From Candidatus Omnitrophota bacterium (GTDB taxonomy: Bacteria; Omnitrophota; Gorgyraeia; Gygaellales; UBA12090), in assembly GCA_030674475.1 (NCBI GenBank), contig JAUSCZ010000017.1, positions 46,264 to 110,263 of the forward strand: a DNA stretch of 64,000 nucleotides. The letters run 5' to 3'. Positions 1-64,000 of the stretch are shown here, in pieces (the first letter of the stretch is position 1; each line of letters begins with the position of its first letter). The translations under genes and the position numbers were made by a program. The notes beneath the pieces are model-generated. The model did not search any database, was not told where the DNA came from, and saw only the letters and a list, made by a program, of their open reading frames with translations.

Positions 1-1228
1 CATGCACCCCATAGGGAACAAAATCCACCCATGATACGTCCTTATAATCATCTCCGAAATGGTCCTTAAATATTTCTGTTCCAGGATACGGAACAAGCTT
101 ATTAAAAAAAGCCAAGGTCGGAGAAATACGACAAGCAAAATCAATAGTTTTATTTATAGTTTCTTTAGTGTCTCCTTTATTGCCAAATATAAAATATGCC
201 TGCGTTCTTAATCCTCCTTTTTTAGCAAGGCCTATCGCGCGCTCAATCTGCTTTATACTATTGGCTTTCCTCATATTTTTGAGAACCACTTCATCTGCGG
301 ACTCTACGCCAAAACCTACACAATAACAGCCGGCCTGCCGCATTAAAGAAAACAATTCGGCATCCACTTTTGCCACCTGGGAAAATGCAAACCATTCTAT
401 CTTTAATTTTGCATTAATAATTTTACGACATGTTTCTTTCGCTCTATTTATATCAAATGTAAAGGTATCATCCTGGATTAAAATATGATTAATTCCATAT
501 TCTTCAACAAGTTGCTTTATCTCTTTCAGAACATTATCCGGACTTCTGGCGCGAAACTTTCCGCCCAAGGTAAGCTTTGACGCACAAAAAGTGCACATAA
601 AAGGACAGCCTCTACTAGTAATTATTGTTGCCGTTTTTCCTTTACGAAAATTAAAAGTATGCGGCCTATAGAGCGTTAAATCTACCAAATCTCGAGCAGG
701 AAACGGCAAACTATCTAAATCTTGAATAGCCTCTCGCGGAGATGTCCTAAATGGCTTATTTTCCTTAAGAAAACAAATTCCTTTGATATTATCTAACGCT
801 TTTATATTTCCCTCTAAGAAGCGGCACAACTCAAGCATGGTAAATTCTCCCTCGCCGATGCAGGTAACATCAAAAGATTGAGGATACTTTTCTAAGATAT
901 ACTCCGGCAAAGAAGAAGCATGTATTCCGCCTAAGGCAATAAAAATATTCATATTTTCTTTAATCAACTTTGCTATCTTAAGGGCATTTTTAAAATCAGG
1001 CGTAGTCGCGCTCATACCCACGAGATCAGGATTAAATAATTTAACCTTCTCCAGAATATCCTGAGAGCTAAAACCCTGCACTTCCGGGTCTAGTATAGAT
1101 ACGACATGTCCATTCTCTCTTAAAAAAGCGGCAATATAACCTAACCCTAAAAGAAAATAATTACCCGCGGCTAATTTCATCGGCCCATAGACGTCTCGAT
1201 ACGGCGCTTTTATTAATAAAACTCTCAT
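1..1228 (-). CDS. B12-binding radical SAM protein (partial; C-terminus runs off window start)
   Basis: Minus-strand translation from ATG (cat at 1226-1228) gives MRVLLIKAPYRDVYGPMKLAAGNYFLLGLGYIAAFLRENGHVV... with an N-terminal B12-binding-like domain and an rSAM cysteine motif, TSRGCPFMCTFC. The ATGA overlap with the stop of the downstream GT2 gene supports operon packing. Not in the ORF track because it is truncated by the window edge. Confidence 0.8.
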   Translation of the reverse strand, partial: MRVLLIKAPYRDVYGPMKLAAGNYFLLGLGYIAAFLRENGHVVSILDPEVQGFSSQDILEKVKLFNPDLVGMSATTPDFKNALKIAKLIKENMNIFIALGGIHASSLPEYILEKYPQSFDVTCIGEGEFTMLELCRFLEGNIKALDNIKGICFLKENKPFRTSPREAIQDLDSLPFPARDLVDLTLYRPHTFNFRKGKTATIITSRGCPFMCTFCASKLTLGGKFRARSPDNVLKEIKQLVEEYGINHILIQDDTFTFDINRAKETCRKIINAKLKIEWFAFSQVAKVDAELFSLMRQAGCYCVGFGVESADEVVLKNMRKANSIKQIERAIGLAKKGGLRTQAYFIFGNKGDTKETINKTIDFACRISPTLAFFNKLVPYPGTEIFKDHFGDDYKDVSWVDFVPYGVH

Positions 1229-1908
1229 CTAAACTTACACCTCAATATAGCCAATAAAGAAGTTATTCCTACTGTCCAATGCAACTTCTTGCCTTCCTGG
1301 TAATTTCTGGGATTATAGGTTATAGGAATCTCTAAAATCTTAAATCTATTCTTAAGAATAGAGGCCGTAAGTTCAGCGTCGAAATCAAATCCAGAACATC
1401 TAAATTGCATATTTTTTATTATTTCAGACTTAAAAACCTTATAGCATGTTTCTATGTCAGTAAGGCGACAGCTAAATAAAATATTCGCTGCCGTCGTTAC
1501 CAGCCTATTGCCTAAGTAACTGATAATATTTGTCTTTCCCCTTCCCCGCAGAAATCTTGAACCGTAAACCACGCTAGCCCTGCCTTCTAAAACCGGCTTT
1601 AACAAAAACGGATAGTCTGCCGGATTTATTTCCAAATCCGCGTCTTGAATTAAAATTATATCTCCGCAAGCTAAAGCAAATCCGGACCTTAAAGCATACC
1701 CCTTGCCATTTCTTTTTTCTTCAAAAAATATTTTTATATCTGTCCGGCGTATTCCTCTTAAGATTTCTCTTGTCCCGTCGGTAGAACAACCGTCAACTAT
1801 AATTATCTCTTTCTTAATTCCTATATCTACCCTATCAATTTTATCCAAGACTTGAAGTAGACTATCTTTTTCATTATAAACCGCCATAACTATTGAAAGT
1901 GTGAACAT
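1225..1908 (-). CDS. Family 2 glycosyltransferase (polyprenyl-phosphate sugar transferase-like)
   Basis: MAVYNEKD...IIIVDGCSTDGT...LIQDADLE motifs are typical of GT2 (DPM1-like). Confidence 0.8.
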   Translation of the reverse strand: MFTLSIVMAVYNEKDSLLQVLDKIDRVDIGIKKEIIIVDGCSTDGTREILRGIRRTDIKIFFEEKRNGKGYALRSGFALACGDIILIQDADLEINPADYPFLLKPVLEGRASVVYGSRFLRGRGKTNIISYLGNRLVTTAANILFSCRLTDIETCYKVFKSEIIKNMQFRCSGFDFDAELTASILKNRFKILEIPITYNPRNYQEGKKLHWTVGITSLLAILRCKFR

Positions 1909-1932
1909 TTTTTCTAATATTTATTTCTATAA

Positions 1933-2646
1933 TTACCAAATAATCCTTTTACGGATATATTTATTATTATGCAATTCTTCAAAATGCTGTAATTGCTCCA
2001 GTCCCAGCCAATATTCCTTTATAAGATAGGCGCCTATTGGCTGATTTTTCAATAATAATTTATTTATCAAGTTAGGCATAGTGAAGAATGTATTAGGTGG
2101 CACCTCTTTGATCACGCTTGCTTTAATTATATAAATACCAGCATTTATAATGTTAACTGATACCGGTTTTTCCGTAATTGCCTTAACTACTCCATTTTTA
2201 CTATCAATAAACCCGTAGGGCTTCTCTTCTTTAATCCGCTTAACTCCGATAGTAATCTCATTTTTCTTTCTCTTGTGATAATCCAGCATCTTTAGAAAAT
2301 TCAAATTAGTGAATATATCCCCATTCATTAAAAGGAATGACTCGTCTTTCTTGAATTTTACTTTTTCTTTCAAACACCCCAATGGACCTGCCGTGCCGGA
2401 AGGCTTACTCTCTTCTAAATAAATAATACGCACTCCGTATTGAGAACCATCGCCGCAATACGTCTGAAGCATTTTAGACTTATATCCTACCGCTAACACG
2501 AATTCCCTAAAACCGTTTTTTTTCAATTGGGTTATTATGATTTCTATTATGGGCTTTTCTCCAATAGGCAAAAGCGGTTTTGGTATAGAAAACGTGAATG
2601 GCCTTAATCTTATTCCCATTCCTCCTGCTAATATAACAGCTTTCAT
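1933..2646 (-). CDS. Sugar-phosphate nucleotidyltransferase
   Basis: N-terminal MKAVILAGGMGIRLRPFT...PKPLLPI is the NTP_transferase signature. Ends with TAA. Confidence 0.75.
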   Translation of the reverse strand: MKAVILAGGMGIRLRPFTFSIPKPLLPIGEKPIIEIIITQLKKNGFREFVLAVGYKSKMLQTYCGDGSQYGVRIIYLEESKPSGTAGPLGCLKEKVKFKKDESFLLMNGDIFTNLNFLKMLDYHKRKKNEITIGVKRIKEEKPYGFIDSKNGVVKAITEKPVSVNIINAGIYIIKASVIKEVPPNTFFTMPNLINKLLLKNQPIGAYLIKEYWLGLEQLQHFEELHNNKYIRKRIIW

Positions 2647-3317
2647 TTCTCTACTTTACAGGCTACGAGGTAATTTCCCGGCACAATGAAGCTCCCCATT
2701 TTATATACTTTTTCAATCCTAAAACCACAAGAATAGAGTAATTTATTTATCATTGACCGCGTATAATAGAAATTCGGGCATTTTCTTTTAGCCAGCCAAA
2801 TCATTCTCAGGGGAGTCATTAATGTCCATTTCACAGGAAAAGAAATTATAGCCCTGCCATTAAGGACATTGCGAATCTTAGACAAAAAGGCTTTTGGTTC
2901 ATATATATAGTCAAATATCCCACAAGCAATAACAATATCAAATCGTTTCTCGAAGTTTTTTTTCATGAAATCTGCCATTTCGAATTCGCATAACTTGCTT
3001 AAACCTAAAGCGTCTGCCTTTCTTTGAGCTATTTCAATCATTGAGGCAGACATATCTACGCCTAATACTGACTCCGGTTTTTTTTGGGCCAGATCTACAA
3101 CATATCTTCCTGGGCCGCAACCGATATCAAGGATATTCTTACCTTCTACATTCCCGCATAAATCTATGGTTAATTTCCTGCGTTTTTCCAGTATTGCGTT
3201 GCGAAAAGTAATATCTATAAGCTTATAAAGCCAAAAATCCTGCCCTCCTTCATATACGGCCTCAAAATCAGAAGAAACGCTTTCAAAGTGTTCTAAAACT
3301 TTATCCTCTGCCTCCAA
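2643..3317 (-). CDS. Class I SAM-dependent methyltransferase
   Basis: Motif I ILDIGCGPGRY and acidic post-I residue; 4-nt overlap with neighbours. Confidence 0.75.
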   Translation of the reverse strand: MEAEDKVLEHFESVSSDFEAVYEGGQDFWLYKLIDITFRNAILEKRRKLTIDLCGNVEGKNILDIGCGPGRYVVDLAQKKPESVLGVDMSASMIEIAQRKADALGLSKLCEFEMADFMKKNFEKRFDIVIACGIFDYIYEPKAFLSKIRNVLNGRAIISFPVKWTLMTPLRMIWLAKRKCPNFYYTRSMINKLLYSCGFRIEKVYKMGSFIVPGNYLVACKVEK

Positions 3318-4128
3318 AGAGCACCTCCTCTATGCTTGTAAAATAAAAATCTTTCACCAGTTGCTTAAATTTATCTTCCATCCCATTTATGTTATAATTA
3401 TGGATTATTCTCCATTTTAACTTCATGGATATTTTTGGCTTACCTACATCAATTTCCCAGGGGTGCATATATATAACCGCCGGAATCATCTTTTTATTAA
3501 TATATTTAAGGCCTGATTTGGTAATAAAATACGGCAACGCGCGAAGATAAAATCCACCGCATATGGGCAATCTAAAGCCAAAGATATTTAATACCGAAAG
3601 CGGAAATTCCAATATACCCTTACTTCCCGCTTTATAAATTCTCCTGGGCGCGTCGGGTATCCCATACAAAAAATTCTTCACTGGGAAAATACTCGAATCA
3701 TATTCAAACCCCAGATCAACTAATACATCCAAGGCCCACAGGCAATCTTTTCTAATTGAGAAAAACGGCGCGCGATAGCCTTTTATCTTAGTTTTTGTTA
3801 TTGACTCGATTATGTTCTTGGAACGCAAAACATCATCATAAAATTCATCTTGTGTCTGCGCGTATACAAGACGATGGGAATAACCATGGCTGGCTATTTC
3901 ATGGCCTGCCTGCGCAATCCTGCTTACCAATTTCGGATATTTTTCTGCAACGTAACCCAAAATGAAAAAAGTAGCTTTGGCCCGCGCTGAAGACAATAAT
4001 GCCAGTATTTTTTCTACATTTTGGATTAGGCGGCTTTCATAATTATGCCAATTACTCTGGTCGATCTGCAAAATTCCCTGATACCAATCTTCGATATCTA
4101 AGGATAAAGCGTTTTTTATTCCTGGCAT
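3301..4128 (-). CDS. Polysaccharide deacetylase family protein (DUF3473-type / NodB-like)
   Basis: N-terminus ALSLDIEDWYQ and an HGYSH motif resemble the EPS-locus-associated polysaccharide deacetylase family. Confidence 0.6.
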   Translation of the reverse strand: MPGIKNALSLDIEDWYQGILQIDQSNWHNYESRLIQNVEKILALLSSARAKATFFILGYVAEKYPKLVSRIAQAGHEIASHGYSHRLVYAQTQDEFYDDVLRSKNIIESITKTKIKGYRAPFFSIRKDCLWALDVLVDLGFEYDSSIFPVKNFLYGIPDAPRRIYKAGSKGILEFPLSVLNIFGFRLPICGGFYLRALPYFITKSGLKYINKKMIPAVIYMHPWEIDVGKPKISMKLKWRIIHNYNINGMEDKFKQLVKDFYFTSIEEVLFGGRG

Positions 4129-4142
4129 AAATTTAACTTTTC

Positions 4143-5132
4143 CTATATCGCATATTCTTTAGGATTATAAAGCCGCGGATTATCGCGAATAAAATCTACG
4201 GTTATTCTCAGCCCCTGTTGGAATGTATAATTAGGCCTCCAGTTTAATAGTTTGACAGCTTTTGAATTATCGGCCTTCAATCTTACTACTTCGCTTTTCG
4301 AAGGCCGGATACGCTTTGTCTGCTGTATCACTTTTAACTTCCTGCCAACAACCTCACCAATGATACCAACCGCATCACCTATGGAATAATCGCTGCCTGT
4401 ACCAATATTTATAACATTGCCTACGGATTTATCTGATTCGCATACTTTAATAAATCCTTCGACTGTATCCTTTACGAATGTAAAATCCCTGCGCGGGGCA
4501 AGAGAGCCAAGCTTAACATTATCGCCCTTTAACGCCTGGCATATTATGGCGGGAATTACCGCCCGCGCCGACTGCCTGGGCCCATAAGTATTAAAGGGCC
4601 TGATTATGGCCACCGGAAAAGAAAAACTGTAAAAAAAACTTAAGGCGATGGAATCGGCCGCTATTTTACTTGCTGAATAAGGAGATTGCGGTTTTAATCT
4701 GTCTGTCTCTTTTATGGGGACATTATCCGGAGAGCCATACACCTCGCTGGTAGATGTCTGTATAAACTTCTTTACCCCTAAATCTCTTGCTACCGTAAGC
4801 ATGTTTAATGTTCCTACCATATTAGTCATTACCACTTCATGCGGATTTAAATAAGAATAGGGAATCCCAACCAAGGCGGCCAAATTAAACACAGCATCTG
4901 TTCCCTGCATAGCCTTAGCCAGAATGTCCATTTCCCGAATATCGCCAAAATAAATTTCAATATTATCTTTTATCCTTTTGTCTAGAAAGTCAAGATTACC
5001 GAGATTATGGGTGGAATTATACCTAACCAATGCTTTAACTTTGGCGCCCTTCTTAACAAGATCCTCTATCAAATGGCTGCCTATAAATCCTGCCGCCCCC
5101 GTTACTAATACATTTTTATTCTTCAACTGCAT
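4143..5132 (-). CDS. NAD-dependent epimerase/dehydratase (extended SDR)
   Basis: VLVTGAAGFIGSHL Rossmann motif and YSASK catalytic motif. Confidence 0.8.
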   Translation of the reverse strand: MQLKNKNVLVTGAAGFIGSHLIEDLVKKGAKVKALVRYNSTHNLGNLDFLDKRIKDNIEIYFGDIREMDILAKAMQGTDAVFNLAALVGIPYSYLNPHEVVMTNMVGTLNMLTVARDLGVKKFIQTSTSEVYGSPDNVPIKETDRLKPQSPYSASKIAADSIALSFFYSFSFPVAIIRPFNTYGPRQSARAVIPAIICQALKGDNVKLGSLAPRRDFTFVKDTVEGFIKVCESDKSVGNVINIGTGSDYSIGDAVGIIGEVVGRKLKVIQQTKRIRPSKSEVVRLKADNSKAVKLLNWRPNYTFQQGLRITVDFIRDNPRLYNPKEYAI

Positions 5133-5155
5133 AGCTATACCCCTCTTTTAAGAAA

Positions 5156-6457
5156 TCACCATATTCCGATTTTTTCCGCCATAGCCTTGAAAAATAACTT
5201 TGAATAACCAGAGTTTACGTATAGTAATAAATTAAAAATATACCAGGAAGACAATACAAATGTCACGCCTAATTTAAAATAGTTATTATATAAGTAATTT
5301 ATATATAACGCCATAAAAATTATCAGATACGGCTCAATAGGCAGTCTCGTCCTGGGAACACCCATGATTAATACGGTAATCAATAAAAAATAAATAAACG
5401 GCAAAAGCGGTATTAATGAGAGCCGTGAATATTTTTTACGAAAGGCCAAGGCAATGCCTAAAAAAGACAAAGGAAGCATAAAGGCCGCGGAAAAATTGTA
5501 TGCCCCCTGTTGTCTGAAAGCCACCCAATCAAACACACTGAAAAAATACATAAGTTTTAGCGGAATATATTTATAAAGCTTTGAAGGATCATTCTTGATG
5601 GAAATTAATGTGTGCTTTAATAAAAAATTATTGTATTCCACCTCCGGCTTCCTGGATGCCTCAAGGGTTATATCATCATGGACAGATTTATCCAGCAACT
5701 TGCCTTGCGGAGGGTTATAGGCCGCATAAAGCACTACGCCCGACTCTGTGGCCAAAGGTATGAATTTTTTAAATACAATATAATTTCGCGCTGTCCATAA
5801 AGACATTGGGGTAATAAAGAATAAAAATATGTAAATGATAATTTTACGCAGTTCTTTATATTTTAAAACTAAATGCTTTTTTGTAAAAAATAAATAAATA
5901 ACTGCCATGAATACAAAAAGGAAATAAGCGGAGCGCGTGAGCGTTGCCAAAGCACAGGTCAGTCCGAACATAGCGGCATTGTAACGGGAAGGCCCTTGGC
6001 ATAACTTTAGAAAAAAGAGGATATTTAAAGACAGCCAGAATGTAAACAAATTCTCCGAAAGGATTAATATGCCGTATCTGATAAAAAAATGGTGCAAAGC
6101 CATAAGAATAAAAGCAATAAATGCCACCTGTTTGCCGAAGATTTTCTTGGAAATAAAATATATTATTAAAGCGGTAAATGAACCTAACAGTGCCTCTATG
6201 ATTTTTACGACAAGATAACTATGCCCGAATAAAAAATATACTCCGGATAAAAACATAGGGAATAAAGGCGTTGTATAAGCCGTGGGGTGGCCGTCTTGCG
6301 CACAAAAACCGTTCCCGCTCAATATGGATAAAGCCATTTTGTCATAAATAAGCTCGTCGCCATCAAGCGGCCCGATAGATAGAAAAATAAAAATAAGCCT
6401 TATTAAAAAGGCCAAAACGAAAATAATAATCAATGCCTTGCGCTCTTTCAACATCAT
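5156..6457 (-). CDS. GT-C fold membrane glycosyltransferase (ArnT/PMT-like, GT39/GT83-type)
   Basis: About 12 predicted TM helices, with an N-terminal DGDELIYD-like loop typical of ArnT/PMT_2 proteins. Confidence 0.55.
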   Translation of the reverse strand: MMLKERKALIIIFVLAFLIRLIFIFLSIGPLDGDELIYDKMALSILSGNGFCAQDGHPTAYTTPLFPMFLSGVYFLFGHSYLVVKIIEALLGSFTALIIYFISKKIFGKQVAFIAFILMALHHFFIRYGILILSENLFTFWLSLNILFFLKLCQGPSRYNAAMFGLTCALATLTRSAYFLFVFMAVIYLFFTKKHLVLKYKELRKIIIYIFLFFITPMSLWTARNYIVFKKFIPLATESGVVLYAAYNPPQGKLLDKSVHDDITLEASRKPEVEYNNFLLKHTLISIKNDPSKLYKYIPLKLMYFFSVFDWVAFRQQGAYNFSAAFMLPLSFLGIALAFRKKYSRLSLIPLLPFIYFLLITVLIMGVPRTRLPIEPYLIIFMALYINYLYNNYFKLGVTFVLSSWYIFNLLLYVNSGYSKLFFKAMAEKIGIW

Positions 6458-6475
6458 CTCCTTGGCGATGCTTTA

Positions 6476-7549
6476 TTATGAACTCAAAAAAACTGCCAGC
6501 TTAGGGCTATTGGCATTATAGGAATAAAGCTTTTCTGCTTTCTCCCTGGCATTCTTGCCCATTCTTTCTCTGAGTTTTTTGTCCTTAATTAATATGGAAA
6601 GCTTCTCTATCCATTCCTTTTGCGTCTGGGCCAAAAAACCGGTCAGGCCATCTTCAATAATCTCTTTATTTATGCCTACCGGGGATGCCACAGAAGGGAT
6701 ACCCACAGCCATATATTGAAGCAATTTATACCCGCCTTTGCCGAGGGACCACTCATCGTCACTTAGAGGCATTACCCCTATATCCATACCTTGGAGAGTT
6801 TCCAATTCCCGCTCAAGGATCCACTGGCTAAAATAAATGTTTTTTCCCCAATCCTCTTTGCGAACCTGTGCCCCTATAAGCTTAACGCTCAAATCAACGT
6901 TGCTGTCAGTCAAAACCTTAAATACCTCCTTAAGCGATTCTATATATTTAGTAGAACCAGCGGAACCTATCCATCCGATAACTACTTTTGCGCCATTATC
7001 TTTTTTAAAAGATATGGGCACTAAACGTTGGGTATCTACGGGCGTAGGCAGAACATCTGTATTTTTGTTTATCGCGTAAGATATATTTTTTAGCGCGTTA
7101 TTTGATACTATAACGCGATCAGAAAATGACAAAGTATATTTAAACCGCCTGCCGAATTTTTTTTTATTAAAAATTTGCCTTTTACATGAATCAGCCAGAT
7201 ATATGGCATCATCAAAATCAAAGATAATCTTTTTAGCGAATCGCTTCAAAAACTTTAAAAATAACACCGGGAACAAAACTCTCTGTATAAAAATCACGTC
7301 GTATCCGGCGGCTGTGGACAGATAAAACAAACATTTATAAAATTGATTTATCTTATTAATAATTCTGCCGGTAAAGCCTTTCCTTCTCTCTAAAACGTTA
7401 TCCTGGCAGTCAAGCCGTGTATTATAAGGAATAATCTTTACGCTGAATCCGTCTTTTTCAAGAAAAGGTCTATAATTGTAAACTCTCGTTCTTGAGCTTG
7501 CGGTAATTTCCGTGCCTGTTGTTATAAACAAAACTTTATTATTTGTCAC
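6476..7549 (-). CDS. Glycosyltransferase family 4 (GT-B)
   Basis: C-terminal EGFGLxxLEAMAxG-like region (GGYKLLQYMAVGIPSVASPVG...EDGLTGFL). Confidence 0.75.
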   Translation of the reverse strand: MTNNKVLFITTGTEITASSRTRVYNYRPFLEKDGFSVKIIPYNTRLDCQDNVLERRKGFTGRIINKINQFYKCLFYLSTAAGYDVIFIQRVLFPVLFLKFLKRFAKKIIFDFDDAIYLADSCKRQIFNKKKFGRRFKYTLSFSDRVIVSNNALKNISYAINKNTDVLPTPVDTQRLVPISFKKDNGAKVVIGWIGSAGSTKYIESLKEVFKVLTDSNVDLSVKLIGAQVRKEDWGKNIYFSQWILERELETLQGMDIGVMPLSDDEWSLGKGGYKLLQYMAVGIPSVASPVGINKEIIEDGLTGFLAQTQKEWIEKLSILIKDKKLRERMGKNAREKAEKLYSYNANSPKLAVFLSS

Positions 7550-7621
7550 TTTATGGCTTCCAAGGTAACAGTCATCGCGCCAGCCGCGTTTATAAGACGG
7601 CGGCGTATATATTTTTTAGAC

Positions 7622-9124
7622 TCACTCATTGCCTTCGCCTTTAACATAAGATTCTTTTATTAATGATAATACGGACGTCTTCTTATTTACATATATAACA
7701 AGGGGAATACATGCCAAAATAAAAAATATACCTTTTAAAAATACCACATAACAATCATGCGTTAAATTATTACCCTTACTCGCAATGAATACTCTAAGAG
7801 ACATTAAAACAATAACTACCCACAAAAACGGAAAGTATAATTGAAAGAAAAATTTTATATGCGCGAATATATTTTTCGTGTAGTGGCTAAAGGCATAAGA
7901 CATAAGCAATGTGGTATATAAAAAATAAGTGATAGATGTCGCGATCGCGGCTCCGATAATGCCTAAATGAAATATTTTGATAAAAATATAATTAAGAGGA
8001 AAACCCAAACAAATACCAATAACCCCTATGACCACCATATAAATTTGTTTATTTAAAGCAATCAATAAATAGGCAGGCATATTTACCAGCGCTAAAAATG
8101 ATGAGCCCAGAAGCAAAAGATAAGCCGGCGCTATCCCTGGCTTATAAGCCGGCAACATATAATTTATAAGCAAAGGAAGGGCCAGGATAGCAAAACCTAT
8201 CAGAATAGGGAAAAAATAGGCAAACACCAATGTCGGATTAATAAATAATTCCTTTATTTTATGTATACTTTGCTTCTCCCCGTAAGCCTGATAAAATCTG
8301 GGAAAAATAACCGCATAAATTAAATTCGGCACCTGAACGGCATAAACGCTAGCCATTAAAGCAATAGTGTAAAACCCGAGGCTTTCCCTATCCAATAACC
8401 TGATAATCATAATTCTATCCACATTTCTCAAGGTCAGGTAAATAAAACCCATTATAAAGATTGGAAAACCTATCTTAAGTAAACGGATGATTTCCTGATA
8501 AGGAAAATAAAGAATAAATCTCAAGTCTTGCCTGCTGGCCCTATAAAAATAAACCAGCCCCATCCCGAACGACAGTACGCTGGCCCAGAGAAGCCCAAAT
8601 AAACCGAATTTAATCGTCAAAAAAATCTTTATGCCTATATCAAAAATAGCGACCAATATAGTGTTTATGCTAATTACGGAAAAATTATGCTTTGCCCGGT
8701 TTAAAACAGTATAAAAAGAATTCAACAATTGCAACGCGACCATAAACATTACCACATATAATCCAGACGCGAACATAACATCGCCTTTAAATCGCAGCAC
8801 AATAGACGCGATAAATAAAACGATACTTATAAAAACAGAGATTATTATGCAAAAGCTAAACCCTATGTTCCGCAGCAGCTTAACCTTATCATAATTTTTA
8901 GTGCCGTAAAGATAGGGGAGCTCTCTATCCAATGAATCAATTATTCCAAAATGTGAATATCTCGCGTAATCAAAAACTAACAGTATCTCATTAAAAAGCC
9001 CCATTGCGGCGGGGCGTAAAATATGACGCACCGCGACACCGGTAATAAAATTCAGGATATTCGCGAAAATATTACTTGTAGAATAAAAAACCGCGTCCCT
9101 GAAGAATTTTCTTGTTTTTCCCAT
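7622..9124 (-). CDS. Wzx-like polysaccharide flippase (MOP superfamily)
   Basis: 500 aa, about 12-14 TM helices, with typical polysaccharide biosynthesis protein topology. Confidence 0.65.
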   Translation of the reverse strand: MGKTRKFFRDAVFYSTSNIFANILNFITGVAVRHILRPAAMGLFNEILLVFDYARYSHFGIIDSLDRELPYLYGTKNYDKVKLLRNIGFSFCIIISVFISIVLFIASIVLRFKGDVMFASGLYVVMFMVALQLLNSFYTVLNRAKHNFSVISINTILVAIFDIGIKIFLTIKFGLFGLLWASVLSFGMGLVYFYRASRQDLRFILYFPYQEIIRLLKIGFPIFIMGFIYLTLRNVDRIMIIRLLDRESLGFYTIALMASVYAVQVPNLIYAVIFPRFYQAYGEKQSIHKIKELFINPTLVFAYFFPILIGFAILALPLLINYMLPAYKPGIAPAYLLLLGSSFLALVNMPAYLLIALNKQIYMVVIGVIGICLGFPLNYIFIKIFHLGIIGAAIATSITYFLYTTLLMSYAFSHYTKNIFAHIKFFFQLYFPFLWVVIVLMSLRVFIASKGNNLTHDCYVVFLKGIFFILACIPLVIYVNKKTSVLSLIKESYVKGEGNE

Positions 9125-9134
9125 TTTTAATTGC

Positions 9135-10565
9135 CTATTTACTTCTGGCGAGCATTTTTGAAGAGAGCATCCCTACCGTAGATATGAACCCTTCTTCTCT
9201 TAGATGCTGTTTTACCATAACATATCTTCTTTGCCAATTCTCCACAAATTCAGAAATACAAAACATAATACCCAAATTCCGGCGCGCGGTCATCTCCGCT
9301 ATCTTTTTCATCTCTACTAATTCATTATCCGAGAAATCTGTCAAATTAACTAAAAATGTCGTCCGCATTTCACCTAAACTTTCTAAATACCTATCCTCGT
9401 CATGCCTAAGCCTGCCCATCGTCTTTGCGATAGAGTATAACTCTGTACCTGGATATGGCGTAGCATAGAAGAAACGATAAATAGGAAGGCGCGTCCTTTT
9501 TATAAAATCAAGCGTCTCTTTTATTGTTTCTTTCGTTTCTCCCGGCATACCGAAAATAAACGAACCGGATAATTTTATCCCTGCTTTACGCGTCATTTCT
9601 ATAGCTTCTTTTGCTTGCTTCACCAAAACGCGTTTTTTCATCCTGTCTAACGCTGTCTGCGCTCCGCTTTCAAAACCGTAACTAAGCTCAACGCAACCGG
9701 CCTTACGCATCTTCATAAGCAAACTCTCATTTACCAAATTTACCCTTCCGGAAGCAGACCATTTTATATTTATCTCTTGCGCCAACATCAAATCGCAAAA
9801 TTCCATCACTTTCTTTTCATTAATCAGAAACAGATCGTCTGAAAAATTTATGAAATTAACATTGAATCTGAGTTTTAACTGTTTGATTTCTTCAACGATG
9901 CTCTTTGCAGACCTTGAATACACGTTCCTCCCAAATGGATGAGAACAAAACGTACACTCATAAGGGCATCCCCTAACAGAAGATATGTTCATTTGACGCA
10001 GGCCAAAGCTAGTTGACGAAATAATTGAACCATTTAAATAAACTTCTACCGGAAATAAATCCCAGGCTGGAAAAGGAAGTTCATCCAAATTGGCTATCCT
10101 TTCTCTGCTGGAAGTCCTAACTATATTGCCGTTATCTTTATAAAAAATACCCCTGACATTCCTTAAGCTTCCATTGCATTTTATTGTATGCGCCAAATCC
10201 TTAACCGTCAGCTCCCCTTCGTCTATAACCGCTATATCAACATGGCTATTGGATAGCAATAATTCGGGATGAGCGGTTGAAACCATATTACCGGCTATTA
10301 TGCGGGAATTAGGTTTATATTCTTTAATCAGAGCCGCCAGCCACTTTACGTATTTATACGTAGAGCTCAAGCCCCCGATACCTGCAATGTCAAAATCGCT
10401 GTCCCGTACTACACGCTCAACTTCATCTTCAGAATAACCAAATCCATTAATATCTAAAACGCTTACGTCAAAACCATCCCCCCTAAGAACACTGGCTATA
10501 TAACCTAAGCCTATTGGAAATGTGGTCGGTAATCTGCATTTGGGATTAATTAGCAATATACGCAT
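9135..10565 (-). CDS. B12-binding radical SAM protein
   Basis: N-terminal B12-binding-like domain (MRILLINP...), rSAM cluster motif RGCPYECTFCSHP, and a C-terminal rSAM TIM barrel. Confidence 0.8.
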   Translation of the reverse strand: MRILLINPKCRLPTTFPIGLGYIASVLRGDGFDVSVLDINGFGYSEDEVERVVRDSDFDIAGIGGLSSTYKYVKWLAALIKEYKPNSRIIAGNMVSTAHPELLLSNSHVDIAVIDEGELTVKDLAHTIKCNGSLRNVRGIFYKDNGNIVRTSSRERIANLDELPFPAWDLFPVEVYLNGSIISSTSFGLRQMNISSVRGCPYECTFCSHPFGRNVYSRSAKSIVEEIKQLKLRFNVNFINFSDDLFLINEKKVMEFCDLMLAQEINIKWSASGRVNLVNESLLMKMRKAGCVELSYGFESGAQTALDRMKKRVLVKQAKEAIEMTRKAGIKLSGSFIFGMPGETKETIKETLDFIKRTRLPIYRFFYATPYPGTELYSIAKTMGRLRHDEDRYLESLGEMRTTFLVNLTDFSDNELVEMKKIAEMTARRNLGIMFCISEFVENWQRRYVMVKQHLREEGFISTVGMLSSKMLARSK

Positions 10566-10585
10566 ATGTCTATTTATAATAACTT

Positions 10586-11629
10586 TTATTTTACCTTACT
10601 ATATCTATATTTTTCGACCATATAAGTAGCTATATCAGACCAGTCGCTATCACTATATTCAATAAGAAGCTTATTTAATACAGATACCGACTTTCTATAA
10701 TTCTTATCCGTATCGGCATATAGCAAAGACAGAAAAAACAAGCTATCATCGCGGTATTTACTACCAGGAAAATCATTAATTAACTTAGTGTGCGCGTCAA
10801 TAGCCAGATTTCTCCTGCCATAAAGGCTATAATTCCTAGCCGCGTAAAAAAGCTTATAATCCGGCTCTTTAAAAGAAGGGAGTTTATTTTTTAAATAGGC
10901 ATCCTGATAAACATTAGCAAAGTTGCCACCCCCAAAAAAGTAATATAAATCTAACACTCTGTCAAAGAAACTTATATCCTCTATAAAACTGTTTGATCGC
11001 TTAGGCGGCATCGGAATCGGGAATAGGGTAGAATACCAAGCCATGCGGGACTGATACTCACTCTCCTCTAAATTTTTGAATGCTGGATGTTTAAAAATAA
11101 TCTGCGGATTTCTAGAAAGATCATCCAATGTCGCATATTCACCGTTGGGCAATTTAAAAAATGTGTATTCTATAGGGTCAAAAACAACCCAACGATTATG
11201 AAAATACACTTCTGAAATAGTGTGCCTGGAAACCCTGGTATTATCCATTAACATAGCATAGCGGCTGGGAATACCTTTTTTTGAGAGAAGAACATTAAAA
11301 ACCTTGGCTTGATAATCACACCATCCTATACCCATAATAAGAAAATCGAGAGGCTTGCCGTCATACGGCAGAGAATTTTTAGGTAGAAATAAATTGCTGT
11401 GAGTAAATTCAAAAAGTTTTAAGATTATCTCTTCCCGCGAATTAAAACTTTTCGTCTGGCGTTCAACAATAACTCTATCCGAAAGCTGTCGGTATGCATG
11501 ATTACTGAATTTAGCAGGCAGTAAAAATAAAGATATAAAAGGCGAGATGATCAACACTAAAGATACAACGGCTAAAACCGCAACCGTAAAACGCCACTTA
11601 ACAAACATAGCTGTTTCTCTCTCTATCAA
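10586..11629 (-). CDS. Transglutaminase-like domain membrane protein
   Basis: N-terminal TM helix. A Cys...His...Asp core (GWCDYQAKVF...SRHTISEVYF...WVVFDP) resembles transglutaminase-like cysteine proteases. The C-terminus is TPR-like. Paralogue of 37051-38157. Confidence 0.5.
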   Translation of the reverse strand: MIERETAMFVKWRFTVAVLAVVSLVLIISPFISLFLLPAKFSNHAYRQLSDRVIVERQTKSFNSREEIILKLFEFTHSNLFLPKNSLPYDGKPLDFLIMGIGWCDYQAKVFNVLLSKKGIPSRYAMLMDNTRVSRHTISEVYFHNRWVVFDPIEYTFFKLPNGEYATLDDLSRNPQIIFKHPAFKNLEESEYQSRMAWYSTLFPIPMPPKRSNSFIEDISFFDRVLDLYYFFGGGNFANVYQDAYLKNKLPSFKEPDYKLFYAARNYSLYGRRNLAIDAHTKLINDFPGSKYRDDSLFFLSLLYADTDKNYRKSVSVLNKLLIEYSDSDWSDIATYMVEKYRYSKVK

Positions 11630-11647
11630 AAATATTAATTATCATAA

Positions 11648-13498
11648 CTATAAGCCTCCGTTGCTTGAGCCATGGTAGATACCCTTAATTAAATCCACGA
11701 CTCTTTTGGTGGAATTTCCGTCAATTCTATAAGCATGCCTGGAAATGAAAGCTCTGCGGCTGGAAGCAAGACTAGCTTTTGCATGTTCACTACTAAAAAT
11801 ATTTTTTATCGCTTCAAAAAGTTCGTTAAAATTTTTGGCCCCTAAGGCCGCTCCCTCCTTTACAAACGGAACAAGGTCATCCGTTTTATAAAGATTTAAC
11901 GCTATGACGGGCTTATTAAGTATAACCGCGTCCAGTGCCGCCGAAGAAAAAAGCGATGTTATAACCAAAGAACTCAAAGAGATAAGCTCTAAAATATCCA
12001 CATCCTTAACCACAAAAACATTGGGGTATCTAGCGCTAATATAATCCCTGCCGGCCAAATCAAACGGATGCATTTTAATTATTAGCTGCGTGTCGGTTAG
12101 ATATTCTATCGCCTTTAAAACATAGCCTATGGAAACAAATTCCGAATCTTTAAAATAATATACATTCAACTGTTCATCAAGATCCTTAAAGAAATTCCCT
12201 ATGTAAACTATAGTTTTTTTATCCATCTGGGCGCCTAACTTCAATAAGATATCTTTCTGGGGAGGCCTATCGTAAAATCTTTTATATAACGCGTCATGCT
12301 GGAATTTACCGGTAATAACACATTTATTCGTATCACTTCCATAACGCCCATACCAATCCGTTCCGGATTCGCCCCATAAAGCTATTTTATCCGAATGAAT
12401 TTTTGTATATACGCCCCTCTCAGCTAAAAGCCCGTGCTGAATGACTAAATTCGGTATATTGCAGTTCCTCGCGCTAAGGGTTATTGTCTTTTCAAGCTCC
12501 CTGACAGCTTCCCTCAGCACGATTATCCGCGGCTTAATTTTGTTATATAGATTTGTTAAAAAACATATATTTTTTCTAATTCTGCCAAAATCATCTATAA
12601 TAATTTTTTTGATGTAATTTTCCGAAATTCCCCAGATAGAATGACCTCTATAGTTAAAATGCTTTTTCAATTCTTTTTTGGAACGCGAAAAATACAGATA
12701 TCTGAAAAATAAACCCGCGATATCAAATCCTAACGCGCGGGTTTCCGGTATCAACGGAATAAAAGGAGCTTTTTCTCTTTTGAGCAAATTATAACGCGCG
12801 CGAATCCCTTTTTCTATCAGATACATGTAGGGGCTCAGGCCCTTATCAAGAGAGTTTTTCAATTGGCCGTAAAGACGCGAATCAATAAGCAGGCAATTCT
12901 TTACCCTGCTCGTTAAAAATATTCCGCGCAATATAAAATCCAATATGTTAGCAGTAGTGTCGCTCACAAAACGGCGCAGTTGCGCAATGATATCTTTAAG
13001 AAGATTTACGTCATTATCAATTCTTACAAATGAGCCTGAAATATCAAATTCCTCTTTTACGAATAAGGGAAAACGCGCGAATATGCTGCTACTGCTTATA
13101 AAGATAATGTTATCAGGATGAAATTTATCTATCGCTTTCAATAATATTTCTATTTTTTTTATAAGCATAGTAAATATCCGCTGTGTTTTTTCTTCTACCA
13201 GCGAACCAAGCCGAATACCCTTACAGCTATCAAAACCGTCTTTTGCTCTAAGGTTAAGATACCATTTTCGCGCAAAATCAAATATATAAGCATCCATGAA
13301 CTCATAATCTTTTACTGAAAGCAATTCATCAAAATATACCACATCCACGCCAAGTTCTTTAATAGGGGAGGTATCTACATTTGATGATACGACTTTAAAA
13401 TCGGGTTGCCGGTTATGTATCAAACTTTTTATCTTCCGGACAGCTTTGTCCAGCGAATCAAAATAATCCAGAAAAATAAGGGTCTTTTTATCGCTCAT
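11648..13498 (-). CDS. Hypothetical two-domain protein; C-terminal half is GT-B / 'HP-motif' transferase-like (candidate nonulosonic-acid or capsule transferase)
   Basis: 616 aa. The C-terminal region LIIKMHPFD...ITSLFSSAALDAVILNKPVIAL resembles HP-motif transferases (sialyltransferase/KpsS/TagF-like). The N-terminal half is unassigned. Confidence 0.35.
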   Translation of the reverse strand: MSDKKTLIFLDYFDSLDKAVRKIKSLIHNRQPDFKVVSSNVDTSPIKELGVDVVYFDELLSVKDYEFMDAYIFDFARKWYLNLRAKDGFDSCKGIRLGSLVEEKTQRIFTMLIKKIEILLKAIDKFHPDNIIFISSSSIFARFPLFVKEEFDISGSFVRIDNDVNLLKDIIAQLRRFVSDTTANILDFILRGIFLTSRVKNCLLIDSRLYGQLKNSLDKGLSPYMYLIEKGIRARYNLLKREKAPFIPLIPETRALGFDIAGLFFRYLYFSRSKKELKKHFNYRGHSIWGISENYIKKIIIDDFGRIRKNICFLTNLYNKIKPRIIVLREAVRELEKTITLSARNCNIPNLVIQHGLLAERGVYTKIHSDKIALWGESGTDWYGRYGSDTNKCVITGKFQHDALYKRFYDRPPQKDILLKLGAQMDKKTIVYIGNFFKDLDEQLNVYYFKDSEFVSIGYVLKAIEYLTDTQLIIKMHPFDLAGRDYISARYPNVFVVKDVDILELISLSSLVITSLFSSAALDAVILNKPVIALNLYKTDDLVPFVKEGAALGAKNFNELFEAIKNIFSSEHAKASLASSRRAFISRHAYRIDGNSTKRVVDLIKGIYHGSSNGGL

Positions 13499-13506
13499 TC
13501 ATTTGT

Positions 13507-14555
13507 TTAGAGTTTTTGGGCCAATAAACGCAAATCCCCTTCTCCGAATTTTTCACGCCCATACTTATCAGCCATAATCACGTCATGATCGAAATCTGTG
13601 GGAAATCCTCCTATGAGCCTCCTGAAATTCCCGAATCCAAACCGAGACAATCTAGACGTAATTTCATCCCAGCTCGTATGCCTATAAACTGCGTTTAAAC
13701 CATCGCCAAGATGATATCTTTTGCCGGTTTCAAGATTCAATTTATCAAGTACACCTAATGTAAAATCATGCGGAACATCCCTTAGGATAAAAAGTGAAGC
13801 ATCCCACAAATCATGGCTTATAGCACCACTGCCATCAGTATAATACCAAAACCATCCGCCGGATTTTAGAACACGCCTGGCTTCACAAATCGCGGCATCT
13901 TCATCCTCAAGATGATGAAAAACTCCATTTTGAATCGCAAAATCAAATGTATTATCCGGTTGGGAAACTTTATATACCGATTCAAATTTAAATTCAATTT
14001 TATCTTCCTTGATTCCCAAGCGGTTTCTGGCATCAATGGCATATTTAATTGATTCTCTCCGTAATCTATAGCATAGACGTATTCTGCTCCCTGACGAATC
14101 AAGGCATGGGCAAAATTACCGTGCCCGCATCCAAAATCTATGCATCTAAAATCCTTCAACCAACCGTCATCCAGATTGTTAACTTTAAGTCTATAAATAT
14201 ACCTCTCAATCCTGTTTTCGTATTCTTTCTTATCAAAATTGACCCAAAGTTTCTGAAATAACTCCTTGTGCCCATCCTCTAAAGTAATCCTCTCCCTACT
14301 ATTCATATTTTTTGCGCTATTCTCAATAAAAGAAACATCGCTCCAGATTTTTAAGAACTTTATTGAGTCAAGGATTAAGCCGCGGGTCAAGGCATAGGGG
14401 TGTTCTTTTAGATTGCGGTCTAACATTATTTTCTCATAACGCATATTCAGCATTACCAGCATCAAAACCTTCCCCAATGACATCATGGGAGTATTGGAAA
14501 TCTTATCCGCTTCTTTTTTTAATTCTTCTAAATCATCCAGGTATATTTTTTCCAT
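13507..14555 (-). pseudogene. Class I SAM-dependent methyltransferase disrupted by a frameshift
   Basis: Motif I (CIDFGCGHGNF, post-I AIDYGE) is in ORF 13866-14555. Motifs II/III (FDFAIQNGVFHHL, LKSGGWFW) are in ORF 13507-14019, in a different frame. The frames switch near 14020-14050. Confidence 0.6.
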
Positions 14556-14638
14556 ATTTTCGCTATTTATGTTTTCTTATTGATTCAGGATGCAGGCTGG
14601 AACCTCTCTATACTGCCATCTTCTGTTTGTGCTTTTCA

Positions 14639-15487
14639 CTATTGCTTCCCCAGGCAAGCCAGAAACGCGTATATCGTGTATTTTTCGCTGGGCTCTTTTA
14701 TGGATTCAGACTCTACTATTGAGTAACCACAGGCCTGGCTTAAATAACTAAGCGCATCCGGACTAAAAATAGTATAATGCTCTATATAAAATTCTTCTCT
14801 TTCTGTCAACTTTCCGTTATGAAGCGCGCTTAAACCGTCAGGCAGTTCTATATACACGATACCACCGCGCCCTAAAAATATCCTTGCCTTTTCCAAAAAA
14901 GATACCGGGCAATCCACATGCTCAAGGACTTTATTAAATGTTATAAGGCCGAATTTTAAACCGCTCTGATAAGAGAAAAAATCCCCCTGATAGGCGCCTT
15001 TTACTCCAACGTTATTTAGAGCATGGTTTATGGATATTGCCCCCGGGTCTATGCAATGGCCTTCCACTCCATATTTTTGAAGCTCGCCTAAAAATACGCA
15101 AAGCCCGCTGCCCACATCTAACACGCGCAACCTTTTTAATTCTATCCCCTTTTTTTCAAAAAAACGCGCAATCCTTTCGACGCGGTTTTTATTATCCGAG
15201 GAGGCAGGCGGAAAATTCATTAGCTGGTTATAGCGGGATAATATATTATTATTATAGGTGGCCGTATTATAGCTATCAACATACAGCTTATCAAAATCAT
15301 AATTGTGGAAATTGTTATAAACTCCGCAATGCCTGCATAAACAAATAATCCTATGGTAATCTTCCGGGTCTATGTCGAAATCCGTCTCTTTTTCCGGTTT
15401 TTTTGTAATAACACCGATTACTTCTAATTCTCCACAGTTACACAAATAACATTTCGAATTTTTCAATAAGGCGTTATCGTCATTCAT
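14639..15487 (-). CDS. SAM-dependent methyltransferase with N-terminal Cys4 zinc-ribbon
   Basis: CYLCNCG...CLCRHCG zinc ribbon, followed by LDVGSGLCVF motif I. Confidence 0.7.
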   Translation of the reverse strand: MNDDNALLKNSKCYLCNCGELEVIGVITKKPEKETDFDIDPEDYHRIICLCRHCGVYNNFHNYDFDKLYVDSYNTATYNNNILSRYNQLMNFPPASSDNKNRVERIARFFEKKGIELKRLRVLDVGSGLCVFLGELQKYGVEGHCIDPGAISINHALNNVGVKGAYQGDFFSYQSGLKFGLITFNKVLEHVDCPVSFLEKARIFLGRGGIVYIELPDGLSALHNGKLTEREEFYIEHYTIFSPDALSYLSQACGYSIVESESIKEPSEKYTIYAFLACLGKQ

Positions 15488-15830
15488 CCAACCACCCGGA
15501 TATTTTCATTTTTTCGGTTTTCAAATATTCAGCAAACTCTTTTCTTTTGTCTTTTTCCGCCAGCATTACAAAGTAACGACCCTGGGTATTTTTTACCAGC
15601 GCTGTCTTGAAACCCTGTTTTTTTAATCTTGAATTTAAAGAAGGCGTGGCATAAAAACCCCATTCCTTAGCGGTAACATCATATTCTCTTCCACCTTTAG
15701 TCATAAATGTAACTTGCTCATTTTGCCTAAGATATATTCTCGCGCAATCTAATATGGATATATTATTCTTAATGCCCACCTTAAATACGCGGGGCGGTTT
15801 TTTCTTTATAACTTTCATTTCCACTCCCAA
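15480..15830 (-). CDS. Hypothetical small protein (116 aa), translationally coupled between amidotransferase and methyltransferase
   Basis: Open frame with overlapping start/stop on both sides; no family recognised. Confidence 0.4.
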   Translation of the reverse strand: MGVEMKVIKKKPPRVFKVGIKNNISILDCARIYLRQNEQVTFMTKGGREYDVTAKEWGFYATPSLNSRLKKQGFKTALVKNTQGRYFVMLAEKDKRKEFAEYLKTEKMKISGWLDE

Positions 15831-16936
15831 TCTTTAATAAGAAATCCTTCCATCTTCCAGGCGCCGCTTTTTTTCTTCCAGATTTTTTTATTGCGGAATC
15901 TTTCTATTATCCCAAAAAAACGCTTCTTTGATATGCCCAGATATTTACAAAATTTCTCTATATCGCAAAGTGGAATTTCCTCTTTGCGCTCTTTTACTAT
16001 CTCTATAGCTTTTTCCCTACCTATTCTGCCGTTGCGTATTTCAATAGAAAGGTTATCAAATAACCGCGTAAAACCGAATTTATACCACTTAAGATAATGA
16101 TGAATGGATATAAAATCATCGTCTATGTCGGCATAATTATAATATCCGGTTTTGGCGCCTTCCGCTCTCGGCCTAAATCCATGTTTATAGGCAATATCGT
16201 AACTTCCGCGCGGATCCCATTTAAAATAATAGCCTAAAAACACTGCCTTGATATCCTTATCTTTTAATTTTTTATCCGTAGGTCCGTAATAAGGAGTGAG
16301 TTCTTTCTTCGTAAGGCCTTTAGACACCCAATCAGCCGCGCAAGTAGAATGCGTTACGCCAAACCTCTTGACCCATGCTGAATCAAGAAGAAACCCCTCA
16401 TATCCATCTTTCTCACTTCCGTATTCGAATGCCGAGTTTTCTCCATATACTATTAAGGGTATATTAAACTTAACCGCAATATTTAATGGTATATTAAATA
16501 TCGCCATATGCATAGGTATTCCAGTTGTTCCATAGCGCACGAAAGACTTATAAAGAAATTTTTTTTCGACTTTAGGACTTATCTGATAATCTATGTGGTC
16601 AACGCCCAAATTAATCAAATTATCTAAATTTCTCGCGCCTATACCTGTCCTAGCGGGAGTTTTCCAGGTAACAGCCAATATATTAAGGCCATACTCAAGA
16701 CACTTTATCACCTGCCATGTGCTGTCCTTGCCTCCGCTTACGGGTATAAGGCAATCGTAACCCTTACTGCGTGATTTAGCGCTATGGACAACGCGCTTAA
16801 ACATAAGGCGCCGCCTCTCCCAATCTGTTTCTTCCTGCTTCTTTAAACTGTTTTTACAGGCGTTACAAACACCATTATTTGCGATTACTATGCCGGGACG
16901 CGTATCAGGAAGTATACACTTTTTACAATAATTCAT
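15815..16936 (-). CDS. N-acetyl sugar amidotransferase (PP-loop ATPase; WbuX/PseA-type)
   Basis: N-terminal CxxC...CxxC zinc ribbon (CKKCILPD...CNAC) and PP-loop SGGKDS. Confidence 0.75.
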   Translation of the reverse strand: MNYCKKCILPDTRPGIVIANNGVCNACKNSLKKQEETDWERRRLMFKRVVHSAKSRSKGYDCLIPVSGGKDSTWQVIKCLEYGLNILAVTWKTPARTGIGARNLDNLINLGVDHIDYQISPKVEKKFLYKSFVRYGTTGIPMHMAIFNIPLNIAVKFNIPLIVYGENSAFEYGSEKDGYEGFLLDSAWVKRFGVTHSTCAADWVSKGLTKKELTPYYGPTDKKLKDKDIKAVFLGYYFKWDPRGSYDIAYKHGFRPRAEGAKTGYYNYADIDDDFISIHHYLKWYKFGFTRLFDNLSIEIRNGRIGREKAIEIVKERKEEIPLCDIEKFCKYLGISKKRFFGIIERFRNKKIWKKKSGAWKMEGFLIKDWEWK

Positions 16937-16938
16937 TT

Positions 16939-18759
16939 CTAGCTATTTAGCTCTAAGAATATCTTGGCGTTTATAAAATTAAACAAAAACATACTATAAC
17001 TATTTGCCATAGGCTTTATGTTCATTATTGACTCTATCTTATCCCTTTTAATTAACTTAAAAACCGGGCTATCGCTAAGCAGGTATTCTTTATTTTCTTT
17101 CTTTTCGAAATCCACCAAAGAATGGATAGAAGCATTAAAACCTTTTTTTTGCCTGTCTAAGCGGACCCTATCGTTTAATATGCCTTTCGTTGCTTGTCGC
17201 AGTATATACTTGCCGTAGGCATTCTGAATTAAATACTCGTTAGGTATAGAGTAAGAAAATTTAAACAAGTTTGAGTCCAGGTATGGGCTTCGGTTTTCTA
17301 TGGAATAAAACATTGAATTTAAGTCATCTTCATGCAATATGACCGGTGTCGCCTCATGAAATAATTCGTTTAGCATTCTGTTTCTGAGCAGCGAATCGCA
17401 ATACCTAATCTCGCTAAATTCTTCTTTAAAATCCCGTGTAAGAAAATCCGCGAACACATCATTATTTAAATATATATGATCCCGGAAATTAATATCTTCT
17501 GAATAAAGCCGCGGATTTTGAAGATGCGGATTGCGGATAAACCCCTTCACGTTATCTTCCCATTCCTTAAGGTATCTTGGAAATTTCTGGCTGTCAGCCA
17601 TCTCATAGAGATACAAATTAAAATGGTCGTAATATCCGGTGACCAGCTCATCCGCGGCTGTGCCTGAAGCGACCACTCTGTACCCTGCCTTAGATATTGC
17701 CTCAGAAAGAAGGGAATGAATATAATATGTGATCGTATAAACAGGAGCATCGTGGTATTCTATCAGATTCTTAAGCTTTTTGAGCGTTCCATGCTGCTCT
17801 ATATTAATTATCGTATTTTTGCACCTTAAATCATCTATTGTGGCCTTTATATTGTCATACTCATTATATCTTGGGTCGCTGTCAATTATGGAAAACGTGG
17901 CGACATCATAGTTAAAAACTTTTTGTGCTATAGAAACAATGGCAGATGAATCAACGCCTCCGCTAAGACAAAAAGCCAGAGGCACGTCCGCCCGAAGCCT
18001 TATTTTTATGCTCTCTAAAAGGTAATGTTTAAATCCCTCAACGGCCTCATCTATTGTCATTGAGCGGGGGGTGTATCCGGGCGTCCAATAACGGCTTAAT
18101 TCCGGCTTTAGATCGCCGTTAATTACCATGTTAGCAGCGTAAGGCAGTTCTTTTATCTCTTTAAAGAATGTCTCGTCTGTTTTATAGAGCGCCTTATACC
18201 CATTTACGATATGCCTTAATAAATGATTATTGTTAACGGTTGGGACTATCGCGGATAAAGATTTAATGAATTTTACTTCGGAAGCAAAATATATACCGTC
18301 GGGACAACACATATAATACAAGGGTTTTTCGGCAAAACGGTCGCGGGAAAGAAAAAGTTTATTCTGGCAAGCATCAAAGATCGCGAAACTCCACATACCC
18401 TCAAAATAGCTGACACATTCTTCTTTATATAGAATATAATGCTGCAGCAGTATTTCCGTATCAGATTCGGTTTTAAGCTTGATGCCTTTGTTAATAAGCT
18501 GTTTTTTTAATTCTATGTAGTTATAAATCTCGCCGTTAAAAATCAAAGTATAATCACCTATCGTAAACGGCTGGTTAGATCTGACATCGAGGTCAATAAT
18601 GCTTAATCGCGAATGCAAAAAATAGATATATAAATCCCCGGATTTAAAAACAGCATGGCCCTGATAATCCGGGCCGCGGTTTTTCATTAAATTTAAGGCC
18701 TTTAAGATTCTTTCTTTATTAATCGGTTTTTTTCCTATGTATCCGGCTATACCGCACAT
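16939..18759 (-). CDS. Asparagine synthase (glutamine-hydrolysing) family amidotransferase
   Basis: MCGIAGYIG N-terminal nucleophile and SGGVDSS PP-loop; 606 aa. Confidence 0.85.
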   Translation of the reverse strand: MCGIAGYIGKKPINKERILKALNLMKNRGPDYQGHAVFKSGDLYIYFLHSRLSIIDLDVRSNQPFTIGDYTLIFNGEIYNYIELKKQLINKGIKLKTESDTEILLQHYILYKEECVSYFEGMWSFAIFDACQNKLFLSRDRFAEKPLYYMCCPDGIYFASEVKFIKSLSAIVPTVNNNHLLRHIVNGYKALYKTDETFFKEIKELPYAANMVINGDLKPELSRYWTPGYTPRSMTIDEAVEGFKHYLLESIKIRLRADVPLAFCLSGGVDSSAIVSIAQKVFNYDVATFSIIDSDPRYNEYDNIKATIDDLRCKNTIINIEQHGTLKKLKNLIEYHDAPVYTITYYIHSLLSEAISKAGYRVVASGTAADELVTGYYDHFNLYLYEMADSQKFPRYLKEWEDNVKGFIRNPHLQNPRLYSEDINFRDHIYLNNDVFADFLTRDFKEEFSEIRYCDSLLRNRMLNELFHEATPVILHEDDLNSMFYSIENRSPYLDSNLFKFSYSIPNEYLIQNAYGKYILRQATKGILNDRVRLDRQKKGFNASIHSLVDFEKKENKEYLLSDSPVFKLIKRDKIESIMNIKPMANSYSMFLFNFINAKIFLELNS

Positions 18760-18782
18760 AATTAAAATTGTTTATTTTTCTT

Positions 18783-19793
18783 CTAACTAACATCGCTCCG
18801 CAAAATAAATTCCCCCTTTTTAACCGGCCTAAGAAGAGTTTTTCCTATAATTTCAGACTCCCGGCCAACGGCTAATCCGCAAGAAGGACGAACCCAAGTT
18901 ATATCATCTAACGTCAATATTTTTCCGCAACATAGGTTACGCTTTGCCGTTATCGAACGGCGCACCATATTTATAATCTGCCTTTCGCTTTTCTGCCTGA
19001 TTTTATTTCCATTGCCCATCATTTTCGCTGCCTCATTTATCTTTTTAACCATAAGCCTAAATTCTTTAGGATCAGCGGCTATCTTATGATCATGGAATTC
19101 AGAATAATTTTTATCAATTGTAAAATGTTTCTCAATGATCCTGGCGCCTAAGGCGACGGATAAAACAGCAGCATCTATACCCAAGGTATGATCCGAATAC
19201 CCTACCGTAAGGTCAAGCCTGTCTTTCAATGTCTTTATCGCTAACAAATTTGCCTCCTCAGGCTTTACCGGATAACTTGTTACGCAATGAAGCACCGCAA
19301 GCTCCTGCTTAAATTTTAACCTACGCCAGATATTAAAGATAAAATTCTTCGTTTTGATAATATCGGAAAATTCTGCTAATCCAGTAGATAAGATAATCGG
19401 TTTTTTGGTTTTCGCGATAACCTCTATTAACGGAAAAAAGTTATTATCGCCTGAAGAAATTTTAAAAGCCGGGACTAAATCTCTCAAAAAAATAGCGCTC
19501 TCTATGTCAAAGGGAGTTGAAAGAAATAAAACACGCTCATTTACAGCAACTTTGTTTAATTTTTCGAATTCTTTGTAGGTAAATTGATAACTTCTGAGTT
19601 GTCTTATCCTTTCTTTTTGACCAACAGATACCAATTTCTCCGGAACTATAGTTTGGAATTTAACCGCATGCGCGCCTGATTCAGCCGCAAGCTGTATCAT
19701 TTTCTTCGCTAAACTAAAACTGCCTTCATGATTATTGCCAATCTCGGCAACTATTAAAATATTTTCATCCAGGTCAAAATTATCTATTTTCAT
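18783..19793 (-). CDS. Nonulosonic acid synthase (NeuB/PseI/LegI family)
   Basis: IGNNHEGS...AVKFQT motifs, a C-terminal SAF domain, 336 aa. Confidence 0.85.
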   Translation of the reverse strand: MKIDNFDLDENILIVAEIGNNHEGSFSLAKKMIQLAAESGAHAVKFQTIVPEKLVSVGQKERIRQLRSYQFTYKEFEKLNKVAVNERVLFLSTPFDIESAIFLRDLVPAFKISSGDNNFFPLIEVIAKTKKPIILSTGLAEFSDIIKTKNFIFNIWRRLKFKQELAVLHCVTSYPVKPEEANLLAIKTLKDRLDLTVGYSDHTLGIDAAVLSVALGARIIEKHFTIDKNYSEFHDHKIAADPKEFRLMVKKINEAAKMMGNGNKIRQKSERQIINMVRRSITAKRNLCCGKILTLDDITWVRPSCGLAVGRESEIIGKTLLRPVKKGEFILRSDVS

Positions 19794-19808
19794 TTTTACG
19801 ACATAAAA

Positions 19809-20549
19809 TCACTCATTATGATAATGAAATATATAACTGCTCTCTTTAACCCTAAAACCCGCCTTTTCATAAAGCCTCAATGAAGGGATATTGGCTATCT
19901 GTGTCCCCACTCTCAATAATTTTTTACCCTTAAAATTATTTTCTGTGAAACTTATCATCGCGGAAGCAACGCCTTTGCCCTGATAAAGGATATCTACGGC
20001 AATAAGGTCTATCAAAATAGCATCATCCTTATTAATAAGCTGCAGGAATCCTATGGGTTTTTCTTTGTCTAAAGCCACAACCATCGCATTGCCGCGGATA
20101 CCCTTAAAAAAATTGCGCACCCATTCCACCTTAACAGAATCAGCGATATCTTTAGAAATTAAAGGGTCCCTATGAAACCTGCTGTATTTAAAAGCGGAAC
20201 CGGCGATCTTTTCCAGTCGGGGTTCATCACCGACAACGGCAAATCTTGTTATCCAATTTTTAACGAGTTGAGCGGATGGAAAAATTTCCTTTTCCAATAC
20301 GATATTTGTATCTATCAAATTAAAGCCTGATTTTTCCAATGCCTTAATGCTCTTAATGGACGCAGGTAAAACCTTGGCGTAAATAAAAATAGGCTGTTTC
20401 AGAAATTTTTCAAAAATGCCGTATTCTTTGCTTTCTTTGTCTGATAATGCCGCCGCTAAAATATCGTCCATACTCAAACGATAGGTTTTACGCCCAAGAA
20501 TTTGCGCCAGCCACACATCCTCTATAAAGTTAAGCTGATTATTATCCAT
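19809..20549 (-). CDS. GNAT family N-acetyltransferase
   Basis: C-terminal LYEKAGFRV motif and acetyl-CoA-binding-like QGKGVASAM. Confidence 0.7.
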   Translation of the reverse strand: MDNNQLNFIEDVWLAQILGRKTYRLSMDDILAAALSDKESKEYGIFEKFLKQPIFIYAKVLPASIKSIKALEKSGFNLIDTNIVLEKEIFPSAQLVKNWITRFAVVGDEPRLEKIAGSAFKYSRFHRDPLISKDIADSVKVEWVRNFFKGIRGNAMVVALDKEKPIGFLQLINKDDAILIDLIAVDILYQGKGVASAMISFTENNFKGKKLLRVGTQIANIPSLRLYEKAGFRVKESSYIFHYHNE

Positions 20550-20568
20550 CCATGCCCTTGCTATTTAA

Positions 20569-21627
20569 TTACCGCTTATTAATTACCTCGGCTTTTTTAA
20601 CATCCTGAATATGCGGCCAGATGGATTTATACCATTCAATATATTTCACAAAACCGGCTTCCAGCGGATACCGCGGATTATAACCTAATAATTTTGTCGC
20701 TTTCTCAACCGAAAGCGTGCCTCTATCAGGCATAAGCTTGTCTTTGGGAAGGTATTTTATCTTAACATCCGGGAAATGTTCAACCAGGATAGACGCCATA
20801 TCTTTTATTGAACGCGCCTGGCCATACGTCATATTAAAAATCTGATTCTTTGAATTAGAATTTATCAAAACCTTCACTATCCCTTCCGATAAATCTCCGA
20901 TATAAGTGAAATCTAAGCAGTCGGACCCGTTTCCACTTATTGAAACATCTAACCTCCGGATGGCATTTTCAATAAAAATCTGGCCTACCCGTCTGCTTAC
21001 GCATCTTTCTCCATACAAAGCCGACGGCCTGATTATTGTAAATGGAAGATCAAAAACCTGGTTATAAGCGATAACCATCTTCTCCCCCGCAAATTTTAAT
21101 GCTCCATAAATTCCCAGAGGCTCACAAGGAGTTTCTTCAGTTACATAACCCGCGGGAAAATTACCGTAAACCATGCTGGATGAAAAATAAACAAAATGCT
21201 TGATATTTAACTCCGGAGAGCGCGCGATATCCAAAGCATTCTCTAAGGTACGAAGACTATGGTCAAAAGTTGAATAGGGATCTTTATTTGACCTGTCCGC
21301 GTGCGCGACCGCGGCAAGATGTATTATTGTGTCGGGATTAATTTTTCCTATAATATGGCTCAGTTCTATGTAAGCGCGCGAATCCTGTTCTATCAAAGCA
21401 ATGTCATTCTCCCTCAAAAGATCAAGGCGATGCTGAATTATCTCTAAATAGAGTTTTGAATTGGGAATGGCATCTATATTAGTGTTAAAATAATGGTAGT
21501 TATTCACGGCCAAGCTATCAATAACGAACACTTCCGCGCCCAAGCTGTTAAGCTTGAGTGCCAGATTGTGGCCAATAAAACCTGCTCCACCTATTAATAC
21601 AACGCGCCGCTTTGATAAATTGCTCAT
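20569..21627 (-). CDS. NAD-dependent epimerase/dehydratase (extended SDR)
   Basis: VLIGGAGFIGHNL and YGALK motifs. Confidence 0.75.
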   Translation of the reverse strand: MSNLSKRRVVLIGGAGFIGHNLALKLNSLGAEVFVIDSLAVNNYHYFNTNIDAIPNSKLYLEIIQHRLDLLRENDIALIEQDSRAYIELSHIIGKINPDTIIHLAAVAHADRSNKDPYSTFDHSLRTLENALDIARSPELNIKHFVYFSSSMVYGNFPAGYVTEETPCEPLGIYGALKFAGEKMVIAYNQVFDLPFTIIRPSALYGERCVSRRVGQIFIENAIRRLDVSISGNGSDCLDFTYIGDLSEGIVKVLINSNSKNQIFNMTYGQARSIKDMASILVEHFPDVKIKYLPKDKLMPDRGTLSVEKATKLLGYNPRYPLEAGFVKYIEWYKSIWPHIQDVKKAEVINKR

Positions 21628-21629
21628 AT

Positions 21630-22775
21630 CTACCTCACTTTGATTATTGCTTCTTTAAGACATTTAACCATATACTCCATATCTTCCGCGTTTAAATGCG
21701 GCCCGACAGAAAGAGCGATAGAACTGTTACTAATTATAGAAGCCACAGGGAAACTATTCTTTTTGTAACCATATTTATTTTTATAATATGTAAAATGAGG
21801 AACCGGCTTAGGATAATAAACACTGGTGCCTATACCCCGCTCTTTAAGATAACTGACAATCTCAAAACGTTTTTTAGATATGCTATTTCTTAAAATAACG
21901 GACAGGCAATAGTAGCTGCTTTGATAATCGCCTCCCGAGGACTTTAAGAGGGATAGCTCATCCATATCTTTAAGGCCGTTACTCAATAATTCGTAATTTT
22001 CTTTTCTTATTTTTAAAAACCCGTTGACGCGCTTTAATTGTTCAATACCTAAAGCTGCCTGCAGCTCATTCATTCTATAATTAAAGCCCAGCATATCTAC
22101 GTCGTATATGCCGGGGGTTTTTCTTTCACCCACATGCCTGTCTACGCCGAATGCTTTCTGCCTTAATATCTTTCGCGCTATTTTTTTATGCTTGGTAAGC
22201 AGCATGCCTCCTTCGCAGGTGGTAAAGTGCTTAACCGGATAGAATGAAAAACACCCCACATCTCCGTGTAAACCGGCATGCCGGCCTTTAAAATAAGTAC
22301 CTACCGCCAAAGCGCAATCTTCCACGACGAAAAGATTATGTTTTGCGGCAATTTTATTAATCCTTTGCATATCTACCGGCATACCCAAGAAATGAACAAT
22401 CGAAATAGCCCGGGTGCGCCTGTTGATATTTTTCTCTATCTGGTTTATATCTATATTACCGGTTCTTTCTTCGGCATCTATAAATACGGGTTTAGCCCCG
22501 CAGAATTCTACGGCATGCGCAGTCGCCACATGCGTCTGCGCGGGGACAATTACTTCTTCTTTCGGCTTAAGACCAAGATAGAAATAAGATAAGTGCAGTG
22601 CCGCGGTGCAAGATGAAACCGAAACAGCGTATCCGCCGCCGGTGAAATTTGTAAATTTCTCCTCAAATTCTTCCGCGCGGGGCCCATGCACAAGAATACT
22701 ACCGCTTAGGACTTCTAAAACCGCTTTTTTTTCTTCTTCTTTAATAATAGGCCTGCCAAAAGGTATTGTTCTCAC
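21630..22775 (-). CDS. DegT/DnrJ/EryC1/StrS family PLP-dependent sugar aminotransferase
   Basis: N-terminal IPFGRPII.EEEKKAVLEVL and the overall pattern of the family. Confidence 0.85.
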   Translation of the reverse strand: MRTIPFGRPIIKEEEKKAVLEVLSGSILVHGPRAEEFEEKFTNFTGGGYAVSVSSCTAALHLSYFYLGLKPKEEVIVPAQTHVATAHAVEFCGAKPVFIDAEERTGNIDINQIEKNINRRTRAISIVHFLGMPVDMQRINKIAAKHNLFVVEDCALAVGTYFKGRHAGLHGDVGCFSFYPVKHFTTCEGGMLLTKHKKIARKILRQKAFGVDRHVGERKTPGIYDVDMLGFNYRMNELQAALGIEQLKRVNGFLKIRKENYELLSNGLKDMDELSLLKSSGGDYQSSYYCLSVILRNSISKKRFEIVSYLKERGIGTSVYYPKPVPHFTYYKNKYGYKKNSFPVASIISNSSIALSVGPHLNAEDMEYMVKCLKEAIIKVR

Positions 22776-23788
22776 TTATTAACCTCCTGAATATATTCTA
22801 CTTTAACTTTATTTTTTTCCCCGGCCGCTTTTTCTATGGCAAAACAAACTGACATAGCATCAAAAACTTCCTGATAGGGTATAGCTCCGGTACTTTTGTT
22901 TATAATTCCGTCAATAAAGTCATAAATTAACGCTCCTTTATGGACCCCGGGATAGTCTTCATAAATCTTTTCCGGCTGTCGATCGGCGTCTCGCGACTCA
23001 AAATATAATCCACACTCCAGGCCATTGACAAATGTCCCCTTAGTGCCATAAACCGATAAAGAATGAAAATGCGGAGAAACACACCCCATATTCACCGCCA
23101 ATTTTCCTACAATGCCATTTTCAAAGCGCAAGATAGAAACAACCATATCGTTATATTTAAAAAAACCGCTTGAAGAAATATTATTGCCGTACGCGGTAAC
23201 CTCTATTATTTTTTGTCCCGTAAGCCATAAAAGTAAATCTATTATATGTATGCCGCCGCCATAAACCACGGAATAAAAATCTAATTTTCCGCGCCATCCA
23301 TGCGTTATCTTATTTAACCGTCCATAATTATAATCTCCTTCGACATAAAATATGCCGCCCAGTTTTCCATTTTCAATTAATTTTTTTAAATAAATAAACC
23401 TGGGGCATTTACGCAATATTAAATTCGAAGAAAGTTTCAAATCTACCCTGCTTCTTAAGAGAGAATAGATATGCCTGGCTTCTTCTTCATAAAGACAAAG
23501 AGGTTTTTCCACAAAAACATGCTTATTATTTTTAATCGCCTGGATAATCTGCGGATAATGGTAGTTATCATAGGAAGCTACTGAAACTACGTTAATTTCT
23601 GGGTCATTTAATATATCATCCGGGTTATCGGTAAGCCTTATCCGCGGGTATTTCTTACGGGCTTCTTTTAATTTTTCTTCCGATAAATCACATAAAGCGA
23701 TAACCTGGCATCCGGGATGGCTCTGATATCCGGCCATATGCTGCTCCCCTACCCCCAACCCTATAATTCCGGCTTTTAATTGTTTCAT
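22772..23788 (-). CDS. Gfo/Idh/MocA family oxidoreductase
   Basis: N-terminal Rossmann fold (AGIIGLGVGEQH) and an EKP motif. Confidence 0.8.
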   Translation of the reverse strand: MKQLKAGIIGLGVGEQHMAGYQSHPGCQVIALCDLSEEKLKEARKKYPRIRLTDNPDDILNDPEINVVSVASYDNYHYPQIIQAIKNNKHVFVEKPLCLYEEEARHIYSLLRSRVDLKLSSNLILRKCPRFIYLKKLIENGKLGGIFYVEGDYNYGRLNKITHGWRGKLDFYSVVYGGGIHIIDLLLWLTGQKIIEVTAYGNNISSSGFFKYNDMVVSILRFENGIVGKLAVNMGCVSPHFHSLSVYGTKGTFVNGLECGLYFESRDADRQPEKIYEDYPGVHKGALIYDFIDGIINKSTGAIPYQEVFDAMSVCFAIEKAAGEKNKVKVEYIQEVNK

Positions 23789-23796
23789 TTTATCAA

Positions 23797-24495
23797 TTAG
23801 GCTGGCTGCCTATCAGCTATATCCTTATATATTCTAATAAGTCCTTTAAGGCCGCAGCTCCAATGCGGCTTATCCATATGGCGCACAATCGATGTTATTC
23901 TATCCATGTCAGCCTTCGTATCTACGCATAATCTTATCAAATGATAATCCTCTGATGATATGAGATTAAATATCTTATAATTATTTTGATTTAGATAAAA
24001 AAATCGCGTGACATGCTCGAAGTCCTCCAACTCTTTCATTTCTTCATACCCTTTCAGGAAAATATCCGATTTTAAAAGCTCAACAGACTGACCCTTAGGA
24101 TATGTGCGCTTTAGTACGTTTGTTACAATGTCAAAATCTCCACCTTTAAAAATATCTATTGCCTCGTTTATCAGGCAGGGATCAAGCAAAGGACTATCCG
24201 CGGATAACCTTAAAAAAGCGTCAAAATTATACATGCCTAACACCTCTTTAAATCTTGAAGCAACATTAGTAAGGTGCCCGCGATAAAATGTTATCCCCAG
24301 CCCTTTGCAGAATTCAACTATTGAATTATCATTTTTCTCATCAGACGTAGCTACTACTATATTATCCAAGTACTTGCATTGCCTTATCCGTTCAATCATA
24401 TATTCTAACATCGGCTTGCCGCAAATAGTGCTTAGGACTTTGCCGGGAAGCCTTCGTGAGCCCATCCTTGCCTGAATAACCGCGCCTATATTCAT
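23797..24495 (-). CDS. Acylneuraminate (nonulosonate) cytidylyltransferase family
   Basis: AVIQARMGSRRLPGKVL N-terminal motif of the CTP_transf_3 family. Confidence 0.8.
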   Translation of the reverse strand: MNIGAVIQARMGSRRLPGKVLSTICGKPMLEYMIERIRQCKYLDNIVVATSDEKNDNSIVEFCKGLGITFYRGHLTNVASRFKEVLGMYNFDAFLRLSADSPLLDPCLINEAIDIFKGGDFDIVTNVLKRTYPKGQSVELLKSDIFLKGYEEMKELEDFEHVTRFFYLNQNNYKIFNLISSEDYHLIRLCVDTKADMDRITSIVRHMDKPHWSCGLKGLIRIYKDIADRQPA

Positions 24496-26786
24496 AGTTT
24501 AAATAATACCCTAAAGATAAAACCTTCAAATTTAAACCTATCCGCGTAATTTTCAGGACGGACATAAAGCGCGGTATCGCGAACAATATTTAAAAAATAA
24601 AATAACTTTTCATCTGATTTAACCAAAGAAAGCCCGCCCAAGAAAGAACTTAACTCAGAAAAATCATTTTCCAGAAATCTAATCTTTGAAAACCAATACT
24701 TGCTCTCATCTATATTTCCGGAGAGATTTTTCAAAAATGATAAATAGAACAGACACTCCATATATTCACCTATCTCTTTATTCATCATTTGGGTAATATA
24801 GATAATCCGCGGATGTTCCACAAGGTTATATTCGTTACGATAATATAGAGATAGCTCGCGCACCCAATCATTTAAATCCCTTGCGCCTGTAATCCAAAAA
24901 AGGTCGTCTAATTGTAGATTCCCCAATATAAAATTTAGCAGGTACGGCCTCTGGGATGCCGCGCGGGTTAGTAATTTTTCCGCTTCTTCGTATTTTCCAA
25001 GCCTTAAATTTTCTCGGCCAGAATAAAAATCAATTAAAAAACGGCTTCCCGGCTCTCCTTCGCGGTTAAATACCTCGTAATCTTTAAAACCATAAGTTAA
25101 GTTATTTAACTTATGGGCATCTGCCGGCTGGCCTACCACCACATCCAGAAAGCGCTTATTAAACCTTTGCTTAAAGACAAAATTGATATTATCATTATAC
25201 CGATCAGCCGCGGAAAAACTTCCTTGATTGGTGAAAACAATAGGATTAATATTGTATAAATTTATGGTTTGCGCAAAATTATTGAGTTTGTATTTACTAC
25301 TGATGTCTTCTCTTACCGTATCCGCAATCTTTATATAGTCATATATATAAAAATTATTAGCTGTCTTGCCTCTATATAATGCTATCTTTATTGCCGCCAG
25401 GTTAGGCATTAAAAGGCCCGCGAATATTAATATCATAATAAAATTTATGAAGGCCTTGGGCCTAAATAAAGTTGTAATTTTTGCATAAAGGTAGTCAAAT
25501 ACCGAACAAAAGATAAGGCAAAAAAGCGCGGATAGATATACAAAGTATCTGGACGCGGTGGGATTCCATAAATAAAGATATATCAAGCTAAATATATACC
25601 AGGTAACTAACACCGCATTCTGCCTTTGCTTCAAAATATATGCCTTGGCGAATATGAACGCCATGAATAAAAATAGCAAAATACTGAAAACACTAAACCC
25701 CGCGGGAATAAAATGATATGGACGGAACGAATCAATAGACATTGCCGACTGCAAGGGGAATAAAAAGCTATTAAGCATACCCATAAATGGCACAATAAAA
25801 TTGTAAGGAATCAAAATCTTTCCAAAATTACCTGAAGCTATAGCCAGCATTACCGCTAAAAAAACCGTTGTCAAAAAAAGTAGCTTTGCCCTATCGCTAA
25901 GCATGGGCCTTTTTTGATGCCTTAAAAACAGTCTTAACAGAAAAATAAACAGAATCCCTATGGATAATAATATAAAGAAATTTATTATAAGGTTGTTATT
26001 GCCGAAATTAATAAATGTTATTCCCTTGCTGTTTAAAATTGAAAAAACCGGCCGTAAAAAAGAACCAAATCTTACATCGCCGCTTACTATCCTCAGTAAA
26101 GGATAAAAGAGGTAAATAAAAAATAGCGGAAGCCAAATATCGTATTTTCTAAGCATATCTTTGCGGTCTTTTGAACAAACTAAAATATGCGTCATTATCA
26201 TCGCGGGCAATATTAATATACTTAGCCGGCAGAAAGACGATAATAACGCTACCAATAAAGTCAGAAAGAAAAAGCCATGATATTTCTGTTGGGAAGAAAT
26301 TAAATTATTGGTTTTTAAATAAAATATTAATCCTGAAAGTATAAAAAAAACTACTATGAGATGCTGAAAAGCCATAGGCCACATATACGCATGAAAATGC
26401 GCAAAGAGCATAAGATACATCAAAGATGAAAGAAAGCTGACCCTGGAATTTAGTCCGAGATTTTTTGCCAAAAAATACAACAAAATAGAACAAGAAATAT
26501 GGAATAACATAGCCAGATAAATAAAACTTTTAGCTAAAGGACCGAATAAAAACAAGGTAACCAGCGTATAAATCTTTACGTCGGGAATCTCAAACCATAG
26601 ATGCAGAGGGTTTAAAACATACCAGGCTAATTTCACTAAAGAAAACCCTTCCGTATCTCTGAACAAAACCGGGATAAACCACAAAAGATCCTGCTCAAAA
26701 ACACTCCCTTTTATTTCATTACGAAGTATGATTAAGAATAAAAGTAAAAATACGCAATAAATTCCCAGACGTAATATTTTCGTCAT
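24492..26786 (-). CDS. Large polytopic membrane protein with C-terminal soluble (TPR-like) domain; possible GT-C transferase/polymerase
   Basis: 764 aa. The N-terminal ~450 aa are strongly hydrophobic with many TM helices. The C-terminal ~300 aa are soluble. Confidence 0.4.
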   Translation of the reverse strand: MTKILRLGIYCVFLLLFLIILRNEIKGSVFEQDLLWFIPVLFRDTEGFSLVKLAWYVLNPLHLWFEIPDVKIYTLVTLFLFGPLAKSFIYLAMLFHISCSILLYFLAKNLGLNSRVSFLSSLMYLMLFAHFHAYMWPMAFQHLIVVFFILSGLIFYLKTNNLISSQQKYHGFFFLTLLVALLSSFCRLSILILPAMIMTHILVCSKDRKDMLRKYDIWLPLFFIYLFYPLLRIVSGDVRFGSFLRPVFSILNSKGITFINFGNNNLIINFFILLSIGILFIFLLRLFLRHQKRPMLSDRAKLLFLTTVFLAVMLAIASGNFGKILIPYNFIVPFMGMLNSFLFPLQSAMSIDSFRPYHFIPAGFSVFSILLFLFMAFIFAKAYILKQRQNAVLVTWYIFSLIYLYLWNPTASRYFVYLSALFCLIFCSVFDYLYAKITTLFRPKAFINFIMILIFAGLLMPNLAAIKIALYRGKTANNFYIYDYIKIADTVREDISSKYKLNNFAQTINLYNINPIVFTNQGSFSAADRYNDNINFVFKQRFNKRFLDVVVGQPADAHKLNNLTYGFKDYEVFNREGEPGSRFLIDFYSGRENLRLGKYEEAEKLLTRAASQRPYLLNFILGNLQLDDLFWITGARDLNDWVRELSLYYRNEYNLVEHPRIIYITQMMNKEIGEYMECLFYLSFLKNLSGNIDESKYWFSKIRFLENDFSELSSFLGGLSLVKSDEKLFYFLNIVRDTALYVRPENYADRFKFEGFIFRVLFKL

Positions 26787-28075
26787 AATTTATACTTGGC
26801 GCAGAAATCCGATACTACATTAAGTATGTAATCCAACTCTTTTTCTCCCATATCTTGATGTATGCCTATATGCAAGCCATTATTGCCTATATATTCGGCA
26901 TTGGGAAATTGGCCTAACTTATAGCCTAAATATTCAAAGCCGGGGCATTGGGTAGGCATGGATAAAAATAAATTACGAGTATCTACGCCGTTTTCTTCCA
27001 AATATGAGACCAAATCATCTCTGCTAAATTTATTTTTTTCACCCAGAACAATCGGAAAGGCATGTGGGCCTATCTTTTCATGGGCTTCTTCTTTAATAGT
27101 ATATAAATACGGCTCAAACTCTTTAAATTTGTCCAACATATATAATAAATTATTGCGTCTTTTTTCTAAAATCTTATAATATATTTCTATATTCCCTAAC
27201 CCGATAGCCGCCTCCAATTCGTTCATCTTGCTGGAAAAACCGATACGCTCAAAAACAAAACGTATATCCTTATCTTTATCTTTGCCGTATTTAAACCTCT
27301 TATCACAATAGCCGGAATTAATATTGAGTATACAACTTTCACACTTGCAAGCCCTTCCATGCGCCCTTAAAGACCTCAAAACCTCGGCAAAATCAGCTTT
27401 GTCCGTAACCACCATACCGCCTTCGACAGTTGTAATCATATGTGCTACGTAGAGACTAAATGCCGCCATATCGCCTAAAGTGCCGATATTCTTGCCCCGA
27501 TAAACTGCCCCGTATGCCTCTGCCGCATCCTCTATAACGAAAAGTTTATGTTTTTTAGCAATGTCATTTATTGTATCCATCTCCGCCGGTTTACCCATAA
27601 GATGGACAGGCATTATAGCGCGCGTCTGTTTAGTAATTGCTTTTTCAATCCGGGAAACATCGATATTTAAAGTATGCCTTTCCACATCTACAAATATCGG
27701 CTTAAAACCGGCCTGCAGGACAGCGTTGCCTGTCGCCACAAAAGATAAAGCGGGCACTATTATTTCATCACCCCTTTTCGCTCCATAATCATAGAGAACG
27801 GCCAATGCTAACGCATCCGCATCTGTGCCGCTGCTTACCGATACCGCTTCTTGCGCGTCTATAAGTTTAGCAAATTTTTCCTCAAATTTACGCACGTATT
27901 TTCCGCTGGAAACCCTTTCAGAATCTAATATTTCTCCAATCAGTTTTTTTGAATATTCAGTGATAGCTATGGTTCCAAATGGAATTCTCATTTTCTGCAT
28001 GACTCTTTTGCCCCTTTCCTCTCCAGCCATCTCAAAATTTTGTTTACTAAGCCCTTCTCGGGGTTTGCTCCGCAT
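26783..28075 (-). CDS. DegT/DnrJ/EryC1/StrS family aminotransferase
   Basis: The true start is probably an internal Met (MQKMRIPFG...). The overall pattern of the family is present. Confidence 0.8.
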   Translation of the reverse strand: MRSKPREGLSKQNFEMAGEERGKRVMQKMRIPFGTIAITEYSKKLIGEILDSERVSSGKYVRKFEEKFAKLIDAQEAVSVSSGTDADALALAVLYDYGAKRGDEIIVPALSFVATGNAVLQAGFKPIFVDVERHTLNIDVSRIEKAITKQTRAIMPVHLMGKPAEMDTINDIAKKHKLFVIEDAAEAYGAVYRGKNIGTLGDMAAFSLYVAHMITTVEGGMVVTDKADFAEVLRSLRAHGRACKCESCILNINSGYCDKRFKYGKDKDKDIRFVFERIGFSSKMNELEAAIGLGNIEIYYKILEKRRNNLLYMLDKFKEFEPYLYTIKEEAHEKIGPHAFPIVLGEKNKFSRDDLVSYLEENGVDTRNLFLSMPTQCPGFEYLGYKLGQFPNAEYIGNNGLHIGIHQDMGEKELDYILNVVSDFCAKYKL

Positions 28076-28090
28076 CTACTTTTTCTTTGC

Positions 28091-29101
28091 TCATAAACCT
28101 ATCTCCCGCAATCTTGCCGCCTTCTTGGCCTCTTTCCTCCAGTATGAAAGCAAAAAATCCAAAGTCTCATCTATATCATAATTCTGCTTCCAGCCGGTCT
28201 GTAGTTTGAATTTCTCCACACAAGGGACCTGCAAAGTAACATCCGCCGGCCTCAAAAGAACAGGATCACAGCGGGTAGGGATTGTTTTTTTGCTCATTGC
28301 AATAAGTTTTTTAAGAAAATCTCCTACGGTTATAGTAGCGGTACCGCCTATATTATAAACCTCCCCGTATTTACAATGAATTATTGCCTGCCAATACGCG
28401 GCTACGGCATCGCGCACATCAATGATGGTGCGGACAGAATCAAGGTTGCCATGCACTAACTCTTTCGATAGACCCTGCTCTATCCAGGCAATTTGTTTAG
28501 CAAAAGAAGTGGCAAAAAGATCGGTCCTTCTTGGATTAATATAAGTAAACATGCGCGTGCGAATAATGCGCATACTATAACTTCTAAAATAACTAAAACC
28601 CAATAAGTCCTGCGCTGTTTTAGAAACAGCATACGGGCTTACAGGGTTCAACGGCGTATCTTCTCTAATAGGAACATATTTGGGGTCAACTTGGCCATAA
28701 ACTTCTGAAGTGCTGCAAAGCTGTATCGCAGGGTCAATTTTAGCAAGCCTTATAGCTTCAAAAAGATTAACCGTACCTAAAATGTTATTGCTTAAAAAAC
28801 TGTGCGGGCTGATAAAAGATGTGCGCACATTAGCGTATGCTGCCAAATGAAACACCACCTCCGGCCTTACATCCGCTATGACCGCAAAAGTCGAACCAAA
28901 ATCCATAAGATCGGCTTCATGTACGCTAATTTTACCAGTAATCTCTTTTATGTTGTCGTTCTGTGTGGTGCTGTGCCAACGTGAGATCCCATGAACTTCA
29001 ATCTCAGGGAAATTTTGCAGAATATATTCTGCCAAGTAACTTGCGCCTGAGCCAGAAATTCCCGTGATTAAAACTTTAGAAATTTTTATATTAGAAACCA
29101 T
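28091..29101 (-). CDS. SDR dehydratase (GDP-mannose 4,6-dehydratase-like)
   Basis: ITGISGSGASYLAEYIL resembles the Gmd N-terminus; YAVSK catalytic motif. Confidence 0.6.
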   Translation of the reverse strand: MVSNIKISKVLITGISGSGASYLAEYILQNFPEIEVHGISRWHSTTQNDNIKEITGKISVHEADLMDFGSTFAVIADVRPEVVFHLAAYANVRTSFISPHSFLSNNILGTVNLFEAIRLAKIDPAIQLCSTSEVYGQVDPKYVPIREDTPLNPVSPYAVSKTAQDLLGFSYFRSYSMRIIRTRMFTYINPRRTDLFATSFAKQIAWIEQGLSKELVHGNLDSVRTIIDVRDAVAAYWQAIIHCKYGEVYNIGGTATITVGDFLKKLIAMSKKTIPTRCDPVLLRPADVTLQVPCVEKFKLQTGWKQNYDIDETLDFLLSYWRKEAKKAARLREIGL

Positions 29102-29135
29102 TCTATATATTCTTATCGAAAATACATGTTGATTG

Positions 29136-29849
29136 TTAACTACTTTTACGCCAAAAGAACAATTCCCTTAACACCTCAAAAAGATAAGCGCTGCCCCACT
29201 GTATAACTTTTAACTTTCTTTCCCCGCCTATACGCACTGGTTCATCGCCAGGAATATCAGCGCATTTTAATTTTAACTTTGCCGCCCTTACTGACAATAA
29301 AGGCTCAACGCCAACTTTAGTATGGAACAATTTTTCTTCTACTCGGTAGCTTTCTTCTTTATCTAAATCTAACTCTTTAAAAATTTCTGTCTTCCAGGCG
29401 CGAAACATAACCAAAGAATCTGTGTATTTTGAACCGTAAAAGAAATTTATCAAAGAAGTGAACATTTTATTACCAAAAGCAGTAACACAATCATCATCAT
29501 AACTTTTTGCGCCCTTCGCATATCTGGATACTATAACCATATCATATCCTTCTTTCATCTTAGCGACTAAAGGAGGCATGCGTTCAGGTATAGAGTTGCC
29601 ATCCGGGCTAAAAGTAATTACTATGTCTCCCTCAATGTAAGGCAAAATCTCAATATAGGCATAACGCAAACCCTTATTTTCTTGGGAAAATAACAGATAA
29701 CCTTTTTGTTTACAATACTCAATTGTGCCATCGGTTGATCCGCCATCAACAATCAAGAGCTGGTCATACCAATTATTTTCTATGCGAGGCATAATCTCTT
29801 TCAGGCCGCTTAATTCGTTAAGCGTGAGAATCAGCAATGTCACTTTCAA
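29136..29849 (-). CDS. Family 2 glycosyltransferase
   Basis: LIVDGGSTDGT and other GT2 motifs. Confidence 0.75.
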   Translation of the reverse strand: MKVTLLILTLNELSGLKEIMPRIENNWYDQLLIVDGGSTDGTIEYCKQKGYLLFSQENKGLRYAYIEILPYIEGDIVITFSPDGNSIPERMPPLVAKMKEGYDMVIVSRYAKGAKSYDDDCVTAFGNKMFTSLINFFYGSKYTDSLVMFRAWKTEIFKELDLDKEESYRVEEKLFHTKVGVEPLLSVRAAKLKLKCADIPGDEPVRIGGERKLKVIQWGSAYLFEVLRELFFWRKSS

Positions 29850-29974
29850 ATTGCACCTCCTCGTAGCATACGTTTTCCCTCATAAAATTGTTTTTGACGA
29901 CCTCAATAGTGTACTATCGCCGGAAAAATAAGCTTTGCCGCCGGTAATCATAAAAACAGTATTTTTCAACAATC

Positions 29975-31108
29975 TCACTTTATAAGATTTCCAACAAGCC
30001 CTGTCGAGTATTTAGCAATTGCGAGAGAAGAAGTTAATCCTGGAGATTCTATTCCTATTAAATTTATAAAACCTGTCAATCCTTTATCCGTTTCTTCTTG
30101 TATAATAAAATCCCTAAAATCCTCACCTTCTCTTTGAAGTTTTGGTCTAATACCAGCAATATCCTCGTAAAGATCGTCTTTATTTATAAAAGGAAGCAGC
30201 CTATTAGCCGCAGAGTAGAAATTATTTTTCTGAGAGCTATCCACAGAATAATCCTTATTTCTATTGTTTAGGTATTTCTCATCAGGCCCAAGGCGCAAAC
30301 TTCCACACAGATCCAAAGTAGCATGCACTCCTAAACCAGCGCTTTTTGGCTTGGGGACAGGGTATACTAATCTTTTAATGAAATGGCTTTTTGAGTGATT
30401 AACTCTGAAATACTGCCCTTTACAATAATGAAGCCTATAGTTAAAATGCTCTATATCTATACCCCCCATCTCAGCAATACGATCAGAATCCAATCCTGCG
30501 CTATTTATCACAACCTTTGTATTCAAAAATATGGTTTCATTGTTATTTCTAACCATTACAATATACCCGTAAACGTTCTTTTTGATATCAATTACTTCAG
30601 AAACATAAGACATTATCGCGCCGTTGTTTTGAGCAGTATCTTGAAAAAGTTGCATTAATTTATGAGAATTAATAATGCCGGTTGATGGAGAATGAAGCGC
30701 TGCCACTCCATTTACGCTTGGTTCAATTTTTTTTAAATCAGCCGCATCTATCAGCCGCAAATCATCAACGCCGTTATCTTTGCCTCTTTGAAACAACTCT
30801 TCAAGCGCGGGGATTTCATCTTTTTCACTGGCAACAATCAATTTACCGATTTTCTTAAAGGGTATATTGTTCTTCTGGCAGATTTCATACAATAATGATC
30901 TGCCTTCTACACACATTTTTGCTTTTAAAGTATCTTTAGGATAATAGATGCCCGCATGGATTACTTCGCTGTTACGACTACTTGTTTCTTGACCAAAACT
31001 ATTATGTCTTTCTATGACAACGATTCCTTTGTATTTCTTTGATAATTCCGCGGCTATGGCCAATCCGATTACCCCGGCGCCAATAATCAAAATATCAGCT
31101 TCATCCAT
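29975..31108 (-). CDS. FAD-dependent oxidoreductase (LhgO/DAO family)
   Basis: DILIIGAGVIGLAIA dinucleotide-binding motif. Confidence 0.75.
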   Translation of the reverse strand: MDEADILIIGAGVIGLAIAAELSKKYKGIVVIERHNSFGQETSSRNSEVIHAGIYYPKDTLKAKMCVEGRSLLYEICQKNNIPFKKIGKLIVASEKDEIPALEELFQRGKDNGVDDLRLIDAADLKKIEPSVNGVAALHSPSTGIINSHKLMQLFQDTAQNNGAIMSYVSEVIDIKKNVYGYIVMVRNNNETIFLNTKVVINSAGLDSDRIAEMGGIDIEHFNYRLHYCKGQYFRVNHSKSHFIKRLVYPVPKPKSAGLGVHATLDLCGSLRLGPDEKYLNNRNKDYSVDSSQKNNFYSAANRLLPFINKDDLYEDIAGIRPKLQREGEDFRDFIIQEETDKGLTGFINLIGIESPGLTSSLAIAKYSTGLVGNLIK

Positions 31109-31112
31109 GCTT

Positions 31113-31832
31113 TTATTTACCTTTTAGAAATATCTTTTTTGCCTTAATGTAGCGTTCTGGAGTACCAATATCGATAAACAAGCCGGAAACCGGATAGCCA
31201 AAAATGCGATTAGAGACCATCTCCGGGAAAAAATTTCGTTCCAAAGAAAACTTCGCTTGCCTGGGCATCATACCGAATATCTTCTTATCAAAAATGTATA
31301 CCCCAGCATTTATCAGGCACTTTTTTGCCGAAATGTTCTTTTCCCGAAAATTAAGTATGCGCGAAGACCTGTCTATTTCAATCTCCCCATATTCTTTACC
31401 GCTAGCTACCTGCCGCAATAGAATCGAAACCGGGGATCTATTTTTCTTATGGAATTTCAGAAAAAGCCGCGGATTAAACTTGCATAACGAATCTCCGTTT
31501 AAAACAAAAAAAGGATTACTTTTAATTAACCCTTTCGCGTTCTTAACTGCTCCCCCGGTATCAAGCGGCCTTTCCTCGCGCGAAAAGCGTATGTCCAAAC
31601 CCGGGAATCTTCCGGAAGAATAATAATCCTTAATGATACCCGCCCGATATCCTGTACCCAGAATAAACCGCCTGAATCCAAAACCAGCAATATACTTGAT
31701 GAGCAGGTCAAGGAAAACATAATCGCCGATTTTAACCATCGGCTTAGGAGTGCCACCGGAAACCTTCCGTAACCTCTTCCCTATCCCTCCACAGAGTATA
31801 AAAACATCTATGTCTTTAAGAGTGCCATACAT
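31113..31832 (-). CDS. Sugar-phosphate nucleotidyltransferase
   Basis: ILCGGIGKRLRKVSGGTPKPMVKIG motif. Confidence 0.7.
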   Translation of the reverse strand: MYGTLKDIDVFILCGGIGKRLRKVSGGTPKPMVKIGDYVFLDLLIKYIAGFGFRRFILGTGYRAGIIKDYYSSGRFPGLDIRFSREERPLDTGGAVKNAKGLIKSNPFFVLNGDSLCKFNPRLFLKFHKKNRSPVSILLRQVASGKEYGEIEIDRSSRILNFREKNISAKKCLINAGVYIFDKKIFGMMPRQAKFSLERNFFPEMVSNRIFGYPVSGLFIDIGTPERYIKAKKIFLKGK

Positions 31833-31834
31833 CT

Positions 31835-32827
31835 TTAAATCTGCTGCGGGTTATAATAAATCACCTGACTACCCTCATTTTCAAAACAAAATTTAACTTC
31901 CAGCAATTCTTTTAATGCCTTTTGCACTCTCCGCCGCCTTGCCGGAGAGACAAATAAAAGCATAAAGCCGCCACCGCCTGCACCTAACAGCTTTCCTCCT
32001 AAAGCGCCGTTCTTTATAGCCTTATCATATATATTGTCAATTTCAGGACTCGAGATTTTTTTGGAAAGTTTCTTCTTTATCTGCCAGGATTCGCGCAGGA
32101 GCTTTCCGAAATCAGCAATATCCCTGTTGCTGTTTAAGATATCAACGGCATGGTCAACCATATGCCGCATCGCGGTCAACTCATGCTTATTACTAGAAGT
32201 ATTCTTTATCTGGTCGGCAGCGATCTCCGATGAAAAACGAGATAGCCCCGTAAAAACCAACATCAAATTCTCCTGCAACTCCTGGATCCTTTCCTTCTGG
32301 ATGGTCACCGGCTCTGCCCGGAAATTGTGGTCGTTTAGAAAGATAATCTTATTGAAACCTCCGTAGGCAACCGCAACCTGATCCTGAGAGCCGACATTTT
32401 CCTTAAGGACATTCCTCTCTATATGTATAGCCTGTTTGGCTAAATCGTTTTTTGAGATAATATTGCCTTTTAAGGCATATAGAGAATTGAGCATGCCTAC
32501 GGTAAAAGCCGAACTCGAGCCCAATCCCGAACGCGCAGGCAAATCCCCGTCATGATGAACCTCTACGCCTCTTTGCACCTTAAATAATTTAAGAAGCGCC
32601 CTTACTACGGGATGCTGAATTTCATTAACAGATTTGACGTTTTCTATAAAAGAATAAACTATCCGGTGTTTATGTTCGAAAAAAGGAGGCAGATATCTGA
32701 TGCTTATATAACAGTATTTATCAATAGTTGTTGATAAAACGGCACCGGTATTCTCCTGATACCAGGCGGGATAGTCCGTACCACCGCCGAAAAACGAAAT
32801 CCGAAAAGGAGTTTTACTGATAATCAT
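31835..32827 (-). CDS. GHMP family sugar kinase (heptose-7-phosphate kinase HddA-like)
   Basis: TPFRISFFGGGTDYP N-terminus and PARSGLGSSSA ATP-binding motif. Confidence 0.75.
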   Translation of the reverse strand: MIISKTPFRISFFGGGTDYPAWYQENTGAVLSTTIDKYCYISIRYLPPFFEHKHRIVYSFIENVKSVNEIQHPVVRALLKLFKVQRGVEVHHDGDLPARSGLGSSSAFTVGMLNSLYALKGNIISKNDLAKQAIHIERNVLKENVGSQDQVAVAYGGFNKIIFLNDHNFRAEPVTIQKERIQELQENLMLVFTGLSRFSSEIAADQIKNTSSNKHELTAMRHMVDHAVDILNSNRDIADFGKLLRESWQIKKKLSKKISSPEIDNIYDKAIKNGALGGKLLGAGGGGFMLLFVSPARRRRVQKALKELLEVKFCFENEGSQVIYYNPQQI

Positions 32828-34296
32828 TCCAGCACCTTTCTTTTTAGCCTGGTTTTTGTCATTTCCTCAATATGGGTTCTGACCTTTTTGCCGAATTTAC
32901 TCTCCAGCATATTCAAATAACCGGGATTTTCGAAATACCGGTGAAACGCGTCATCCCTGAATTTTACGACTTCTTTCGGGTTGATATATTTCGTCGGAAG
33001 CGGAAGCATTTCGTAGGAATGTTGGGAAAACCCGTGCCACTCTTTCGGAAGTTCCCACCCCTGCCTGCGGGCGATATCGTAAAGCCTGGAGCCTGGATAG
33101 GCCATAGCGCAATAAAAATTCACGAATTCGCAATTAAGATCAATTGCCATATCGATTGTTTCCTGCATAGTCTGCACCGTATCATCGGGAAGCCCGAAAA
33201 TAAAGTTGCCTATAACCCTTATGCCTGCATCTTGAATACTCCTCACGACATTGGTTATATCTTTGACCCTCATTCGCTTAGAAGCGCCGTCCCTTACATC
33301 GGGATTTGCCGATTCAATCCCCAACGCAAGCCAATTTATGCCCGCCTTTTTCATCTTCAGAAGATTCTCCGGCTTTACTGTATCAACCCGGGCATAAACC
33401 CAGATGTTTAAGTCATAACCCTTAGCTATCAATAGATCCACTATTCTCATATAGTGGTTTTCGTCCAGGACAAAAAGCTCATCTACGATTTTTACATTCT
33501 TTACCCCGTATTTAGTTACCAATAGCCCTATCTCCTGGACTACCATTTCCGGACTCCTGTATCTTATGCCTGGCTTGCCGAAAAGGGCATTAATACAGCA
33601 AAAAACACAACTGTAGGGGCAGCCTAAGCTGGTGTATATCGCCGCATAAGGCATCCTGTTTTCTATATCGTCAAAACAATGCCAATTATGTGCCCGATAT
33701 TTTTCCATCGGCAACAAATCCCAGGCAGCAATCGGCAATTCTTCATCCAGGTTTTCAATAAGCGAGACTTTATGGTTATTTCTGATATTTCCATCTTCAT
33801 CGTAATACCATAAACACGTAATATTAGAATAAATGCCTTTCCCAGATTTTATCGCGCCAATTAACGCCATTAATGTAGCAGGGCCTTCTCCTTCAATAAC
33901 AAAATCGACTTTTTCTTCTATTAGTGTCTGTTTGGGTAGAGCGGACGGATGCAGGCCACCTATAGCGATTTTCCCGAGAGCATTCTCCTTCAACGCCTTG
34001 CAGATTTTTCCGGCAATAGTCATATTCTGCGTGGATGCCGAAGGCTGGGATCCGTAAACTATTACTGCGGATAACAGCGGGTTAATTTTATTAACCTTTT
34101 TTGCTGTCTCATCAGGTGAGAAATTCTCAGCGTTAGCATCAACGATGGCCACGTTAATCCCGCTATTCCTCAGATATGCCGCGATTACCGCAACCCAGAA
34201 AGGCGGCTCAATAGCAGAATAATCCTTTCCTAATCCCTGATAAACCTGCTTATGATCCCCCGGATTTATTAAAACAACTTCTATCTTCCCGCTCAT
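32824..34296 (-). CDS. B12-binding radical SAM protein
   Basis: N-terminal B12-binding-like domain and an rSAM cluster motif, LGCPYSCVFCC. Confidence 0.8.
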   Translation of the reverse strand: MSGKIEVVLINPGDHKQVYQGLGKDYSAIEPPFWVAVIAAYLRNSGINVAIVDANAENFSPDETAKKVNKINPLLSAVIVYGSQPSASTQNMTIAGKICKALKENALGKIAIGGLHPSALPKQTLIEEKVDFVIEGEGPATLMALIGAIKSGKGIYSNITCLWYYDEDGNIRNNHKVSLIENLDEELPIAAWDLLPMEKYRAHNWHCFDDIENRMPYAAIYTSLGCPYSCVFCCINALFGKPGIRYRSPEMVVQEIGLLVTKYGVKNVKIVDELFVLDENHYMRIVDLLIAKGYDLNIWVYARVDTVKPENLLKMKKAGINWLALGIESANPDVRDGASKRMRVKDITNVVRSIQDAGIRVIGNFIFGLPDDTVQTMQETIDMAIDLNCEFVNFYCAMAYPGSRLYDIARRQGWELPKEWHGFSQHSYEMLPLPTKYINPKEVVKFRDDAFHRYFENPGYLNMLESKFGKKVRTHIEEMTKTRLKRKVLE

Positions 34297-35297
34297 ATAT
34301 TTTTCTTGATATTCTCTATGATGCTTTGTTCATCCAGCTTGTTTAACGCGTGCAAATGCTCCCTGTTGCCAATATCAAAAACATACGCGTCGTTAAAACC
34401 CATTCTTTTCAATCGGGTATTGAGGCTATAGTTATCGATTACGCTTGAAACCAGGCTATCTATCCCGCCTTTATTGATAAAACCTTCTTCGAGAGTTATA
34501 ACACATTCATATTTTCGCAAAACTTTCGCAAAGAATCTCTCATTCAACGGCTTTAATAGAAAAACATCGATAACTCCAATTTTTTCTCTATCAAATGCGC
34601 CTGCCGCTTTTATGGCTTTATGGGTCATATATCCAGTCGAAACCAGGCATATCTTTTTACCTTTTCGTATCTGCGAAAAACCATCCTCTATCCTTATCTT
34701 ATCTGTTTCCGAATAAATCCGTGGCAAAGGCTTACCGTCAAGTCTTATATACTTTGGCCTTTTTACCTTTATCGAATATTCGACAAACTTACCTGACAAA
34801 ACCCAGTCGCTAGGCGAAAATACCATAATATTCGGCAAAACCCGCATTATGGTAATATCCTCAAGGCAATGATGCGTAGGGCCGGAGACATCATAACTCA
34901 AGCCGGCGCCTACGCCAATTAAGTTTATGTTTATCTCTTTCAGCTGAGAGTGCAGGGAAAGGTTAATCCGTATCTGCTCGTATGCCCTCATTGTCAGAAA
35001 CGGGGCTATCGCATAGGCATAAACTGTAAAGCCTTCAAGGGCAAGACCCGTAGATACATTGATAAGGTTCTGCTCGGCAATGCCGACGTTTATAAACCTG
35101 TCGCTGAATTTTTTCCTTAAATTGTCGAGTTTAGGAGAACCGAAATCCGCGCAGAGGAAGAAAATATTTCTATCCTTATGCATAAGATTAAAAATATTTT
35201 CGATAAAGACATCCCTCATATTGTTTATTTCGGTCTTCATTCTAACTCCGAAATTATGGTATCGACTTCTTCCGGGCTTAAATTTTTGATGTGGCAT
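34293..35297 (-). CDS. Transketolase, C-terminal (pyrimidine-binding) subunit
   Basis: FINVGIAEQNLINVSTGLALEG motif of the split transketolase B subunit. Confidence 0.8.
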   Translation of the reverse strand: MPHQKFKPGRSRYHNFGVRMKTEINNMRDVFIENIFNLMHKDRNIFFLCADFGSPKLDNLRKKFSDRFINVGIAEQNLINVSTGLALEGFTVYAYAIAPFLTMRAYEQIRINLSLHSQLKEININLIGVGAGLSYDVSGPTHHCLEDITIMRVLPNIMVFSPSDWVLSGKFVEYSIKVKRPKYIRLDGKPLPRIYSETDKIRIEDGFSQIRKGKKICLVSTGYMTHKAIKAAGAFDREKIGVIDVFLLKPLNERFFAKVLRKYECVITLEEGFINKGGIDSLVSSVIDNYSLNTRLKRMGFNDAYVFDIGNREHLHALNKLDEQSIIENIKKNI

Positions 35298-36061
35298 AGC
35301 GGATCTGTTTCAAGGCGCCGAACACCCTTGCCTTTTACGGTATCGGCGATTAATAATTTAGGCTTACCGTTATTTTTCGCTTTAAGGCGTTTTAAGGAAG
35401 TATGTAATTTATCCATCTGGTGCCCATTAACACGTTCTACTTCCCACTTAAAAACCTTGAATTTCTCGCCAAGCGGCTCAAGATCCAAGATGTTCCGACA
35501 ATAATCCAGCATGCATATTTTATTATTATCAATAATAACGATAAGGTTGTCTAAATTATGTTCGCCGGCAAACATTACTGCCTCCCATACAGAACCCTCG
35601 TACAACTCGCCGTCTCCCAGCAAAACAAACACTTTTTCATTTCTTTTCTTCCTTTTTAATGCCAGAGAAATTCCACAGGCAACCCCCAAGCCGTGGCCTA
35701 AAGAACCGTTAATTGTTTCAAAGCCGGGAATAATGGCATCCGGAATCCCCCCTAAAATTGAACCTGCCTTGCAAACTCCTCCCAGTTCCTCTTTAGGAAA
35801 ATACCCCAAATCCGCAAGCACGGGGTAAAACGATATTGCGCCGTGACCTTTGCTGATAATAAACCTATCCCTTTTTTCCCATTTTATATCCCGGGAGTTA
35901 AACCTTACAATTTTTCCGTAGTATAATACCGTAAATATTTCAACCGCCGATAGCGAAGAGGCAAGTCTCGTCTCAGGAGCAGTTTTATGTATTTTTAAAG
36001 TCTCTCTCCGCACCCATAAAGCCTTCCGATCAAGGAAATCGTATATTTTCTTGGATTTCAT
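35237..36061 (-). CDS. Transketolase, N-terminal (TPP-binding) subunit
   Basis: SKGHGAISFYP...GSLGHGLGVACG TPP-binding motifs. Confidence 0.8.
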   Translation of the reverse strand: MKSKKIYDFLDRKALWVRRETLKIHKTAPETRLASSLSAVEIFTVLYYGKIVRFNSRDIKWEKRDRFIISKGHGAISFYPVLADLGYFPKEELGGVCKAGSILGGIPDAIIPGFETINGSLGHGLGVACGISLALKRKKRNEKVFVLLGDGELYEGSVWEAVMFAGEHNLDNLIVIIDNNKICMLDYCRNILDLEPLGEKFKVFKWEVERVNGHQMDKLHTSLKRLKAKNNGKPKLLIADTVKGKGVRRLETDPLCHIKNLSPEEVDTIISELE

Positions 36062-36069
36062 CAGCGTCT

Positions 36070-37014
36070 TTAGACGTTTCCGTATTTGTTGTTTGAGATT
36101 ATCTTGTATGCCTTAATGAGCTCCCTTATCCCAAATTCAAGCGAAAGAATCGGCTTAAACCCGGTTTTTTCAATCTTTTCATTGGAAACAATATAATCCC
36201 GCTTATCCGGGTCCTCGCCTATAGGAGACTCCAGGTATACAAAATCAGCTATCTGTTCTTTTATCTTTGCGCAAAGCTCAAGCTTTGAGAGATTCGCATT
36301 GGACAAGCCGACGTTATACGGTTCATCTTTCACTGTATCAAAATTATCTATCGCATGGATAAATGCCCTGGCCACATCGCGTATATGAATATAGTTCCTT
36401 TTAAAATGCCCTTCAAAAACCACCACAAAACGGTCATTAACAGCACGGTAAGTAAAATCATTTACCAATAAATCTATCCGCATCCTGGGGGACACGCCAA
36501 AAACAGTAGCCAACCTAAAACTTACGGAGTTCTTCCTTTCCAACACAATTTTCTCAGCTTCCATTTTTACCCTGCCGTATAAAGTAATCGGATTCAGGGG
36601 CGTCTCTTCCGTGCAATAGATACCCTTCTGACCAATACCGTATCCACTATTGGTAGTCGGTATAATTATCCTTTGCTCCTTAGACGCCAGCTTGGTAAGC
36701 ATGGCTATGGCGTCCCGGTTAACGGTAACGGCAGCCGTCTTATCCCTATTGCATAAAGGAGCTCCCACCAATGCTGCCAGTGGAATAATATAATCCACTT
36801 CTTTTAAAAGCGGTTTTACGATACCCTCATCGCGGACATCTCCCCGAACTACTTTAAATTTATCATAGGCGCAACAATCAAGCAAAGAATTCTGACTATA
36901 CATAAAATTATCTACGACAGTGACATCATGCTTTAGTTCTAAAAGTTTAGGGACGAGAACTGAACCTATGTAACCCGCGCCGCCTGTAATCAATATTCGC
37001 ATTTTAGAAGCCAT
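36070..37014 (-). CDS. NAD-dependent epimerase/dehydratase
   Basis: ILITGGAGYIGSVL motif. Confidence 0.75.
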   Translation of the reverse strand: MASKMRILITGGAGYIGSVLVPKLLELKHDVTVVDNFMYSQNSLLDCCAYDKFKVVRGDVRDEGIVKPLLKEVDYIIPLAALVGAPLCNRDKTAAVTVNRDAIAMLTKLASKEQRIIIPTTNSGYGIGQKGIYCTEETPLNPITLYGRVKMEAEKIVLERKNSVSFRLATVFGVSPRMRIDLLVNDFTYRAVNDRFVVVFEGHFKRNYIHIRDVARAFIHAIDNFDTVKDEPYNVGLSNANLSKLELCAKIKEQIADFVYLESPIGEDPDKRDYIVSNEKIEKTGFKPILSLEFGIRELIKAYKIISNNKYGNV

Positions 37015-37050
37015 ACAATAACATTGTTATATTTACTATTTCCGCCGGTT

Positions 37051-38157
37051 TTACCTGTTACTTAATATTTTCACTATTCCTGCCGCGGGTATTTTCTCCA
37101 GCCCTACATTTACATATGCCTCACGACTACTTAATTCATCTCCAATAATACCGTAAGACTGCCAAAGAAAATAACTAGCCGGCTTATCCCATTTTCCATA
37201 TTTTTTATCTGTAACTAACCTTAAGGTCTTTATTGCGTTCTGATAATCCTTGATATCATAATATAGTTTTCCAAGGAAAAACAGTACGTCATCGTAATAT
37301 TTACTTTCAGGGAATTCCTTCAATAAGGCCGCATAAGACTGTAATGCTAAGTCCATACGGTAAGCTAAATGGTAATTTCTGGCTTTATAAAATAATGCTG
37401 AATCCGAACTACCTTTAAGGTGCCTGAGCGCAGACCGAATGTATAAATTTTGATAAATATATACGAATTTATTTCCGAATATTTTAAAATAGAAATCCAT
37501 AAGATGATCAAAGATGTGACTTTGTTTCAAGATAGGCGTGGACCTGCGGGGTTCGCCCATAAGAGGCAAGACACGTCGATAGATCGCAATAATGTCTTTA
37601 TACTCCATCCCTGAGTATTGTTTTAATGCGGAAATTTTCTTTATCTCATCTAATAATTCTGGCTGGGCAGTCAAATCATCCAATGAATACATGTCACCTC
37701 TGAAATCAACAAAAACAGTATTCAATGCCGTATCAAATACACACCATTTGTTATTCAGGAAAACTTCATTCAAGGTATGCGGAGAAATACCATTTTTATC
37801 TAACAGCATTGCGTATCGGCTTGGGATACCTGCTATTCCCAAAAGCAGATTTAATGTTCTTGCCTGAAAATCGCAATATGCCTCAGCGTATATTAAAGAT
37901 TCTAATGGTTTACATGAATACGGCGTTCCTTGAAGAAATTCATTATTGACCACATAATTAAACAAAGATAAGGACTTTTCGTAATCAGTCCTATACCCAT
38001 TTGTTTCTTGGGCAACTATGGTGTTTAAAATTAATCTTTGATAGGCATGATATCGTAACCTATACGGAAGGAATAATGAAATTACTGGCGACAACAGTAT
38101 TAAAACAGTTGCTATTATAAGAAAAAGTCTGCAAATAAATTTTAAACGCTTATGCAT
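37051..38157 (-). CDS. Transglutaminase-like domain membrane protein with TPR-like C-terminus (paralogue of 10586-11629)
   Basis: N-terminal TM helix. AYCDFQARTLNLLLGIAGIPSRYAML...HTLNEVFLNNKWCVFD aligns with the paralogue's CDYQAKVFNVLLSKKGIPSRYAML...HTISEVYFHNRWVVFD. Confidence 0.5.
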   Translation of the reverse strand: MHKRLKFICRLFLIIATVLILLSPVISLFLPYRLRYHAYQRLILNTIVAQETNGYRTDYEKSLSLFNYVVNNEFLQGTPYSCKPLESLIYAEAYCDFQARTLNLLLGIAGIPSRYAMLLDKNGISPHTLNEVFLNNKWCVFDTALNTVFVDFRGDMYSLDDLTAQPELLDEIKKISALKQYSGMEYKDIIAIYRRVLPLMGEPRRSTPILKQSHIFDHLMDFYFKIFGNKFVYIYQNLYIRSALRHLKGSSDSALFYKARNYHLAYRMDLALQSYAALLKEFPESKYYDDVLFFLGKLYYDIKDYQNAIKTLRLVTDKKYGKWDKPASYFLWQSYGIIGDELSSREAYVNVGLEKIPAAGIVKILSNR

Positions 38158-38171
38158 TGTTATAAATATGC

Positions 38172-38528
38172 TTACGGCGAAGTTTCAACATTCTGATAAG
38201 CTAATAACATAGTCTTATATGTTTCCAACTCCTCTTTGAGCCTTTCGTATTCGCGGGTTTTCCAGTCAAGGAACTGCTGGATAAGCTGAAATTTTATCCT
38301 AATTCCCTGAGGGGTGAGCAGATACATATAGCTTAACTTATTCTTGGCATTCTTGAAGTTTTTTGCCTCTATTATGCCCTTGTCAATGAGGGCGTTGAGG
38401 AAGTAGTTAATCTTGCCCAGGCTTATTTTGAGTTTCAGGGCCAGGTCGCGCTGGGTTATGGCGGGATTTTGCTCTAACTCTTTGATAACAGAGAGGATTT
38501 TTTCGTGGTGCAATATGTCGGATTTCAT
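38172..38528 (-). CDS. MarR-type winged-helix transcriptional regulator (EPS-locus-associated family), copy 1
   Basis: MKSDILHHEKILSVIKELEQNPAITQRDLALKLKISLGKINYFLNALIDKGII is the wHTH. The true start is cat at 38526-38528, and the longer ORF-track start is an extension. 90% identical to copy 2. Confidence 0.65.
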   Translation of the reverse strand: MKSDILHHEKILSVIKELEQNPAITQRDLALKLKISLGKINYFLNALIDKGIIEAKNFKNAKNKLSYMYLLTPQGIRIKFQLIQQFLDWKTREYERLKEELETYKTMLLAYQNVETSP

Positions 38529-38574
38529 AGAAAAACTATGGGTCGATGGTCTATGGTTCATCTTTTTAAAATTC

Positions 38575-38958
38575 TTAAAGCAACCGTATAATCCCTTTTT
38601 CAAAATTAATCGTCAACTTGAAATTCTTCAAAAAGTCTAAGCCTAAAAGTCCATCTACAAAACCCTCTTCAGGTAAATCATGGCAAGCGACTTCTAAATT
38701 CTTCATTGTCTTACCTAACGCTTTAATACTTTTTAAACTTACCACTGGAACAATTTCAATTCCACTCCCGGTTACAATACGAGTACGGGAAGGGGAACCT
38801 CCCGGATCGCAGCCAATAGCTTCAGCTGCCTCAAAGGGAATCATAGTTCGCGAACAACCCGTGTCTAACGCTAAACGCAAGGTCCGTTCGGCATTCTTCC
38901 TAATTGTGCCCTCTATAATGATTATGGGAAATTTATGGTTAAAAGAAGTCTTTGACAT
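38575..38958 (-). CDS. Retropepsin-like (clan AA) aspartic protease
   Basis: LALDTGCSRTMIP contains the D-T/S-G catalytic motif in a retropepsin-like context; 127 aa. Confidence 0.7.
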   Translation of the reverse strand: MSKTSFNHKFPIIIIEGTIRKNAERTLRLALDTGCSRTMIPFEAAEAIGCDPGGSPSRTRIVTGSGIEIVPVVSLKSIKALGKTMKNLEVACHDLPEEGFVDGLLGLDFLKNFKLTINFEKGIIRLL

Positions 38959-39188
38959 TAAAACATTACCACCAAATCCTTTGGTATGGGCCCGGTATAA
39001 TCGATAGCAAGCGGTTCTTTATATTTCATCTGCTCTCTGTATATAGTGTCTCTCTTTTTACTGTGAGCAATTACCGCCCCCTTGCTTAACCGGTTCATCT
39101 TATCAAACTCATAGTTCGCCAGCAAGATCCACTCTTTAGGAAATCTCTTCCTAATGCTTATTAAGCTTTCCACTCTACTTTTTACCAT
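38958..39188 (-). CDS. Small partner protein of the retropepsin-like protease (hypothetical)
   Basis: 76-aa ORF translationally coupled (ATGA-type overlap) immediately upstream of the protease. Confidence 0.35.
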   Translation of the reverse strand: MVKSRVESLISIRKRFPKEWILLANYEFDKMNRLSKGAVIAHSKKRDTIYREQMKYKEPLAIDYTGPIPKDLVVMF

Positions 39189-39221
39189 TTTTCTTTACCT
39201 CCTGATTTAAGTTAAGAAAGT

Positions 39222-39330
39222 ATTTTGCTCTAACTCTTTGATAACAGAGAGGATTTTTTCGTGGTTTAAGATGTCGGATTTCATGGGAAAATCAAAGGTC
39301 GATAGTTTATAGTCAATAGTCAATGGTCCG
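39222..39330. repeat. Cassette-junction repeat, copy (partial: regulator-5'-end homologue + heptamer tract, no hairpin)
   Basis: ttttgctctaactctttgataacagagaggatttt...atgtcggatttcat followed by gtcgatagtttatagtcaatagtcaatggtcc. Homologous to 38440-38565, 39923-40106, 42530-42665, 46133-46262 and 47168-47305. Confidence 0.7.
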
Positions 39331-39431
39331 GAAAAAAATTACTTCTTTAAATAATTTCGAAAGGCGTGCAGCATTTTTGAGATGTCTTCACAACACTTAT
39401 AAAATAAATCAAATTCTGTAGATTTTCTGTG

Positions 39432-39710
39432 TCATCTGTATGTTAACGGATATTGCTCCGGATTAGCTAAGATTTCTGCGGATAAGTCTATATCTAACTT
39501 TGGCCAGTATAGATGATGATTATGTATCAACTTTACGTTAGTTATTGACGAAATATTAGCGTCTTTAAACCAAGGATACTCACTGAAAGATAAGAAATAT
39601 TCTCTATCTTTCAGGAAAATCCAAAATCCATGTTCTGAAATATTAGTTATTTCTGGCCTTAAAATGTTCTTTCCATTCTTTAATGATTTCATTCCTATGC
39701 CTTTCCACAA
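39432..39710 (-). CDS. DUF2442 family protein (TA-like pair with DUF4160)
   Basis: YPWF...LYWPKLDIDL motif pattern. Confidence 0.6.
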   Translation of the reverse strand: MWKGIGMKSLKNGKNILRPEITNISEHGFWIFLKDREYFLSFSEYPWFKDANISSITNVKLIHNHHLYWPKLDIDLSAEILANPEQYPLTYR

Positions 39711-39891
39711 TTTTTTGTAAAGTTCTTAGCTGCCTTTTAGAAAAACCAGTGTAATTTACCAATTCAACGGCTGGCTCCAACCAGAATTTCGCTTCCCCAT
39801 CCGGAGAAATAATATGAACATGCATCTTCATTTCTTCTTTAGAGAAAAAATGAAACCTGTAATTCCCTATTTTAAATACTGTCGGGCTCAA
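39643..39891 (-). CDS. DUF4160 family protein
   Basis: YRFHFFSKEE..MHVHI motif pattern; overlaps the downstream DUF2442 gene. Confidence 0.6.
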   Translation of the reverse strand: MSPTVFKIGNYRFHFFSKEEMKMHVHIISPDGEAKFWLEPAVELVNYTGFSKRQLRTLQKIVERHRNEIIKEWKEHFKARNN

Positions 39892-39907
39892 AGTTTACTA
39901 TCCCTCA

Positions 39908-40054
39908 TTAAACGATTTTATCCTTGTAAGTGCGATAAATCGCACCGCTACCGCGAATTTTCCGAATAAGTTTGCGCTGGGTTATAGCGGGGTTTTGCTC
40001 TAACTCTTTGATAGCAGAGAGGATCTTGTCGTGGTTTAATATGTCGGTCTTCAT
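39908..40054 (-). CDS. Truncated divergent paralogue of the MarR-EPS regulator (~48-aa mini-ORF) embedded in junction repeat
   Basis: MKTDILNHDKILSAIKELEQNPAITQRKLIRKIRGSGAIYRTYKDKIV. The first ~30 aa match the regulator N-terminus. The divergent tail LIRKIRGSGAIYRTYK is shared with the copies at 46133-46262 and 47168-47305. Confidence 0.4.
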   Translation of the reverse strand: MKTDILNHDKILSAIKELEQNPAITQRKLIRKIRGSGAIYRTYKDKIV

Positions 40055-40106
40055 GGGAAAATCAAGGGTCGATAGTCTATAGTCGATAGTCAATAGTCAA
40101 TGGTCC
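39923..40106. repeat. Cassette-junction repeat, full copy (hairpin GTGCGATAAATCGCAC + regulator-5' homologue + (GTCNATR)5)
   Basis: The hairpin at 39930-39945 has a 6-bp stem and a TAAA loop. Then comes cgctaccgcgaattttccgaataagtttgcgctgggtta..ttttgctctaactctttgata.cagagaggat. Then the heptamer tract gtcgata gtctata gtcgata gtcaata gtcaatg. Confidence 0.7.
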
Positions 40107-40173
40107 AGAAAAAAATTACTTCTTTAAATAATTCCGAAAGGCATGTAGCATTTTTGAGATGTCTTCGTAACGC

Positions 40174-40473
40174 TTATAAAAAAATGCCTTTAATTTTGTT
40201 TTTGGTTCCCGCTTTAGCGGGATAACACAGGCTAATATTGATCTTTTCATATAATGTTTCAGGGGCAATGTCAGCGCCATTTGGCCAGGCAATTGTACCG
40301 CCTTCAATTTTTGCTTTTTTGAAGAATTGTAAATTCTTTAATGGCTTAAAAATATATCCTTTCCTAATGTACTCTATAAAATTCACATCTCCACCTTTAC
40401 CATCATCAAACATAATATAATAAACATAATTATTTTTATACTTAATTGTTTTTACTTCATTCATATCCCACAT
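40174..40473 (-). CDS. DUF2442 family protein (second copy)
   Basis: [17 protein letters not shown]-terminal motif. Confidence 0.55.
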
Positions 40474-40475
40474 AT

Positions 40476-40620
40476 CTCACCTCAAGTTAAAGGGATAATT
40501 TCTCTTATTGTTTTGCCTGCTCTAGCTAATTCCCAATCTTCTTTCAATTCTGTGGAATGGAGATCTATCCATTCCCTGAATAATGTTACCTCTTTAGATA
40601 GTTGCGAATTGTTACCACCT
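40476..40620 (-). pseudogene. DUF4160 gene remnant (C-terminal fragment only)
   Basis: The minus-strand translation ...FREWIDLHSTELKEDWELARAGKTIREIIPLT* resembles a DUF4160 C-terminus. No N-terminus or start codon is present. Confidence 0.35.
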
Positions 40621-40771
40621 CATTCAAAGAACCTATTGATATCTGGATAAAACGCGATAAATCTGTATCGGAATTCCTGCCTTCACCTTCAGCGATATTT
40701 AAACTGATAGAAACTGCGGCTCTGTTTCACTGGCGAACTTGACTGATTCTTGCCATCCCGTTTTTTCTCTA

Positions 40772-41170
40772 TCCTGCTAAAGCAGGTCTTAGCAGTTTTT
40801 TAATTTTTGTAATAAATTTTCTGGCGTCTTCAAGAACACTTTCCGCCTCTTCGGCTGAACCTGTGTAAAATGGCTCATAATCTCCGTCCTCTCTTAAGTC
40901 CTTATCGCGTGAGAGTATTTAGTAATATTCTCTTGGAAGTATACCGGTTTTAACAAAATGGAGGCTAATCATTGTCTGTAAACCAGAATGTGTTTTAGCG
41001 TAAAATCCTTTTGAAGCCAATAGAGCCATTCCAGCGTGATATACCATATAATACCCTCTTGAGATAGCATCCTCATACATCTTACTTTCATAAAGCTTCT
41101 GCGCGGCCTGAAGCTTGCGCTCCGCCTTCTCTATAAGTTTCGTTATTCTTAACCTTAGTTTCTCATCCAT
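40772..41170 (-). pseudogene. HEPN-domain toxin gene interrupted by in-frame TAA (HEPN of MNT/HEPN pair)
   Basis: ORF 40919-41170 encodes ...YYMVYHAGMALLAS...LPREYY, then TAA (40919-40921). The same frame continues for 49 codons as ILSRDKDLREDGDYEPFYTGSAEEAESVLEDARKFI..., which is the canonical HEPN C-terminal R-x-x-x-DY region. Confidence 0.6.
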
Positions 41171-41490
41171 AATATTTTACCTTCATTCTCTATATTCTTC
41201 ATAAATGGCGTCTCTAAGCCCTTTAAGTATGCGTATTGGCTAATATCGTAAACCTTTGTAGATATAGGCCGGCCGTATTTTAAGACAAGGGAAGCGGCGA
41301 TTCTGGTAATCTTTTTCAAAAAGTCTAACCTATTGCCCGAAGCAACTATCAAAAAATCTATATCAGATTCTTTGTTTAATTGATCCCTGCTGGCAGAGCC
41401 AAAAAGAATTACCGCTTGAATTTTTCTTTTGTATTTTTTTACTACTTGCCGGACAAAACTATCAATTTCCTTTTCATCTTGTTTGTTCAT
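41155..41490 (-). CDS. Minimal nucleotidyltransferase (MNT) antitoxin-type protein
   Basis: LFGSASRDQLNKESDIDFLIV is the GS..D.D nucleotidyltransferase motif. Confidence 0.75.
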   Translation of the reverse strand: MNKQDEKEIDSFVRQVVKKYKRKIQAVILFGSASRDQLNKESDIDFLIVASGNRLDFLKKITRIAASLVLKYGRPISTKVYDISQYAYLKGLETPFMKNIENEGKILWMRN

Positions 41491-41597
41491 CTGTTCCCTT
41501 GCCTATCAGGAATCAATGTTGTCAATAAGTCCTCACTGAATTATCCATTTTTGGGTATTTGTTCACGGTCTGAACGCATACTTACAGAAAATTTATA

Positions 41598-41616
41598 TTA
41601 TCATATTTTATGATAA
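41598..41616. promoter_or_regulatory. Palindromic putative operator TTATCATAtttTATGATAA upstream of MNT/HEPN operon
   Basis: Perfect 8-bp inverted arms with a 3-bp spacer, ~110 bp upstream of the MNT start at 41490. Confidence 0.3.
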
Positions 41617-41689
41617 AATCAAGGGTTTTTTAGCTTTACTTGTTACTTGTAACAGTGAACGGAGGAAACTTGCAATTTTTCCCCTCACC

Positions 41690-41755
41690 TAACCCCTCCC
41701 CGCCTCCCCTTGGTAAGGGGAGGATTTCTTACCTCTCCCACAAGGGGAGAGGGAA
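41690..41755. repeat. GC-rich tandem hairpins (CCTCCCC-ttggtaa-GGGGAGG; CCTCTCCC-acaa-GGGAGAGG)
   Basis: Two adjacent stem-loops in a 350-bp non-coding gap. Related to the motif at 50189-50224. Confidence 0.5.
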
Positions 41756-41845
41756 TAGCGGGAGAAGATTTTCCCCTGCTTGGTGAGAAGCTGTAAAAAA
41801 ATACCTAATTATGGCGTAAGTCAGGCTTATTTTGTATTCAAATTT

Positions 41846-42130
41846 TTATTTCCTAATCGTCCAAAAATCAGCAGCTTGGGTTTCTAAATATTCGTAGGGC
41901 ATAGTGAAGTAGCCGCATTTACCCCAAGTCTTGCCCCAGGAATTTCGGATTAAGAAACATTTTTGTTTTTGGTTGTATCCGACTGCTAACACCGCATGTC
42001 CGCCCACCGGCCGTTCATTCTTTTTAGGCATAGGGACAATGCCGGTGCGTTTGACTTTTTCGCTCTCAAAGGATTCATAAACTGTAAAACCGAAGGTAAA
42101 AGGATAACCATCTGCCAGACAAACGAGCAT
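41846..42130 (-). pseudogene. Papain-like (C1) cysteine peptidase, C-terminal fragment
   Basis: GGHAVLAVGY...IRNSWGKTWGKCGYFTMPYEY carries the His/Asn half of the catalytic triad. The N-terminal Cys-containing half is absent. Confidence 0.55.
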
Positions 42131-42149
42131 CTCGGTTACACTCCTTCAT

Positions 42150-42245
42150 CTTCTCCATAATTCTTCCTGTTGTTTCTCCATTAATTTTCCTATCTCATCA
42201 CTATGGTCATAATAACAAGAAAGGGCATCGTAACTTACGTAATCT
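42150..42245 (-). pseudogene. DUF433 gene remnant (C-terminal fragment)
   Basis: Minus-strand translation YVSYDALSCYYDHSDEIGKLMEKQQEELWRR* aligns to the C-terminus of the DUF433 protein at 46815-47153 (SAIYDALSYYYDHADEIERLMEKNREDQWKK). Confidence 0.4.
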
Positions 42246-42628
42246 TAGTACGTTGCGTCCACATTGCTTAATTTAGGTAAAACTTCGGCATTTTGATAAG
42301 CTAATAACATGCTCCTGTAGGTTTCCATTTCTACCTCAAGCCTTTCGTATTCGCGGGTTTTCCAGTCAAGGAACTGCTGGATAAGCTGAAATTTTATCCG
42401 GATTCCCTCTGGCGTTAACATATACATATAGCTCAACTTATTCTTGGCATTCTTGAAGTTTTTGGCCTCTATTATACCCTTGTCAATGAGGGCGTTGAGG
42501 AAGTAGTTAATCTTGCCCAGGCTTATTTTGAGCTTCAGGGCCAGGTCGCGCTGGGTTATGATGGGGTTTTGCTCTAATTCTTTGATAACAGAGAGGATTT
42601 TTTCGTGGTTTAATATGTCGGGTTTCAT
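42245..42628 (-). CDS. MarR-type winged-helix transcriptional regulator (EPS-locus-associated family), copy 2
   Basis: MKPDILNHEKILSVIKELEQNPIITQRDLALKLKISLGKINYFLNALIDKGII...; near-identical to copy 1. Confidence 0.65.
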   Translation of the reverse strand: MKPDILNHEKILSVIKELEQNPIITQRDLALKLKISLGKINYFLNALIDKGIIEAKNFKNAKNKLSYMYMLTPEGIRIKFQLIQQFLDWKTREYERLEVEMETYRSMLLAYQNAEVLPKLSNVDATY

Positions 42629-42694
42629 AGAAAAACTATGGGTCGATAGTCGATGGTTCAGGAACCGTTTTTTAAGAATTTTCGCGCGAATTTG

Positions 42695-43120
42695 CTATCC
42701 ATCCCTATGGGACAGTAACATTAAAAATTGCCGCGGAGTTAAAATCGATACCCCAGACCAGACTTTTAGCTGTAAAATATGAGGATCTCCAGTAATAATG
42801 TATTTAGCTGCAGAAGCTAAAGCACAAGCCAAAACCTTGTCATCGCTTGGATCATCCTTAACCACCGAGTCTATTTTTATATCTGGATATAACGCTGCAA
42901 TATCTGTAATTCCGGCAAATAAATCTTCGCAAGATATATTATGTTTTTTCAAGCGGGAGAAGAATTTTGGCCGTTTTAAAACATCTTTTAACTCTTCCAG
43001 AAAAGCAGGTGTCATGCAAAGAGTAAAAAGCCCCTTTTCTACCGCCATTAATAATTCATGGGAAGGCCCTTACCAAAGAAGCGCGGAAATAAGCACATTT
43101 GTATCTATAACGATTTTCAT
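42695..43120 (-). pseudogene. PIN-domain toxin (TIGR00305-like) interrupted by in-frame TAA
   Basis: From ATG (cat 43118-43120) the sequence reads MKIVIDTNVLISALLW, then TAA (43070-43072), then GPSHELLMAVEKGLF...ITGDPHIL...ILTPRQFL. The ATGA overlap with the upstream AbrB-type antitoxin is retained. Confidence 0.6.
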
Positions 43121-43347
43121 CTTTTTTCTTTACGATAGGCGTGGACCTCTTTCACTATTTCTTTTAAAGATAAAGGCTTTTCTTTAATACGATCAGCTAT
43201 TTCAGAAAGCTTAGAAGGATTAATCTTTTTTACAATAAATGTATCCCCGTCTACAAACCAAGCAATTTTATCAGAAGGCCTAAAAATAGATTGCGCGATT
43301 TTAGGGAGAACTAACGTTCCATTCTTATCAATTTTCAGTGTTTGCAT
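43117..43347 (-). CDS. AbrB/MazE/SpoVT-type antitoxin
   Basis: MQTLKIDKNGTLVLPKIAQSIF...GDTFIVKK looped-hinge helix pattern. Confidence 0.65.
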   Translation of the reverse strand: MQTLKIDKNGTLVLPKIAQSIFRPSDKIAWFVDGDTFIVKKINPSKLSEIADRIKEKPLSLKEIVKEVHAYRKEKR

Positions 43348-43673
43348 TTGTCATCTCCTCCTATATTAACAGTCAATACTTCTCATTGTTACTCGCCTCC
43401 ACAGGTGGTCGCGCTGGATTATGGCAAGAGCGTCTATCTCAACTAACGCTTCAAAACTTCCATATTCGGCATGAAGATGCGGCGGCGCTACATATCTCAG
43501 ACATGGATAATTTCCCTCTTTAAATTAGGAAAAATCTCTTTTTGATTGAACATCAAACCTTCTCCAGCATGCGAATTCATTTTAGGGACATCTGTTGAGC
43601 GAAAAATTGAAGTACTGCTAAGACAGACTTCCGCCTTAAACCCGGAAGGCATCGTTGTATTAATATTTTAAAA

Positions 43674-44519
43674 TTATCGTTTGACAAAATTTTCCAGAAA
43701 TCCGATAATTTTTGGATAAAGAGGCAAGGCCTCTTGAATAAACTTCTCTAAGCGGCCGTAAAGAATCTCCAAATACTCATGGGCAAGGATATTTCTTAAA
43801 TTAGCGAACTTGGACAGCCCTCTTGCTTCTGTTTCGCTTAAACCCGCTAAAAATCCGAAATTAAACAGCGCCTCTTCATAAGTCCGCGGCATTAGCTTTT
43901 TCTCGGAAGCTAAGGTTATTTTAGCGATGTCTATAGTAGCGTTGAGAATATTCTCTGCCCATCTTTCAATGCTACGCCTTTTCATTTTGTCTTTCTGATA
44001 ATCGTCAAAAGTCACCATTTGACAGCTGGGAGTCTCTTTAATCTCTAAATCTAAAAATTGCAGCCTTACTAACAATCTTTCCTTTTGCTCCACGGTAAGC
44101 GACCGGGCTTGCTTATAAATCCGATAAAAATCTTCAGAAAATTCCAAGAAATCTTCTGTTTCCGTGCTCGCCTTTAAATAAGTTTCCAAGTGCAATCTTT
44201 CATCCTTAATCACTAAAGGAATTCCAGTCTTAATTACGCAGGAAACTAAAGACGCCGGCGCGTAATTTAAACAAACCAAATCAATATCTTTATGAATAAT
44301 CCCGGAAATATCCGAGTAAACTTCACTTTCATTTTCATAATAAATTTTATTTTCCGGAGCTTCTGACTTTTGAGGCACGAAATAAACCGCTACATCAAAA
44401 TCTGATTCCGCCGTCTGCCGGCCTTCGGAATAAGAACCAAAAACAAAAGCCATTAAAACTTCTTTTCTTTTTAGAAAATACTCTTTTAATGATTCTATTG
44501 TATCTTTTAAATTATCCAT
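43674..44519 (-). CDS. Fused nucleotidyltransferase (MNT) - HEPN (DUF86/HepT-like) protein
   Basis: N-terminus FGSYSEGRQTAESDFDVAV (MNT); C-terminus LRNILAHEY (R-x4-H HEPN motif). 281 aa in one polypeptide. Confidence 0.6.
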   Translation of the reverse strand: MDNLKDTIESLKEYFLKRKEVLMAFVFGSYSEGRQTAESDFDVAVYFVPQKSEAPENKIYYENESEVYSDISGIIHKDIDLVCLNYAPASLVSCVIKTGIPLVIKDERLHLETYLKASTETEDFLEFSEDFYRIYKQARSLTVEQKERLLVRLQFLDLEIKETPSCQMVTFDDYQKDKMKRRSIERWAENILNATIDIAKITLASEKKLMPRTYEEALFNFGFLAGLSETEARGLSKFANLRNILAHEYLEILYGRLEKFIQEALPLYPKIIGFLENFVKR

Positions 44520-44595
44520 TTTGAAATGTCTTCACAGCGCTTATAAAGCAAATCGGGCACAGGGAGAATCGCTGGTTAAAAGTGCAGCTTCAACA

Positions 44596-44826
44596 TTACA
44601 CCTTCTCCAATATGCGCACTTCTTCTCCGTCCATCTGTTGCGCGGCAAATGCAAGCGCTGCCAAGACAGACTCCTTTTTTAAAGTCGGATATTCTTTCAG
44701 GATATCTTCAACCGTCATCCCGGAAGCCATACATTGGAGAATGAGCGCTACGGAAATACGCGTTCCCTTAATAATCGGCTTCCCGGAAAGAATCTCCCGG
44801 TCACAAGTTATCCATTTCTTAATCAT
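44596..44826 (-). CDS. DUF433 family protein
   Basis: ILSGKPIIKGTRISV motif typical of DUF433. Confidence 0.65.
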   Translation of the reverse strand: MIKKWITCDREILSGKPIIKGTRISVALILQCMASGMTVEDILKEYPTLKKESVLAALAFAAQQMDGEEVRILEKV

Positions 44827-45092
44827 TTTATTTTACCTCCGCGATTTGTACCAATAGTGCCTATGGAATTAAAGAAAATACCTGGTAAGCCGCAAAGCAC
44901 TTGTTCTTCTTTATTAGGGTACTGGGGTTTTCTGTCGGGATAATACAAATTCTTCCCTTTTAGGGAATTTTCTTGCTAAGGCGTATGTCTGGATTGCCCG
45001 GTCAAGCCGGGCAATGACAAAAGTGGAGTTTCACGACAGTCCCCTGACTCATTCCATACCTTTAGTTCCTCAAATTTAAAGGGCATAGGATA

Positions 45093-45130
45093 GTCGATGG
45101 TCTATGGTCTATGGTCTATGGTCTATGGTT
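45093..45130. repeat. Heptanucleotide tandem repeat (GTCNATR)5-6
   Basis: gtcgatg gtctatg gtctatg gtctatg gtctatg gttta. The same unit occurs in 2-5 copies directly upstream of each regulator/mini-ORF start (38541-38562, 39298-39329, 40064-40106, 42641-42660, 46248-46262). Confidence 0.8.
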
Positions 45131-45750
45131 TAACTTAAACTAAAATCAGTAAGCTCTTTCTTAATGATTGCATCGTCAACTTCAAATCCCTTCAGATAGT
45201 CAACCTTTTCCGTGTAGTCTATATCTTTAAAATAGCTCAGTTGCGCCCGGAATAACTTTTCATTAAATTCAGAGCCAAAGATGTGTCTGGTTTTTTTAAT
45301 AATCTTATGGATATCGTAATAGTCTTTCATTACAAAGTAAAGGTCCACATAATCTTTCCACTTCGCCCTCCGGCCTAAGGCATAAGCCTTCATTGCCGCT
45401 AAGGTTAATAAATCCGGCAGTTTTATCACCTGATCAAAATTTTTAGAAAAGCTTATCTTAAATGGATAGCAAAAAAATGTAAATCTTACTTTATGGATAA
45501 CCACTGTATATTGGCCATCTTCATCTCTTAAGACACTATCTATCTTTTTAAACTGTATAATTTTTCTTCTAATTTTCCAATTATCAAACTCTTTATCGGT
45601 AAAAAGATCGAAATCAATTGAACGGCGATGACCCGCAAAAATAGCTATGGCTGTTCCTCCCGCTAAACCAAAGTCTTTAGAAAATGACTTAACCAGCGGT
45701 AAAAGCTCCAGCTGCTCAGCGGTTAGAATCTCCGGATGAATTCTACGCAT
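45130..45750 (-). CDS. AbiEii/AbiGii-family nucleotidyltransferase toxin (type IV TA)
   Basis: GLAGGTAIAIFAGHRRSIDFDLF motif. Confidence 0.6.
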   Translation of the reverse strand: MRRIHPEILTAEQLELLPLVKSFSKDFGLAGGTAIAIFAGHRRSIDFDLFTDKEFDNWKIRRKIIQFKKIDSVLRDEDGQYTVVIHKVRFTFFCYPFKISFSKNFDQVIKLPDLLTLAAMKAYALGRRAKWKDYVDLYFVMKDYYDIHKIIKKTRHIFGSEFNEKLFRAQLSYFKDIDYTEKVDYLKGFEVDDAIIKKELTDFSLS

Positions 45751-46000
45751 ATTTCGCGAAATATAATTTGAAATAGTTTATAATTTTTAGGTCGTAATTA
45801 ACTCGTTTTTGCCGCAGCTGTTTTTTAAAAATTCTGGAAATCTTTTTAATCCCCAAGATAGAGATTAATCCCTTAAAATCGGAGAAATCTCCATAATTTA
45901 AAACAGACTCCACAATTGCCTCTTTAGAGAGGGATTTATAGTCTTTAACATACCAAATTAAATACGGTTTCTTTTTGATAAAATTAGTAAGTGTCAGCAT
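45743..46000 (-). CDS. Hypothetical small protein, putative cognate antitoxin of AbiEii-like toxin
   Basis: 85-aa ORF overlapping the toxin start; no family recognised. Confidence 0.3.
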   Translation of the reverse strand: MLTLTNFIKKKPYLIWYVKDYKSLSKEAIVESVLNYGDFSDFKGLISILGIKKISRIFKKQLRQKRVNYDLKIINYFKLYFAKYA

Positions 46001-46132
46001 GCTTTGATACTGGTTAGTTCTACTCTGGGCGTTGGAGGATTAATTGCCTTTCATCAGTTAAACCCAAAGTCCTGCTAACAACGGTCTGACATCTTCGTCA
46101 AGATAAAGCTTTACTTCTTCCACGGCTCTTCC

Positions 46133-46262
46133 TTGTAAGTGCGATAAATCGCACCGCTACCGCGAATTTTCCGAATAAGTTTGCGCTGGGTTAGGGCGGG
46201 GTTTTGCTCTAACTCTTTGATAACAGAGAGGATTTTCATAGAAAAACTATGGGTCGATGGCC
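46133..46262. repeat. Cassette-junction repeat copy (hairpin + regulator-5' homologue, internal deletion, 2 heptamers)
   Basis: The hairpin gtgcgataaatcgcac at 46139-46154 is followed by cgctaccgcgaattttccgaataagtttgcgctgggttagggcggggttttgctctaactctttgataacagagaggatttt, then cat and gggtcgatgg. It encodes the mini-ORF MKILSVIKELEQNPALTQRKLIRKIRGSGAIYRTYKEEPWKK. Confidence 0.7.
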
Positions 46263-46274
46263 TGGAGACTCGTA

Positions 46275-46520
46275 TTATACAGCTCCTATAGTAGTTATCT
46301 CAACCATATGATGTTTTTTACGGGCATCAGATACAATCTCTTCTATCTTCACTGCCACAGCATCCCCAATCCAGTCAGCGCCGCACTGTGAACATACGGT
46401 AGCTGGGACATCCCTTACCACTACTACCCCAAAGCCCAAGTCCGCGGTAAAAGTAGTCTTCCCGGATTTTTTAGTTCCCCCGCAGAGAGGACATCTGCTC
46501 GCGTCTGATTCAATCACCAT
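46275..46520 (-). CDS. YgiT/MqsA-type zinc-finger antitoxin-like protein
   Basis: CPLCGG...CSQCG zinc ribbon. Confidence 0.6.
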   Translation of the reverse strand: MVIESDASRCPLCGGTKKSGKTTFTADLGFGVVVVRDVPATVCSQCGADWIGDAVAVKIEEIVSDARKKHHMVEITTIGAV

Positions 46521-46524
46521 CGTC

Positions 46525-46833
46525 TCATCTCCTTGTTCTATAATCTGATTGAAAATGATCTAAATCCGGTCTATATGCGGTAACGATAAAACAGTATGTG
46601 CCCTCTGAATCAAAAGCTGCAACCACATGAAACGGCTCTTCTCTAATCCATCCCAAGAATAAAGCGCTTGGATACGGTTTATTGTGAGGGTAATCCTCTA
46701 TAATTTCTCCTGACAATAACACTTTCTTAACTGTATCCCGGAAAATTTCTCTTTCCGCCATTCTCTCAAGAGCATGTCTTTGCCATTCTATTCTACCATT
46801 TATTATCGCTATACTTAATTTTTCTCTATCCAT
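46525..46833 (-). CDS. DUF4258 family protein (putative toxin)
   Basis: WQRHALERMAEREI...EDYPHNKPYPSALFLG...FIVTAYRPD pattern. Confidence 0.55.
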   Translation of the reverse strand: MDREKLSIAIINGRIEWQRHALERMAEREIFRDTVKKVLLSGEIIEDYPHNKPYPSALFLGWIREEPFHVVAAFDSEGTYCFIVTAYRPDLDHFQSDYRTRR

Positions 46834-47153
46834 CTATATTTTCCGGGAAAAATACCTGGTAAGCCGCAAAACACTTGTTCTTTCTTCTTCCACTGATCTT
46901 CCCTGTTCTTCTCCATTAATCTTTCGATTTCATCAGCGTGATCGTAGTAATAAGAAAGGGCGTCATAAATGGCGGATAAAGAAAGATGCGGAAATTCCCT
47001 AGCTAATTCCTCAGGGAGAATTCCCTCTTTGACTATGTAAAATACAACAGACCGGACAGGAAAACGGGTGCCCTTAATTATAGGCTCCCCTCCCTGAATC
47101 CTCGGATTGTGTGTTATATAATAATGATTTACTTTCTCTATAACCTCGCTCAT
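46815..47153 (-). CDS. DUF433 family protein
   Basis: IQGGEPIIKGTRFPV motif. Confidence 0.65.
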   Translation of the reverse strand: MSEVIEKVNHYYITHNPRIQGGEPIIKGTRFPVRSVVFYIVKEGILPEELAREFPHLSLSAIYDALSYYYDHADEIERLMEKNREDQWKKKEQVFCGLPGIFPGKYRWIEKN

Positions 47154-47167
47154 TATGTCACCTCCTG

Positions 47168-47305
47168 GTGAGTGCGATAAATCGCATCGCTACCGCGGAT
47201 TTTCCGAATAAGTTTGCGCTGGGTTAGGGCGGGGTTTTGCTCTAACTCTTTGATAACAGAGAGGATTTTATCGTGGTTCAATATGCCGATTTTATGAATA
47301 TTCAT
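47168..47305. repeat. Cassette-junction repeat copy (hairpin variant + regulator-5' homologue, no heptamers)
   Basis: gtgcgataaatcgcatcgctaccgcggattttccgaataagtttgcgctgggttagggcggggttttgctctaactctttgataacagagaggatttt...; the mini-ORF ends in ...LIRKIRGSDAIYRTH. Confidence 0.7.
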
Positions 47306-47363
47306 CTGTTCAGGGCTTGAACATATATTAACAAAAGTATCGCAATTGTCAAGAGGAGAGTCT

Positions 47364-48452
47364 TTAAGATGGTATTTCCATGGACAAATCTTTTAAAGTA
47401 GCAACCTTTTTTAAGTGAGTCACCTTTTGTTTTATACCTTGATAGGCGGCAGAATTAGATTTTAGAGAAAGCAAGGAATTCTTTATTTCCTCAACTGATT
47501 CTACCTTAATGCCGGCACCGGATTTACAGATTACTCTTTCATTAGATGTCTCCAAGCCAGGGATGCTGGAGAAGAAAATCATTGGCAGGCCTTTGGCTAA
47601 GCTTTCGCTGATGGTCAGGCCGCCGGCTTTGGTGAGAACAACATCAGAAACCGACATTAGTTCATCAACATAATCAATCAAGGGGTAAATTTTAACATTC
47701 ATGAGATTTAGCTTGGTCAGGCGGTCAAAGAGCTTCTGGTTCTTGCCGCAGATAACTAATAATTGAATATCACCGGCTAAGGCCTGGACAATTTCCTCTA
47801 TGGGGCCGATGCCTACGGCTCCGGTCATAATTAAAGCGGTGAATTTTTCCGGGTCAACTCCTAACTTTTGGGCCGCTGTTTTTCTATCTGAAGGTAGATA
47901 AAATTTCTCTCTTACCGGAATGCCATAAACTTTTATTTTATCTTCTATTATTCCTTTTGTCAATAAGCAGTCTTTCACATGATCGCAGGAAGCTATGTAG
48001 GTATCCACGCCTTCTCCTATCCAGTAGGGATGCAGGGTGTAATCAGTTATAATGGTTATCAGGCGAAAAGCATATTGGGGGTATTTTTTCTTGAATATAC
48101 TAAGAACACTGCTGGTTAAAAAGTGGGTGGAAATAACAACGTCGGGTTTTTCTTTTTTTAATAGATCAACAAACGGCTGGCAAGCGAGATAATCAGAGAG
48201 GAGGCGAAAATAATTATTAGCGAAGAAGGACGATAGGCGGTAGAGAAGATACCATGCCCAGGGAAACTTGGTAATAAGGAAGATATAGCCCTTGGAATAT
48301 AAAAACTTAACCACACAGTTAGAATAGTCCAAGATGTCAATAAGCTTTAGGCTTAAGTCGAGCCGGGTTTTTTTAAGATATTCGTAGAGGGCTTCCGCGG
48401 CTTTTTGGTGGCCGGCGCCGGCGGAGGCATAGACGATAAAGACTTTCTTCAC
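47364..48452 (-). CDS. GT28-family glycosyltransferase (MGDG-synthase / UgtP-like)
   Basis: N-terminal IVYASAGAGHQKAAEAL motif typical of MGDG-synthase-like GT28 proteins, with a C-terminal GT-B domain. Confidence 0.65.
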   Translation of the reverse strand: MKKVFIVYASAGAGHQKAAEALYEYLKKTRLDLSLKLIDILDYSNCVVKFLYSKGYIFLITKFPWAWYLLYRLSSFFANNYFRLLSDYLACQPFVDLLKKEKPDVVISTHFLTSSVLSIFKKKYPQYAFRLITIITDYTLHPYWIGEGVDTYIASCDHVKDCLLTKGIIEDKIKVYGIPVREKFYLPSDRKTAAQKLGVDPEKFTALIMTGAVGIGPIEEIVQALAGDIQLLVICGKNQKLFDRLTKLNLMNVKIYPLIDYVDELMSVSDVVLTKAGGLTISESLAKGLPMIFFSSIPGLETSNERVICKSGAGIKVESVEEIKNSLLSLKSNSAAYQGIKQKVTHLKKVATLKDLSMEIPS

Positions 48453-48470
48453 TTGAAAAATCTCATCTTA

Positions 48471-48488
48471 GGTGCGATAAATCGCACC
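48471..48488. repeat. Isolated copy of junction hairpin GGTGCGATAAATCGCACC
   Basis: 7-bp stem and TAAA loop, 19 bp upstream of the GT28 start. The following ~20 bp (gctacgcgacgcgaa) are only loosely related to the junction repeat. Confidence 0.6.
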
Positions 48489-48615
48489 GCTACGCGACGC
48501 GAATAACCCAGCACTATTTTCATGCTCATTGGTATCCTGCTTTCGGCGGGGTATAACTGCTTCATTAGTTATTGATTTTTATAAATAATAATACTGGCCA
48601 TGCTCCTGGGGGGAC

Positions 48616-49164
48616 TCACGATGATGCTGTGGTAATGAACTTTGCGGCGGCGTAGAGGTCTTTGAAGGTAAAATCCGGGCGGGCTGGCCAATTATCCCGG
48701 TTAGACGGTTTTTCTGCTCCGGAGAAAACCAGGATGGATTTACATCCGGCGGCTTTGGCGGTGTGGACATCGCGAATAGTATCGCCGATAAAGAAGGAAT
48801 TTTTTAGGTCAATTTTCTTAGCCTTAACGGCTAATTTGATCAGGCCGGCTTTGGGTTTGCGGCAGGAGCAATGATCTTCATCGCGGTGGGTACAATAATA
48901 TACGGCGTTTATCTTGGCACTGGATTTTTCTAAGGCTTTTAGCATTCGGCTGGTTATGTCATTTAGGGTATTTTGACTGTATAAGCCTTTACTCACTCCG
49001 GCCTGGTTTGAAATTACAAATATGGGGTATTTTTTACCGGCTAATAAAGCAATCGCTTTCTTGACATTGGGCAAAAAGCGAAATTCCTTCCAACTGGTTA
49101 CATATTTGGTATCACCGGGGTATCTATTGATAACGCCGTCGCGGTCAAGAAAAATAGCTTTCAT
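48616..49164 (-). CDS. gmhB: D,D-heptose 1,7-bisphosphate phosphatase (HAD-IIIA, GmhB-like)
   Basis: IFLDRDGVIN HAD motif I and a C-x-H...C-x-C zinc motif (CTHRDEDHCSCRKP). Confidence 0.75.
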   Translation of the reverse strand: MKAIFLDRDGVINRYPGDTKYVTSWKEFRFLPNVKKAIALLAGKKYPIFVISNQAGVSKGLYSQNTLNDITSRMLKALEKSSAKINAVYYCTHRDEDHCSCRKPKAGLIKLAVKAKKIDLKNSFFIGDTIRDVHTAKAAGCKSILVFSGAEKPSNRDNWPARPDFTFKDLYAAAKFITTASS

Positions 49165-50182
49165 TATGGACTACCCAATCAGTGAGGCGGCTGATTCCTT
49201 CTTTTACTGAAATCCTGGGCTGCCAGCCTAAGATTTTTTTGATTTTTGAGATATCGGAAATGTAGACTTTTTGGTCTGAAGGGCGCCAATCGCTAAAGGT
49301 TATTTTGGGGCGTTTGCCCAGGAGGTTTTCAATTTCGTCAATAAATTCTAGAAGTGAGGTTGTGTTTTGGGGGCCTCCGCCGGTGTTGAAAATGCCGTGT
49401 TGGAGCTTGCTGTTCATAAACGCTTCATAGCCTTTAACCAGGTCTTCGGCATACAATAAATCCCGGACCTGCTTGCCGTCGCCGTAGATGGTAATAGGTT
49501 TATTTTTAAGCGTGGCGATAATAAACCAGGCCACCCAGCCCTGATCCTCAAAGCCGAACTGCCGGGCGCCGTAAATACAGGACATACGAAAAACCCCGGT
49601 TTTCATACCATATATATGGGCGTATTCCTGGGTATAGAGGTCGCCGACTAATTTTGAGACTCCGTAAGGGGTATGGCCGGTGAGGTCGGTAAGCATAGCC
49701 TCATCAATACCTTTTCTGTCTTGGTAAATATAGCGGGTTTTAAGCTCCTTTAGAGCAATCTTGTCTATGTTTTCTCCGTATACTTTATTGGTCGAGCAAT
49801 AGACTACTGTTGCCTTCGGGGATTTTTTGCGGGTGCATTCTAAGACATTCAACGTGCCAAAGGCATTGATGCTGAAATCTTCTAAGGGCATTCTTACTGA
49901 AGAAGGCACACCCGGCTGGCCGGCGGTATGGATTACCGCGTCCACGCCTTTACCTAAGGCAATGTTAACATCCTTCTCATTGCGCACATCTCCTTTGATA
50001 CGCTTAATATTTTTATATTGCCCTAAATACTTCCAATTATACTCCACCGAGCCTTTATCGTAACCAAAGATTTGCGAACGCATTAAGTTATCCAGCGCCA
50101 CCACCTCCCATTTTTTCCTGGCAAAATACTCCGCGGCATGAGACCCGACTAACCCGGCTCCTCCGGTAATTAAAATCCTCAT
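49145..50182 (-). CDS. NAD-dependent epimerase/dehydratase (CDP-paratose 2-epimerase-like extended SDR)
   Basis: ILITGGAGLVGSH and YGVSK motifs. Confidence 0.75.
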   Translation of the reverse strand: MRILITGGAGLVGSHAAEYFARKKWEVVALDNLMRSQIFGYDKGSVEYNWKYLGQYKNIKRIKGDVRNEKDVNIALGKGVDAVIHTAGQPGVPSSVRMPLEDFSINAFGTLNVLECTRKKSPKATVVYCSTNKVYGENIDKIALKELKTRYIYQDRKGIDEAMLTDLTGHTPYGVSKLVGDLYTQEYAHIYGMKTGVFRMSCIYGARQFGFEDQGWVAWFIIATLKNKPITIYGDGKQVRDLLYAEDLVKGYEAFMNSKLQHGIFNTGGGPQNTTSLLEFIDEIENLLGKRPKITFSDWRPSDQKVYISDISKIKKILGWQPRISVKEGISRLTDWVVHNESYFS

Positions 50183-50184
50183 CT

Positions 50185-51006
50185 TTAAGCCCCTCCCCTA
50201 TCCCCTCCCGCAAGGGGAGTGGGAATAAATGTATTTTTTGTAGAATTTCTAACAGCCTCTAGCCGAACAATCTCGCGGTATTTTAAATAACTTAAGAATT
50301 GATACAGCCCGGCGAAATAGGCAATTACAAAGCCAAGGAAGCCGTCTTTATAGCCTTTTTTGCCGAAATAGGCCCGAAAAAACCTATCATAGGAGCGCCA
50401 GATAAACCTGCCTAAGCGCATTGGTTTATTTTGGGCGAACCACTTCTGGGCTTCCCGGGTAGTCTGGTTGTTAAGTTTGCTGAGAAAATCCTCAATGCCT
50501 CGATAAGAATAATGAATGATGTCAAACTTCAGGTGGCCGCAGGGATCATCCATAAACGCCCTGGGGTGCACTCCGACCTCTTCGTAACGGAATTTATCCT
50601 TGCGAAATAGCTTTAATTGCGGGCTGGGATACCAGCCGCCGTAGCGCACCCAGTAATTACCGATAAAATTGCGCCTGGGAATGGTAAAGCCGTTGCATGG
50701 GGTTTCTTTACTTAAGGCTTCTTCAATTTCTTTTTTAAGCTCATCAGTTACCCGTTCGTCGGCGTCCAGGCTTAAGACCCATTGGTTTTTGGCCTGGGAA
50801 TAGGCAAAATTCCTCTGTTTTCCCTCTACTTCCATCCTTCGGCTTAATATCTTACTAGTGTAATTGCCGGCTATTTTAACTGTGTTATCACTGCTTATGT
50901 CATCCACCAACACTATCTCATCCGCCCAGCCGTCCACCGACTTAAGGCAATCTTCAATATTTCTTTCTTCGTTTTTGGTCAAGACGACAACTGATAGTTT
51001 AAGCAT
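50185..51006 (-). CDS. Family 2 glycosyltransferase (LPS-core type)
   Basis: LSVVVLTKNEERNIEDCL...DADE motifs. The C-terminal 13 aa (IPTPLAGGDRGGA) are encoded by a GC-rich hairpin motif. Confidence 0.75.
   Translation of the reverse strand: MLKLSVVVLTKNEERNIEDCLKSVDGWADEIVLVDDISSDNTVKIAGNYTSKILSRRMEVEGKQRNFAYSQAKNQWVLSLDADERVTDELKKEIEEALSKETPCNGFTIPRRNFIGNYWVRYGGWYPSPQLKLFRKDKFRYEEVGVHPRAFMDDPCGHLKFDIIHYSYRGIEDFLSKLNNQTTREAQKWFAQNKPMRLGRFIWRSYDRFFRAYFGKKGYKDGFLGFVIAYFAGLYQFLSYLKYREIVRLEAVRNSTKNTFIPTPLAGGDRGGA
50189..50224. repeat. GC-rich hairpin motif cccctcccctatcccctccc-gcaa-ggggagtggg
   Basis: Related to 41690-41755 at both DNA and encoded-peptide level (IPTPLAGGDRGGA* versus IPSPLVGE../PLTKGRRGGVR*). 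Confidence 0.5.
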
Positions 51007-52114
51007 TAAAATATCCTTTTATTGAAGCAATGATATAGTCCTTTTCCTCCCGGGTTAGATCAGGATACACCGGTATGGCTAATGTTTCTTTGCAGGCCTG
51101 CTCCGATACCGGGAAATTGCCTTTTTTATAGCCCAGGGTTTTAAAACATTTTTGCAGATGCAGGGGAACCGGATAGTAAACCCGGGAATCAATACCCTTA
51201 GCCCTTAAATGCTCAGTCAGCTTAAGGCTTGCGCCATTGAGACGCAGAATATACTGATGATAGATATGCGTAGTATATTCGGGGACAAATGGAGTCTTAA
51301 GAGGCAGGCCCTCTAATTGTTGATTAAAGTATTCGGCGTTTTCCTGCCTCCTCTTGTTCCAGCCGTCCAAATATTTAAGCTTTACTTTTAATATCGCCGC
51401 CTGGAGGGTATCCAAACGATTATTATAGCCGATAACCAGATGATAGTATTTTTCCTTGTTCCCCTGGTTCCGGAAAATCTTCAGGCGCTCAGCAATGGTC
51501 TGGCTATTAGTCAAAATCGCCCCGGCATCGCCGAAGGCCCCTAAATTCTTGCCAGGAAACAGGCTCAATGCCCCACAGTCACCAAAAATCCCGGCCTTTT
51601 TACCTCTATAATCCGCGCCAAAAGCCTGGGCAGTATCTTCCACTACTTTCAGCTTATGCTTCTTAGCTATTTTTAATATACCATTCATATCCGCGCATTG
51701 GCCATAAAGATGAACCGGGACAATAGCCTTTATTTTAAGCTTATTCTTTTTCTTTAAGGCCTTTTCTATTCCTTCCAAAGAAATCGTATAGCTGTCCGGC
51801 TCAATATCCACAAAGACCGGAACCGCGCCCATACTGGCTATGGCCCCGGCAGAGGCATAATAAGTAAAGGCCGGACAGATAACCCCTTCGCCGGGCTTAA
51901 TCCCCAAGGCCACCAAGGATAGCTTTATAGCATCGGTGCCGTTAGAGACACCTACCGCGTATTTGGCGCTTGAATATCTTACCAGCTCTTCCTCAAACTC
52001 TTGAATCTCCCCGCCAAAGACAAAATTGGCGTTGTCAATAACCTTCTTGATTGCCTCATCAATTTCAGCCCGAATCGGCGCTATTTGTTTTTTTAGGTCC
52101 AATATTGGTATCAT
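50999..52114 (-). CDS. DegT/DnrJ/EryC1/StrS family aminotransferase
   Basis: IPILDLKKQ.APIRAEIDEAI N-terminus and the overall pattern of the family. Confidence 0.8.
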   Translation of the reverse strand: MIPILDLKKQIAPIRAEIDEAIKKVIDNANFVFGGEIQEFEEELVRYSSAKYAVGVSNGTDAIKLSLVALGIKPGEGVICPAFTYYASAGAIASMGAVPVFVDIEPDSYTISLEGIEKALKKKNKLKIKAIVPVHLYGQCADMNGILKIAKKHKLKVVEDTAQAFGADYRGKKAGIFGDCGALSLFPGKNLGAFGDAGAILTNSQTIAERLKIFRNQGNKEKYYHLVIGYNNRLDTLQAAILKVKLKYLDGWNKRRQENAEYFNQQLEGLPLKTPFVPEYTTHIYHQYILRLNGASLKLTEHLRAKGIDSRVYYPVPLHLQKCFKTLGYKKGNFPVSEQACKETLAIPVYPDLTREEKDYIIASIKGYFNA

Positions 52115-52120
52115 TATAAA

Positions 52121-52372
52121 TTAGCCTCCATTCCTTTTAGAAGCATCCAAAACCGTTATCCCAATAAGCTTCTTATTATGATAACGCAGCAATACTCCAT
52201 TATCCAGCATTTTGCTGTTTGTAGCTTTCTGCGGACGCTGAAGGCTAATATATAAAACATCCGCCCCTTTATCATAATCAACCCAGAATCTATTAGAAGG
52301 GAATTTTATTAAATGCCGCGTAGTTTCAAAAACCTCTTTTATATACTCTTTCTCTAACGTTCCTTTTGCCAT
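52121..52372 (-). CDS. DUF2283 family protein (putative antitoxin-like partner)
   Basis: VDYDKGADVLYISL motif. Confidence 0.5.
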   Translation of the reverse strand: MAKGTLEKEYIKEVFETTRHLIKFPSNRFWVDYDKGADVLYISLQRPQKATNSKMLDNGVLLRYHNKKLIGITVLDASKRNGG

Positions 52373-52656
52373 ACCATTGCCTCCTTTTTGATAGCAGACG
52401 TAAAATAAGCAGTAATCACGAATCCGTCGCTTTTGGAAACTTCCTTATATATGACAGACAGATATAAATTATTCTTAATCTTTACCGCCGCTATCAACGC
52501 GTTTTGATATCCTTTAACTATAAGATCGGGAGCCTCTATTGTCCGCAGGATTTCATCGTAATATCCCGCCAAGTCGTCATGGTTTTCCACAATATGAAAC
52601 CATCTCTCTACCGTAAGACGGATAGGAACATTATTCTGTGAATATACGATATCCAT
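52354..52656 (-). CDS. DUF4258-like small protein (putative toxin partner of DUF2283)
   Basis: 100 aa with an FVITAYFT C-terminal motif. Overlaps the DUF2283 gene start. Confidence 0.4.
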   Translation of the reverse strand: MDIVYSQNNVPIRLTVERWFHIVENHDDLAGYYDEILRTIEAPDLIVKGYQNALIAAVKIKNNLYLSVIYKEVSKSDGFVITAYFTSAIKKEAMVWQKER

Positions 52657-53734
52657 TCTTTCGGGTATCCGACAATATGTTTATCATCTTCAAGACTTCT
52701 TCAACCTCTATACTTTTAAGGCACTCCTGTCTTCTTGAGCATGGGCGAAGGCGAAACCCGCGGTAACAGGGGCTACATTCTATAGCCTTCCTTAAAACAA
52801 TGTGCCGTGTCTCATCCGGCGGATACGGCCCATACACCTTTGGGTCAACCGGGCCGAAGAAAGAAATGGTTTTTCTTTTTAAAGCTGAGGCTATGTGCAG
52901 GAGGCCGCCGTCGTTTCCGATAAATAAATCCGCCTTGTTGATAATAGCGGCTGATTGGGTTAGCGTGGTTCTGCCGGCTAAATTTATAACCTTGCACTGA
53001 AGCTCTGTTTCTATATTTAAGAGCAAATCCCTTTCCTTTAAATCTCCTAATATTATAACCGTAACTTTATATTTTTCAATGATTTTATTGACTAAAAGGG
53101 CGAATTTTTCCTCGGGCCAGCGTTTGATTTTTGCCTCAATTCCCCAACTTGCCCCTCCGCCGGGTGAAAGCGCGATAACCGGGAAGGAGTCATCAATACG
53201 ATACTCCTTAAAAATGCTTTCCGCGCATTGCTTGTCTTCATCGCTTAGATACAATTCCAGGTCCTGATATTTCGGCTCTATCCCGATTAATTCCAAAAGG
53301 CCGTTATAATATTCCACCACATGCTGGTCTTCGTAGCCGCTTAATTTTACTGACTTGGTTAAATAGATTCCCCGGTTTTTATAGTTATAGCCGATCCTTT
53401 TCCTTATCCCAGCCAGCCATAAAAAGAAGCCAAAATTGGAAGATAAGGATAAATCTATGGCCAGGTCAAATCGCGCTTTCTTTATTTGCCGGATAAAAGA
53501 ACTGAATCCTTTAAGCCATTCTAATTTTGAAACTAATAACAATTGCTTAAAGTCATCCCTCTCGTATATAAATATTTCATTAATAAAAGGATTGTTTCTT
53601 AATAGGGGAGCAGCGCGTTTATTACAGAGAAAACCTAATTTACCTTCTGGAAAGGCGTCTTTGAGGGTATGAATCAGGGGAGTAGTAAATAAAACATCAC
53701 CGATGCCAAAGGGATTAACGATGAGAATACTCAT
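52631..53734 (-). CDS. Glycosyltransferase family 9 (heptosyltransferase-like)
   Basis: MSILIVNPFGIGDVLFTTPL N-terminus; GT9 C-terminal GNDGGLLHIAS. Confidence 0.8.
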   Translation of the reverse strand: MSILIVNPFGIGDVLFTTPLIHTLKDAFPEGKLGFLCNKRAAPLLRNNPFINEIFIYERDDFKQLLLVSKLEWLKGFSSFIRQIKKARFDLAIDLSLSSNFGFFLWLAGIRKRIGYNYKNRGIYLTKSVKLSGYEDQHVVEYYNGLLELIGIEPKYQDLELYLSDEDKQCAESIFKEYRIDDSFPVIALSPGGGASWGIEAKIKRWPEEKFALLVNKIIEKYKVTVIILGDLKERDLLLNIETELQCKVINLAGRTTLTQSAAIINKADLFIGNDGGLLHIASALKRKTISFFGPVDPKVYGPYPPDETRHIVLRKAIECSPCYRGFRLRPCSRRQECLKSIEVEEVLKMINILSDTRKNGYRIFTE

Positions 53735-54040
53735 TCAAGTATTTCTCAATCGTCTGGCCAGCTCTTGGTAGACTTTCATATCCTCTCGTTTACCGATAGC
53801 ATAAATAATTACTTCTTTATTCTTTTGGTCCAGCTCATAGAGGATCCGGTATTTTTTCTGAAAGGAATAAAGTTTTCTGTACCCGGTAAGGTCAAAACCC
53901 GCCTTGTCACCTAAAGGTTTCCCCAATTCCGGAGAATTCGCAAGTTTCTTAAATTGAGCGAATGCCTGCTGTTGAATAGATTTATCCAGGCTTCTGAATT
54001 CTTTTTCGGCTTCAGTTTTCCACTTCAAACTATAAGCCAT
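53735..54040 (-). CDS. RelE/ParE family type II toxin
   Basis: 101 aa. The RILYELDQKNKEVIIYAIGKRED pattern is typical of RelE/ParE. Confidence 0.65.
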   Translation of the reverse strand: MAYSLKWKTEAEKEFRSLDKSIQQQAFAQFKKLANSPELGKPLGDKAGFDLTGYRKLYSFQKKYRILYELDQKNKEVIIYAIGKREDMKVYQELARRLRNT

Positions 54041-54317
54041 ACTGTTCTTGCAGTTTTTCCAGAGAAATTTTCTTGGCGGGGCTGATTTTCCGCTGCTGGA
54101 TCACCTTATAAACAGCTATATGCTCCAGTAATTCTTCCAAGTTTTCTAATTTTTGTTTTATTTTTTCATACCGCGCGTAATCCATTAACACGGCTTCAGG
54201 CGAATTGCGTTTAAAAATGAAAATATCATGCAAGGGGAGTTCATTCTCATATTTTTTGAATGACCTTACCAGTTCTGTGCTACTGATAATTTGTTTTTTT
54301 TCAAAGGTAGTGCTCAT
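54030..54317 (-). CDS. Phd/YefM family antitoxin
   Basis: N-terminal ISSTELVRSFKKY...PEAVLMDYARYEKI pattern; overlaps the toxin start. Confidence 0.6.
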   Translation of the reverse strand: MSTTFEKKQIISSTELVRSFKKYENELPLHDIFIFKRNSPEAVLMDYARYEKIKQKLENLEELLEHIAVYKVIQQRKISPAKKISLEKLQEQYGL

Positions 54318-54381
54318 CCGTATCTCCTTTTTGCTTAATTACATACAATAAACATATTTCTATACAAAATATAACACATAT

Positions 54382-54411
54382 TTTATAAGAAGTCAAGTCA
54401 AATTCAGTCAA
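54382..54411 (-). promoter_or_regulatory. Putative sigma70-like promoter for yefM/relE-like pair
   Basis: Minus-strand TTGACT-N18-TATAAA ~60 bp upstream of the antitoxin start, in an AT-rich 110-bp gap. Confidence 0.3.
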
Positions 54412-54430
54412 CAAAATCAAAGAATCAGCA

Positions 54431-55924
54431 CTAGCGCTCTCTCATATAATCATCATCAAATCTCTTGATGTCGTCTTCTTCTAAGTAATCTCCGGTTTGG
54501 ATTTCTACAATCTTAAGCGGGGTGCGGGCGGGATTTTCCAAGCGGTGCTTTGTTCCTTTGGGAATGTATATACTTTGGTTACTATGGACATAGATAATAT
54601 CCTTACCTCGACTCACCTTGGCACAGCCGGAAACCACTACCCAATGCTCCGCTCTCCTGGTGTGAGCCTGCAGGCTGAGCCGTTTTTTGGGTTCTATCTC
54701 AATCAGCTTGATTTTAAAACCAAGAGCCTGTTTTAAAACCGTAAAGAAGCCCCAGGGACGCCTATCCGTCAGATGCATAATATGCTCTTTGCGGTGGGCG
54801 GATTTCAGTTGCTCCACGATTTTCTTGACCTCCTGGGTCTTTTGTTTATCGCAGACCAATAAAGCGTCAGGGGTATCGGCGATAATCAAATCCTTCAGTC
54901 CGATGGTCGCGATAAACCGGTCTCCCCGGCTAAAGGCGCAAACCCCCTGACTGCCGCAATCCAGAGAATTATCGGGAAGCACATTGCCGCTTTTGTCCTT
55001 GTGTAGTAATTCCTCTAAGGCATCCCAACTGCCCAAATCCGACCAATAAAAGTCAGCCGGCACCAGGGCTATTTTCTTAGAATGTTCCATTATGCCGTAA
55101 TCCACGGAAACCGGCTTGATTTTACCCCAGACCTTTTCTATGTCGTCTTTGGTTTGGATTGACTTTAGCTGGGAATAAAGCTCCGGCATATATTTGGCCA
55201 ATTCATCCCTAAAAACCGAAACCTTCCAAATAAACATCCCGCTATTCCAAAAATAATCTCTACTCCTTACATATTCTTCCGCTTTGTTTAAACTCGGCTT
55301 CTCCAGAAACTTTTGCACCTTGAAACTCTTTAAAAAGTCATTGCGAGGAGCGTAGCGACGAAGCAATCTCCCAGGGGATTGCTTCGCACTTCGTGCTCGC
55401 AATGACGGATCAAGCTGATGCTCTACTTTTATATACCCATATCCGGTTGCCGGCTTATTCGGCTTGATCCCGATAGTTACCAGAAAATCGCTTTCCGCGC
55501 ACTTTAGCGCCCGGTTAACACAACCCTGAAATTTTTTTATGTCCTTAATATAGTGGTCAGCGGGAAATACCGCTAAAACCGCGTCTTTATTTTTTTGTTC
55601 AATCAGGCGCGCGCATAGGCCGATAGCCGGAGCGGTATTTTTACCTTGCGGCTCCAGGATAATATTCTCATCCGGTATGTGGAATTTTTCTATCTGTTTC
55701 TTAAGCTCAAAGAAATAGGCCTGATTGGTGATAAAAAATATCCGCTTTGGCCGAATCAGGCCTTCTAAGCGCTTGACTGTATTCTGAAGCAGGCTTTCCT
55801 TGCCGATAATATTGATAAACTGCTTCGGCTCAAGCTCCCGGCTAAAAGGCCAAAAACGGCTGCCTACCCCGCCGGCTAAAATCAAGCCGTATAAGTTATC
55901 CTGAGAACGCTTTTCTGATGCCAT
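54431..55924 (-). CDS. Mannose-1-phosphate guanylyltransferase / mannose-6-phosphate isomerase (ManC/CpsB-like) with ~20-aa insertion
   Basis: LILAGGVGSRFWP N-terminus and a cupin C-terminus. An extra segment, DPSLRARSAKQSPGRLLRRYAPRNDF, lies between GYGYIKVE and KFLEKP. Confidence 0.8.
   Translation of the reverse strand: MASEKRSQDNLYGLILAGGVGSRFWPFSRELEPKQFINIIGKESLLQNTVKRLEGLIRPKRIFFITNQAYFFELKKQIEKFHIPDENIILEPQGKNTAPAIGLCARLIEQKNKDAVLAVFPADHYIKDIKKFQGCVNRALKCAESDFLVTIGIKPNKPATGYGYIKVEHQLDPSLRARSAKQSPGRLLRRYAPRNDFLKSFKVQKFLEKPSLNKAEEYVRSRDYFWNSGMFIWKVSVFRDELAKYMPELYSQLKSIQTKDDIEKVWGKIKPVSVDYGIMEHSKKIALVPADFYWSDLGSWDALEELLHKDKSGNVLPDNSLDCGSQGVCAFSRGDRFIATIGLKDLIIADTPDALLVCDKQKTQEVKKIVEQLKSAHRKEHIMHLTDRRPWGFFTVLKQALGFKIKLIEIEPKKRLSLQAHTRRAEHWVVVSGCAKVSRGKDIIYVHSNQSIYIPKGTKHRLENPARTPLKIVEIQTGDYLEEDDIKRFDDDYMRER
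55338..55407. repeat. ~70-bp imperfect palindrome inserted in-frame within ManC-like CDS
   Basis: tcattgcgaggagcgtagcgacgaagcaatc-tcccaggg-gattgcttcgcacttcgtgctcgcaatga. The outer 10 bp are perfect and the inner arms imperfect. Confidence 0.7.
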
Positions 55925-58145
55925 TTAACACCTCATCCACTTTAATATTCTCAATACGGTCACTTTCAATTACTATATGTTTATCCCCCACCGGACCCCA
56001 TCTTTTAGCGCGGACCGCGGGCGGACTTTTACGAAAAATTGCCACAACCTGAATTCCTAATGCGGCGGCTAAATGCATCGGTCCGGAGTCAACCGTAACT
56101 AACAATCTACTCCTTTTTAACAAACCGGACAGTTCAAGTAAGCTTGTTTTTCCGGTTAAATTAATTACCGGCAAACCCTGGCAGAATTCGCCGGACCTTA
56201 TGGCTTCTTCCCGGCCGCCGATCAACACAAGCCTATATGCTGTCTCACGCGATAATCTGACACATAGATCCCTGAATTTATCCCTTGTCAGCTCTTTTTC
56301 CGGATTGCTTGACCAGGGATGGATAGCAATGAAATTATTATCGCTTATTCCTAATTCAGCTAATCGGTTATCTGGGAAGTCTGATTGTTTTATTTCTAAA
56401 GTAAAACCGTTGTTACCCAAATCATACACCTCCGAGGAGCAGAAAACTGCACCTCGGAGGTGAAGGTTCGATACGGCCTTCAGCAGTTCAAGGTTATAGT
56501 CAACTTCGTGTTTTAGCCCCAGTTCTTTAATGTCTTTTGTCTTACGATTCAGCAGAAAACCCCATTTTCGGTCGTAACCCGCGCGAATAGGGACACCGGA
56601 CAAAAAACTTATCATGTTGAATTCCTGGGAAGGATTAAAAGCTACAGACAGGTCATAACGGCCACCCTTAAGCTCTTGGCTGAATTTTAATATTTCCTTT
56701 AGTCTATGTTTTCTATTCTCCCAAACTATCAGCCTGTTTATAAAGGTTATACGCTCTGCTATGGGCAAGACATTTTTATCAACCACTAAATCTAATTTGA
56801 CCTCAGGATAACTTTGTTTCAATGCGCGTAACGCGGGGATAGTGAGCAAAAACTCTCCGAATCGGTCATTCCTAAATGCCAGGATGTTGTTTGTTCCCAT
56901 GAGTAGGGGCGGGTTCGAACCCGCCCCTACCTTTAGTGCTAATGACAGTCCGGCAATATACCAAAACATCACCGCGACTACCGAATAGTAAAGACTGCTT
57001 TCAGTGAGGCCGTTAACTAAAAAGGCGATCAAACAGGCAATCAAGGAGAGCGAAACCGTTTTAAGGTAACTATCGCCGGTTGAACGATAAATATTCTTAG
57101 ATTCCCTAAACAACCAATAAAGAAACCAGAAGAATATCACCAGGCCGGTCAAGCCTATTTCTCCGGCCATATGCAGATAGTTATTATGCGCCTTCATTTC
57201 ATTCAGGGTAATTATGCCGCGGTATTCGGGAAACTCTTTATACTTTTTATAGCTTTTCATGAAGGTATTGGCCCCGACGCCGATTAAAGGATGGGCTTTG
57301 ATCATATTCAAAGAATGCAGATAGACCGCGATCCGGTCGTCGTTACACATAAAGCGTAAGGGGTTATATTCAACTTCTTTGGCCCACTCTTTCACCGATT
57401 TTGGCATAAGAAACGGCGATACAAGCGTAAATATTAGTAAAAGTAAAAGCAGTGCCTTGCTCTTTTTGGCCAAGCCAAAAAACAATAAGACCATATATAC
57501 CGCCAGCAAGGTAGGCCGAGAGTAGGTCAAGGCAATTCCAATTAACACTAAAAGGCTTATAAAAAAGACAGAAATCTTTTTTATCCCTCTAAAATAATAA
57601 AGCCCCAACCCTAGAATCAGAGGAACTATAGCGCTTAAATAAATCCCCAGGATATTGGCGTCCTTAAAGGAAGCCGTGGCCCTAAGCAGGCCAATATTCA
57701 AAATCGGCTGATACCCCCGGATAAAATCCCGGCCGGTTATTACCTGAAAAATCCCGTTAGAAGAGGCCAAAACCGCGCCCAAAATCAAGGCCCATAAAAT
57801 CTTATTTATTTGAGCCTTATCTTTTACCTCCTCTTTAACGATATAAAAGATAAAGATATATTGCGCTAATCTGAATATACCGCCTTTTAATGTGTCATAA
57901 AGGCTTACCGAATTAATCGCGGATAAGCAGGTGATGATAAAGAAAAACAGTAACGGGATGTTTACCGGATCGCCCCTAAACAACCGTTCTCTGATTAAGA
58001 GTTTCTTAAACAAGAAGGCGGCGATTAAAAATCCCATGAATACATTCATCGGGGCCGGAGCAATGGCAATGGAAAAAGGCAATAAAATCACGCACCAGGA
58101 CAATATCCCATCTAGGATTTTTATTAATCTATCTTTGGGAGGCAT
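55896..58145 (-). CDS. Fusion protein: O-antigen ligase/polymerase-like (Wzy_C) membrane domain + C-terminal GT9 heptosyltransferase-like domain
   Basis: The N-terminal ~420 aa are polytopic. The C-terminal ~330 aa carry GT9 features (LTIPALRALK..., VTVDSGPMHLAAALG). Confidence 0.6.
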   Translation of the reverse strand: MPPKDRLIKILDGILSWCVILLPFSIAIAPAPMNVFMGFLIAAFLFKKLLIRERLFRGDPVNIPLLFFFIITCLSAINSVSLYDTLKGGIFRLAQYIFIFYIVKEEVKDKAQINKILWALILGAVLASSNGIFQVITGRDFIRGYQPILNIGLLRATASFKDANILGIYLSAIVPLILGLGLYYFRGIKKISVFFISLLVLIGIALTYSRPTLLAVYMVLLFFGLAKKSKALLLLLLIFTLVSPFLMPKSVKEWAKEVEYNPLRFMCNDDRIAVYLHSLNMIKAHPLIGVGANTFMKSYKKYKEFPEYRGIITLNEMKAHNNYLHMAGEIGLTGLVIFFWFLYWLFRESKNIYRSTGDSYLKTVSLSLIACLIAFLVNGLTESSLYYSVVAVMFWYIAGLSLALKVGAGSNPPLLMGTNNILAFRNDRFGEFLLTIPALRALKQSYPEVKLDLVVDKNVLPIAERITFINRLIVWENRKHRLKEILKFSQELKGGRYDLSVAFNPSQEFNMISFLSGVPIRAGYDRKWGFLLNRKTKDIKELGLKHEVDYNLELLKAVSNLHLRGAVFCSSEVYDLGNNGFTLEIKQSDFPDNRLAELGISDNNFIAIHPWSSNPEKELTRDKFRDLCVRLSRETAYRLVLIGGREEAIRSGEFCQGLPVINLTGKTSLLELSGLLKRSRLLVTVDSGPMHLAAALGIQVVAIFRKSPPAVRAKRWGPVGDKHIVIESDRIENIKVDEVLNGIRKAFSG
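56903..56930. repeat. Perfect 28-bp palindrome gtaggggcgggttcgaacccgcccctac inside CDS at the domain junction
   Basis: Self-complementary over all 28 nt; encodes ...VGAGSNPPLLMG... between the ligase-like and GT9 domains. Confidence 0.8.
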
Positions 58146-58149
58146 AGTT

Positions 58150-58950
58150 TCACCCTTTCCTTTTAAAGCGGGAACGTATCATGCGAATAATAATCTTAAA
58201 GGCATCGTAATATCTTATCTTCTTGCCCTGGGCGTAACCGCGGGGATGATAGGCAATGGGGATTTCCTGAATTCTTAATTTTCTTCTTATGACCTTACTG
58301 ACAATCTCCTGTTCTAAAGAAAAACCGTCGGCCTCTAAATCCAGGCTGTTATAGACACCGCGCCGGGCAACTTTATAGCAGGTATAGACGTCATTTAATC
58401 TGCTCGCGTATAAAAGATTATGTAATCCGGTCAAAAACTGATTTCCCAGCCTATGCATAAATAACCCTTTATACCCCCGGGAAAACCTCACCCCTAAGAC
58501 CATATCCGCCTGATTACTAATAATCGGAGGAACCAGCCTTAAATAATCATTAGGGTCATATTCCAGGTCGGCATCCTGAATAATCACCACCTCACCGACA
58601 GCCTGTTTAAGACCGGTCCTGAAGGCCGCGCCCTTGCCCAGATTCCTGGGATGAGAAAAGAGCTTCAGGTTAGGCAATTTTAAATTTTCCAGGATCTGGC
58701 GGGTTCGGTCGGTAGAAGCATCGTTAACCACGATAATTTCTTTATCTATATCTACAGCGTTGATAATATTTATTACCTTTTCAAGGGTGCTTTCTTCATT
58801 ATACACCGGAATAATTACTGAGAGAAGCGGCATGGGCATAGTATTTATTAAAAGAGTGTGTAAATAAACGGAGCAACCGCCGAGCTCTGGGTGAAAAATA
58901 TCAACGCCCCTAACAATAACAGCATCACCACAATCGGGGTGATCCACCAT
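58150..58950 (-). CDS. Family 2 glycosyltransferase (polyprenyl-phosphate sugar synthase-like)
   Basis: LSVIIPVYNEE...IVVNDASTDRT...QDADLE motifs. The true start is probably the internal MPLLSVII. Confidence 0.75.
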   Translation of the reverse strand: MVDHPDCGDAVIVRGVDIFHPELGGCSVYLHTLLINTMPMPLLSVIIPVYNEESTLEKVINIINAVDIDKEIIVVNDASTDRTRQILENLKLPNLKLFSHPRNLGKGAAFRTGLKQAVGEVVIIQDADLEYDPNDYLRLVPPIISNQADMVLGVRFSRGYKGLFMHRLGNQFLTGLHNLLYASRLNDVYTCYKVARRGVYNSLDLEADGFSLEQEIVSKVIRRKLRIQEIPIAYHPRGYAQGKKIRYYDAFKIIIRMIRSRFKRKG

Positions 58951-59036
58951 TTCTTATTCTGCAGTAAATACTGCCCGAATTCTTTTAACAAATTCATCTT
59001 ACCCATTATTTTTCCCTCCTCAAAATATCCTCTCAT
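58848..59036 (-). CDS. Small single-TM membrane protein (62 aa)
   Basis: KKWWITPIVVMLLLLGALIFF TM segment. Sits between the SxtJ-like gene and the GT2 gene. Confidence 0.35.
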   Translation of the reverse strand: MRGYFEEGKIMGKMNLLKEFGQYLLQNKKWWITPIVVMLLLLGALIFFTQSSAVAPFIYTLF

Positions 59037-59424
59037 AACTTTCTTTAGCTGAATTTTTTAACTCTCGTTTCAACCAGTAAGTTTCCGCGCCTTTTTCCAA
59101 TCTTAAATTTAAAAGATCCTTTTTGAGTAATCTCATCATTAAACCAATCGGGGTAACTACCAGATAATAAACCAACATCAAAATAATCCGGGTATTTACC
59201 CAGCCCAAACAAAAAGCCAGCCCCATCCAGATTTTATATATCGGTTTTAATAAAATCGCCCGGGCCTGGGCTAAAATAAAAAATATCAATCCTATCGCCC
59301 AAAGCGGTATAAATAATGGCTTATGCCGGAGCAATAAGACCAACCCGATGACCAACAGGCAAAACGCCATTGTTCTACCGAATTTTTTTAGATTAGCATT
59401 GCTTAAATCAAGCTCTTTTAACAT
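59020..59424 (-). CDS. SxtJ-like small membrane protein (carbamoyltransferase-associated)
   Basis: 134 aa, 3-4 TM helices, immediately downstream of the carbamoyltransferase. Confidence 0.4.
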   Translation of the reverse strand: MLKELDLSNANLKKFGRTMAFCLLVIGLVLLLRHKPLFIPLWAIGLIFFILAQARAILLKPIYKIWMGLAFCLGWVNTRIILMLVYYLVVTPIGLMMRLLKKDLLNLRLEKGAETYWLKRELKNSAKESYERIF

Positions 59425-59425
59425 A

Positions 59426-61246
59426 TTAGTCTAAGCTAAATTCCTTCTTCCAATCCGTATCTTTATCCAAGGGTTTCTGTTCCTTTTTATCTAAAAGGAA
59501 ATTACCTATTACCAAATAATCCATACCCGTGCGCATAAAACAGCGGTAGGCCTCCTGGGGCCGGCAGACTAATGGCTCACCCCGGACATTAAAAGAGGTG
59601 TTCACAATCACCGCGCAACCGGTCTTTTTATAAAACTCGTTTATTGTATCATAATAAAGCGGAAAATCATCCCTTTTTATGGTCTGGATCCGGGCGGAAT
59701 AATCAATATGGGTTACCGCCGGTATTTCTGAGCGCTTCACATTTAACTTTTTAATCCCGAATAGGCTATTTTCCTCAGCAGTCATTTTCCTGCGGATACC
59801 CTCCTTAACCGGCGCCACTAAAAGCATATAAGGACTGTCACAATCCAGGTCAAAATAATCCTTAGCCTTATCTTGAAGCACCGTGGGGGCAAAGGGCCGA
59901 AAAGACTCCCGGAATTTTATCTTCAGGTTAAGCTTGGACTGCATCTCTTCAGAACGAGCATCGGCAATTATGGAGCGAGCCCCCAAGGCCCGCGGGCCAA
60001 ACTCCATCCTCCCTTGAAACCAACCGACAACCTTCTCCTGGGATAATAAATCCGCGACTGCCTTAGGCAATTCTTCCCTGGAATACTTTTTATAAGGGAT
60101 GCTCTCATCTTTCAGGAAATCTTCTATTTCCTCATCCGGGTATTCCGGCCCCAGATAAGATGCTTTCTGGGAATCTCGGCCATTCGTGAGACGCTTATTA
60201 TTCAGGTATTTATACCAGACGAATAAGGCCGCCCCCAGGGCCCCTCCGGCGTCCCCGGCTGCCGGCTGAATCCAGATATCCTCAAATATCTTTTCTCTGA
60301 CTATTTTACCGTTAGCCACACAATTTAAAGCCACCCCTCCGGCTAAACAGAGTTTTTTTTGACCGGTAATTTTCTTGAGATGACGGCAAATCCGCAAAAT
60401 TACTTCTTCGGTAACCTCTTGAATAGAGCGGGCGATATCCATATAAAATTGGGTAATCTGGCTTTCCAGACCGCGGGCGGGACAACCAAAAAGATTCTCA
60501 AATCTCTTATTTATCATCCGTAGGCCATAAGAATAAGGAAAATAACCAATATTTAGCTTAAAAGAGCCGTCTTCTTTTAAGTCAATCAGCTCTTTAAGAA
60601 TCAAATCCTCATATTTCGGCTCTCCGTAGGGGGCCAGGCCCATTAGCTTATATTCCCCGGAATTAACCTTGAATCCGGCGTAATAGGTAAAGGCTGAATA
60701 CAAAAGCCCTAAGGAATGGGGGAATTTGATTTCATATTCTAAATTAAAATCATTGTCTTTGCCGGCGCCGAAACTGGTGGTTGCCCACTCTCCCACACCG
60801 TCAAGGGTAAGGATGGCGGCCTCCTGAAACGGGCTGGGATAAAAAGCCGAAGCGGCGTGGGATTCGTGATGGCCAGAGAAAATCAGTTTTCCTTTAAATC
60901 CCGGAAGCCCTTTTTGGATAATATCCGGAATCCACAGCTTCTGTTTGATCCATAAAGGCATCGCCTTCAAAAAAGAGGTAATTCCTAATGGCGCGTAGGC
61001 CAGATAACTTTCCAGCAAGCGCTCAAATTTAATTAAAGGCTTCTCATAAAAAGCCACATAGTCTAAATCCTGGGCCTTTATTCCGGCTTCGCTTAAACAA
61101 TAACTTATGGCGTTCCCGGGGAAAGCATAGTCGTGCTTAACTCGGGTAAAGCGCTCTTCCTGGGCCGCGGCAATAATCTCTCCGTCCTTAACCAACGCCG
61201 CCGCGCTATCATGATAAAATGCCGAAATACCTAAAATATAACTCAT
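59426..61246 (-). CDS. Carbamoyltransferase (NodU/CmcH family)
   Basis: MSYILGISAFYHDSAAALVKDGEIIAAAQEERFTRVKHD N-terminus. The likely start is cat at 61244-61246; the ORF-track start at 61360 is an extension. Confidence 0.85.
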   Translation of the reverse strand: MSYILGISAFYHDSAAALVKDGEIIAAAQEERFTRVKHDYAFPGNAISYCLSEAGIKAQDLDYVAFYEKPLIKFERLLESYLAYAPLGITSFLKAMPLWIKQKLWIPDIIQKGLPGFKGKLIFSGHHESHAASAFYPSPFQEAAILTLDGVGEWATTSFGAGKDNDFNLEYEIKFPHSLGLLYSAFTYYAGFKVNSGEYKLMGLAPYGEPKYEDLILKELIDLKEDGSFKLNIGYFPYSYGLRMINKRFENLFGCPARGLESQITQFYMDIARSIQEVTEEVILRICRHLKKITGQKKLCLAGGVALNCVANGKIVREKIFEDIWIQPAAGDAGGALGAALFVWYKYLNNKRLTNGRDSQKASYLGPEYPDEEIEDFLKDESIPYKKYSREELPKAVADLLSQEKVVGWFQGRMEFGPRALGARSIIADARSEEMQSKLNLKIKFRESFRPFAPTVLQDKAKDYFDLDCDSPYMLLVAPVKEGIRRKMTAEENSLFGIKKLNVKRSEIPAVTHIDYSARIQTIKRDDFPLYYDTINEFYKKTGCAVIVNTSFNVRGEPLVCRPQEAYRCFMRTGMDYLVIGNFLLDKKEQKPLDKDTDWKKEFSLD

Positions 61247-61316
61247 GATATTTACACTCGTGTCCAAATTAGGCCATGAATACCGACAACAAAGTAGTTC
61301 TGAGATTCCAAAACTG

Positions 61317-63497
61317 TCATGCCCGTCCCCGCCTACGCGAGGATAAACTCCGGCGGGCATCCCTGCCTACCGGCAGGCAGGCAGGCTCTTGAGTCAATCG
61401 TGGATTCCCGCCTAAAGATTGCGGGAATGACATGTCGTAACTAATTTTAGACGGCAATGTTACTTTATATATATGGATAGTGGAATTTGAAAAACTTAAA
61501 GTAAACTCTTCGGGGTGCATCCGAGCCCAGATGTCTTCAGTCGGGAAAGCCGTTTCCTTGGTTTGATGCAAAGAATAGATAAATAAATAATCGGTTTTTC
61601 TTTTCTTTAGATTAGCCAGCCATAGCGCGTAATCCGGATGTTCCCGGTAATTCCCCTCGGCCTCTAAATTCTGATGCAATTCCATAAAATCCGTTCCCCA
61701 GCGGTAGCGGCTATTAGGGAAATAATGGGCCATCGCCGGATCGGTCTTATTTACCGAAGCATAGTAAACATTGTTTTTGAAATCCGTCCCGTATAAAGGA
61801 AAAGGCACCGGCCGACCCACATAGGCGATATTATCGCCGATTGTATTAGCGTTAAGCCAATCCCAGGCTTTAACTGCCTCCGGCCAAAATCCCGAATATT
61901 TCACCATAGAAATATAGCGCCGGTATTCATTCTCGCGATAATCAATATTTAATAAGGACAGGCTCACTGCTAAAATCATAAAGGCAATCAACCATCCCTT
62001 AATTTTAAGGCTTCCCAGGAAATTATAGATAGGATTAAAGCCAAAAAAGAGTACCGCCGATAGCGCTAAGGAAGACACCAGCTCCAGACGGGTGGCAATC
62101 TCGGCAGATGAAGCCAGGAAACACAAAATAACTAAAACTCTCACCATAGTTATGAGCGGCTTTTTTTCAGACAACAACATAAACGGAACAATAAACCCCA
62201 GCGCCAGCGCCGGATAAAGATAGCGTAGATTAGCCAGAGGTATACAAAAGCGCCAGATAAAACATAAAATAATCGGCAATAAAAACACGGAAAACTTTTC
62301 AACGTTTATTCTTTTCTTAAGAGCATTAAATACAAAGACAAAAAAAGCCGGGATGACGAACACAATCAGCCCTCCTCCCAACCCCTCGCTAAAAAGTATT
62401 TTATTTAAGGCATAGGCACTCCTATCAACATGCGCGGTATAGACGCTTTTATCAAAAATTCCCTTAAATACAGTCTTCCCCAGAAACTCCACATTCAATG
62501 GATACAGGGGATTTCCGGTCTGGATAAAATTGCGAATATAACCGTATCCACCGCTAATTATAATTAATCCGACTACAAGCAGAAAATAAAAACTAACCCG
62601 GCGTATGCTCAACATTCGACGCCGCTTAAATAAAACCAGACTAAGAACCAGTATCAGCACCGCCGCGTAAGGCAAGGCAATAGTCTTAGTGCCGATTAAA
62701 AAACCCAGACTGAGAGAAAATAAAGCTACATCTTTAAGCCTTTTCTCTCGGTAAAACGAAAGCAGGAAATAACAACCCGACAAGAACCACCCCGCCACCA
62801 TGACATCCACATAAGCAATTTCCATCTGCTTAAAATAATTCGGGGTTATGGTGAAAAGCCCAGCCGCGTAAAAGGAATACTCGCGGCTGATATTAAACTT
62901 CCGGCATATCCCGTATACAGCAATAAAAGAAATCACAAAAAAAGGAATCTGACCCAAGTCCGCCATAAAGGCATTTTTTAAAGGGTACATACCCCAGAGG
63001 TAAATCAGGCTTCCATTGATAGGATAGTAGCTCGGACCCAAATCATCATTGATAGTAATGGGATTGGCTAAATTCTTATGCTTCATCCATTCTACCGGAA
63101 AGCTAAAATGATAATTCAGGCTATCCCAGCCAAAGGGAGGATTGACCAAATTGATGGCTATTTTCACCAAAGCAAAACCCAGGAGAACTGAAACGCAAAA
63201 AACGATTATTTTATTGGCAATAATTTCTTTAGGGATGATAAAAACGGGCGGGTTGTTCTTTTTCGGCTTAATAATAAGAAAAATAATGCTAAAAATTATA
63301 AGCGCTGAAAGGATAAGATTTTCTAAAGACAGTTTTCCCAGGATACCCCAAAAAAGCGGGATCAGAATTATCTGGCTGTAAAATACGACAGCCAAAGTTA
63401 AAAGGCGGGAACTCGCGTTCTCAGTAGAGTTATATTTTCCAGCCAGCCGATACGAAGAGCAAAAGGCGAGCGTGTTGAGTAAAATAAAAACAAACAT
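61317..63497 (-). CDS. Large polytopic membrane protein, GT-C-like (ArnT/PMT-like) with soluble C-terminal domain
   Basis: 726 aa with ~12 TM helices in the N-terminal ~480 aa. The last ~45 codons (basic, low-complexity) are encoded by GC-rich hairpin DNA. Confidence 0.45.
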   Translation of the reverse strand: MFVFILLNTLAFCSSYRLAGKYNSTENASSRLLTLAVVFYSQIILIPLFWGILGKLSLENLILSALIIFSIIFLIIKPKKNNPPVFIIPKEIIANKIIVFCVSVLLGFALVKIAINLVNPPFGWDSLNYHFSFPVEWMKHKNLANPITINDDLGPSYYPINGSLIYLWGMYPLKNAFMADLGQIPFFVISFIAVYGICRKFNISREYSFYAAGLFTITPNYFKQMEIAYVDVMVAGWFLSGCYFLLSFYREKRLKDVALFSLSLGFLIGTKTIALPYAAVLILVLSLVLFKRRRMLSIRRVSFYFLLVVGLIIISGGYGYIRNFIQTGNPLYPLNVEFLGKTVFKGIFDKSVYTAHVDRSAYALNKILFSEGLGGGLIVFVIPAFFVFVFNALKKRINVEKFSVFLLPIILCFIWRFCIPLANLRYLYPALALGFIVPFMLLSEKKPLITMVRVLVILCFLASSAEIATRLELVSSLALSAVLFFGFNPIYNFLGSLKIKGWLIAFMILAVSLSLLNIDYRENEYRRYISMVKYSGFWPEAVKAWDWLNANTIGDNIAYVGRPVPFPLYGTDFKNNVYYASVNKTDPAMAHYFPNSRYRWGTDFMELHQNLEAEGNYREHPDYALWLANLKKRKTDYLFIYSLHQTKETAFPTEDIWARMHPEEFTLSFSNSTIHIYKVTLPSKISYDMSFPQSLGGNPRLTQEPACLPVGRDARRSLSSRRRGRA

Positions 63498-63940
63498 TAG
63501 TTACTTTGCCCAATCAATCGGACGGTAATTAAAGCCCCGGAGGCAAAAACTTTTATGAAAATAGGTGTTTTTGGGCCGTTATCCAATAATACGATTTCGA
63601 TTTTTGATTGATGATAAGGATTTTTATCCCTTCGAAAGATCCGGCCTTTAAGCCTGTAAGCGCCCACAGGACCACTTTTAGTTTGGATATTTTCTTTGCT
63701 GATGTCTCCGGTAAAGGCGTAATTCTTCTGATTAGTATTAATATTTAAATCAAAATTGGACGTCTTATCCAAATCCATCCGTCTTAACTTATGAAGAACA
63801 GAAAGCGGCTCATAAGTCTCAGGGAAGATTGTCCGCTTTTCACCGCCAATTTCCATAACATTACTAATCTGGTTGTATCTCACTTCCTTCTTTAGCACTT
63901 TATCTTTGGTTTGAATGTCTTGCCTGAAAAACACCGGCAA
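63497..63940 (-). CDS. Hypothetical protein (possibly extending beyond window end)
   Basis: 147-aa ORF. Its stop overlaps the start of the downstream membrane protein. No family recognised. Confidence 0.3.
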   Translation of the reverse strand: MPVFFRQDIQTKDKVLKKEVRYNQISNVMEIGGEKRTIFPETYEPLSVLHKLRRMDLDKTSNFDLNINTNQKNYAFTGDISKENIQTKSGPVGAYRLKGRIFRRDKNPYHQSKIEIVLLDNGPKTPIFIKVFASGALITVRLIGQSN

Positions 63941-64000
63941 AAGAGTCTTAGGGTCAAGATAGGAATCAATGCTGGCCGAGAAAGGATAAATCTTAAAGAT

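Follow-up and report, generated by a model that had tools for sequence, protein, structure and literature searches.

Origin of the repeated junction

In the 64,000-nt stretch of Omnitrophota DNA that we analyzed (the window), a toxin-antitoxin island contains short mini-ORFs that begin like a MarR-EPS regulator gene, run through a hairpin, and are preceded by a tract of heptanucleotide repeats. This raises the question of whether the repeated element is a unit in its own right, a distinct repeat family acting as a recombination site or mobile promoter cassette, as a preliminary description of the sequence proposed. We consider it reasonably likely that it is no autonomous unit but a chimeric junction in which a regulator gene stub, a REP and heptamers were brought together and then copied by recombination within the island. 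The features concerned are collected in Table 1.

Table 1. Features of the junction copies, regulator genes and associated repeats (window coordinates).
Feature	Position	Strand	Composition or context
Intact regulator reg1	38172..38557	-	Heptamers, Core, remainder; heads EPS genes
Further regulator stub	39223..39407	-	Upstream remnant, heptamers 39298-39328, Core positions 1-53 (39223-39275)
Mini-ORF 1, 48 aa MKTDILNHDKILSAIKELEQNPAITQRKLIRKIRGSGAIYRTYKDKIV	39908..40054	-	To 40093 if an upstream TTG start is used
3' flank CTTACAAGG(A)	39921..39929	-	Common to the mini copies
GTAG-tagged REP unit GTAGCGGTGCGATTTATCGCAC	39930..39951	-	Tag GTAGCG, 7-bp stem, TT loop
Pre-tail AAACTTATTCGGAAAATTCGCG	39952..39973	-	Codes for KLIRKIR; specific to this lineage
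Regulator stub of mini1	39974..40054	-	MarR-EPS codons 1-27; start codon 40052-40054; 72-nt 'Core' 39974-40045
Heptamer tract (GACYATN), ~6 units	40065..40105	-	Type-A 5' region of non-native regulator copies
Upstream stretch	40106..40184	-	Common only to the stub at 39329-39407; repeat D4, 90%
Intact regulator reg2	42245..42657	-	Mid-island; then DUF433 remnant and peptidase-C1 fragment
Heptamer tract alone	45090..45130	-	Immediately past the AbiEii stop codon
Mini-ORF 2	46111-46239	-	Translation
mini2 copy	46130..46258	-	Short heptamer region, Core without codons 2-9, tail, REP 46139-46160
Mini-ORF 3	47153-47305	-	Translation
mini3 copy	47161..47355	-	Type-B promoter, palindrome, start MNIHK..., Core, tail, REP variant 47172-47193
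Stand-alone REP copy	48472..48493	-	Between HAD phosphatase and glycosyltransferase genes, without regulator part

Hairpin, regulator homology and heptamer tract all lie where the preliminary description had placed them, and they recur far above chance. The stem-loop GTGCGATAAATCGCAC at 39930-39945 has exact repeats at 46139 and 48472 and a copy at 47172 that differs by one mismatch; its 8 strand-matches in the window compare with 0.48 expected, a number that none of 100 shuffles equaled. Matches to the heptamer pattern GACYATNGACYAT numbered 15, against 0.46 expected, and the tract was also called by TRF. Across a 54-nt core, the three mini copies (mini1 to mini3) and the intact regulators reg1 and reg2 show 89-100% identity. 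The adjoining 55-nt tail is 89-96% identical among the mini copies and only ~46-50% identical to the intact genes, a gapped DNA identity too weak for deciding whether the tail originated as an allele. These values bear out the earlier statements that the mini-ORF tails resemble each other more than they resemble the intact regulators, and that the copies are not mere decayed regulator duplicates, tail and hairpin being distinct and common to the mini copies.

The hairpin folds both as DNA (-6 to -7.6 kcal/mol for a 33-nt piece) and as RNA (-8.3 to -11.8 kcal/mol), z lying between about -2.2 and -3.3; with its stem mismatch, the variant of mini3 folds less well (z -1.1 to -1.5). No unusual structure was seen when the full 231-nt element was folded as RNA (z = +0.56, no better than shuffles). 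Rfam returned nothing relevant for the whole window at the gathering threshold or for 38-49 kb at E<=1, and both the REP 22-mer and the tail are absent from 2.9 million viral contigs. An intrinsic terminator was considered and rejected, since the CTTACAAGG that stands 3' of the hairpin contains no T-run and a terminator scan does not list the hairpin. Homology among the copies stops at this 3' flank, 5-10 nt short of the differing cargo start codons; in mini3 and the relatives the flank has the sequence CTTACAAGGAGG and serves the first cargo gene as its Shine-Dalgarno sequence.

The hairpin is a GTAG-REP

The hairpin is an ordinary member of a large GTAG-REP family. GTAG-tagged REPs (BIMEs, REPINs) and the RAYT / TnpA-REP transposases have been described previously (Di Nocera 2013, PMC3733652; Nunvar 2010, PMC2817692), and the features of the published description are matched by the present hairpin (PMC3733652). 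As in those elements, an unpaired tag precedes the stem (GTAGCG, seen in each of the four window copies and 112 times in the loci), and a 7-8 bp stem closes a 2-nt TY loop, here TT or TC; GTAG REPs in general have stems of 6-13 bp. An unbiased test of the stem is given by the other GTAGCGG heads: in 59 of 110, a 7-bp stem closing a 2-nt loop followed in register, with 13 different central triplets, while control heptamers yielded in-register hairpins in 0/134, 0/138 and 1/67 cases. Each of the 13 triplets is met by its complement, and stem changes are compensatory (the separate compensation set was pre-filtered for pairing); complementary stem changes also set apart the sub-families of known GTAG REPs. 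An apparent asymmetry between G-T and A-C mismatches in the stems was discarded, the filter having let wobble pairs in and biased the count.

Genomic context agrees as well. Known GTAG REPs are mostly intergenic, lying 3' of or between co-directional genes, with some inside ORFs; here 89 of 112 copies are intergenic by crude ORF calling, and the gene upstream shares the strand of the REP in 66 cases and lies opposite to it in 16. The neighbors in other lineages are mostly housekeeping genes, with no regulator part. Head-to-head or tail-to-tail doublets and clusters are known for GTAG REPs, and we observed inverted doublets, in many of which the partner has a different stem, and one tandem array. 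A Y1_Tnp (RAYT-like) gene was found beside a REP doublet, 63 nt away, in locus L103 (27.9 bits; cut-off 23), which would fit the published families, and two weaker relatives, in L049 and L074, are separated from a REP by 0.8-2 kb. No Y1_Tnp was found for the scanned window ORFs among the 25 of 73 families listed. The stand-alone window copy at 48472 has an orthologous REP on two related Omnitrophota contigs (L121 and L122), where a stem change is compensated. The hairpin is found genome-wide and is conserved at the homologous junctions of relatives, so neither of the outcomes that the preliminary description had named as refuting it was observed.

Copy numbers of known GTAG REPs typically exceed 100 per genome. 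Among the matches listed, the exact REP 22-mer occurs in more than 106 MAG stretches under ~13 lineage labels, and several MAGs have at least 7-10 loci each for this one stem variant. The present REPs differ from the known ones in that three copies are fused to a gene stub and read as coding sequence. They also differ in that this one 22-mer is identical letter for letter across the MAGs with ~13 lineage labels, whereas many GTAG-REP families are species- or genus-specific.

The regulator part is the stub of a split gene

The regulator part is a stub. Against TIGR04176 (MarR_EPS; cut-off 88 bits), intact reg1 and reg2 scored 121.5 and 117.9 bits, respectively; the mini-ORF, in which the recognition helix and wing are missing, gave no hit to this model, and the stub alone gave no hit in HMM searches. 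Relatives L121 and L122 retain an empty site, in which a glycosyltransferase gene is followed by 71 nt with a type-B promoter, an intact regulator (MNNHKKDIL...) and the EPS genes. Mini3 has this native promoter (TTGACA-16-TAATAT), with the palindrome TGTTCA-N5-TGAACA in its 5' region, and codons 1-33, followed by tail, REP, Shine-Dalgarno sequence and cargo. It is collinear with the empty-site promoter and Core as far as CAGCGC, past which the empty site goes on like reg1 while mini3 enters the tail (alignment A5). As the empty-site relatives show, insertion split a gene whose native 5' end survives as the regulator part.

The intact regulator gene, reg1, lies 9 kb downstream of mini3 and is the displaced copy, predicted to be functional. 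Intact type-A regulators (MKPDIL...) are common in the database, so type A may be an old paralogue and not a surrogate 5' end. Exact-protein look-ups of reg2 and of P0023 returned no record. Core repeats flank and subdivide the island. The Core palindrome CTCTCTGTTATCAAAGAG was rejected as an operator or crossover site, since L109 and L110, which have SIFKEL alleles, do not retain it.

The heptamer tract is separable and the upstream border is ragged

The heptamer tract is separable from the other parts, as it also stands alone at cassette borders. The number of units ranges from ~2 to 6 among paralogous copies, and mini2 differs in number from its counterpart in L110. The preliminary description had credited the element with a promoter/operator-like tract. 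A consensus scan detected no sigma-70-like promoter in the heptamers, which speaks against that assignment; a putative promoter-leader role for the element is nevertheless plausible, with a Shine-Dalgarno sequence standing before the cargo. Farther upstream, the stretch shared only by mini1 and the neighboring stub contains the 5'-end remnant of an NTase-HepT gene (compare 44519-44584), and the 5' border of the repeat is therefore ragged.

Other heptanucleotide simple-sequence repeats include the STRR heptamers of cyanobacteria. In Haemophilus influenzae, 7-bp repeats lie upstream of hmw1A and hmw2A (PMC8262952, PMC12721329), and the present tracts resemble them in having tandem 7-nt units between an upstream gene and a start codon and a unit number that varies both between paralogous copies and between strains; a lineage-specific, dispersed unit is a further trait in common with heptanucleotide repeats. 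The present tracts differ from such repeats in also occurring alone at cassette borders and in adjoining REP hairpins in other lineages. In a side observation, 7-nt tandem tracts near REP hairpins were about nine times commoner than expected.

The junction as a leader for cargo genes

A probable role of the stub-REP junction is that of a cargo leader, made plausible by the Shine-Dalgarno sequence directly after the REP and by TAATG stop/start overlaps, which are found in mini3, where the stop codon overlaps the ATG of a DUF433 gene at 47153, and in L107 and L109. Mini2 precedes a DUF5615-like gene remnant and then an AbiEi-like (DUF6922)/AbiEii pair. The stub at 39223-39407 represents an earlier breakpoint, with no tail or REP, and is joined straight to a gene pair encoding a 76-aa protein and an aspartyl protease.

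A stronger form of regulation, in which the junction was co-opted as a cis-regulatory leader and a translated mini-ORF is coupled to the first cargo gene by TAATG, so that ribosomes melt the REP hairpin and set the antitoxin-to-toxin ratio or mRNA stability, seems to us rather unlikely. The hairpin does lie within the ORF, 10-20 nt before the stop, mini3, L107 and L109 conserve the Shine-Dalgarno sequence together with the stop-start overlap, and the orientation bias of REPs and the near-invariant tail (see below) would also fit. Moreover, many GTAG REPs have been suggested to be transcribed and possible RNA elements (PMC3733652). However, the 231-nt element showed neither unusual RNA structure nor an Rfam match, the integrity of the ORF is not conserved, and the mini1 and mini2 stops lie 17 nt and more than 100 nt, respectively, from the next start, which precludes coupling in these copies.

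The junction in relatives and the question of site-specific recombination

Carriers of the junction are only seven protein clusters and three JGI contigs, all of them close relatives in which flanking genes are ~82-88% identical and cargo order varies. All comparison sequences are metagenome assemblies, which can be mis-joined at repeats 130-250 bp long, and part of the variation in cassette order may therefore be artifactual. The tail, comprising pre-tail, REP and Shine-Dalgarno sequence, is near-invariant while the core differs between strains at up to ~50% of synonymous sites. This near-invariance suggests constraint on the tail or its recent spread, and is not accounted for by a passive scar. 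The pre-tail is absent from 106 REP loci of other lineages, and its sequence follows TQR in none of the intact regulator homologues listed, all of which read [DEA]LA[LQ]KL..SLGK there; a diverged regulator allele was accordingly rejected as the source of the tail, none of them having LIRKIR after TQR.

We regard it as unlikely that stub, tail and hairpin form the dedicated recombination site or mobile promoter cassette of the preliminary description, at which a recombinase or HUH enzyme acting in trans would insert toxin-antitoxin cassettes at a fixed point of the regulator gene, with the subterminal hairpin as recognition element, comparable to IS200/IS605 ends or integron attC. The cut after CAGCGC (QR|K) is identical in the three window copies and in relatives and precedes at least four different cargo genes, which is also expected from a site-specific process. 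The tail is more conserved than the neighboring coding sequence, and in another MAG a Y1_Tnp gene lies beside the same REP. The hairpin is located ~28 nt from the junction, a spacing that resembles the left-end geometry of IS200/IS605.

Against such a site, only 3 of ~12 cassettes carry the tail, and no cassette has a matching hairpin at its opposite end, for which reason an IS200/IS605-like unit with a hairpin at each end was rejected. At least five other breakpoints were found, stubs ending at Core ~25, Core 53, just past Core, Rest ~25 and Rest 57, and in L116 and L111 cargo has also entered the region upstream of the native promoter. Scanning of the island ORFs revealed no recombinase or transposase domain, neither appears among the genes listed for L119, and the ragged 5' border and the presence of the same hairpin beside housekeeping genes in many lineages also argue against a dedicated site. 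Because its three parts are separable, the interpretation of the element as one repeat family was only partly right, and its recombination-site component was not borne out by our results.

An integrase-free arrangement, in which the regulator 5' repeats and the REP-headed leader make up an integron-like cassette-capture platform of the Omnitrophota, appears to us similarly improbable. Toxin-antitoxin and defense cassettes would loop out and re-insert at Core repeats, or via a RAYT-like enzyme at the GTAG hairpin, and would be expressed from the regulator's own promoter. If this were true, turnover of defense genes would be tied to control of envelope polysaccharide.

The mini-ORF product

The mini-ORFs end in ...QRKLIRKIRGSGAIYRTYK, and translation agrees with the earlier statement that the hairpin lies inside the mini-ORF and encodes G-A-I-Y-R-T. 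Homologues were found (P0001-P0007). The protein itself shows no conservation: codons 2-9 are missing from mini2, only the tail is left in the L116 copy, and the C-terminus is rewritten in L110, where a palindrome is inserted in the REP. In the 24-codon core, pS reaches 0.5 against a pN of ~0.1, counts that are too small for telling selection on the stub from gene conversion. The mini-ORF protein is best read as an incidental by-product. It is very improbable that this truncated winged-helix peptide of 47-50 aa functions as a small protein in its own right, for instance as an anti-regulator or antitoxin-like factor: the excess of pS over pN and the calling of 47-aa ORFs in several metagenomes would fit, but the peptide lacks recognition helix, wing and C-terminal helix and has no HMM hit, the excess could be inherited or gene-converted from intact genes, and the N-terminus (mini2 and L116 copy) or C-terminus (L110-type copies) is deleted or rewritten.

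Comparison with other mobile and cassette systems

The island shares several traits with gene-end integrating islands, which grow by tandem accretion at one att: empty-site relatives exist, a native 5' part lies upstream of the cargo with a complete gene downstream, and several direct repeats of the target segment accompany cargo that varies between strains. Of the hallmarks of a site-specific island, the empty site and the bordering target repeats were found, and a recombinase and a fixed crossover were not. The present locus differs in its variable breakpoints and the absence of a detected integrase, in its 70-250 bp repeats with ragged ends, and in having cargo outside the gene as well.

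Similarly, integron arrays and CALINs have promoter-poor, co-oriented cassettes with many toxin-antitoxin pairs, a repeated separator and a promoter at the head of the array. Here, however, there is no IntI gene and no long imperfect palindrome of the attC type (~60-140 bp), the sole palindrome measuring 16-18 bp; furthermore, the repeat is gene-derived, lies on the 5' side of the cassette and is present in only some cassettes. In the orphan toxin-immunity arrays of rhs and cdi loci, fragments of the conserved upstream gene stand before every orphan module and permit homologous recombination; the present island has the same layout, and its modules, too, are shuffled between strains with no need for a dedicated recombinase. 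In our case, by contrast, the retained piece is a 5' end with its 5' region instead of a toxin-gene 3' end, and recombination would yield no new fusion protein.

Proposed history of the island

From these observations we infer the following history for the chimeric junction. In the ancestral state, a MarR-EPS regulator would have stood directly after an MGDG-synthase-like glycosyltransferase, with its own sigma-70-type promoter and the TGTTCA-N5-TGAACA palindrome. In a groundwater Omnitrophota lineage, toxin-antitoxin and defense cargo may then have piled up in and around the 5' part of the regulator, such that the native promoter and codons 1-33 remained as the stub seen in mini3, and an intact regulator with a different, heptamer-bearing 5' region ended up downstream. 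The stub would have been joined after ...TQR to the 22-nt pre-tail and then to a GTAG-tagged REP just 5' of the cargo Shine-Dalgarno sequence. This single junction may have formed once and then been copied, giving rise to mini1, mini2 and the copies in relatives, through recombination between direct repeats, 70-130 bp long, that the regulator 5' end forms. Candidate routes are unequal crossing-over, or loop-out followed by Campbell-type re-insertion, and such recombination would also reshuffle cassettes between strains of this hypervariable island.

In terms of expression, the stub may allow the downstream toxin-antitoxin genes to be transcribed and to be translated by read-through, and may provide their ribosome-binding site. 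The REP would act as an ordinary transcribed or single-stranded DNA hairpin that may stabilize or delimit mRNA, and the heptamer tract would be a simple repeat within the 5' untranslated region that is prone to slippage.

Implications

An exotic-looking repeated mini-gene can be read as a REP fused to a gene stub, and this calls for caution in labeling REP-containing ORFs as small proteins or recombination sites. The stubs appear to keep promoter and ribosome-binding signals ahead of the cargo. Because the empty site is available, the states before and after growth of the island are known, and the locus offers a dated example of toxin-antitoxin islands growing inside a regulatory gene of an uncultivated phylum.

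Parts and copies of the junction element

All of the items that the preliminary description had listed for the junction element were present in the window, where every gene lies on the minus strand. Its hairpin palindrome, GTGCGATAAATCGCAC, gave 8 strand-matches (0.48 expected), and the heptamer tract, (GACYATN)n, was likewise non-random, with 15 matches (0.46 expected). Alignment of six regulator 5' regions showed 89-100% identity over a 54-nt core, wherever a copy has it. After CAGCGC, the next 55 nt are 89-96% identical among the three mini-ORF copies (mini1, the junction element itself, mini2 and mini3) but only ~46-50% identical to the intact genes; the mini-ORFs also share the end ...QRKLIRKIRGSGAIYRTYK, as had been described. 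Three features had been overlooked: a fourth hairpin lacking regulator homology, a stub with an earlier break and no hairpin, and a lone heptamer tract. The upstream part common to mini1 and this stub holds a remnant of the first codons of an NTase-HepT gene, indicating that the duplicated unit was cut from a larger arrangement.

The copies are built from separate parts: Core (the 5' part of the regulator gene), Rest (the remainder of the intact gene) and Tail (pre-tail, REP and Shine-Dalgarno sequence), preceded by a heptamer-bearing (type A) or native promoter (type B) region. In the direction of transcription, the order is REP, glycosyltransferase gene, B promoter-Core-Tail (mini3), cargo, heptamers-Core'-Tail (mini2), cargo, lone heptamers, cargo, heptamers-Core-Rest (reg2), cargo, heptamers-Core-Tail (mini1), cargo, Core 1-53, cargo, heptamers-Core-Rest (reg1) and the envelope polysaccharide (EPS) genes. 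On the plus strand, the near-invariant Core also holds CTCTTTGATAACAGAGAG followed by GATTTTTT, a terminator-like hairpin antisense to the regulator, in four of six copies (mini1 has a variant and reg2 is not listed); the SIFKEL alleles of two related contigs (L109, L110) lack it.

Coordinates of features in the window, in the direction of transcription
Feature	Position (nt)	Remarks
749-aa ORF	55896-58145	palindrome at 56903-56930
ManC-like gene	54431-55924	palindrome at 55352-55386
Toxin-antitoxin island	38.1-48.5 kb	
Fourth hairpin	48472-48493	
mini3	~47161-47355	hairpin at 47172, one mismatch; native promoter region 47306-47355
DUF433 gene	46815-47153	
mini2	~46130-46258	hairpin at 46139
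Lone heptamer tract	45090-45130	
ATG and palindrome	44990-45090	
DUF433 remnant	44875-44915	90% identical
NTase-HepT first codons	44519-44584	
reg2	42245-42628	TIGR04176 MarR_EPS, 117.9 bits (cut-off 88); heptamers 42646-42658
DUF433 remnant	42162-42233	75% identical
Peptidase C1 fragment	41846-42130	downstream of reg2
mini1	39923-40106	hairpin at 39930-39945; heptamers 40065-40105
Stub	39223-39328	shared upstream sequence to 39407; heptamers 39298-39328
reg1	38172-38525	TIGR04176 MarR_EPS, 121.5 bits (cut-off 88); heptamers 38546-38558
Antisense hairpin (+ strand)	38478-38495, 39234-39251, 46213-46230, 47246-47263	

The island consists of small toxin-antitoxin or defence-type genes, namely Asp_protease_2, DUF4160/DUF2442, HEPN/NTase, a Polbeta-HepT fusion, two DUF433 genes, AbiEii with a DUF6922-like partner, DUF4258 with a YgiT zinc-finger protein, and a PIN gene paired with a 76-aa partner without a Pfam hit, and is surrounded by a large polysaccharide/LPS gene cluster. 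Neither its ORFs nor the genes listed for the related contig L119 showed a recombinase or transposase domain. The two DUF433 remnants are further rearrangement scars within the island. The peptidase C1 ORF that follows reg2 is incomplete; L119 (10386-11126) has an intact 246-aa peptidase C1 that overlaps the regulator stop codon, suggesting that regulator and peptidase may be a conserved pair. The lone heptamer tract is followed by an ATG and MPFKFEELKVW, which presumably resembles the N-terminus of four-helix-bundle proteins, and then by a 9-bp-stem palindrome, ATTGCCCGGCTTGACCGGGCAAT, that looks like another type of dispersed hairpin repeat.

The hairpin is a GTAG-tagged REP

The hairpin of the junction element is a repetitive extragenic palindrome (REP) with an unpaired GTAG tag. 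A search of one genome per species for GTAGCGRTGCGATTTATCGCAC returned at least 106 stretches, and the matches listed included MAGs labelled Omnitrophota, Ratteibacteria, Sumerlaeota, Clostridia, Desantisbacteria, WOR-3, Planctomycetota, Zixibacteria, Edwardsbacteria, Elusimicrobia, Stahlbacteria, Aerophobetes and Vermiphilus, several of them with 7-10 loci each. Beside the REP unit there is often an inverted partner with head and loop unchanged and a different stem, e.g. GTCGGATGAATCCGACCGCTAC and GTGGCATAAATGCCACCGCTAC. An in-register 7-bp stem with a 2-nt loop followed 59 of 110 other GTAGCGG heptamers in REP loci, with 13 different central triplets, compared with 0/134, 0/138 and 1/67 for control heptamers. 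Compensatory changes predominate at three stem positions; one set used for stem covariation was pre-filtered for pairing, and the unselected GTAGCGG count is the fair test. By crude ORF calling, 89 of 112 REP copies were intergenic; the upstream gene was co-directional in 66 cases and opposed in 16, and the neighbours are housekeeping genes, e.g. for glycyl-tRNA synthetase, ArgJ, glutamine synthetase and aconitase. A Y1_Tnp protein of the REP-associated transposase (RAYT) type (YRRKLPHWE...VVMPEHVHLIL) is encoded 63 nt from a REP doublet (L103:3220-3819), and two weaker relatives lie within 2 kb of a REP. These features agree with those published for GTAG REPs, which have an unpaired GTAG tag, 6-13-bp stems, 2-3-nt loops (often TY), sub-families with complementary stem residues and HH/TT dimers, and which are sited downstream of co-directional genes, with occasional intragenic copies (PMC3733652). 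The element had no Rfam family, no T-run followed the hairpin, and the REP 22-mer was not found in viral contigs. The REP probably behaves like other REPs, forming a hairpin when transcribed or single-stranded, and it may also be a preferred point of rearrangement.

Several further observations were made on these repeats. The exact 22-mer GTAGCGGTGCGATTTATCGCAC occurred in MAGs with about 13 lineage labels among the matches listed, each MAG having several copies whose flanks are unrelated; identity to the letter across lineage labels is unusual for a REP family. In a Ratteibacteria MAG, REP units form a tandem array with 8-nt spacers and a 30-nt period (L002:293-404). The RAYT-like gene region (L103:3134-3900) places this gene between the GTAGCGG doublet and another repeated hairpin, CAGGCAGGGATGCCTGTG, present in three copies. 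Within the ManC-like gene of the window, the palindrome GTAGCGACGAAGCAATCTCCCAGGGGATTGCTTCG falls at a 20-residue gap relative to the related contig L121, with a diverged stretch around it (...RARSAKQSPGRLLRRYAPRNDF...) and a window protein that is 22 aa longer; it is an intragenic palindromic-repeat insertion that kept the reading frame. Between the Wzy_C and Glyco_transf_9 domains of the 749-aa ORF there is a perfect palindrome, GTAGGGGCGGGTTCGAACCCGCCCCTAC. In L121 the two domains are encoded by separate genes 37 nt apart, and read-through of an intergenic REP seems to have given the fused ORF.

The regulator part is the 5' end of a split gene

The nearest database relatives of the intact regulators, reg1 and reg2, are annotated MarR family EPS-associated regulators of Candidatus Omnitrophota. 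In related Omnitrophota from another groundwater site (L121, a 213-kb contig, and L122, 51 kb), whose regulator is 86% identical, we found the empty site: HAD phosphatase, REP (GTAGCGGCGCGATTTATCGCGCC), MGDG-synthase-like glycosyltransferase, 71 nt, an intact regulator starting MNNHKKDILNHENILFVIKELEQNPAITQRDLAQKLKVSLGKINYF, and EPS genes. The REP of this site is the orthologue of the fourth window hairpin, with a compensated T-A to C-G pair. The 71-nt spacer contains TTGACA-N17-TAAAAT and, immediately 5' of the ATG, the palindrome TGTTCA-N5-TGAACA. This promoter and palindrome, with an MNIHK... start, recur in mini3 directly after the corresponding glycosyltransferase gene. As far as CAGCGC, mini3 and the empty site are collinear; beyond it the empty site is reg1-like and mini3 continues into the tail. 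Thus, the regulator part of the junction element is what a split gene kept of its native 5' end. The sequences compared, and probably also the window, are all metagenome assemblies, in which repeats of such size can be mis-joined; several independent contigs support the empty site. In four lineages (the window, L109, L111 and L121) the palindrome is kept, downstream of the -10 box of the native promoter and ahead of the ATG; it is probably an autoregulation operator.

The junction in relatives and the fate of the mini-ORF

A protein search with the mini-ORF of mini1 returned no more than seven clusters, each of mini-ORFs 47-71 aa long that have a common QRKLIRKIRGSG junction. The tail pattern was found in three JGI metagenome contigs and was absent from the 106 other-lineage REP loci. 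Contigs carrying the junction are ~82-88% identical to the window in their flanking genes and differ in cargo or cargo order. Other stubs break elsewhere: at about Core position 25 in L118 and L116, just past Core (...ITQRG|HLWRRV) at L116 7040-7288, at about Rest 25 at L116 6526-6657, and, in L119, at Rest 57 of the native type-B copy, where a Zeta-toxin gene follows. Cargo also separates the glycosyltransferase gene from the native promoter in L116, and it lies upstream of this promoter in L111. The stub-REP junction is therefore common to close relatives, yet it is not a precise element.

The mini-ORF protein is not maintained. Codons 2-9 are missing from mini2, one L116 copy retains the tail alone, and in L110-type copies (L110:368-441) a second palindrome, GCCTGCCTACCGCAGGCAGGC, is nested inside the REP stem and changes the C-terminus, which continues into a DUF433 remnant. 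The stub had no HMM match and lacks the recognition helix, wing and C-terminal helix. Synonymous differences exceed non-synonymous ones in the 24-codon core, an excess that intact genes can pass on by descent or through gene conversion. It is the DNA that is conserved, running from core and tail up to CTTACAAGGAGG, where the first cargo gene has its Shine-Dalgarno sequence. The stop codon and the cargo ATG overlap as TAATG in mini3, L107 and L109.

The heptamer tract

Heptamers form the 5' region of every non-native (type A) regulator copy, with ~2 to 6 units by copy and a number that differs between mini2 and its L110 counterpart, and they occur without regulator sequence at cassette borders in every strain examined. 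A promoter scan found no sigma-70-like promoter in the tract. Period 7 was the commonest short tandem period in the 106 other-lineage loci (89 arrays, against 20 of period 6 and 50 of period 8). Seventeen of 58 period-7 arrays of at least 2.8 copies (29%) lay within 60 nt of a REP-family hairpin, compared with 15 of 280 arrays of other periods; only about 3.4% of locus sequence is within about 80 nt of such a hairpin. The units seem lineage-specific (CTATACG/TAGCGTA in loci of Clostridia-labelled MAGs, GACYATN in the window), resembling the STRR heptamers of cyanobacteria. The tracts also recall the 7-bp repeats upstream of hmw1A in Haemophilus (PMC8262952, PMC12721329).

Formation of the junction

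The preliminary description had interpreted the element as a distinct repeat family, as expected of a recombination site or mobile promoter cassette. This was partly supported, in that tail and hairpin are shared, but the separable parts, the varied breakpoints and the failure to find a recombinase domain in the island ORFs argue against it. The element combines known kinds of feature, a GTAG REP, a stub of the target gene at the border of an island and a simple heptamer repeat, and is not a new type of mobile element. We propose that one illegitimate event fused the regulator, after codon 33, to a cargo operon whose 5' region was headed by a REP. The regulator 5' end is present as many direct repeats (70-250 bp, 89-100% identical), which could then have served as substrates for unequal crossing-over or, alternatively, for loop-out and Campbell-type re-insertion; either route would have multiplied the junction and shuffled the cassettes. 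This scar model does not fully explain why the tail hardly varies between strains that differ in their core at up to half of synonymous sites. Among the stubs, only mini3 has a recognisable promoter, and each stub would provide its cargo with read-through transcription and translation and a ribosome-binding site.

Follow-up and report, generated by a model that had tools for sequence, protein, structure and literature searches.

A very probably genuine and recent nonsense pseudogene of HEPN in a Class II HEPN/MNT module of an Omnitrophota bacterium

Does the single in-frame TAA that interrupts the HEPN gene of a two-gene HEPN/MNT module in a Candidatus Omnitrophota genome mark a true loss of this gene, an error in the sequence, or a stop codon with a role of its own? 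The module is located on a 225-kb contig of a metagenome-assembled genome (MAG), of which a stretch of 64,000 nucleotides (the window) was analyzed here, and both the minimal nucleotidyltransferase (MNT) and the truncated HEPN have been deposited at NCBI. As set out below, we consider it very probable that this HEPN gene is a genuine and evolutionarily recent nonsense pseudogene in a Class II HEPN/MNT (PF05168/PF01909) module of Omnitrophota.

The MNT gene (41490..41155, minus strand) had been reported as intact (41155-41490) in a first-pass annotation made from the nucleotide letters alone, and this assessment is borne out by an uninterrupted open reading frame (ORF) of 111 amino acids with Pfam matches to Polbeta (1.4e-10) and NTP_transf_2 (3.6e-9). 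Its translation retains the GSX10DXD motif as G31-S32-(10 residues)-D43-I-D45, which is invariant in seven alleles; the protein is identical to NCBI entry MDO8748084.1 and 93-99% identical to six intact alleles. The HEPN gene (41170..40769, minus strand; PF05168, AF0298-type, Class II) comprises 133 codons and a terminal TAG, its normal stop, at 40771..40769. Its frame opens at 41170, ahead of the MNT stop, and the two genes overlap by 16 nt. The minus-strand translation of HEPN reads MDEKL...GILPREYY-TAA-ILSRDKDLREDGDYEPFYT...LAG-TAG. Read through the TAA, it matches PF05168 over residues 11-125 (profile positions 3-116 of 117, E 9e-20, 71.4 bits at a cut-off of 22), and because this match spans the TAA, the reading frame past the stop reflects homology and not chance. 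Both genes together form a conserved module (41507..40761, minus strand) that in BLAST comparisons shows 94-98% identity to related loci, while searches with its flanks found these to be unrelated among loci, which gives the module the appearance of a cassette-like mosaic. With dN/dS values of ~0.1-0.17 for HEPN and ~0.03-0.05 for MNT, the intact alleles of both genes evolve under purifying selection. A separate observation concerns synonymous divergence from alleles of Hainich groundwater (compared with contig L008), which at dS ~0.5 for MNT and ~0.12 for HEPN is about four times higher in MNT; this contrast suggests a recombination breakpoint inside the module.

The premature TAA occupies HEPN codon 84 (40921..40919, minus strand), where every intact relative has GAA (Glu), and both DNA alignments and the polarised list of differences identify the lesion as a single G>T on the coding strand at 40921. 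Translation and the ORF listing confirm the single in-frame TAA at 40919-40921 noted previously. The ORF listing contains a translatable fragment of 83 aa (41170..40919, minus strand), which corresponds to NCBI protein MDO8748083.1, annotated as 'HEPN domain-containing protein', and this fragment is followed by an untranslated 3' remnant of 49 codons plus TAG (40918..40769, minus strand). No ORF is listed in the frame of the remnant, nor does it contain an in-frame ATG, GTG or TTG at which translation could re-initiate. The earlier description of these 49 codons as open and conserved-looking holds, as residue 129 (P or S) is the only position at which they depart from the intact relatives.

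The first-pass annotation had left a sequencing error as an option, and the difference is indeed a single base in a metagenome-assembled genome, with obvious homopolymer errors in a related long-read contig (L001). That the genome really carries GAA and an intact HEPN gene is nevertheless very unlikely. The change is a substitution outside any homopolymer, and the independently assembled Logan contig L004 (run SRR13727527) is 100% identical to window positions 39955..41702 over 1748 nt, TAA included, so that two assemblers (MAG contig and Logan L004) agree on the base. Since this separate re-assembly has the same TAA, an assembler or polishing artefact is an unlikely source of the stop. Other proteins of the window, too, were found only in SRR13727527; the read set behind L004 is therefore probably that of the MAG, and not an independent sample. 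An exact-sequence look-up of the repaired window allele showed it to be absent from a collection of 15 billion proteins, which also speaks against an error. Furthermore, random errors are unlikely to strike toxin genes repeatedly, and the genomic island around the module (described below) contains a second toxin gene with a nonsense codon and a clean toxin deletion, the latter also seen in Logan contig L024.

Comparison with relatives allows the original codon to be identified. A homologue database search with HEPN found 12 sequences, the closest of which (P0001, 133 aa, 95% identity) has Glu at the position of the stop. The 90% cluster of P0001 includes five full-length alleles (P0001, P0014-P0017), all with Glu84, in addition to the 83-aa product of the window. 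The module is 94% identical at the DNA level to the Hainich groundwater contigs L001, L002, L003 and L008 and 97.9% identical to L010-L015; GAA is present at codon 84 in the DNA of L002, L003, L008 and L010-L015, as it is in all of the six intact HEPN relatives with 93-95% amino-acid identity. Both comparisons that had been proposed earlier, an alignment of homologues for the expected codon and an inspection of related loci, thus gave a consistent result: the one-step ancestor GAA is found in every intact relative, and all of the contigs compared, L001 included, have GAA where the window has TAA. A scan of GTDB representative genomes recovered only two distant relatives (66% and 35% identity) and no orthologous locus.

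When changes were polarised with the Hainich alleles as outgroup, the lineage of the window showed six derived changes in the module, of which two are in MNT (K6E and one synonymous change) and four in HEPN (one synonymous change, T42M, S57Y and E84*), but none in the 49 codons past the stop. The missense changes T42M (41046, minus strand) and S57Y (41001, minus strand) are private to the window HEPN. Because there is no window-derived change past the stop, the nonsense event is recent. The first-pass reading of a recent nonsense inactivation is in agreement with this and with the GAA of the intact relatives. The ratio of nonsynonymous to synonymous changes in the HEPN lineage is 3:1 for the window versus 1:4 for L010, with too few sites for significance, and relaxed selection on the window HEPN, considered on the basis of these ratios and of dN/dS, was dropped for this reason.

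Other lesions of HEPN were found among the related loci. In L007 the gene carries a +1 frameshift near codon 29, and in L006 its 3' part is replaced, in both cases next to an intact MNT; each of these loci is represented by a single low-coverage Logan contig, and the lesions could include errors or chimeras. L001 was considered as a mirror case, with MNT broken and HEPN intact, and was rejected, as all three of its indels are changes in homopolymer length: an Illumina contig obtained from the same site, L008, is identical apart from these three indels and its MNT is intact. More generally, homopolymer-length indels in L001, a 112-kb ENA contig (contig_5608), at 9664-10409 and elsewhere break MNT and a GT2 gene, both of which are intact in L008, and the apparent frameshifts of L001 should not be trusted.

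What has been lost from HEPN can be judged from an AlphaFold model of the intact relative P0001 (pLDDT 88), in which helices comprise residues 3-28, 32-52, 61-73, 80-93 and 106-132. In a Foldseek search with this model the top PDB entry was AF0298 (2hsb; TM 0.82, rmsd 2.2, 33% identity), and 2hsb was also the best PDB sequence match of HEPN in a phmmer search (E 3e-13). Among ten HEPN homologues H61, R93, E94, D97 and Y98 are invariant, and the motif loop takes the form R93-E-D/N-G-D97-Y98, without a His. The stop had been placed one residue into the conserved region ahead of this motif; it is not directly adjacent to the motif but nine codons short of R93, in the opening part of helix 4. The 83-aa fragment retains helices 1-3, H61 (codon 40990..40988) and four residues of helix 4, and the remainder of that helix is lost together with helix 5 and the R93-E-x-x-D97-Y98 loop; the codons of R93 (40894..40892, minus strand) and Y98 (40879..40877, minus strand) as well as D97 and helix 5 lie in the untranslated remnant. 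Judged from the model, the truncated HEPN would be unable to form the helical bundle or the active/acceptor site and would hence be non-functional.

One could still imagine that the 83-aa fragment is functional, as an MNT-binding or regulatory partner or as a dominant-negative factor against related HEPN proteins, and that the stop represents adaptive remodelling. Start codon, coupling to MNT and His61 are all kept, MNT is conserved, the product is annotated as a protein by NCBI, and the private substitutions T42M and S57Y might be taken as further signs of remodelling. However, three of five helices cannot complete a HEPN bundle, there is no relative with a naturally short form ending at the same point, and the other short alleles are broken elsewhere by different lesions, a pattern that looks like decay. 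The remnant past the stop, in turn, would be unchanged only because the event is recent. We thus regard a functional fragment as highly improbable and maintain that the gene is a pseudogene. Two PDB entries may be mentioned in relation to the lost loop: 9xbd and 9xbc, two recent entries of a PF05168-type 'HEPN domain-containing protein' that were also matched by the window HEPN, are distinguished by a Tyr-to-Phe exchange where they align with Y98, and someone may thus be studying the equivalent Tyr in a Class II HEPN. A literature search for a paper on 9xbd and 9xbc found none.

The MNT/HEPN module is part of a 9-kb island (about 38.2-47.4 kb) of small cassettes of toxin-antitoxin (TA) type, all on the minus strand, which is inserted in a cluster of sugar-nucleotide and glycosyltransferase genes. 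Its cassettes encode DUF433 together with DUF4258 and a zinc-finger protein; AbiEii; DUF433 alone; a fused MNT-HepT; an AbrB-like protein with PIN_3; HTH_24; MNT/HEPN; DUF2442; DUF4160 with DUF2442; and an Asp-protease pair. Two further toxin genes of this island are disabled. The PIN_3 toxin gene (43120..42695, minus strand) has an in-frame TAA at codon 17 (43072..43070), which is CAA (Gln) in L001 and L007 (alignment; tblastn), and read through the stop it matches the Pfam profile over positions 1-113 of 115 (1.4e-21). The gene upstream of it (43347..43117, minus strand) encodes an intact 76-aa partner, found as an identical protein in 51 blocks of the collection and matching L001 at 74/76 residues; a Pfam search of this partner gave no match, and from its sequence we call it, tentatively, AbrB/SpoVT-like. 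In the third case the DUF433 antitoxin (44826..44596, minus strand; Pfam 5e-23) is intact, but only seven codons remain of the DUF5615 PIN-like gene that follows it as its partner (44596..44576, minus strand; ATG TTG AAG CTG CAC TTT TAA), after an internal deletion of ~345 nt when compared with L001 3746-4114; here the window and Logan contig L024 are 100% identical. In the syntenic Hainich relative (L001/L008), the HEPN, PIN_3 and DUF5615 toxins are all intact. A scan of the window for other genes split in the same frame returned mostly adjacent genes and antisense shadows and was not discriminating.

Several other features of the island deserve mention. The fused MNT-HepT (44519..43674, minus strand; 281 aa, Polbeta plus HepT-like) contains both GSX10DXD and RX4HXY (RNILAHEY), is 92% identical to L001 at the DNA level and is similar to FhepTA, a group of fused type VII systems published in 2026 (PMC13000451). 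A gene fragment at 41846-42130 corresponds to profile positions 136-204 of 220 of the papain-family Peptidase_C1, and fragments at 40586-40726 and 40482-40619 represent a piece of a 23S_rRNA_IVP four-helix bundle (positions 36-79 of 106) and a DUF4160 C-terminus, the latter directly upstream of a solo DUF2442 gene. These three fragments around the module, which lack complete ORFs, show the island to be a patchwork of rearranged cassettes.

With two in-frame TAA codons in toxin genes, a different decoding of the stop has to be considered. Reassignment of stop codons, already dismissed in the first-pass annotation, is ruled out because, of the 48 long ORFs on the minus strand, 22 terminate in TAA (18 in TGA and 8 in TAG). 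Programmed readthrough or recoding of TAA, which would supply full-length HEPN and PIN proteins in low, regulated amounts, might be suggested by the presence within 2.2 kb of two toxin genes in each of which the frame is perfectly preserved past an in-frame TAA. Yet all relatives have ordinary sense codons (GAA and CAA) at the two sites, TAA is a one-step nonsense codon from either of them and at the same time the commonest terminator of the long ORFs in the window, and the contexts of the two stops differ (TAC-TAA-ATA versus TGG-TAA-GGG). In addition, a tRNA scan of the window found zero tRNA genes, hence no suppressor tRNA there, and an Rfam scan of the window gave no match. Readthrough is therefore barely conceivable as an explanation, and the two TAA codons are best read as nonsense mutations.

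A palindromic operator at 41598-41616 had also been proposed for the module. The palindrome itself (TTATCATA-N3-TATGATAA, 41598..41616) is present 108 nt upstream of MNT, but a role as operator was rejected: the palindrome is absent from all related loci, it is located outside the module, and palindromes of its size are common in the window, where 26 with 8-nt arms were counted versus about 10 in composition-matched shuffles. Homology to related loci starts just 17 nt upstream of the MNT ATG, and neither MNT nor HEPN contains a DNA-binding domain. The 340 nt upstream of MNT (41507-41845) are unique to the genome of the window and include an odd G/C-rich run of short inverted repeats (CCTCCCCTT/AAGGGGAGG and similar) at 41680-41760. 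Since the relatives carry a repeat with an HTH_24 fragment at this place, the native upstream region of the module appears to have been replaced in the window.

This repeat belongs to a conserved element of 130-195 nt that is found ahead of most cassettes, always in gene orientation, with copies at 38448-38637, 39207-39410, 39906-40100, 42548-42694, 46111-46299 and 47153-47392. It also occurs in L001, L008 and L010-L023; all of the related loci retrieved contain it, and they come from at least eight metagenomes. The element is composed of 2-4 tandem GACTATN heptads, an ATG and the 5' part, about 35 codons, of an HTH_24 winged-helix gene, which in truncated copies is followed by a conserved tail ending in the palindrome GTGCGAT-TT-ATCGCAC; only two copies in the window (42628..42245 and 38603..38172) run on into a full-length HTH_24 gene. 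A function as integron attC was considered and rejected, as there is no attC-like hairpin in the repeat (folding z -0.5 to -1.6 versus shuffles, both strands) and the ten flanking ORFs that were scanned encode sugar and glycosyltransferase enzymes but no integrase. Its candidate roles are those of a recombination substrate, a shared promoter/operator or an insertion target.

The disabled toxins and the repeat could be combined into a broader reading, in which the HEPN stop is a symptom of a selected, lineage-specific disarming of the cassette array, and the array is perhaps an undescribed integrase-less cassette-exchange system. HEPN, PIN_3 and DUF5615 would then have been knocked out with every cognate antitoxin kept, the retained antitoxins could serve as anti-addiction or anti-defence factors, and the inter-cassette element of 130-195 nt would act as a recombination or regulatory site. 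We consider this reading unlikely. In our view the HEPN stop is an ordinary case of TA erosion within an accessory island, and neither recoding nor a new mechanism is at work.

Class II HEPN/MNT modules (COG2250/COG1708) were first predicted by Makarova et al. 2009 (PMC2701414) and defined by Yao et al. 2020 (PMC7641770), and by the latter definition the pair described here belongs to this class (PF05168/PF01909). The MNT gene with its GSX10DXD motif is located 5' of a small, overlapping HEPN gene; HEPN matches PF05168, lacks RX4HXY and has a conserved Tyr (Y98) after an Arg (R93); and the module is mobile, patchy in occurrence and variable in its context. In contrast to the intact pairs of the class, the HEPN ORF is broken here by a nonsense codon, and the pair is thus a decayed member of Class II. 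It also differs with respect to its host: this Omnitrophota bacterium is a mesophile from groundwater, while most of what is known of the class concerns thermophiles and archaea. A similar affiliation is indicated by AF0298: in the AF0298-type family (HEPN-T) described by Anantharaman et al. 2013, the His of the motif is missing, and a different active site could be built around a conserved His located upstream (PMC3710099). Likewise, the window HEPN lacks the His of Rx4-6H and has the Arg as well as a conserved upstream His (H61); AF0298 itself, however, is intact and archaeal, with a putative function only.

With the type VII HepT/MntA systems (Class I) the pair shares gene order, protein folds and the MNT motif, but it is not a member of this type. 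HEPN matched PF05168 alone and neither of the type VII families PF01934 and PF08780, the RX4HXY motif is absent from the HEPN alignments, and MNT scored 35.2 bits against the NCBIfam MntA_antitoxin equivalog, below the cut-off of 60. In type VII systems (oligo)AMPylation takes place on a Tyr adjacent to the loop that contains the Arg; this is also the most likely mode of working here, although given the different HEPN family and the missing RX4HXY it would be type VII-like by analogy only. Yao et al. pointed out that Class II is without biochemistry and needs validation as a TA system (PMC7641770), and our literature search on Class II found neither published biochemistry nor a demonstration of HEPN toxicity or its neutralisation by MNT. 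The terms 'toxin' and 'catalytic motif' in the first-pass annotation are thus assumptions, as Class II HEPN proteins lack RX4HXY and toxicity in this class is untried (PMC7641770). By analogy with type VII, HEPN as the toxin and R-x-x-x-DY as its catalytic motif would be a reasonable working model.

A single G>T has turned GAA (Glu84) into TAA in the distal gene of a bicistron, so that translation now ends after 83 residues; because MNT lies upstream of the broken HEPN, it would be unaffected, with no polarity to be expected. If the working model taken from type VII HepT/MntA applies, MNT would normally keep HEPN in check by nucleotidylating its Tyr98. Loss of HEPN would then be harmless, while a loss of MNT first would not be, and the observed pattern would correspond to the usual two-step erosion of chromosomal TA modules, in which the toxin goes first. 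We infer such toxin-first erosion for this HEPN/MNT pair. Chromosomal TA systems often pseudogenise, and Belot et al. 2026 reported that chromosomal TA modules cluster in small genomic spots and that toxins are inactivated before antitoxins are lost (PMC13617665). The situation described for Photorhabdus in that study is similar in that TA cassettes are clustered and intact copies exist in related strains, and here, too, toxin genes, three in number, are disabled by nonsense codons or deletion next to intact antitoxins. In contrast to our comparative analysis of an uncultured Omnitrophota MAG, the Photorhabdus study dealt with type II systems and included experimental validation.

On its own, the HEPN pseudogene matters little. 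Its practical value lies in a corrected annotation, as the public record lists a pseudogene as an ordinary 83-aa HEPN protein. For Class II HEPN/MNT modules it provides one clean natural example of toxin-first decay, which hints, weakly and indirectly, that HEPN and not MNT may be the dispensable and potentially harmful partner in this class. Among the by-products of the analysis, two are of most interest: three toxins of a single island were lost in a coordinated manner, and a conserved repeat precedes most cassettes. The island, with three disabled toxins and an inter-cassette repeat that is conserved across many groundwater metagenomes, is maybe more useful than the pseudogene and could serve for studying the shuffling and erosion of TA cassettes in ultra-small, uncultured bacteria.

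Follow-up and report, generated by a model that had tools for sequence, protein, structure and literature searches.

We found that a palindromic element of 70 nucleotides lies in frame inside a manC gene of the window, by which we mean the whole stretch of 64,000 nucleotides that was analyzed, and that it belongs to an already known kind of selfish-DNA insertion, the CGTC-tagged REP dimer. We consider it quite likely that this dimer is tolerated in frame by its host gene and was imported in a patch of recombination. The element itself is probably a piece of repetitive DNA, selfish or neutral, and no protein module. The following features carry this account.

54431 to 55924, minus strand: host gene, encoding a bifunctional mannose-1-phosphate guanylyltransferase/mannose-6-phosphate isomerase (ManC) of 497 aa, intact
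55337 to 55406, no strand assigned: whole element, a pair of inverted hairpin units of REP type, tags on the outside and tails toward each other
55377 to 55407, minus strand: unit 1 (the 5' unit in gene orientation), C-GTCATTGCGAG-CACGAAGTG-CGAAGCAATC
55369 to 55376, no strand assigned: spacer of 8 nt between the unit tails, TCCCAGGG on the plus strand
55336 to 55368, plus strand: unit 2 (the 3' unit in gene orientation, inverted), A-GTCATTGCGAG-GAGCGTAGCGA-CGAAGCAATC
55291 to 55463, minus strand: discordant patch that contains the element (gene nucleotides 462–634), minimal extent as given by informative sites

An earlier note on this DNA had described a palindromic element of about 70 bp in a ManC-like gene, and such an element, an imperfect palindrome at positions 55337–55406, was confirmed. 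The minus-strand RNA of the element is predicted to fold into a single long hairpin of −41.8 kcal/mol, compared with −20.6 ± 2.9 kcal/mol for shuffled sequences (z = −7.4), and none of 200 shuffles was equally stable. Its GC content, 57%, exceeds that of the gene (46%) and that of the window (39%). The outer arms (GTCATTGCGAG and CTCGCAATGAC) are perfectly complementary, as had been proposed, but over 11 nt and not 10; the inner arms (CGAAGCAATCTCC and GGGGATTGCTTCG) are imperfect, also as proposed, and measure 13 nt at 92% complementarity where the note had given about 20 bp. The spacer between the two tails is 8 nt long, the minimum among 35 such dimers (range 8–60 nt) in the matches listed. 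The general layout of a unit, about 30 nt long, is (C)GTC-ATTGC-GA-variable hairpin-GAA-GCAAT-C. Unit 1 has a CGTC tag (55407–55404, minus strand), a lower stem of ATTGC/GCAAT, an internal loop of GA/GAA, and an upper mini-hairpin of CAC-GAA-GTG, while the tag of unit 2 is degenerate (AGTC). The tails of the two units are CCC and CTC. At its borders (GATC... and ...TTTT), the element has no target-site duplication. No further unit was found in the 64-kb window with two substitutions allowed in each conserved anchor, and an Rfam scan of the element gave only two sub-threshold chance matches, to the SAH riboswitch (19 bits, cut-off 37) and to Clostridiales-1.

The manC open reading frame runs through the element in frame and encodes ...DPSLRARSAKQSPGRLLRRYAPRNDF..., exactly the peptide that had been quoted. 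The palindrome contributes one base and 23 codons (S174–D196), with unit 1 coding for (P)SLRARSAKQS and unit 2, on the minus strand, for LLRRYAPRND. The claim of a preserved frame holds, but the length is not a multiple of three, as 70 is not divisible by 3, and the net gain over relatives is about 19–20 codons. Four Pfam families (PF00483, PF22640, PF01050, and PF07883) matched the protein above their cut-offs, and its NTP_transferase, ManC beta-helix, and C-terminal cupin PMI domains are intact. The invariant motifs of ManC are kept as well, in alignments of 20 and of 57 sequences. The insert had been placed between the nucleotidyltransferase core and the linker; it actually sits within the NTP_transferase domain (residues 13–310), at the tip of a beta-hairpin. 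The AlphaFold model of the protein resembles the GDP-mannose pyrophosphorylase 2x5s (TM 0.80), in which residues 161 and 164 align to residues 174 and 202 of the query. There are thus about 25 extra residues relative to solved enzymes of this type, in agreement with the earlier view that homologues have a short loop at this site. In the model, pLDDT falls below 50 at residues 175–197, and this low-confidence excursion is flanked by two confident strands (164–170 and 201–207), so residues S174–D196 are predicted to be an unstructured segment at the turn of the hairpin. The segment is basic, with six arginines and one lysine in 23 residues. Given the intact reading frame, the conserved motifs, and the predicted lack of structure in the insert, the enzyme probably tolerates the added residues, and the idea of a tolerated loop insertion was borne out to that extent. 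A unit can be read without a stop codon in five of its six frames, and a dimer in frame would therefore simply add about 20 residues, which may be the reason that it survived in a gene.

Relatives of the gene give the element a history. The closest ManC homologues (81–88% identity; 475–479 aa) lack the insert, and a more distant Omnitrophota-like clade carries a dimer of identical type at the same manC site, intact or decayed. At the DNA level, the full dimer is present in the window and in contigs L125 and L003. L126 has kept the left unit alone, L127 a truncated form of that unit, and L004 just the right end. The three full copies differ from one another at tag, tail, spacer, and loop positions, and their stems are unchanged. 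An equivalent non-palindromic segment in homologues, which the earlier note had named as the sign of a lineage-specific loop, was not found at similar length among the ManC homologues aligned. Comparably long loops in the alignment belonged to two proteins with the same dimer (P0019 and P0022) and to one with a different insert (P0041). The clades also differ in their load of units. Contigs L001 and L002 of the insert-free clade A have none, versus up to six per 4.9 kb in contigs of clade B, five of those in frame across three genes. Orthologous units in L003 and L125 have swapped interior hairpins, and at a GT9 site a perfect palindrome has been re-made. The GT9 sites offered no clean pair of empty and filled alleles, as the local sequence always differed, and neither a border nor a duplication could be read from them.

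The gene of the window is a mosaic around the element. Within the minimal patch, 20 of 21 informative sites match the distant clade, compared with 25 of 146 outside it (binomial 8e-15). Nucleotide identity to L003 is 85–91% in the patch and about 70% elsewhere; to L001 it is 63–80% inside and about 90% outside. The first sites that agree again with the background of the gene lie at 55490 and 55283, which gives a tract of about 175–205 nt. The element therefore probably came in from a related lineage by short-patch recombination and not by local transposition. We propose that the dimer would have entered manC once, in an Omnitrophota-like lineage, and would have been kept there, whole or as half-units and stubs. 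The lineage of the window, otherwise a member of the sister clade that lacks the insert, would have gained the element within the tract of about 175–205 nt by short-patch homologous recombination.

Could the mosaic be an artifact of assembly, in which reads of a co-occurring insert-bearing strain were joined into the contig of an insert-free strain? The patch is short, and it is bounded by conserved coding stretches (GYGYI and FLEKP) that could supply shared k-mers. Furthermore, a second record of the exact allele was not found: a protein look-up returned no record of the window protein, and a metagenome scan with the 30-nt left unit recovered 74 loci, none in a manC context, and so no independent copy of the mosaic allele. 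However, the clades are only about 70% identical in nucleotide sequence around the patch, so long shared k-mers should be few. The patch also differs at several positions from L125 and L003 and is identical to no insert-bearing allele recovered, and the reading frame is kept. We regard a chimera as unlikely. An arginine-rich surface loop that arose as a lineage-specific adaptation of ManC and is palindromic by accident would account for the basic character of the insert and for its intact state in three lineages. This reading is largely refuted, and we give it very little credence. The DNA belongs to a family of repeats with copies in other phyla, between genes, and within unrelated genes. Elsewhere, the unit is read in differing frames (SLR.., VIA.., and HCE..), and the insert is predicted to be disordered and has been lost or has decayed in relatives.

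It might also be argued that the hairpin has been co-opted as a signal in mRNA or DNA, for instance to pause translation, to act as a site for an RNase or for stability, or to bind a protein. The fold is very stable, what little variation there is among the copies of the window, L125, and L003 spares the stems, and the anchors are invariant across phyla, in part since our search pattern demanded them. Many REPs are considered RNA elements in one published survey (PMC3733652). At the same site, however, the element has decayed freely to half-units and stubs in sister lineages, and the nearest relatives do without it; copies sit in unrelated genes and between genes, and no Rfam family matched. 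Such a role for the hairpin is improbable in our estimation. The earlier note had left the choice between a MITE-like and a REP-like element, and only the latter stands. A classical MITE would be a deletion derivative of an insertion sequence, moved in trans by a DDE transposase that recognizes its terminal inverted repeats. The length of about 70 nt and the perfect 11-bp terminal inverted repeats would suit this, as would an IS256-like (Mutator-family) transposase gene that lies between units in L046, a Patescibacteria contig. That insertion sequence, however, has inverted ends of its own that are unrelated to the units, and it interrupts a REP cluster, which makes it a guest and not a parent. 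In addition, the element has no target-site duplication, units often occur singly and the single unit is itself the repeat, and no gene family recurs beside units at 120 loci among the matches listed. A MITE is thus a highly improbable explanation, and we return to the dimer of REP units.

The search for other copies that the earlier note had proposed was made as a genome scan with the pattern GTCATTGCGAG-N(4-24)-CGAAGCAATC, which fixes both anchors. Matches were present in at least 120 genome stretches from many phyla. Among the matches listed are Bradyrhizobium, sphingomonads, Chloroflexota, Patescibacteria, Bacteroidota, Planctomycetota, cyanobacteria, Omnitrophota, Helicobacter rodentium, and Sporomusa. 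We term the units of this family the ATTGCGAG type. In 182 units among the matches listed, GTC is preceded by C in 64% and by T in 31%, and GCAAT is followed by a CCA tail in 49% and by a CTC tail in 24%. Where units are paired closely, the commonest layout is inverted with the tags outward (35 of 41 close pairs among the matches listed). Solo units are common, however, so the repeat unit is the single hairpin and not the 70-nt whole. In the predicted folds the tag is unpaired, and long interiors form hairpins of unrelated sequence. In-frame copies occur in manC, in two GT9 genes, and in guaA. The guaA copy, from a gammaproteobacterial metagenome-assembled genome, adds about 22 residues relative to 7sbc; in another gammaproteobacterial genome of this kind, a unit lies in an open frame with UvrA domains and is probably an in-frame unit in uvrA. 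A full-text literature search for the sequence of the element returned only chance matches to primers.

The family agrees in most respects with the CGTC-tagged REP superfamily of Di Nocera, De Gregorio & Rocco (2013, BMC Genomics 14:522; PMC3733652). There, these REPs are defined by a CGTC or TGTC tag (variant CCTC), a stem that begins with A-T/T-A, and a CCA tail; they form in-frame intragenic dimers that encode 20–30 aa, and no associated transposase is given. Shared features, above all for CGTC-1, are the unpaired CGTC/TGTC tag, the ATT.../...AAT start of the stem, a GAAG-type loop, a C-rich (CCA) tail, units of 26–40 nt, and a spread over many phyla. Tag-outward inverted dimers are likewise frequent in both (our layout is that of the intragenic dimers in Additional file 3 of the paper), dimers are found in frame, and no dedicated repeat-flanked transposase is seen. 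There are also differences. The published stem is 8–9 bp with A-T at the first and second positions and the loop is 4–5 nt, whereas here the stem has 5 bp and leads into a 2x3 GA/GAA internal loop, beyond which comes an upper hairpin that varies and is sometimes nested. The survey is stated to have missed classes with bulges or odd loops, and the loops of Bradyrhizobium CGTC-1 vary. The peptides of the window (SLRA..KQS and LLRR..PRND) fall outside those listed there for CGTC-1 to CGTC-4, unit 2 has an AGTC tag instead of CGTC, and the hosts extend beyond the five phyla reported, to Omnitrophota, Patescibacteria, Chloroflexota, Planctomycetota, and cyanobacteria among others.

Protein-coding palindromes in frame are best known from Rickettsia, and the genome survey adds Opitutus and sphingomonads among others. 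Rickettsia palindromic elements (RPE; Ogata et al. 2000, via PMC10969869 and PMC3733652) are palindromic repeats that lie in frame within housekeeping genes; their position in loops is considered the reason that they are tolerated, and RPE-1 measures about 100–150 bp. Our element shares the in-frame palindrome, the housekeeping gene, and the loop position. It differs in sequence family, host phylum, and size, as well as in its probable import and its single copy in 64 kb. RPE-4 and RPE-6 are themselves assigned to the CGTC-type REPs in PMC3733652. Membership in RPE-1 to RPE-10 was rejected, as the peptides are unlike those of RPE-4/6 (CGTC-1/4; VIPAKAGI, SFPRKRES, and VIPWLDHGI) and the host is Omnitrophota-like. 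REPINs, as described by Bertels & Rainey 2011 (PMC3116915, PMC3337134), consist of GTAG-type REPs and have as their partner a RAYT transposase gene that is present in a single copy with REPs on its flanks. They have in common with our element two inverted REP units in one long hairpin and the nature of a non-autonomous short repeat. The element is no member of the REPIN-RAYT system, as its tag is CGTC and not GTAG, and a REP-flanked transposase gene was not seen at 120 loci among the matches listed. Other candidates were rejected on inspection of the sequence: a hammerhead core (CUGANGA is missing), a kink-turn (the internal loop is 2x3, not 3 plus tandem GA), an integron attC site (the GTT core site is missing), and CRISPR repeats (the spacing is wrong).

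We know of no dedicated transposase for the CGTC-tagged REP class. All-against-all clustering of the open reading frames at 120 unit-bearing loci among the matches listed revealed neither a recurrent neighbor family nor a dedicated transposase flanked by units. The top neighbor clusters were housekeeping families (ABC transporters, SDRs, EF-G, and similar), and in L161 and L173, the genes that lie between inverted units resemble housekeeping genes by sequence (pyrR and aspartate carbamoyltransferase; an acetyltransferase). One idea, fairly unlikely in our view, is that CGTC-type REP dimers spread without a transposase, by a homing-like route between alleles and lineages. The long hairpin or cruciform would cause breakage or stalled replication. 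A homologous allele would then serve as the template for repair or as the partner in recombination, with co-conversion of a short flanking patch, and template switching in the quasi-palindrome would preserve or rebuild the hairpin. If true, such a route would explain the imported patch of 175–205 nt, how orthologous units in L003 and L125 came to have swapped interior hairpins, how a perfect palindrome was re-made at the GT9 site, and why, as has long been noted, a dedicated transposase is missing.

By whichever route the dimer moved, the case extends the phenomenon of coding palindromes to an Omnitrophota-like lineage that is uncultivated, and its history is unusually clear: one ancestral insertion, stepwise decay in sister lineages, and what appears to be an intact transfer to another lineage inside a short patch. 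Near-invariant anchors across many phyla, with no visible mobilizing enzyme, bear on how REPs of the CGTC type move. There is a practical side as well, as such inserts lengthen proteins and mimic lineage-specific loops, and in metagenome-assembled genomes they can lead annotation and structure prediction astray. In work by Hirao and co-workers, DNA hairpins of the d(GCGAAGC) type are reported to be unusually stable and to include a sheared G-A pair. Overlapping copies of GCGAAGC, which is a biophysical motif and not a repeat family, are present in the minimal unit, ATTGCGAGCGAAGCGAAGCAAT, and may be relevant to it.

The palindrome in the window's manC gene (GTCATTGCGAGGAGCGTAGCGACGAAGCAATCTCCCAGGGGATTGCTTCGCACTTCGTGCTCGCAATGAC, 55337-55406) has outer arms of 11 nt that match perfectly and 13-nt inner arms with 92% complementarity. 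The minus (transcribed) strand folds into one long hairpin of -41.8 kcal/mol, compared with -20.6 +/- 2.9 for dinucleotide shuffles (z = -7.4; 0 of 200 shuffles match it), and G+C content is 57% in the element, 46% in the gene, and 39% in the window. The element is read through in frame, as one base plus 23 codons (S174-D196), within an unbroken minus-strand ORF of 497 codons (54431-55924). With its complete domain set (PF00483, PF22640, PF01050, and PF07883, each above the Pfam cut-off), the predicted product is a bifunctional mannose-1-phosphate guanylyltransferase/mannose-6-phosphate isomerase. An earlier note had given the encoded peptide, correctly by translation of the ORF, as DPSLRARSAKQSPGRLLRRYAPRNDF, and had proposed a REP-like or MITE-like in-frame insertion. 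The REP-like proposal is supported by homologues without the segment and a widespread unit family; the MITE alternative is set aside, as the element is a REP-type dimer.

Alignment to the solved Thermotoga enzyme splits at the element (query 13-174 to chain 4-161; query 202-373 to chain 164-332), which indicates about 25 extra residues in the query. The nearest database homologues, metagenomic proteins of 81-88% identity, are 475-489 aa long (mostly 475-479) and carry a 20-residue hairpin at this site, and Omnitrophota-annotated ManC proteins (approximately 60% identity) typically have a 14-residue hairpin, e.g., KVDGKKNGYIAVEK. From the names of these more distant homologues, the source organism is taken to be Omnitrophota-like. 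In an AlphaFold2 model (57-sequence alignment; mean pLDDT 72; TM-score 0.80, target-normalised, on Thermotoga GDP-mannose pyrophosphorylase 2x5s), pLDDT falls below 50 for residues 175-197, nearly coincident with the element-encoded stretch, between confident strands at 164-170 and 201-207 (block means 84 and 88). The insert is thus modelled as extending a beta-hairpin turn directly ahead of the conserved F-x-EKP motif. The loop insertion suggested earlier therefore holds, as a low-pLDDT hairpin turn, but its placement at a domain boundary does not, since the turn lies inside the nucleotidyltransferase domain. Family alignments find all family-invariant positions intact in the window's ManC; the enzyme probably tolerates the insert, and the element is presumably neutral or selfish. 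Among Omnitrophota-like homologues (P0001-P0120), the turn (window residues ~166-205) is hypervariable, apparently a hot spot where small insertions accumulate. It frequently holds repeat-like peptides (e.g., GRRLQAAGRRL, KSKIKNQKSKI, RPSSVVRRPS), homologue P0041 has other inserts at the turn (..TPTLRSGQAG..) plus a second one after KQF, and the ManC loop DNA of L001, a close relative of the window, holds an 11-nt direct repeat, AACCAGAAACC, with period 14.

The element comprises two units inverted relative to each other, each built as GTCATTGCGAG, a variable interior, and CGAAGCAATC. Unit 1 (the 5' unit in gene orientation, tag CGTC) has the interior CACGAAGTG, and unit 2 (tag AGTC) has GAGCGTAGCGA. 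A scan of one genome per species for GTCATTGCGAG-N(4-24)-CGAAGCAATC yielded at least 120 stretches. The matches listed come from Bradyrhizobium and other Alphaproteobacteria, Gammaproteobacteria, Chloroflexota, Patescibacteria, Bacteroidota, Planctomycetota, Cyanobacteria, Omnitrophota, Zixibacteria, Helicobacter rodentium, Sporomusa, and others; among them, interiors span 3-40 nt, most commonly 5 nt (mostly CGAAG). Units share one predicted fold: GTC is unpaired, followed by a 5-bp stem (ATTGC/GCAAT), a 2x3 internal loop (GA vs GAA), and an upper hairpin. Long interiors form strong hairpins of unrelated sequence, e.g., CCCTTGACAC-AAA-GTGTCAAGGG or CCGGCGTCG-TTGG-ACGCCGG, so that structure is preserved and sequence is not. 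In a minimal unit, all three forward frames are free of stops (VIASEAKQ, SLRAKRSN, HCERSEAI) and one reverse frame contains a single stop (IASLRSQ*), leaving five of six frames open. So wide a spread with near-invariant anchors, and without a known mobilising enzyme, is noteworthy. The exact 30-nt left unit (interior CACGAAGTG) also occurs in 74 metagenome stretches (L128-L201), mostly AT-rich contigs and none in a manC context; in many of them the tagged ends face each other, so dimer layout varies by host group.

The units resemble the CGTC-tagged REPs surveyed by Di Nocera et al. (2013; PMC3733652). In that survey, these REPs carry a CGTC tag (often TGTC) that is unpaired; their stems nearly always begin A-T, their loops are short, and their tail is CCA-like. 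They occur mainly in Alphaproteobacteria and also in other phyla, are frequently dimeric, include the Rickettsia palindromic elements RPE-4 and RPE-6, and have no associated transposase gene. Dimers within genes encode 20-30 residues, and every intragenic dimer in its Additional file 3 has its tags outward (e.g., VIPAKAGI...IPAFAGMT). The 182 units collected here agree in tag base, tail, and tags-outward layout: among the matches listed, GTC is preceded by C in 64% of units and by T in 31%, 49% have a CCA tail, and tags point outward in 35 of 41 close pairs. However, an internal loop breaks the unit stem here, the unit loop is variable, and the peptides encoded by the element are absent from the published lists for CGTC-1 to CGTC-4. 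Since the survey states that further classes exist and that bulge-bearing units were missed, we file the element as a putative additional member of the superfamily, nearest CGTC-1 (in the form CGTC-ATTCCCGC-GAAG-GCGGGAAT-CCA, which is back-translated from published peptides), with a fit that is not literal in stem, loop, or peptides. Both the superfamily and its in-frame behaviour have already been described, and the element is therefore a further member rather than a new phenomenon; noteworthy here are the host phylum, the clean decay series, and the evidence of transfer through recombination.

In-frame placement is a habit of the unit family. For example, contig L003 (4.9 kb, with the gene for ManC homologue P0019) belongs to clade B, a more distant Omnitrophota-like clade with the dimer intact or decayed, and has six units and five in-frame insertions across three genes:

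In-frame insertions in L003
One in-frame unit: GT9 glycosyltransferase gene upstream of manC
Another in-frame unit: N-terminus of ManC
In-frame dimer: ManC hairpin
Two in-frame units: GT9 gene downstream of manC

The downstream GT9 orthologue in the window (52631-53734) lacks both inserts found in L003. In other phyla, the guaA gene of a gammaproteobacterial MAG contains a dimer, with approximately 22 extra residues relative to the solved GMP synthase 7sbc, and in another MAG an open frame with UvrA domains includes a single unit (residues 524-532); uvrA is also a recurrent host in the published survey (PMC3733652). Clade-B contigs are rich in solo units (L003 1328-1367, 1866-1901, 3906-3951, and 4211-4254; L126 2106-2149 and 6310-6363), which lie in frame in two GT9 genes and the ManC N-terminus, with one L126 unit intergenic.

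At the manC site itself, the alleles form a decay series across lineages:

Alleles at the manC site
Window and L125 (P0022): intact dimer
L003 (P0019): intact dimer, with 24 nt more in the right-unit interior
L126 (P0023): left unit alone
L127 (P0021): left unit, truncated and mutated
L004 (P0026): ~24 nt of the distal right unit alone

These alleles have common flanks (left CATCAG-CTT-GAT-CC; right TTT-TTA-AAG-AGT-TTC-AAG), which makes the copies orthologous and points to a single ancient insertion followed by independent deletions. The insert-bearing and decayed alleles (L125, L003, L126, L127, L004) have just 69-73% identity to the window's protein. In the window's close, syntenic clade-A relatives (e.g., L001 and L002), this site is occupied by an unrelated hairpin of 20 residues, without any trace of the element.

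The patch around the window's copy is discordant with the remainder of the gene. In 60-nt bins, the gene is 80-96% identical to L001 throughout except at nt 481-660 (63-80%), and identity to L003 shows the opposite trend, rising from ~55-83% to 85-91% in nt 481-600. At informative sites, where L001 differs from a majority of at least four of the five clade-B alleles, the window gene has the clade-B base at 20 of 21 within nt 462-634 and at 25 of 146 outside (binomial 8e-15). The closest clade-A-type sites, nt 435 and 642, delimit a tract of ~175-205 nt (minimum, window 55291-55463). While the patch is partly aligned to the non-homologous L001 loop, its well-aligned flanks (nt 462, 618-634) switch likewise. 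The simplest reading of these sequences is that a clade-B-like allele donated the dimer to a clade-A gene through short-patch homologous recombination. No second unit was found in the 64-kb window with up to two substitutions allowed per anchor (shuffled sequence gives 0-1 matches), nor any unit in L001 and L002, consistent with such an import. Assembly chimerism could also produce a mosaic and is a caveat, as neither an exact-protein look-up nor the 74 metagenome stretches with the left unit provided an independent record of the mosaic allele; recombination is the probable route of arrival.

As to how units move, no gene family recurs next to them among at least 120 loci compared. On the Patescibacteria contig JBBTVC010000013.1 (L046, 555-1840), an IS256-like insertion sequence with a 308-aa Mutator-family transposase lies between two unit-family dimers. 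We rejected this transposase as the parent of the units, since the insertion sequence has its own inverted ends (TAATTAGTACCCTAATGGTTGAT) and interrupts the REP cluster; the case illustrates an IS that has inserted into such a cluster, in agreement with the published notion that REPs serve as insertion-sequence targets (PMC3733652).

Some hairpins differ in place. The downstream GT9 units of L003 (4211-4254) and L125 (gene 4177-4866) are orthologous, with anchors CGTCATTGCGA and GCAATC common to both, and their interiors differ (CCCTTGACAC..GTGTCAAGGG in L003; CCCCGCC..GGCGGGG plus CCTGCCTGCCGGCAAGGCAGG in L125). The upstream GT9 site holds a CGTC-type unit in L003 and L126, a decayed one in L004, and, in the window and L001, a different, near-perfect palindrome (16-nt arms, 94% complementary):

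Second in-frame hairpin
56427-56462, in minus-strand ORF 55896-58145: GT9 domain directly upstream of manC; CACCTCCGAGGAGCAG / CTGCACCTCGGAGGTG, encoding HLRGAVFCSSEV

This hairpin may be a remodelled relic of a CGTC-type unit, and together with the swapped GT9 interiors it suggests that hairpins are remodelled in place. As a speculation to which we give little credence, template switching inside quasi-palindromes could remodel a hairpin in place and hairpin-provoked repair could spread it, accounting for both remodelling and transposase-free spread. A CCTGCC..GGCAGG hairpin appears again within an L126 unit, and its recurrence within units suggests nested small palindromes; judging from back-translated peptides, it may also lie behind PACRQA and LPAGRQ in the ManC proteins P0033 and P0016.

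The genes next to manC vary as well. The window's ORF 55896-58145 joins O-antigen-ligase-like (Wzy_C) and GT9 parts in 749 codons, and these are two overlapping genes in L001 (1803-3053, 3025-4029), L003, L004, and L126; the discrepancy could reflect gene fusion, a frameshift, or divergent gene calls. Directly downstream of manC (53735-54317, minus strand) lie two ORFs of 95 and 101 aa, which are probably a toxin-antitoxin pair given that the 101-aa gene in syntenic L002 has a ParE_toxin Pfam match. L004 and L127 differ at the corresponding position: both have a gene for a VapB antitoxin there, and in L004 the next gene encodes a PIN-domain toxin.
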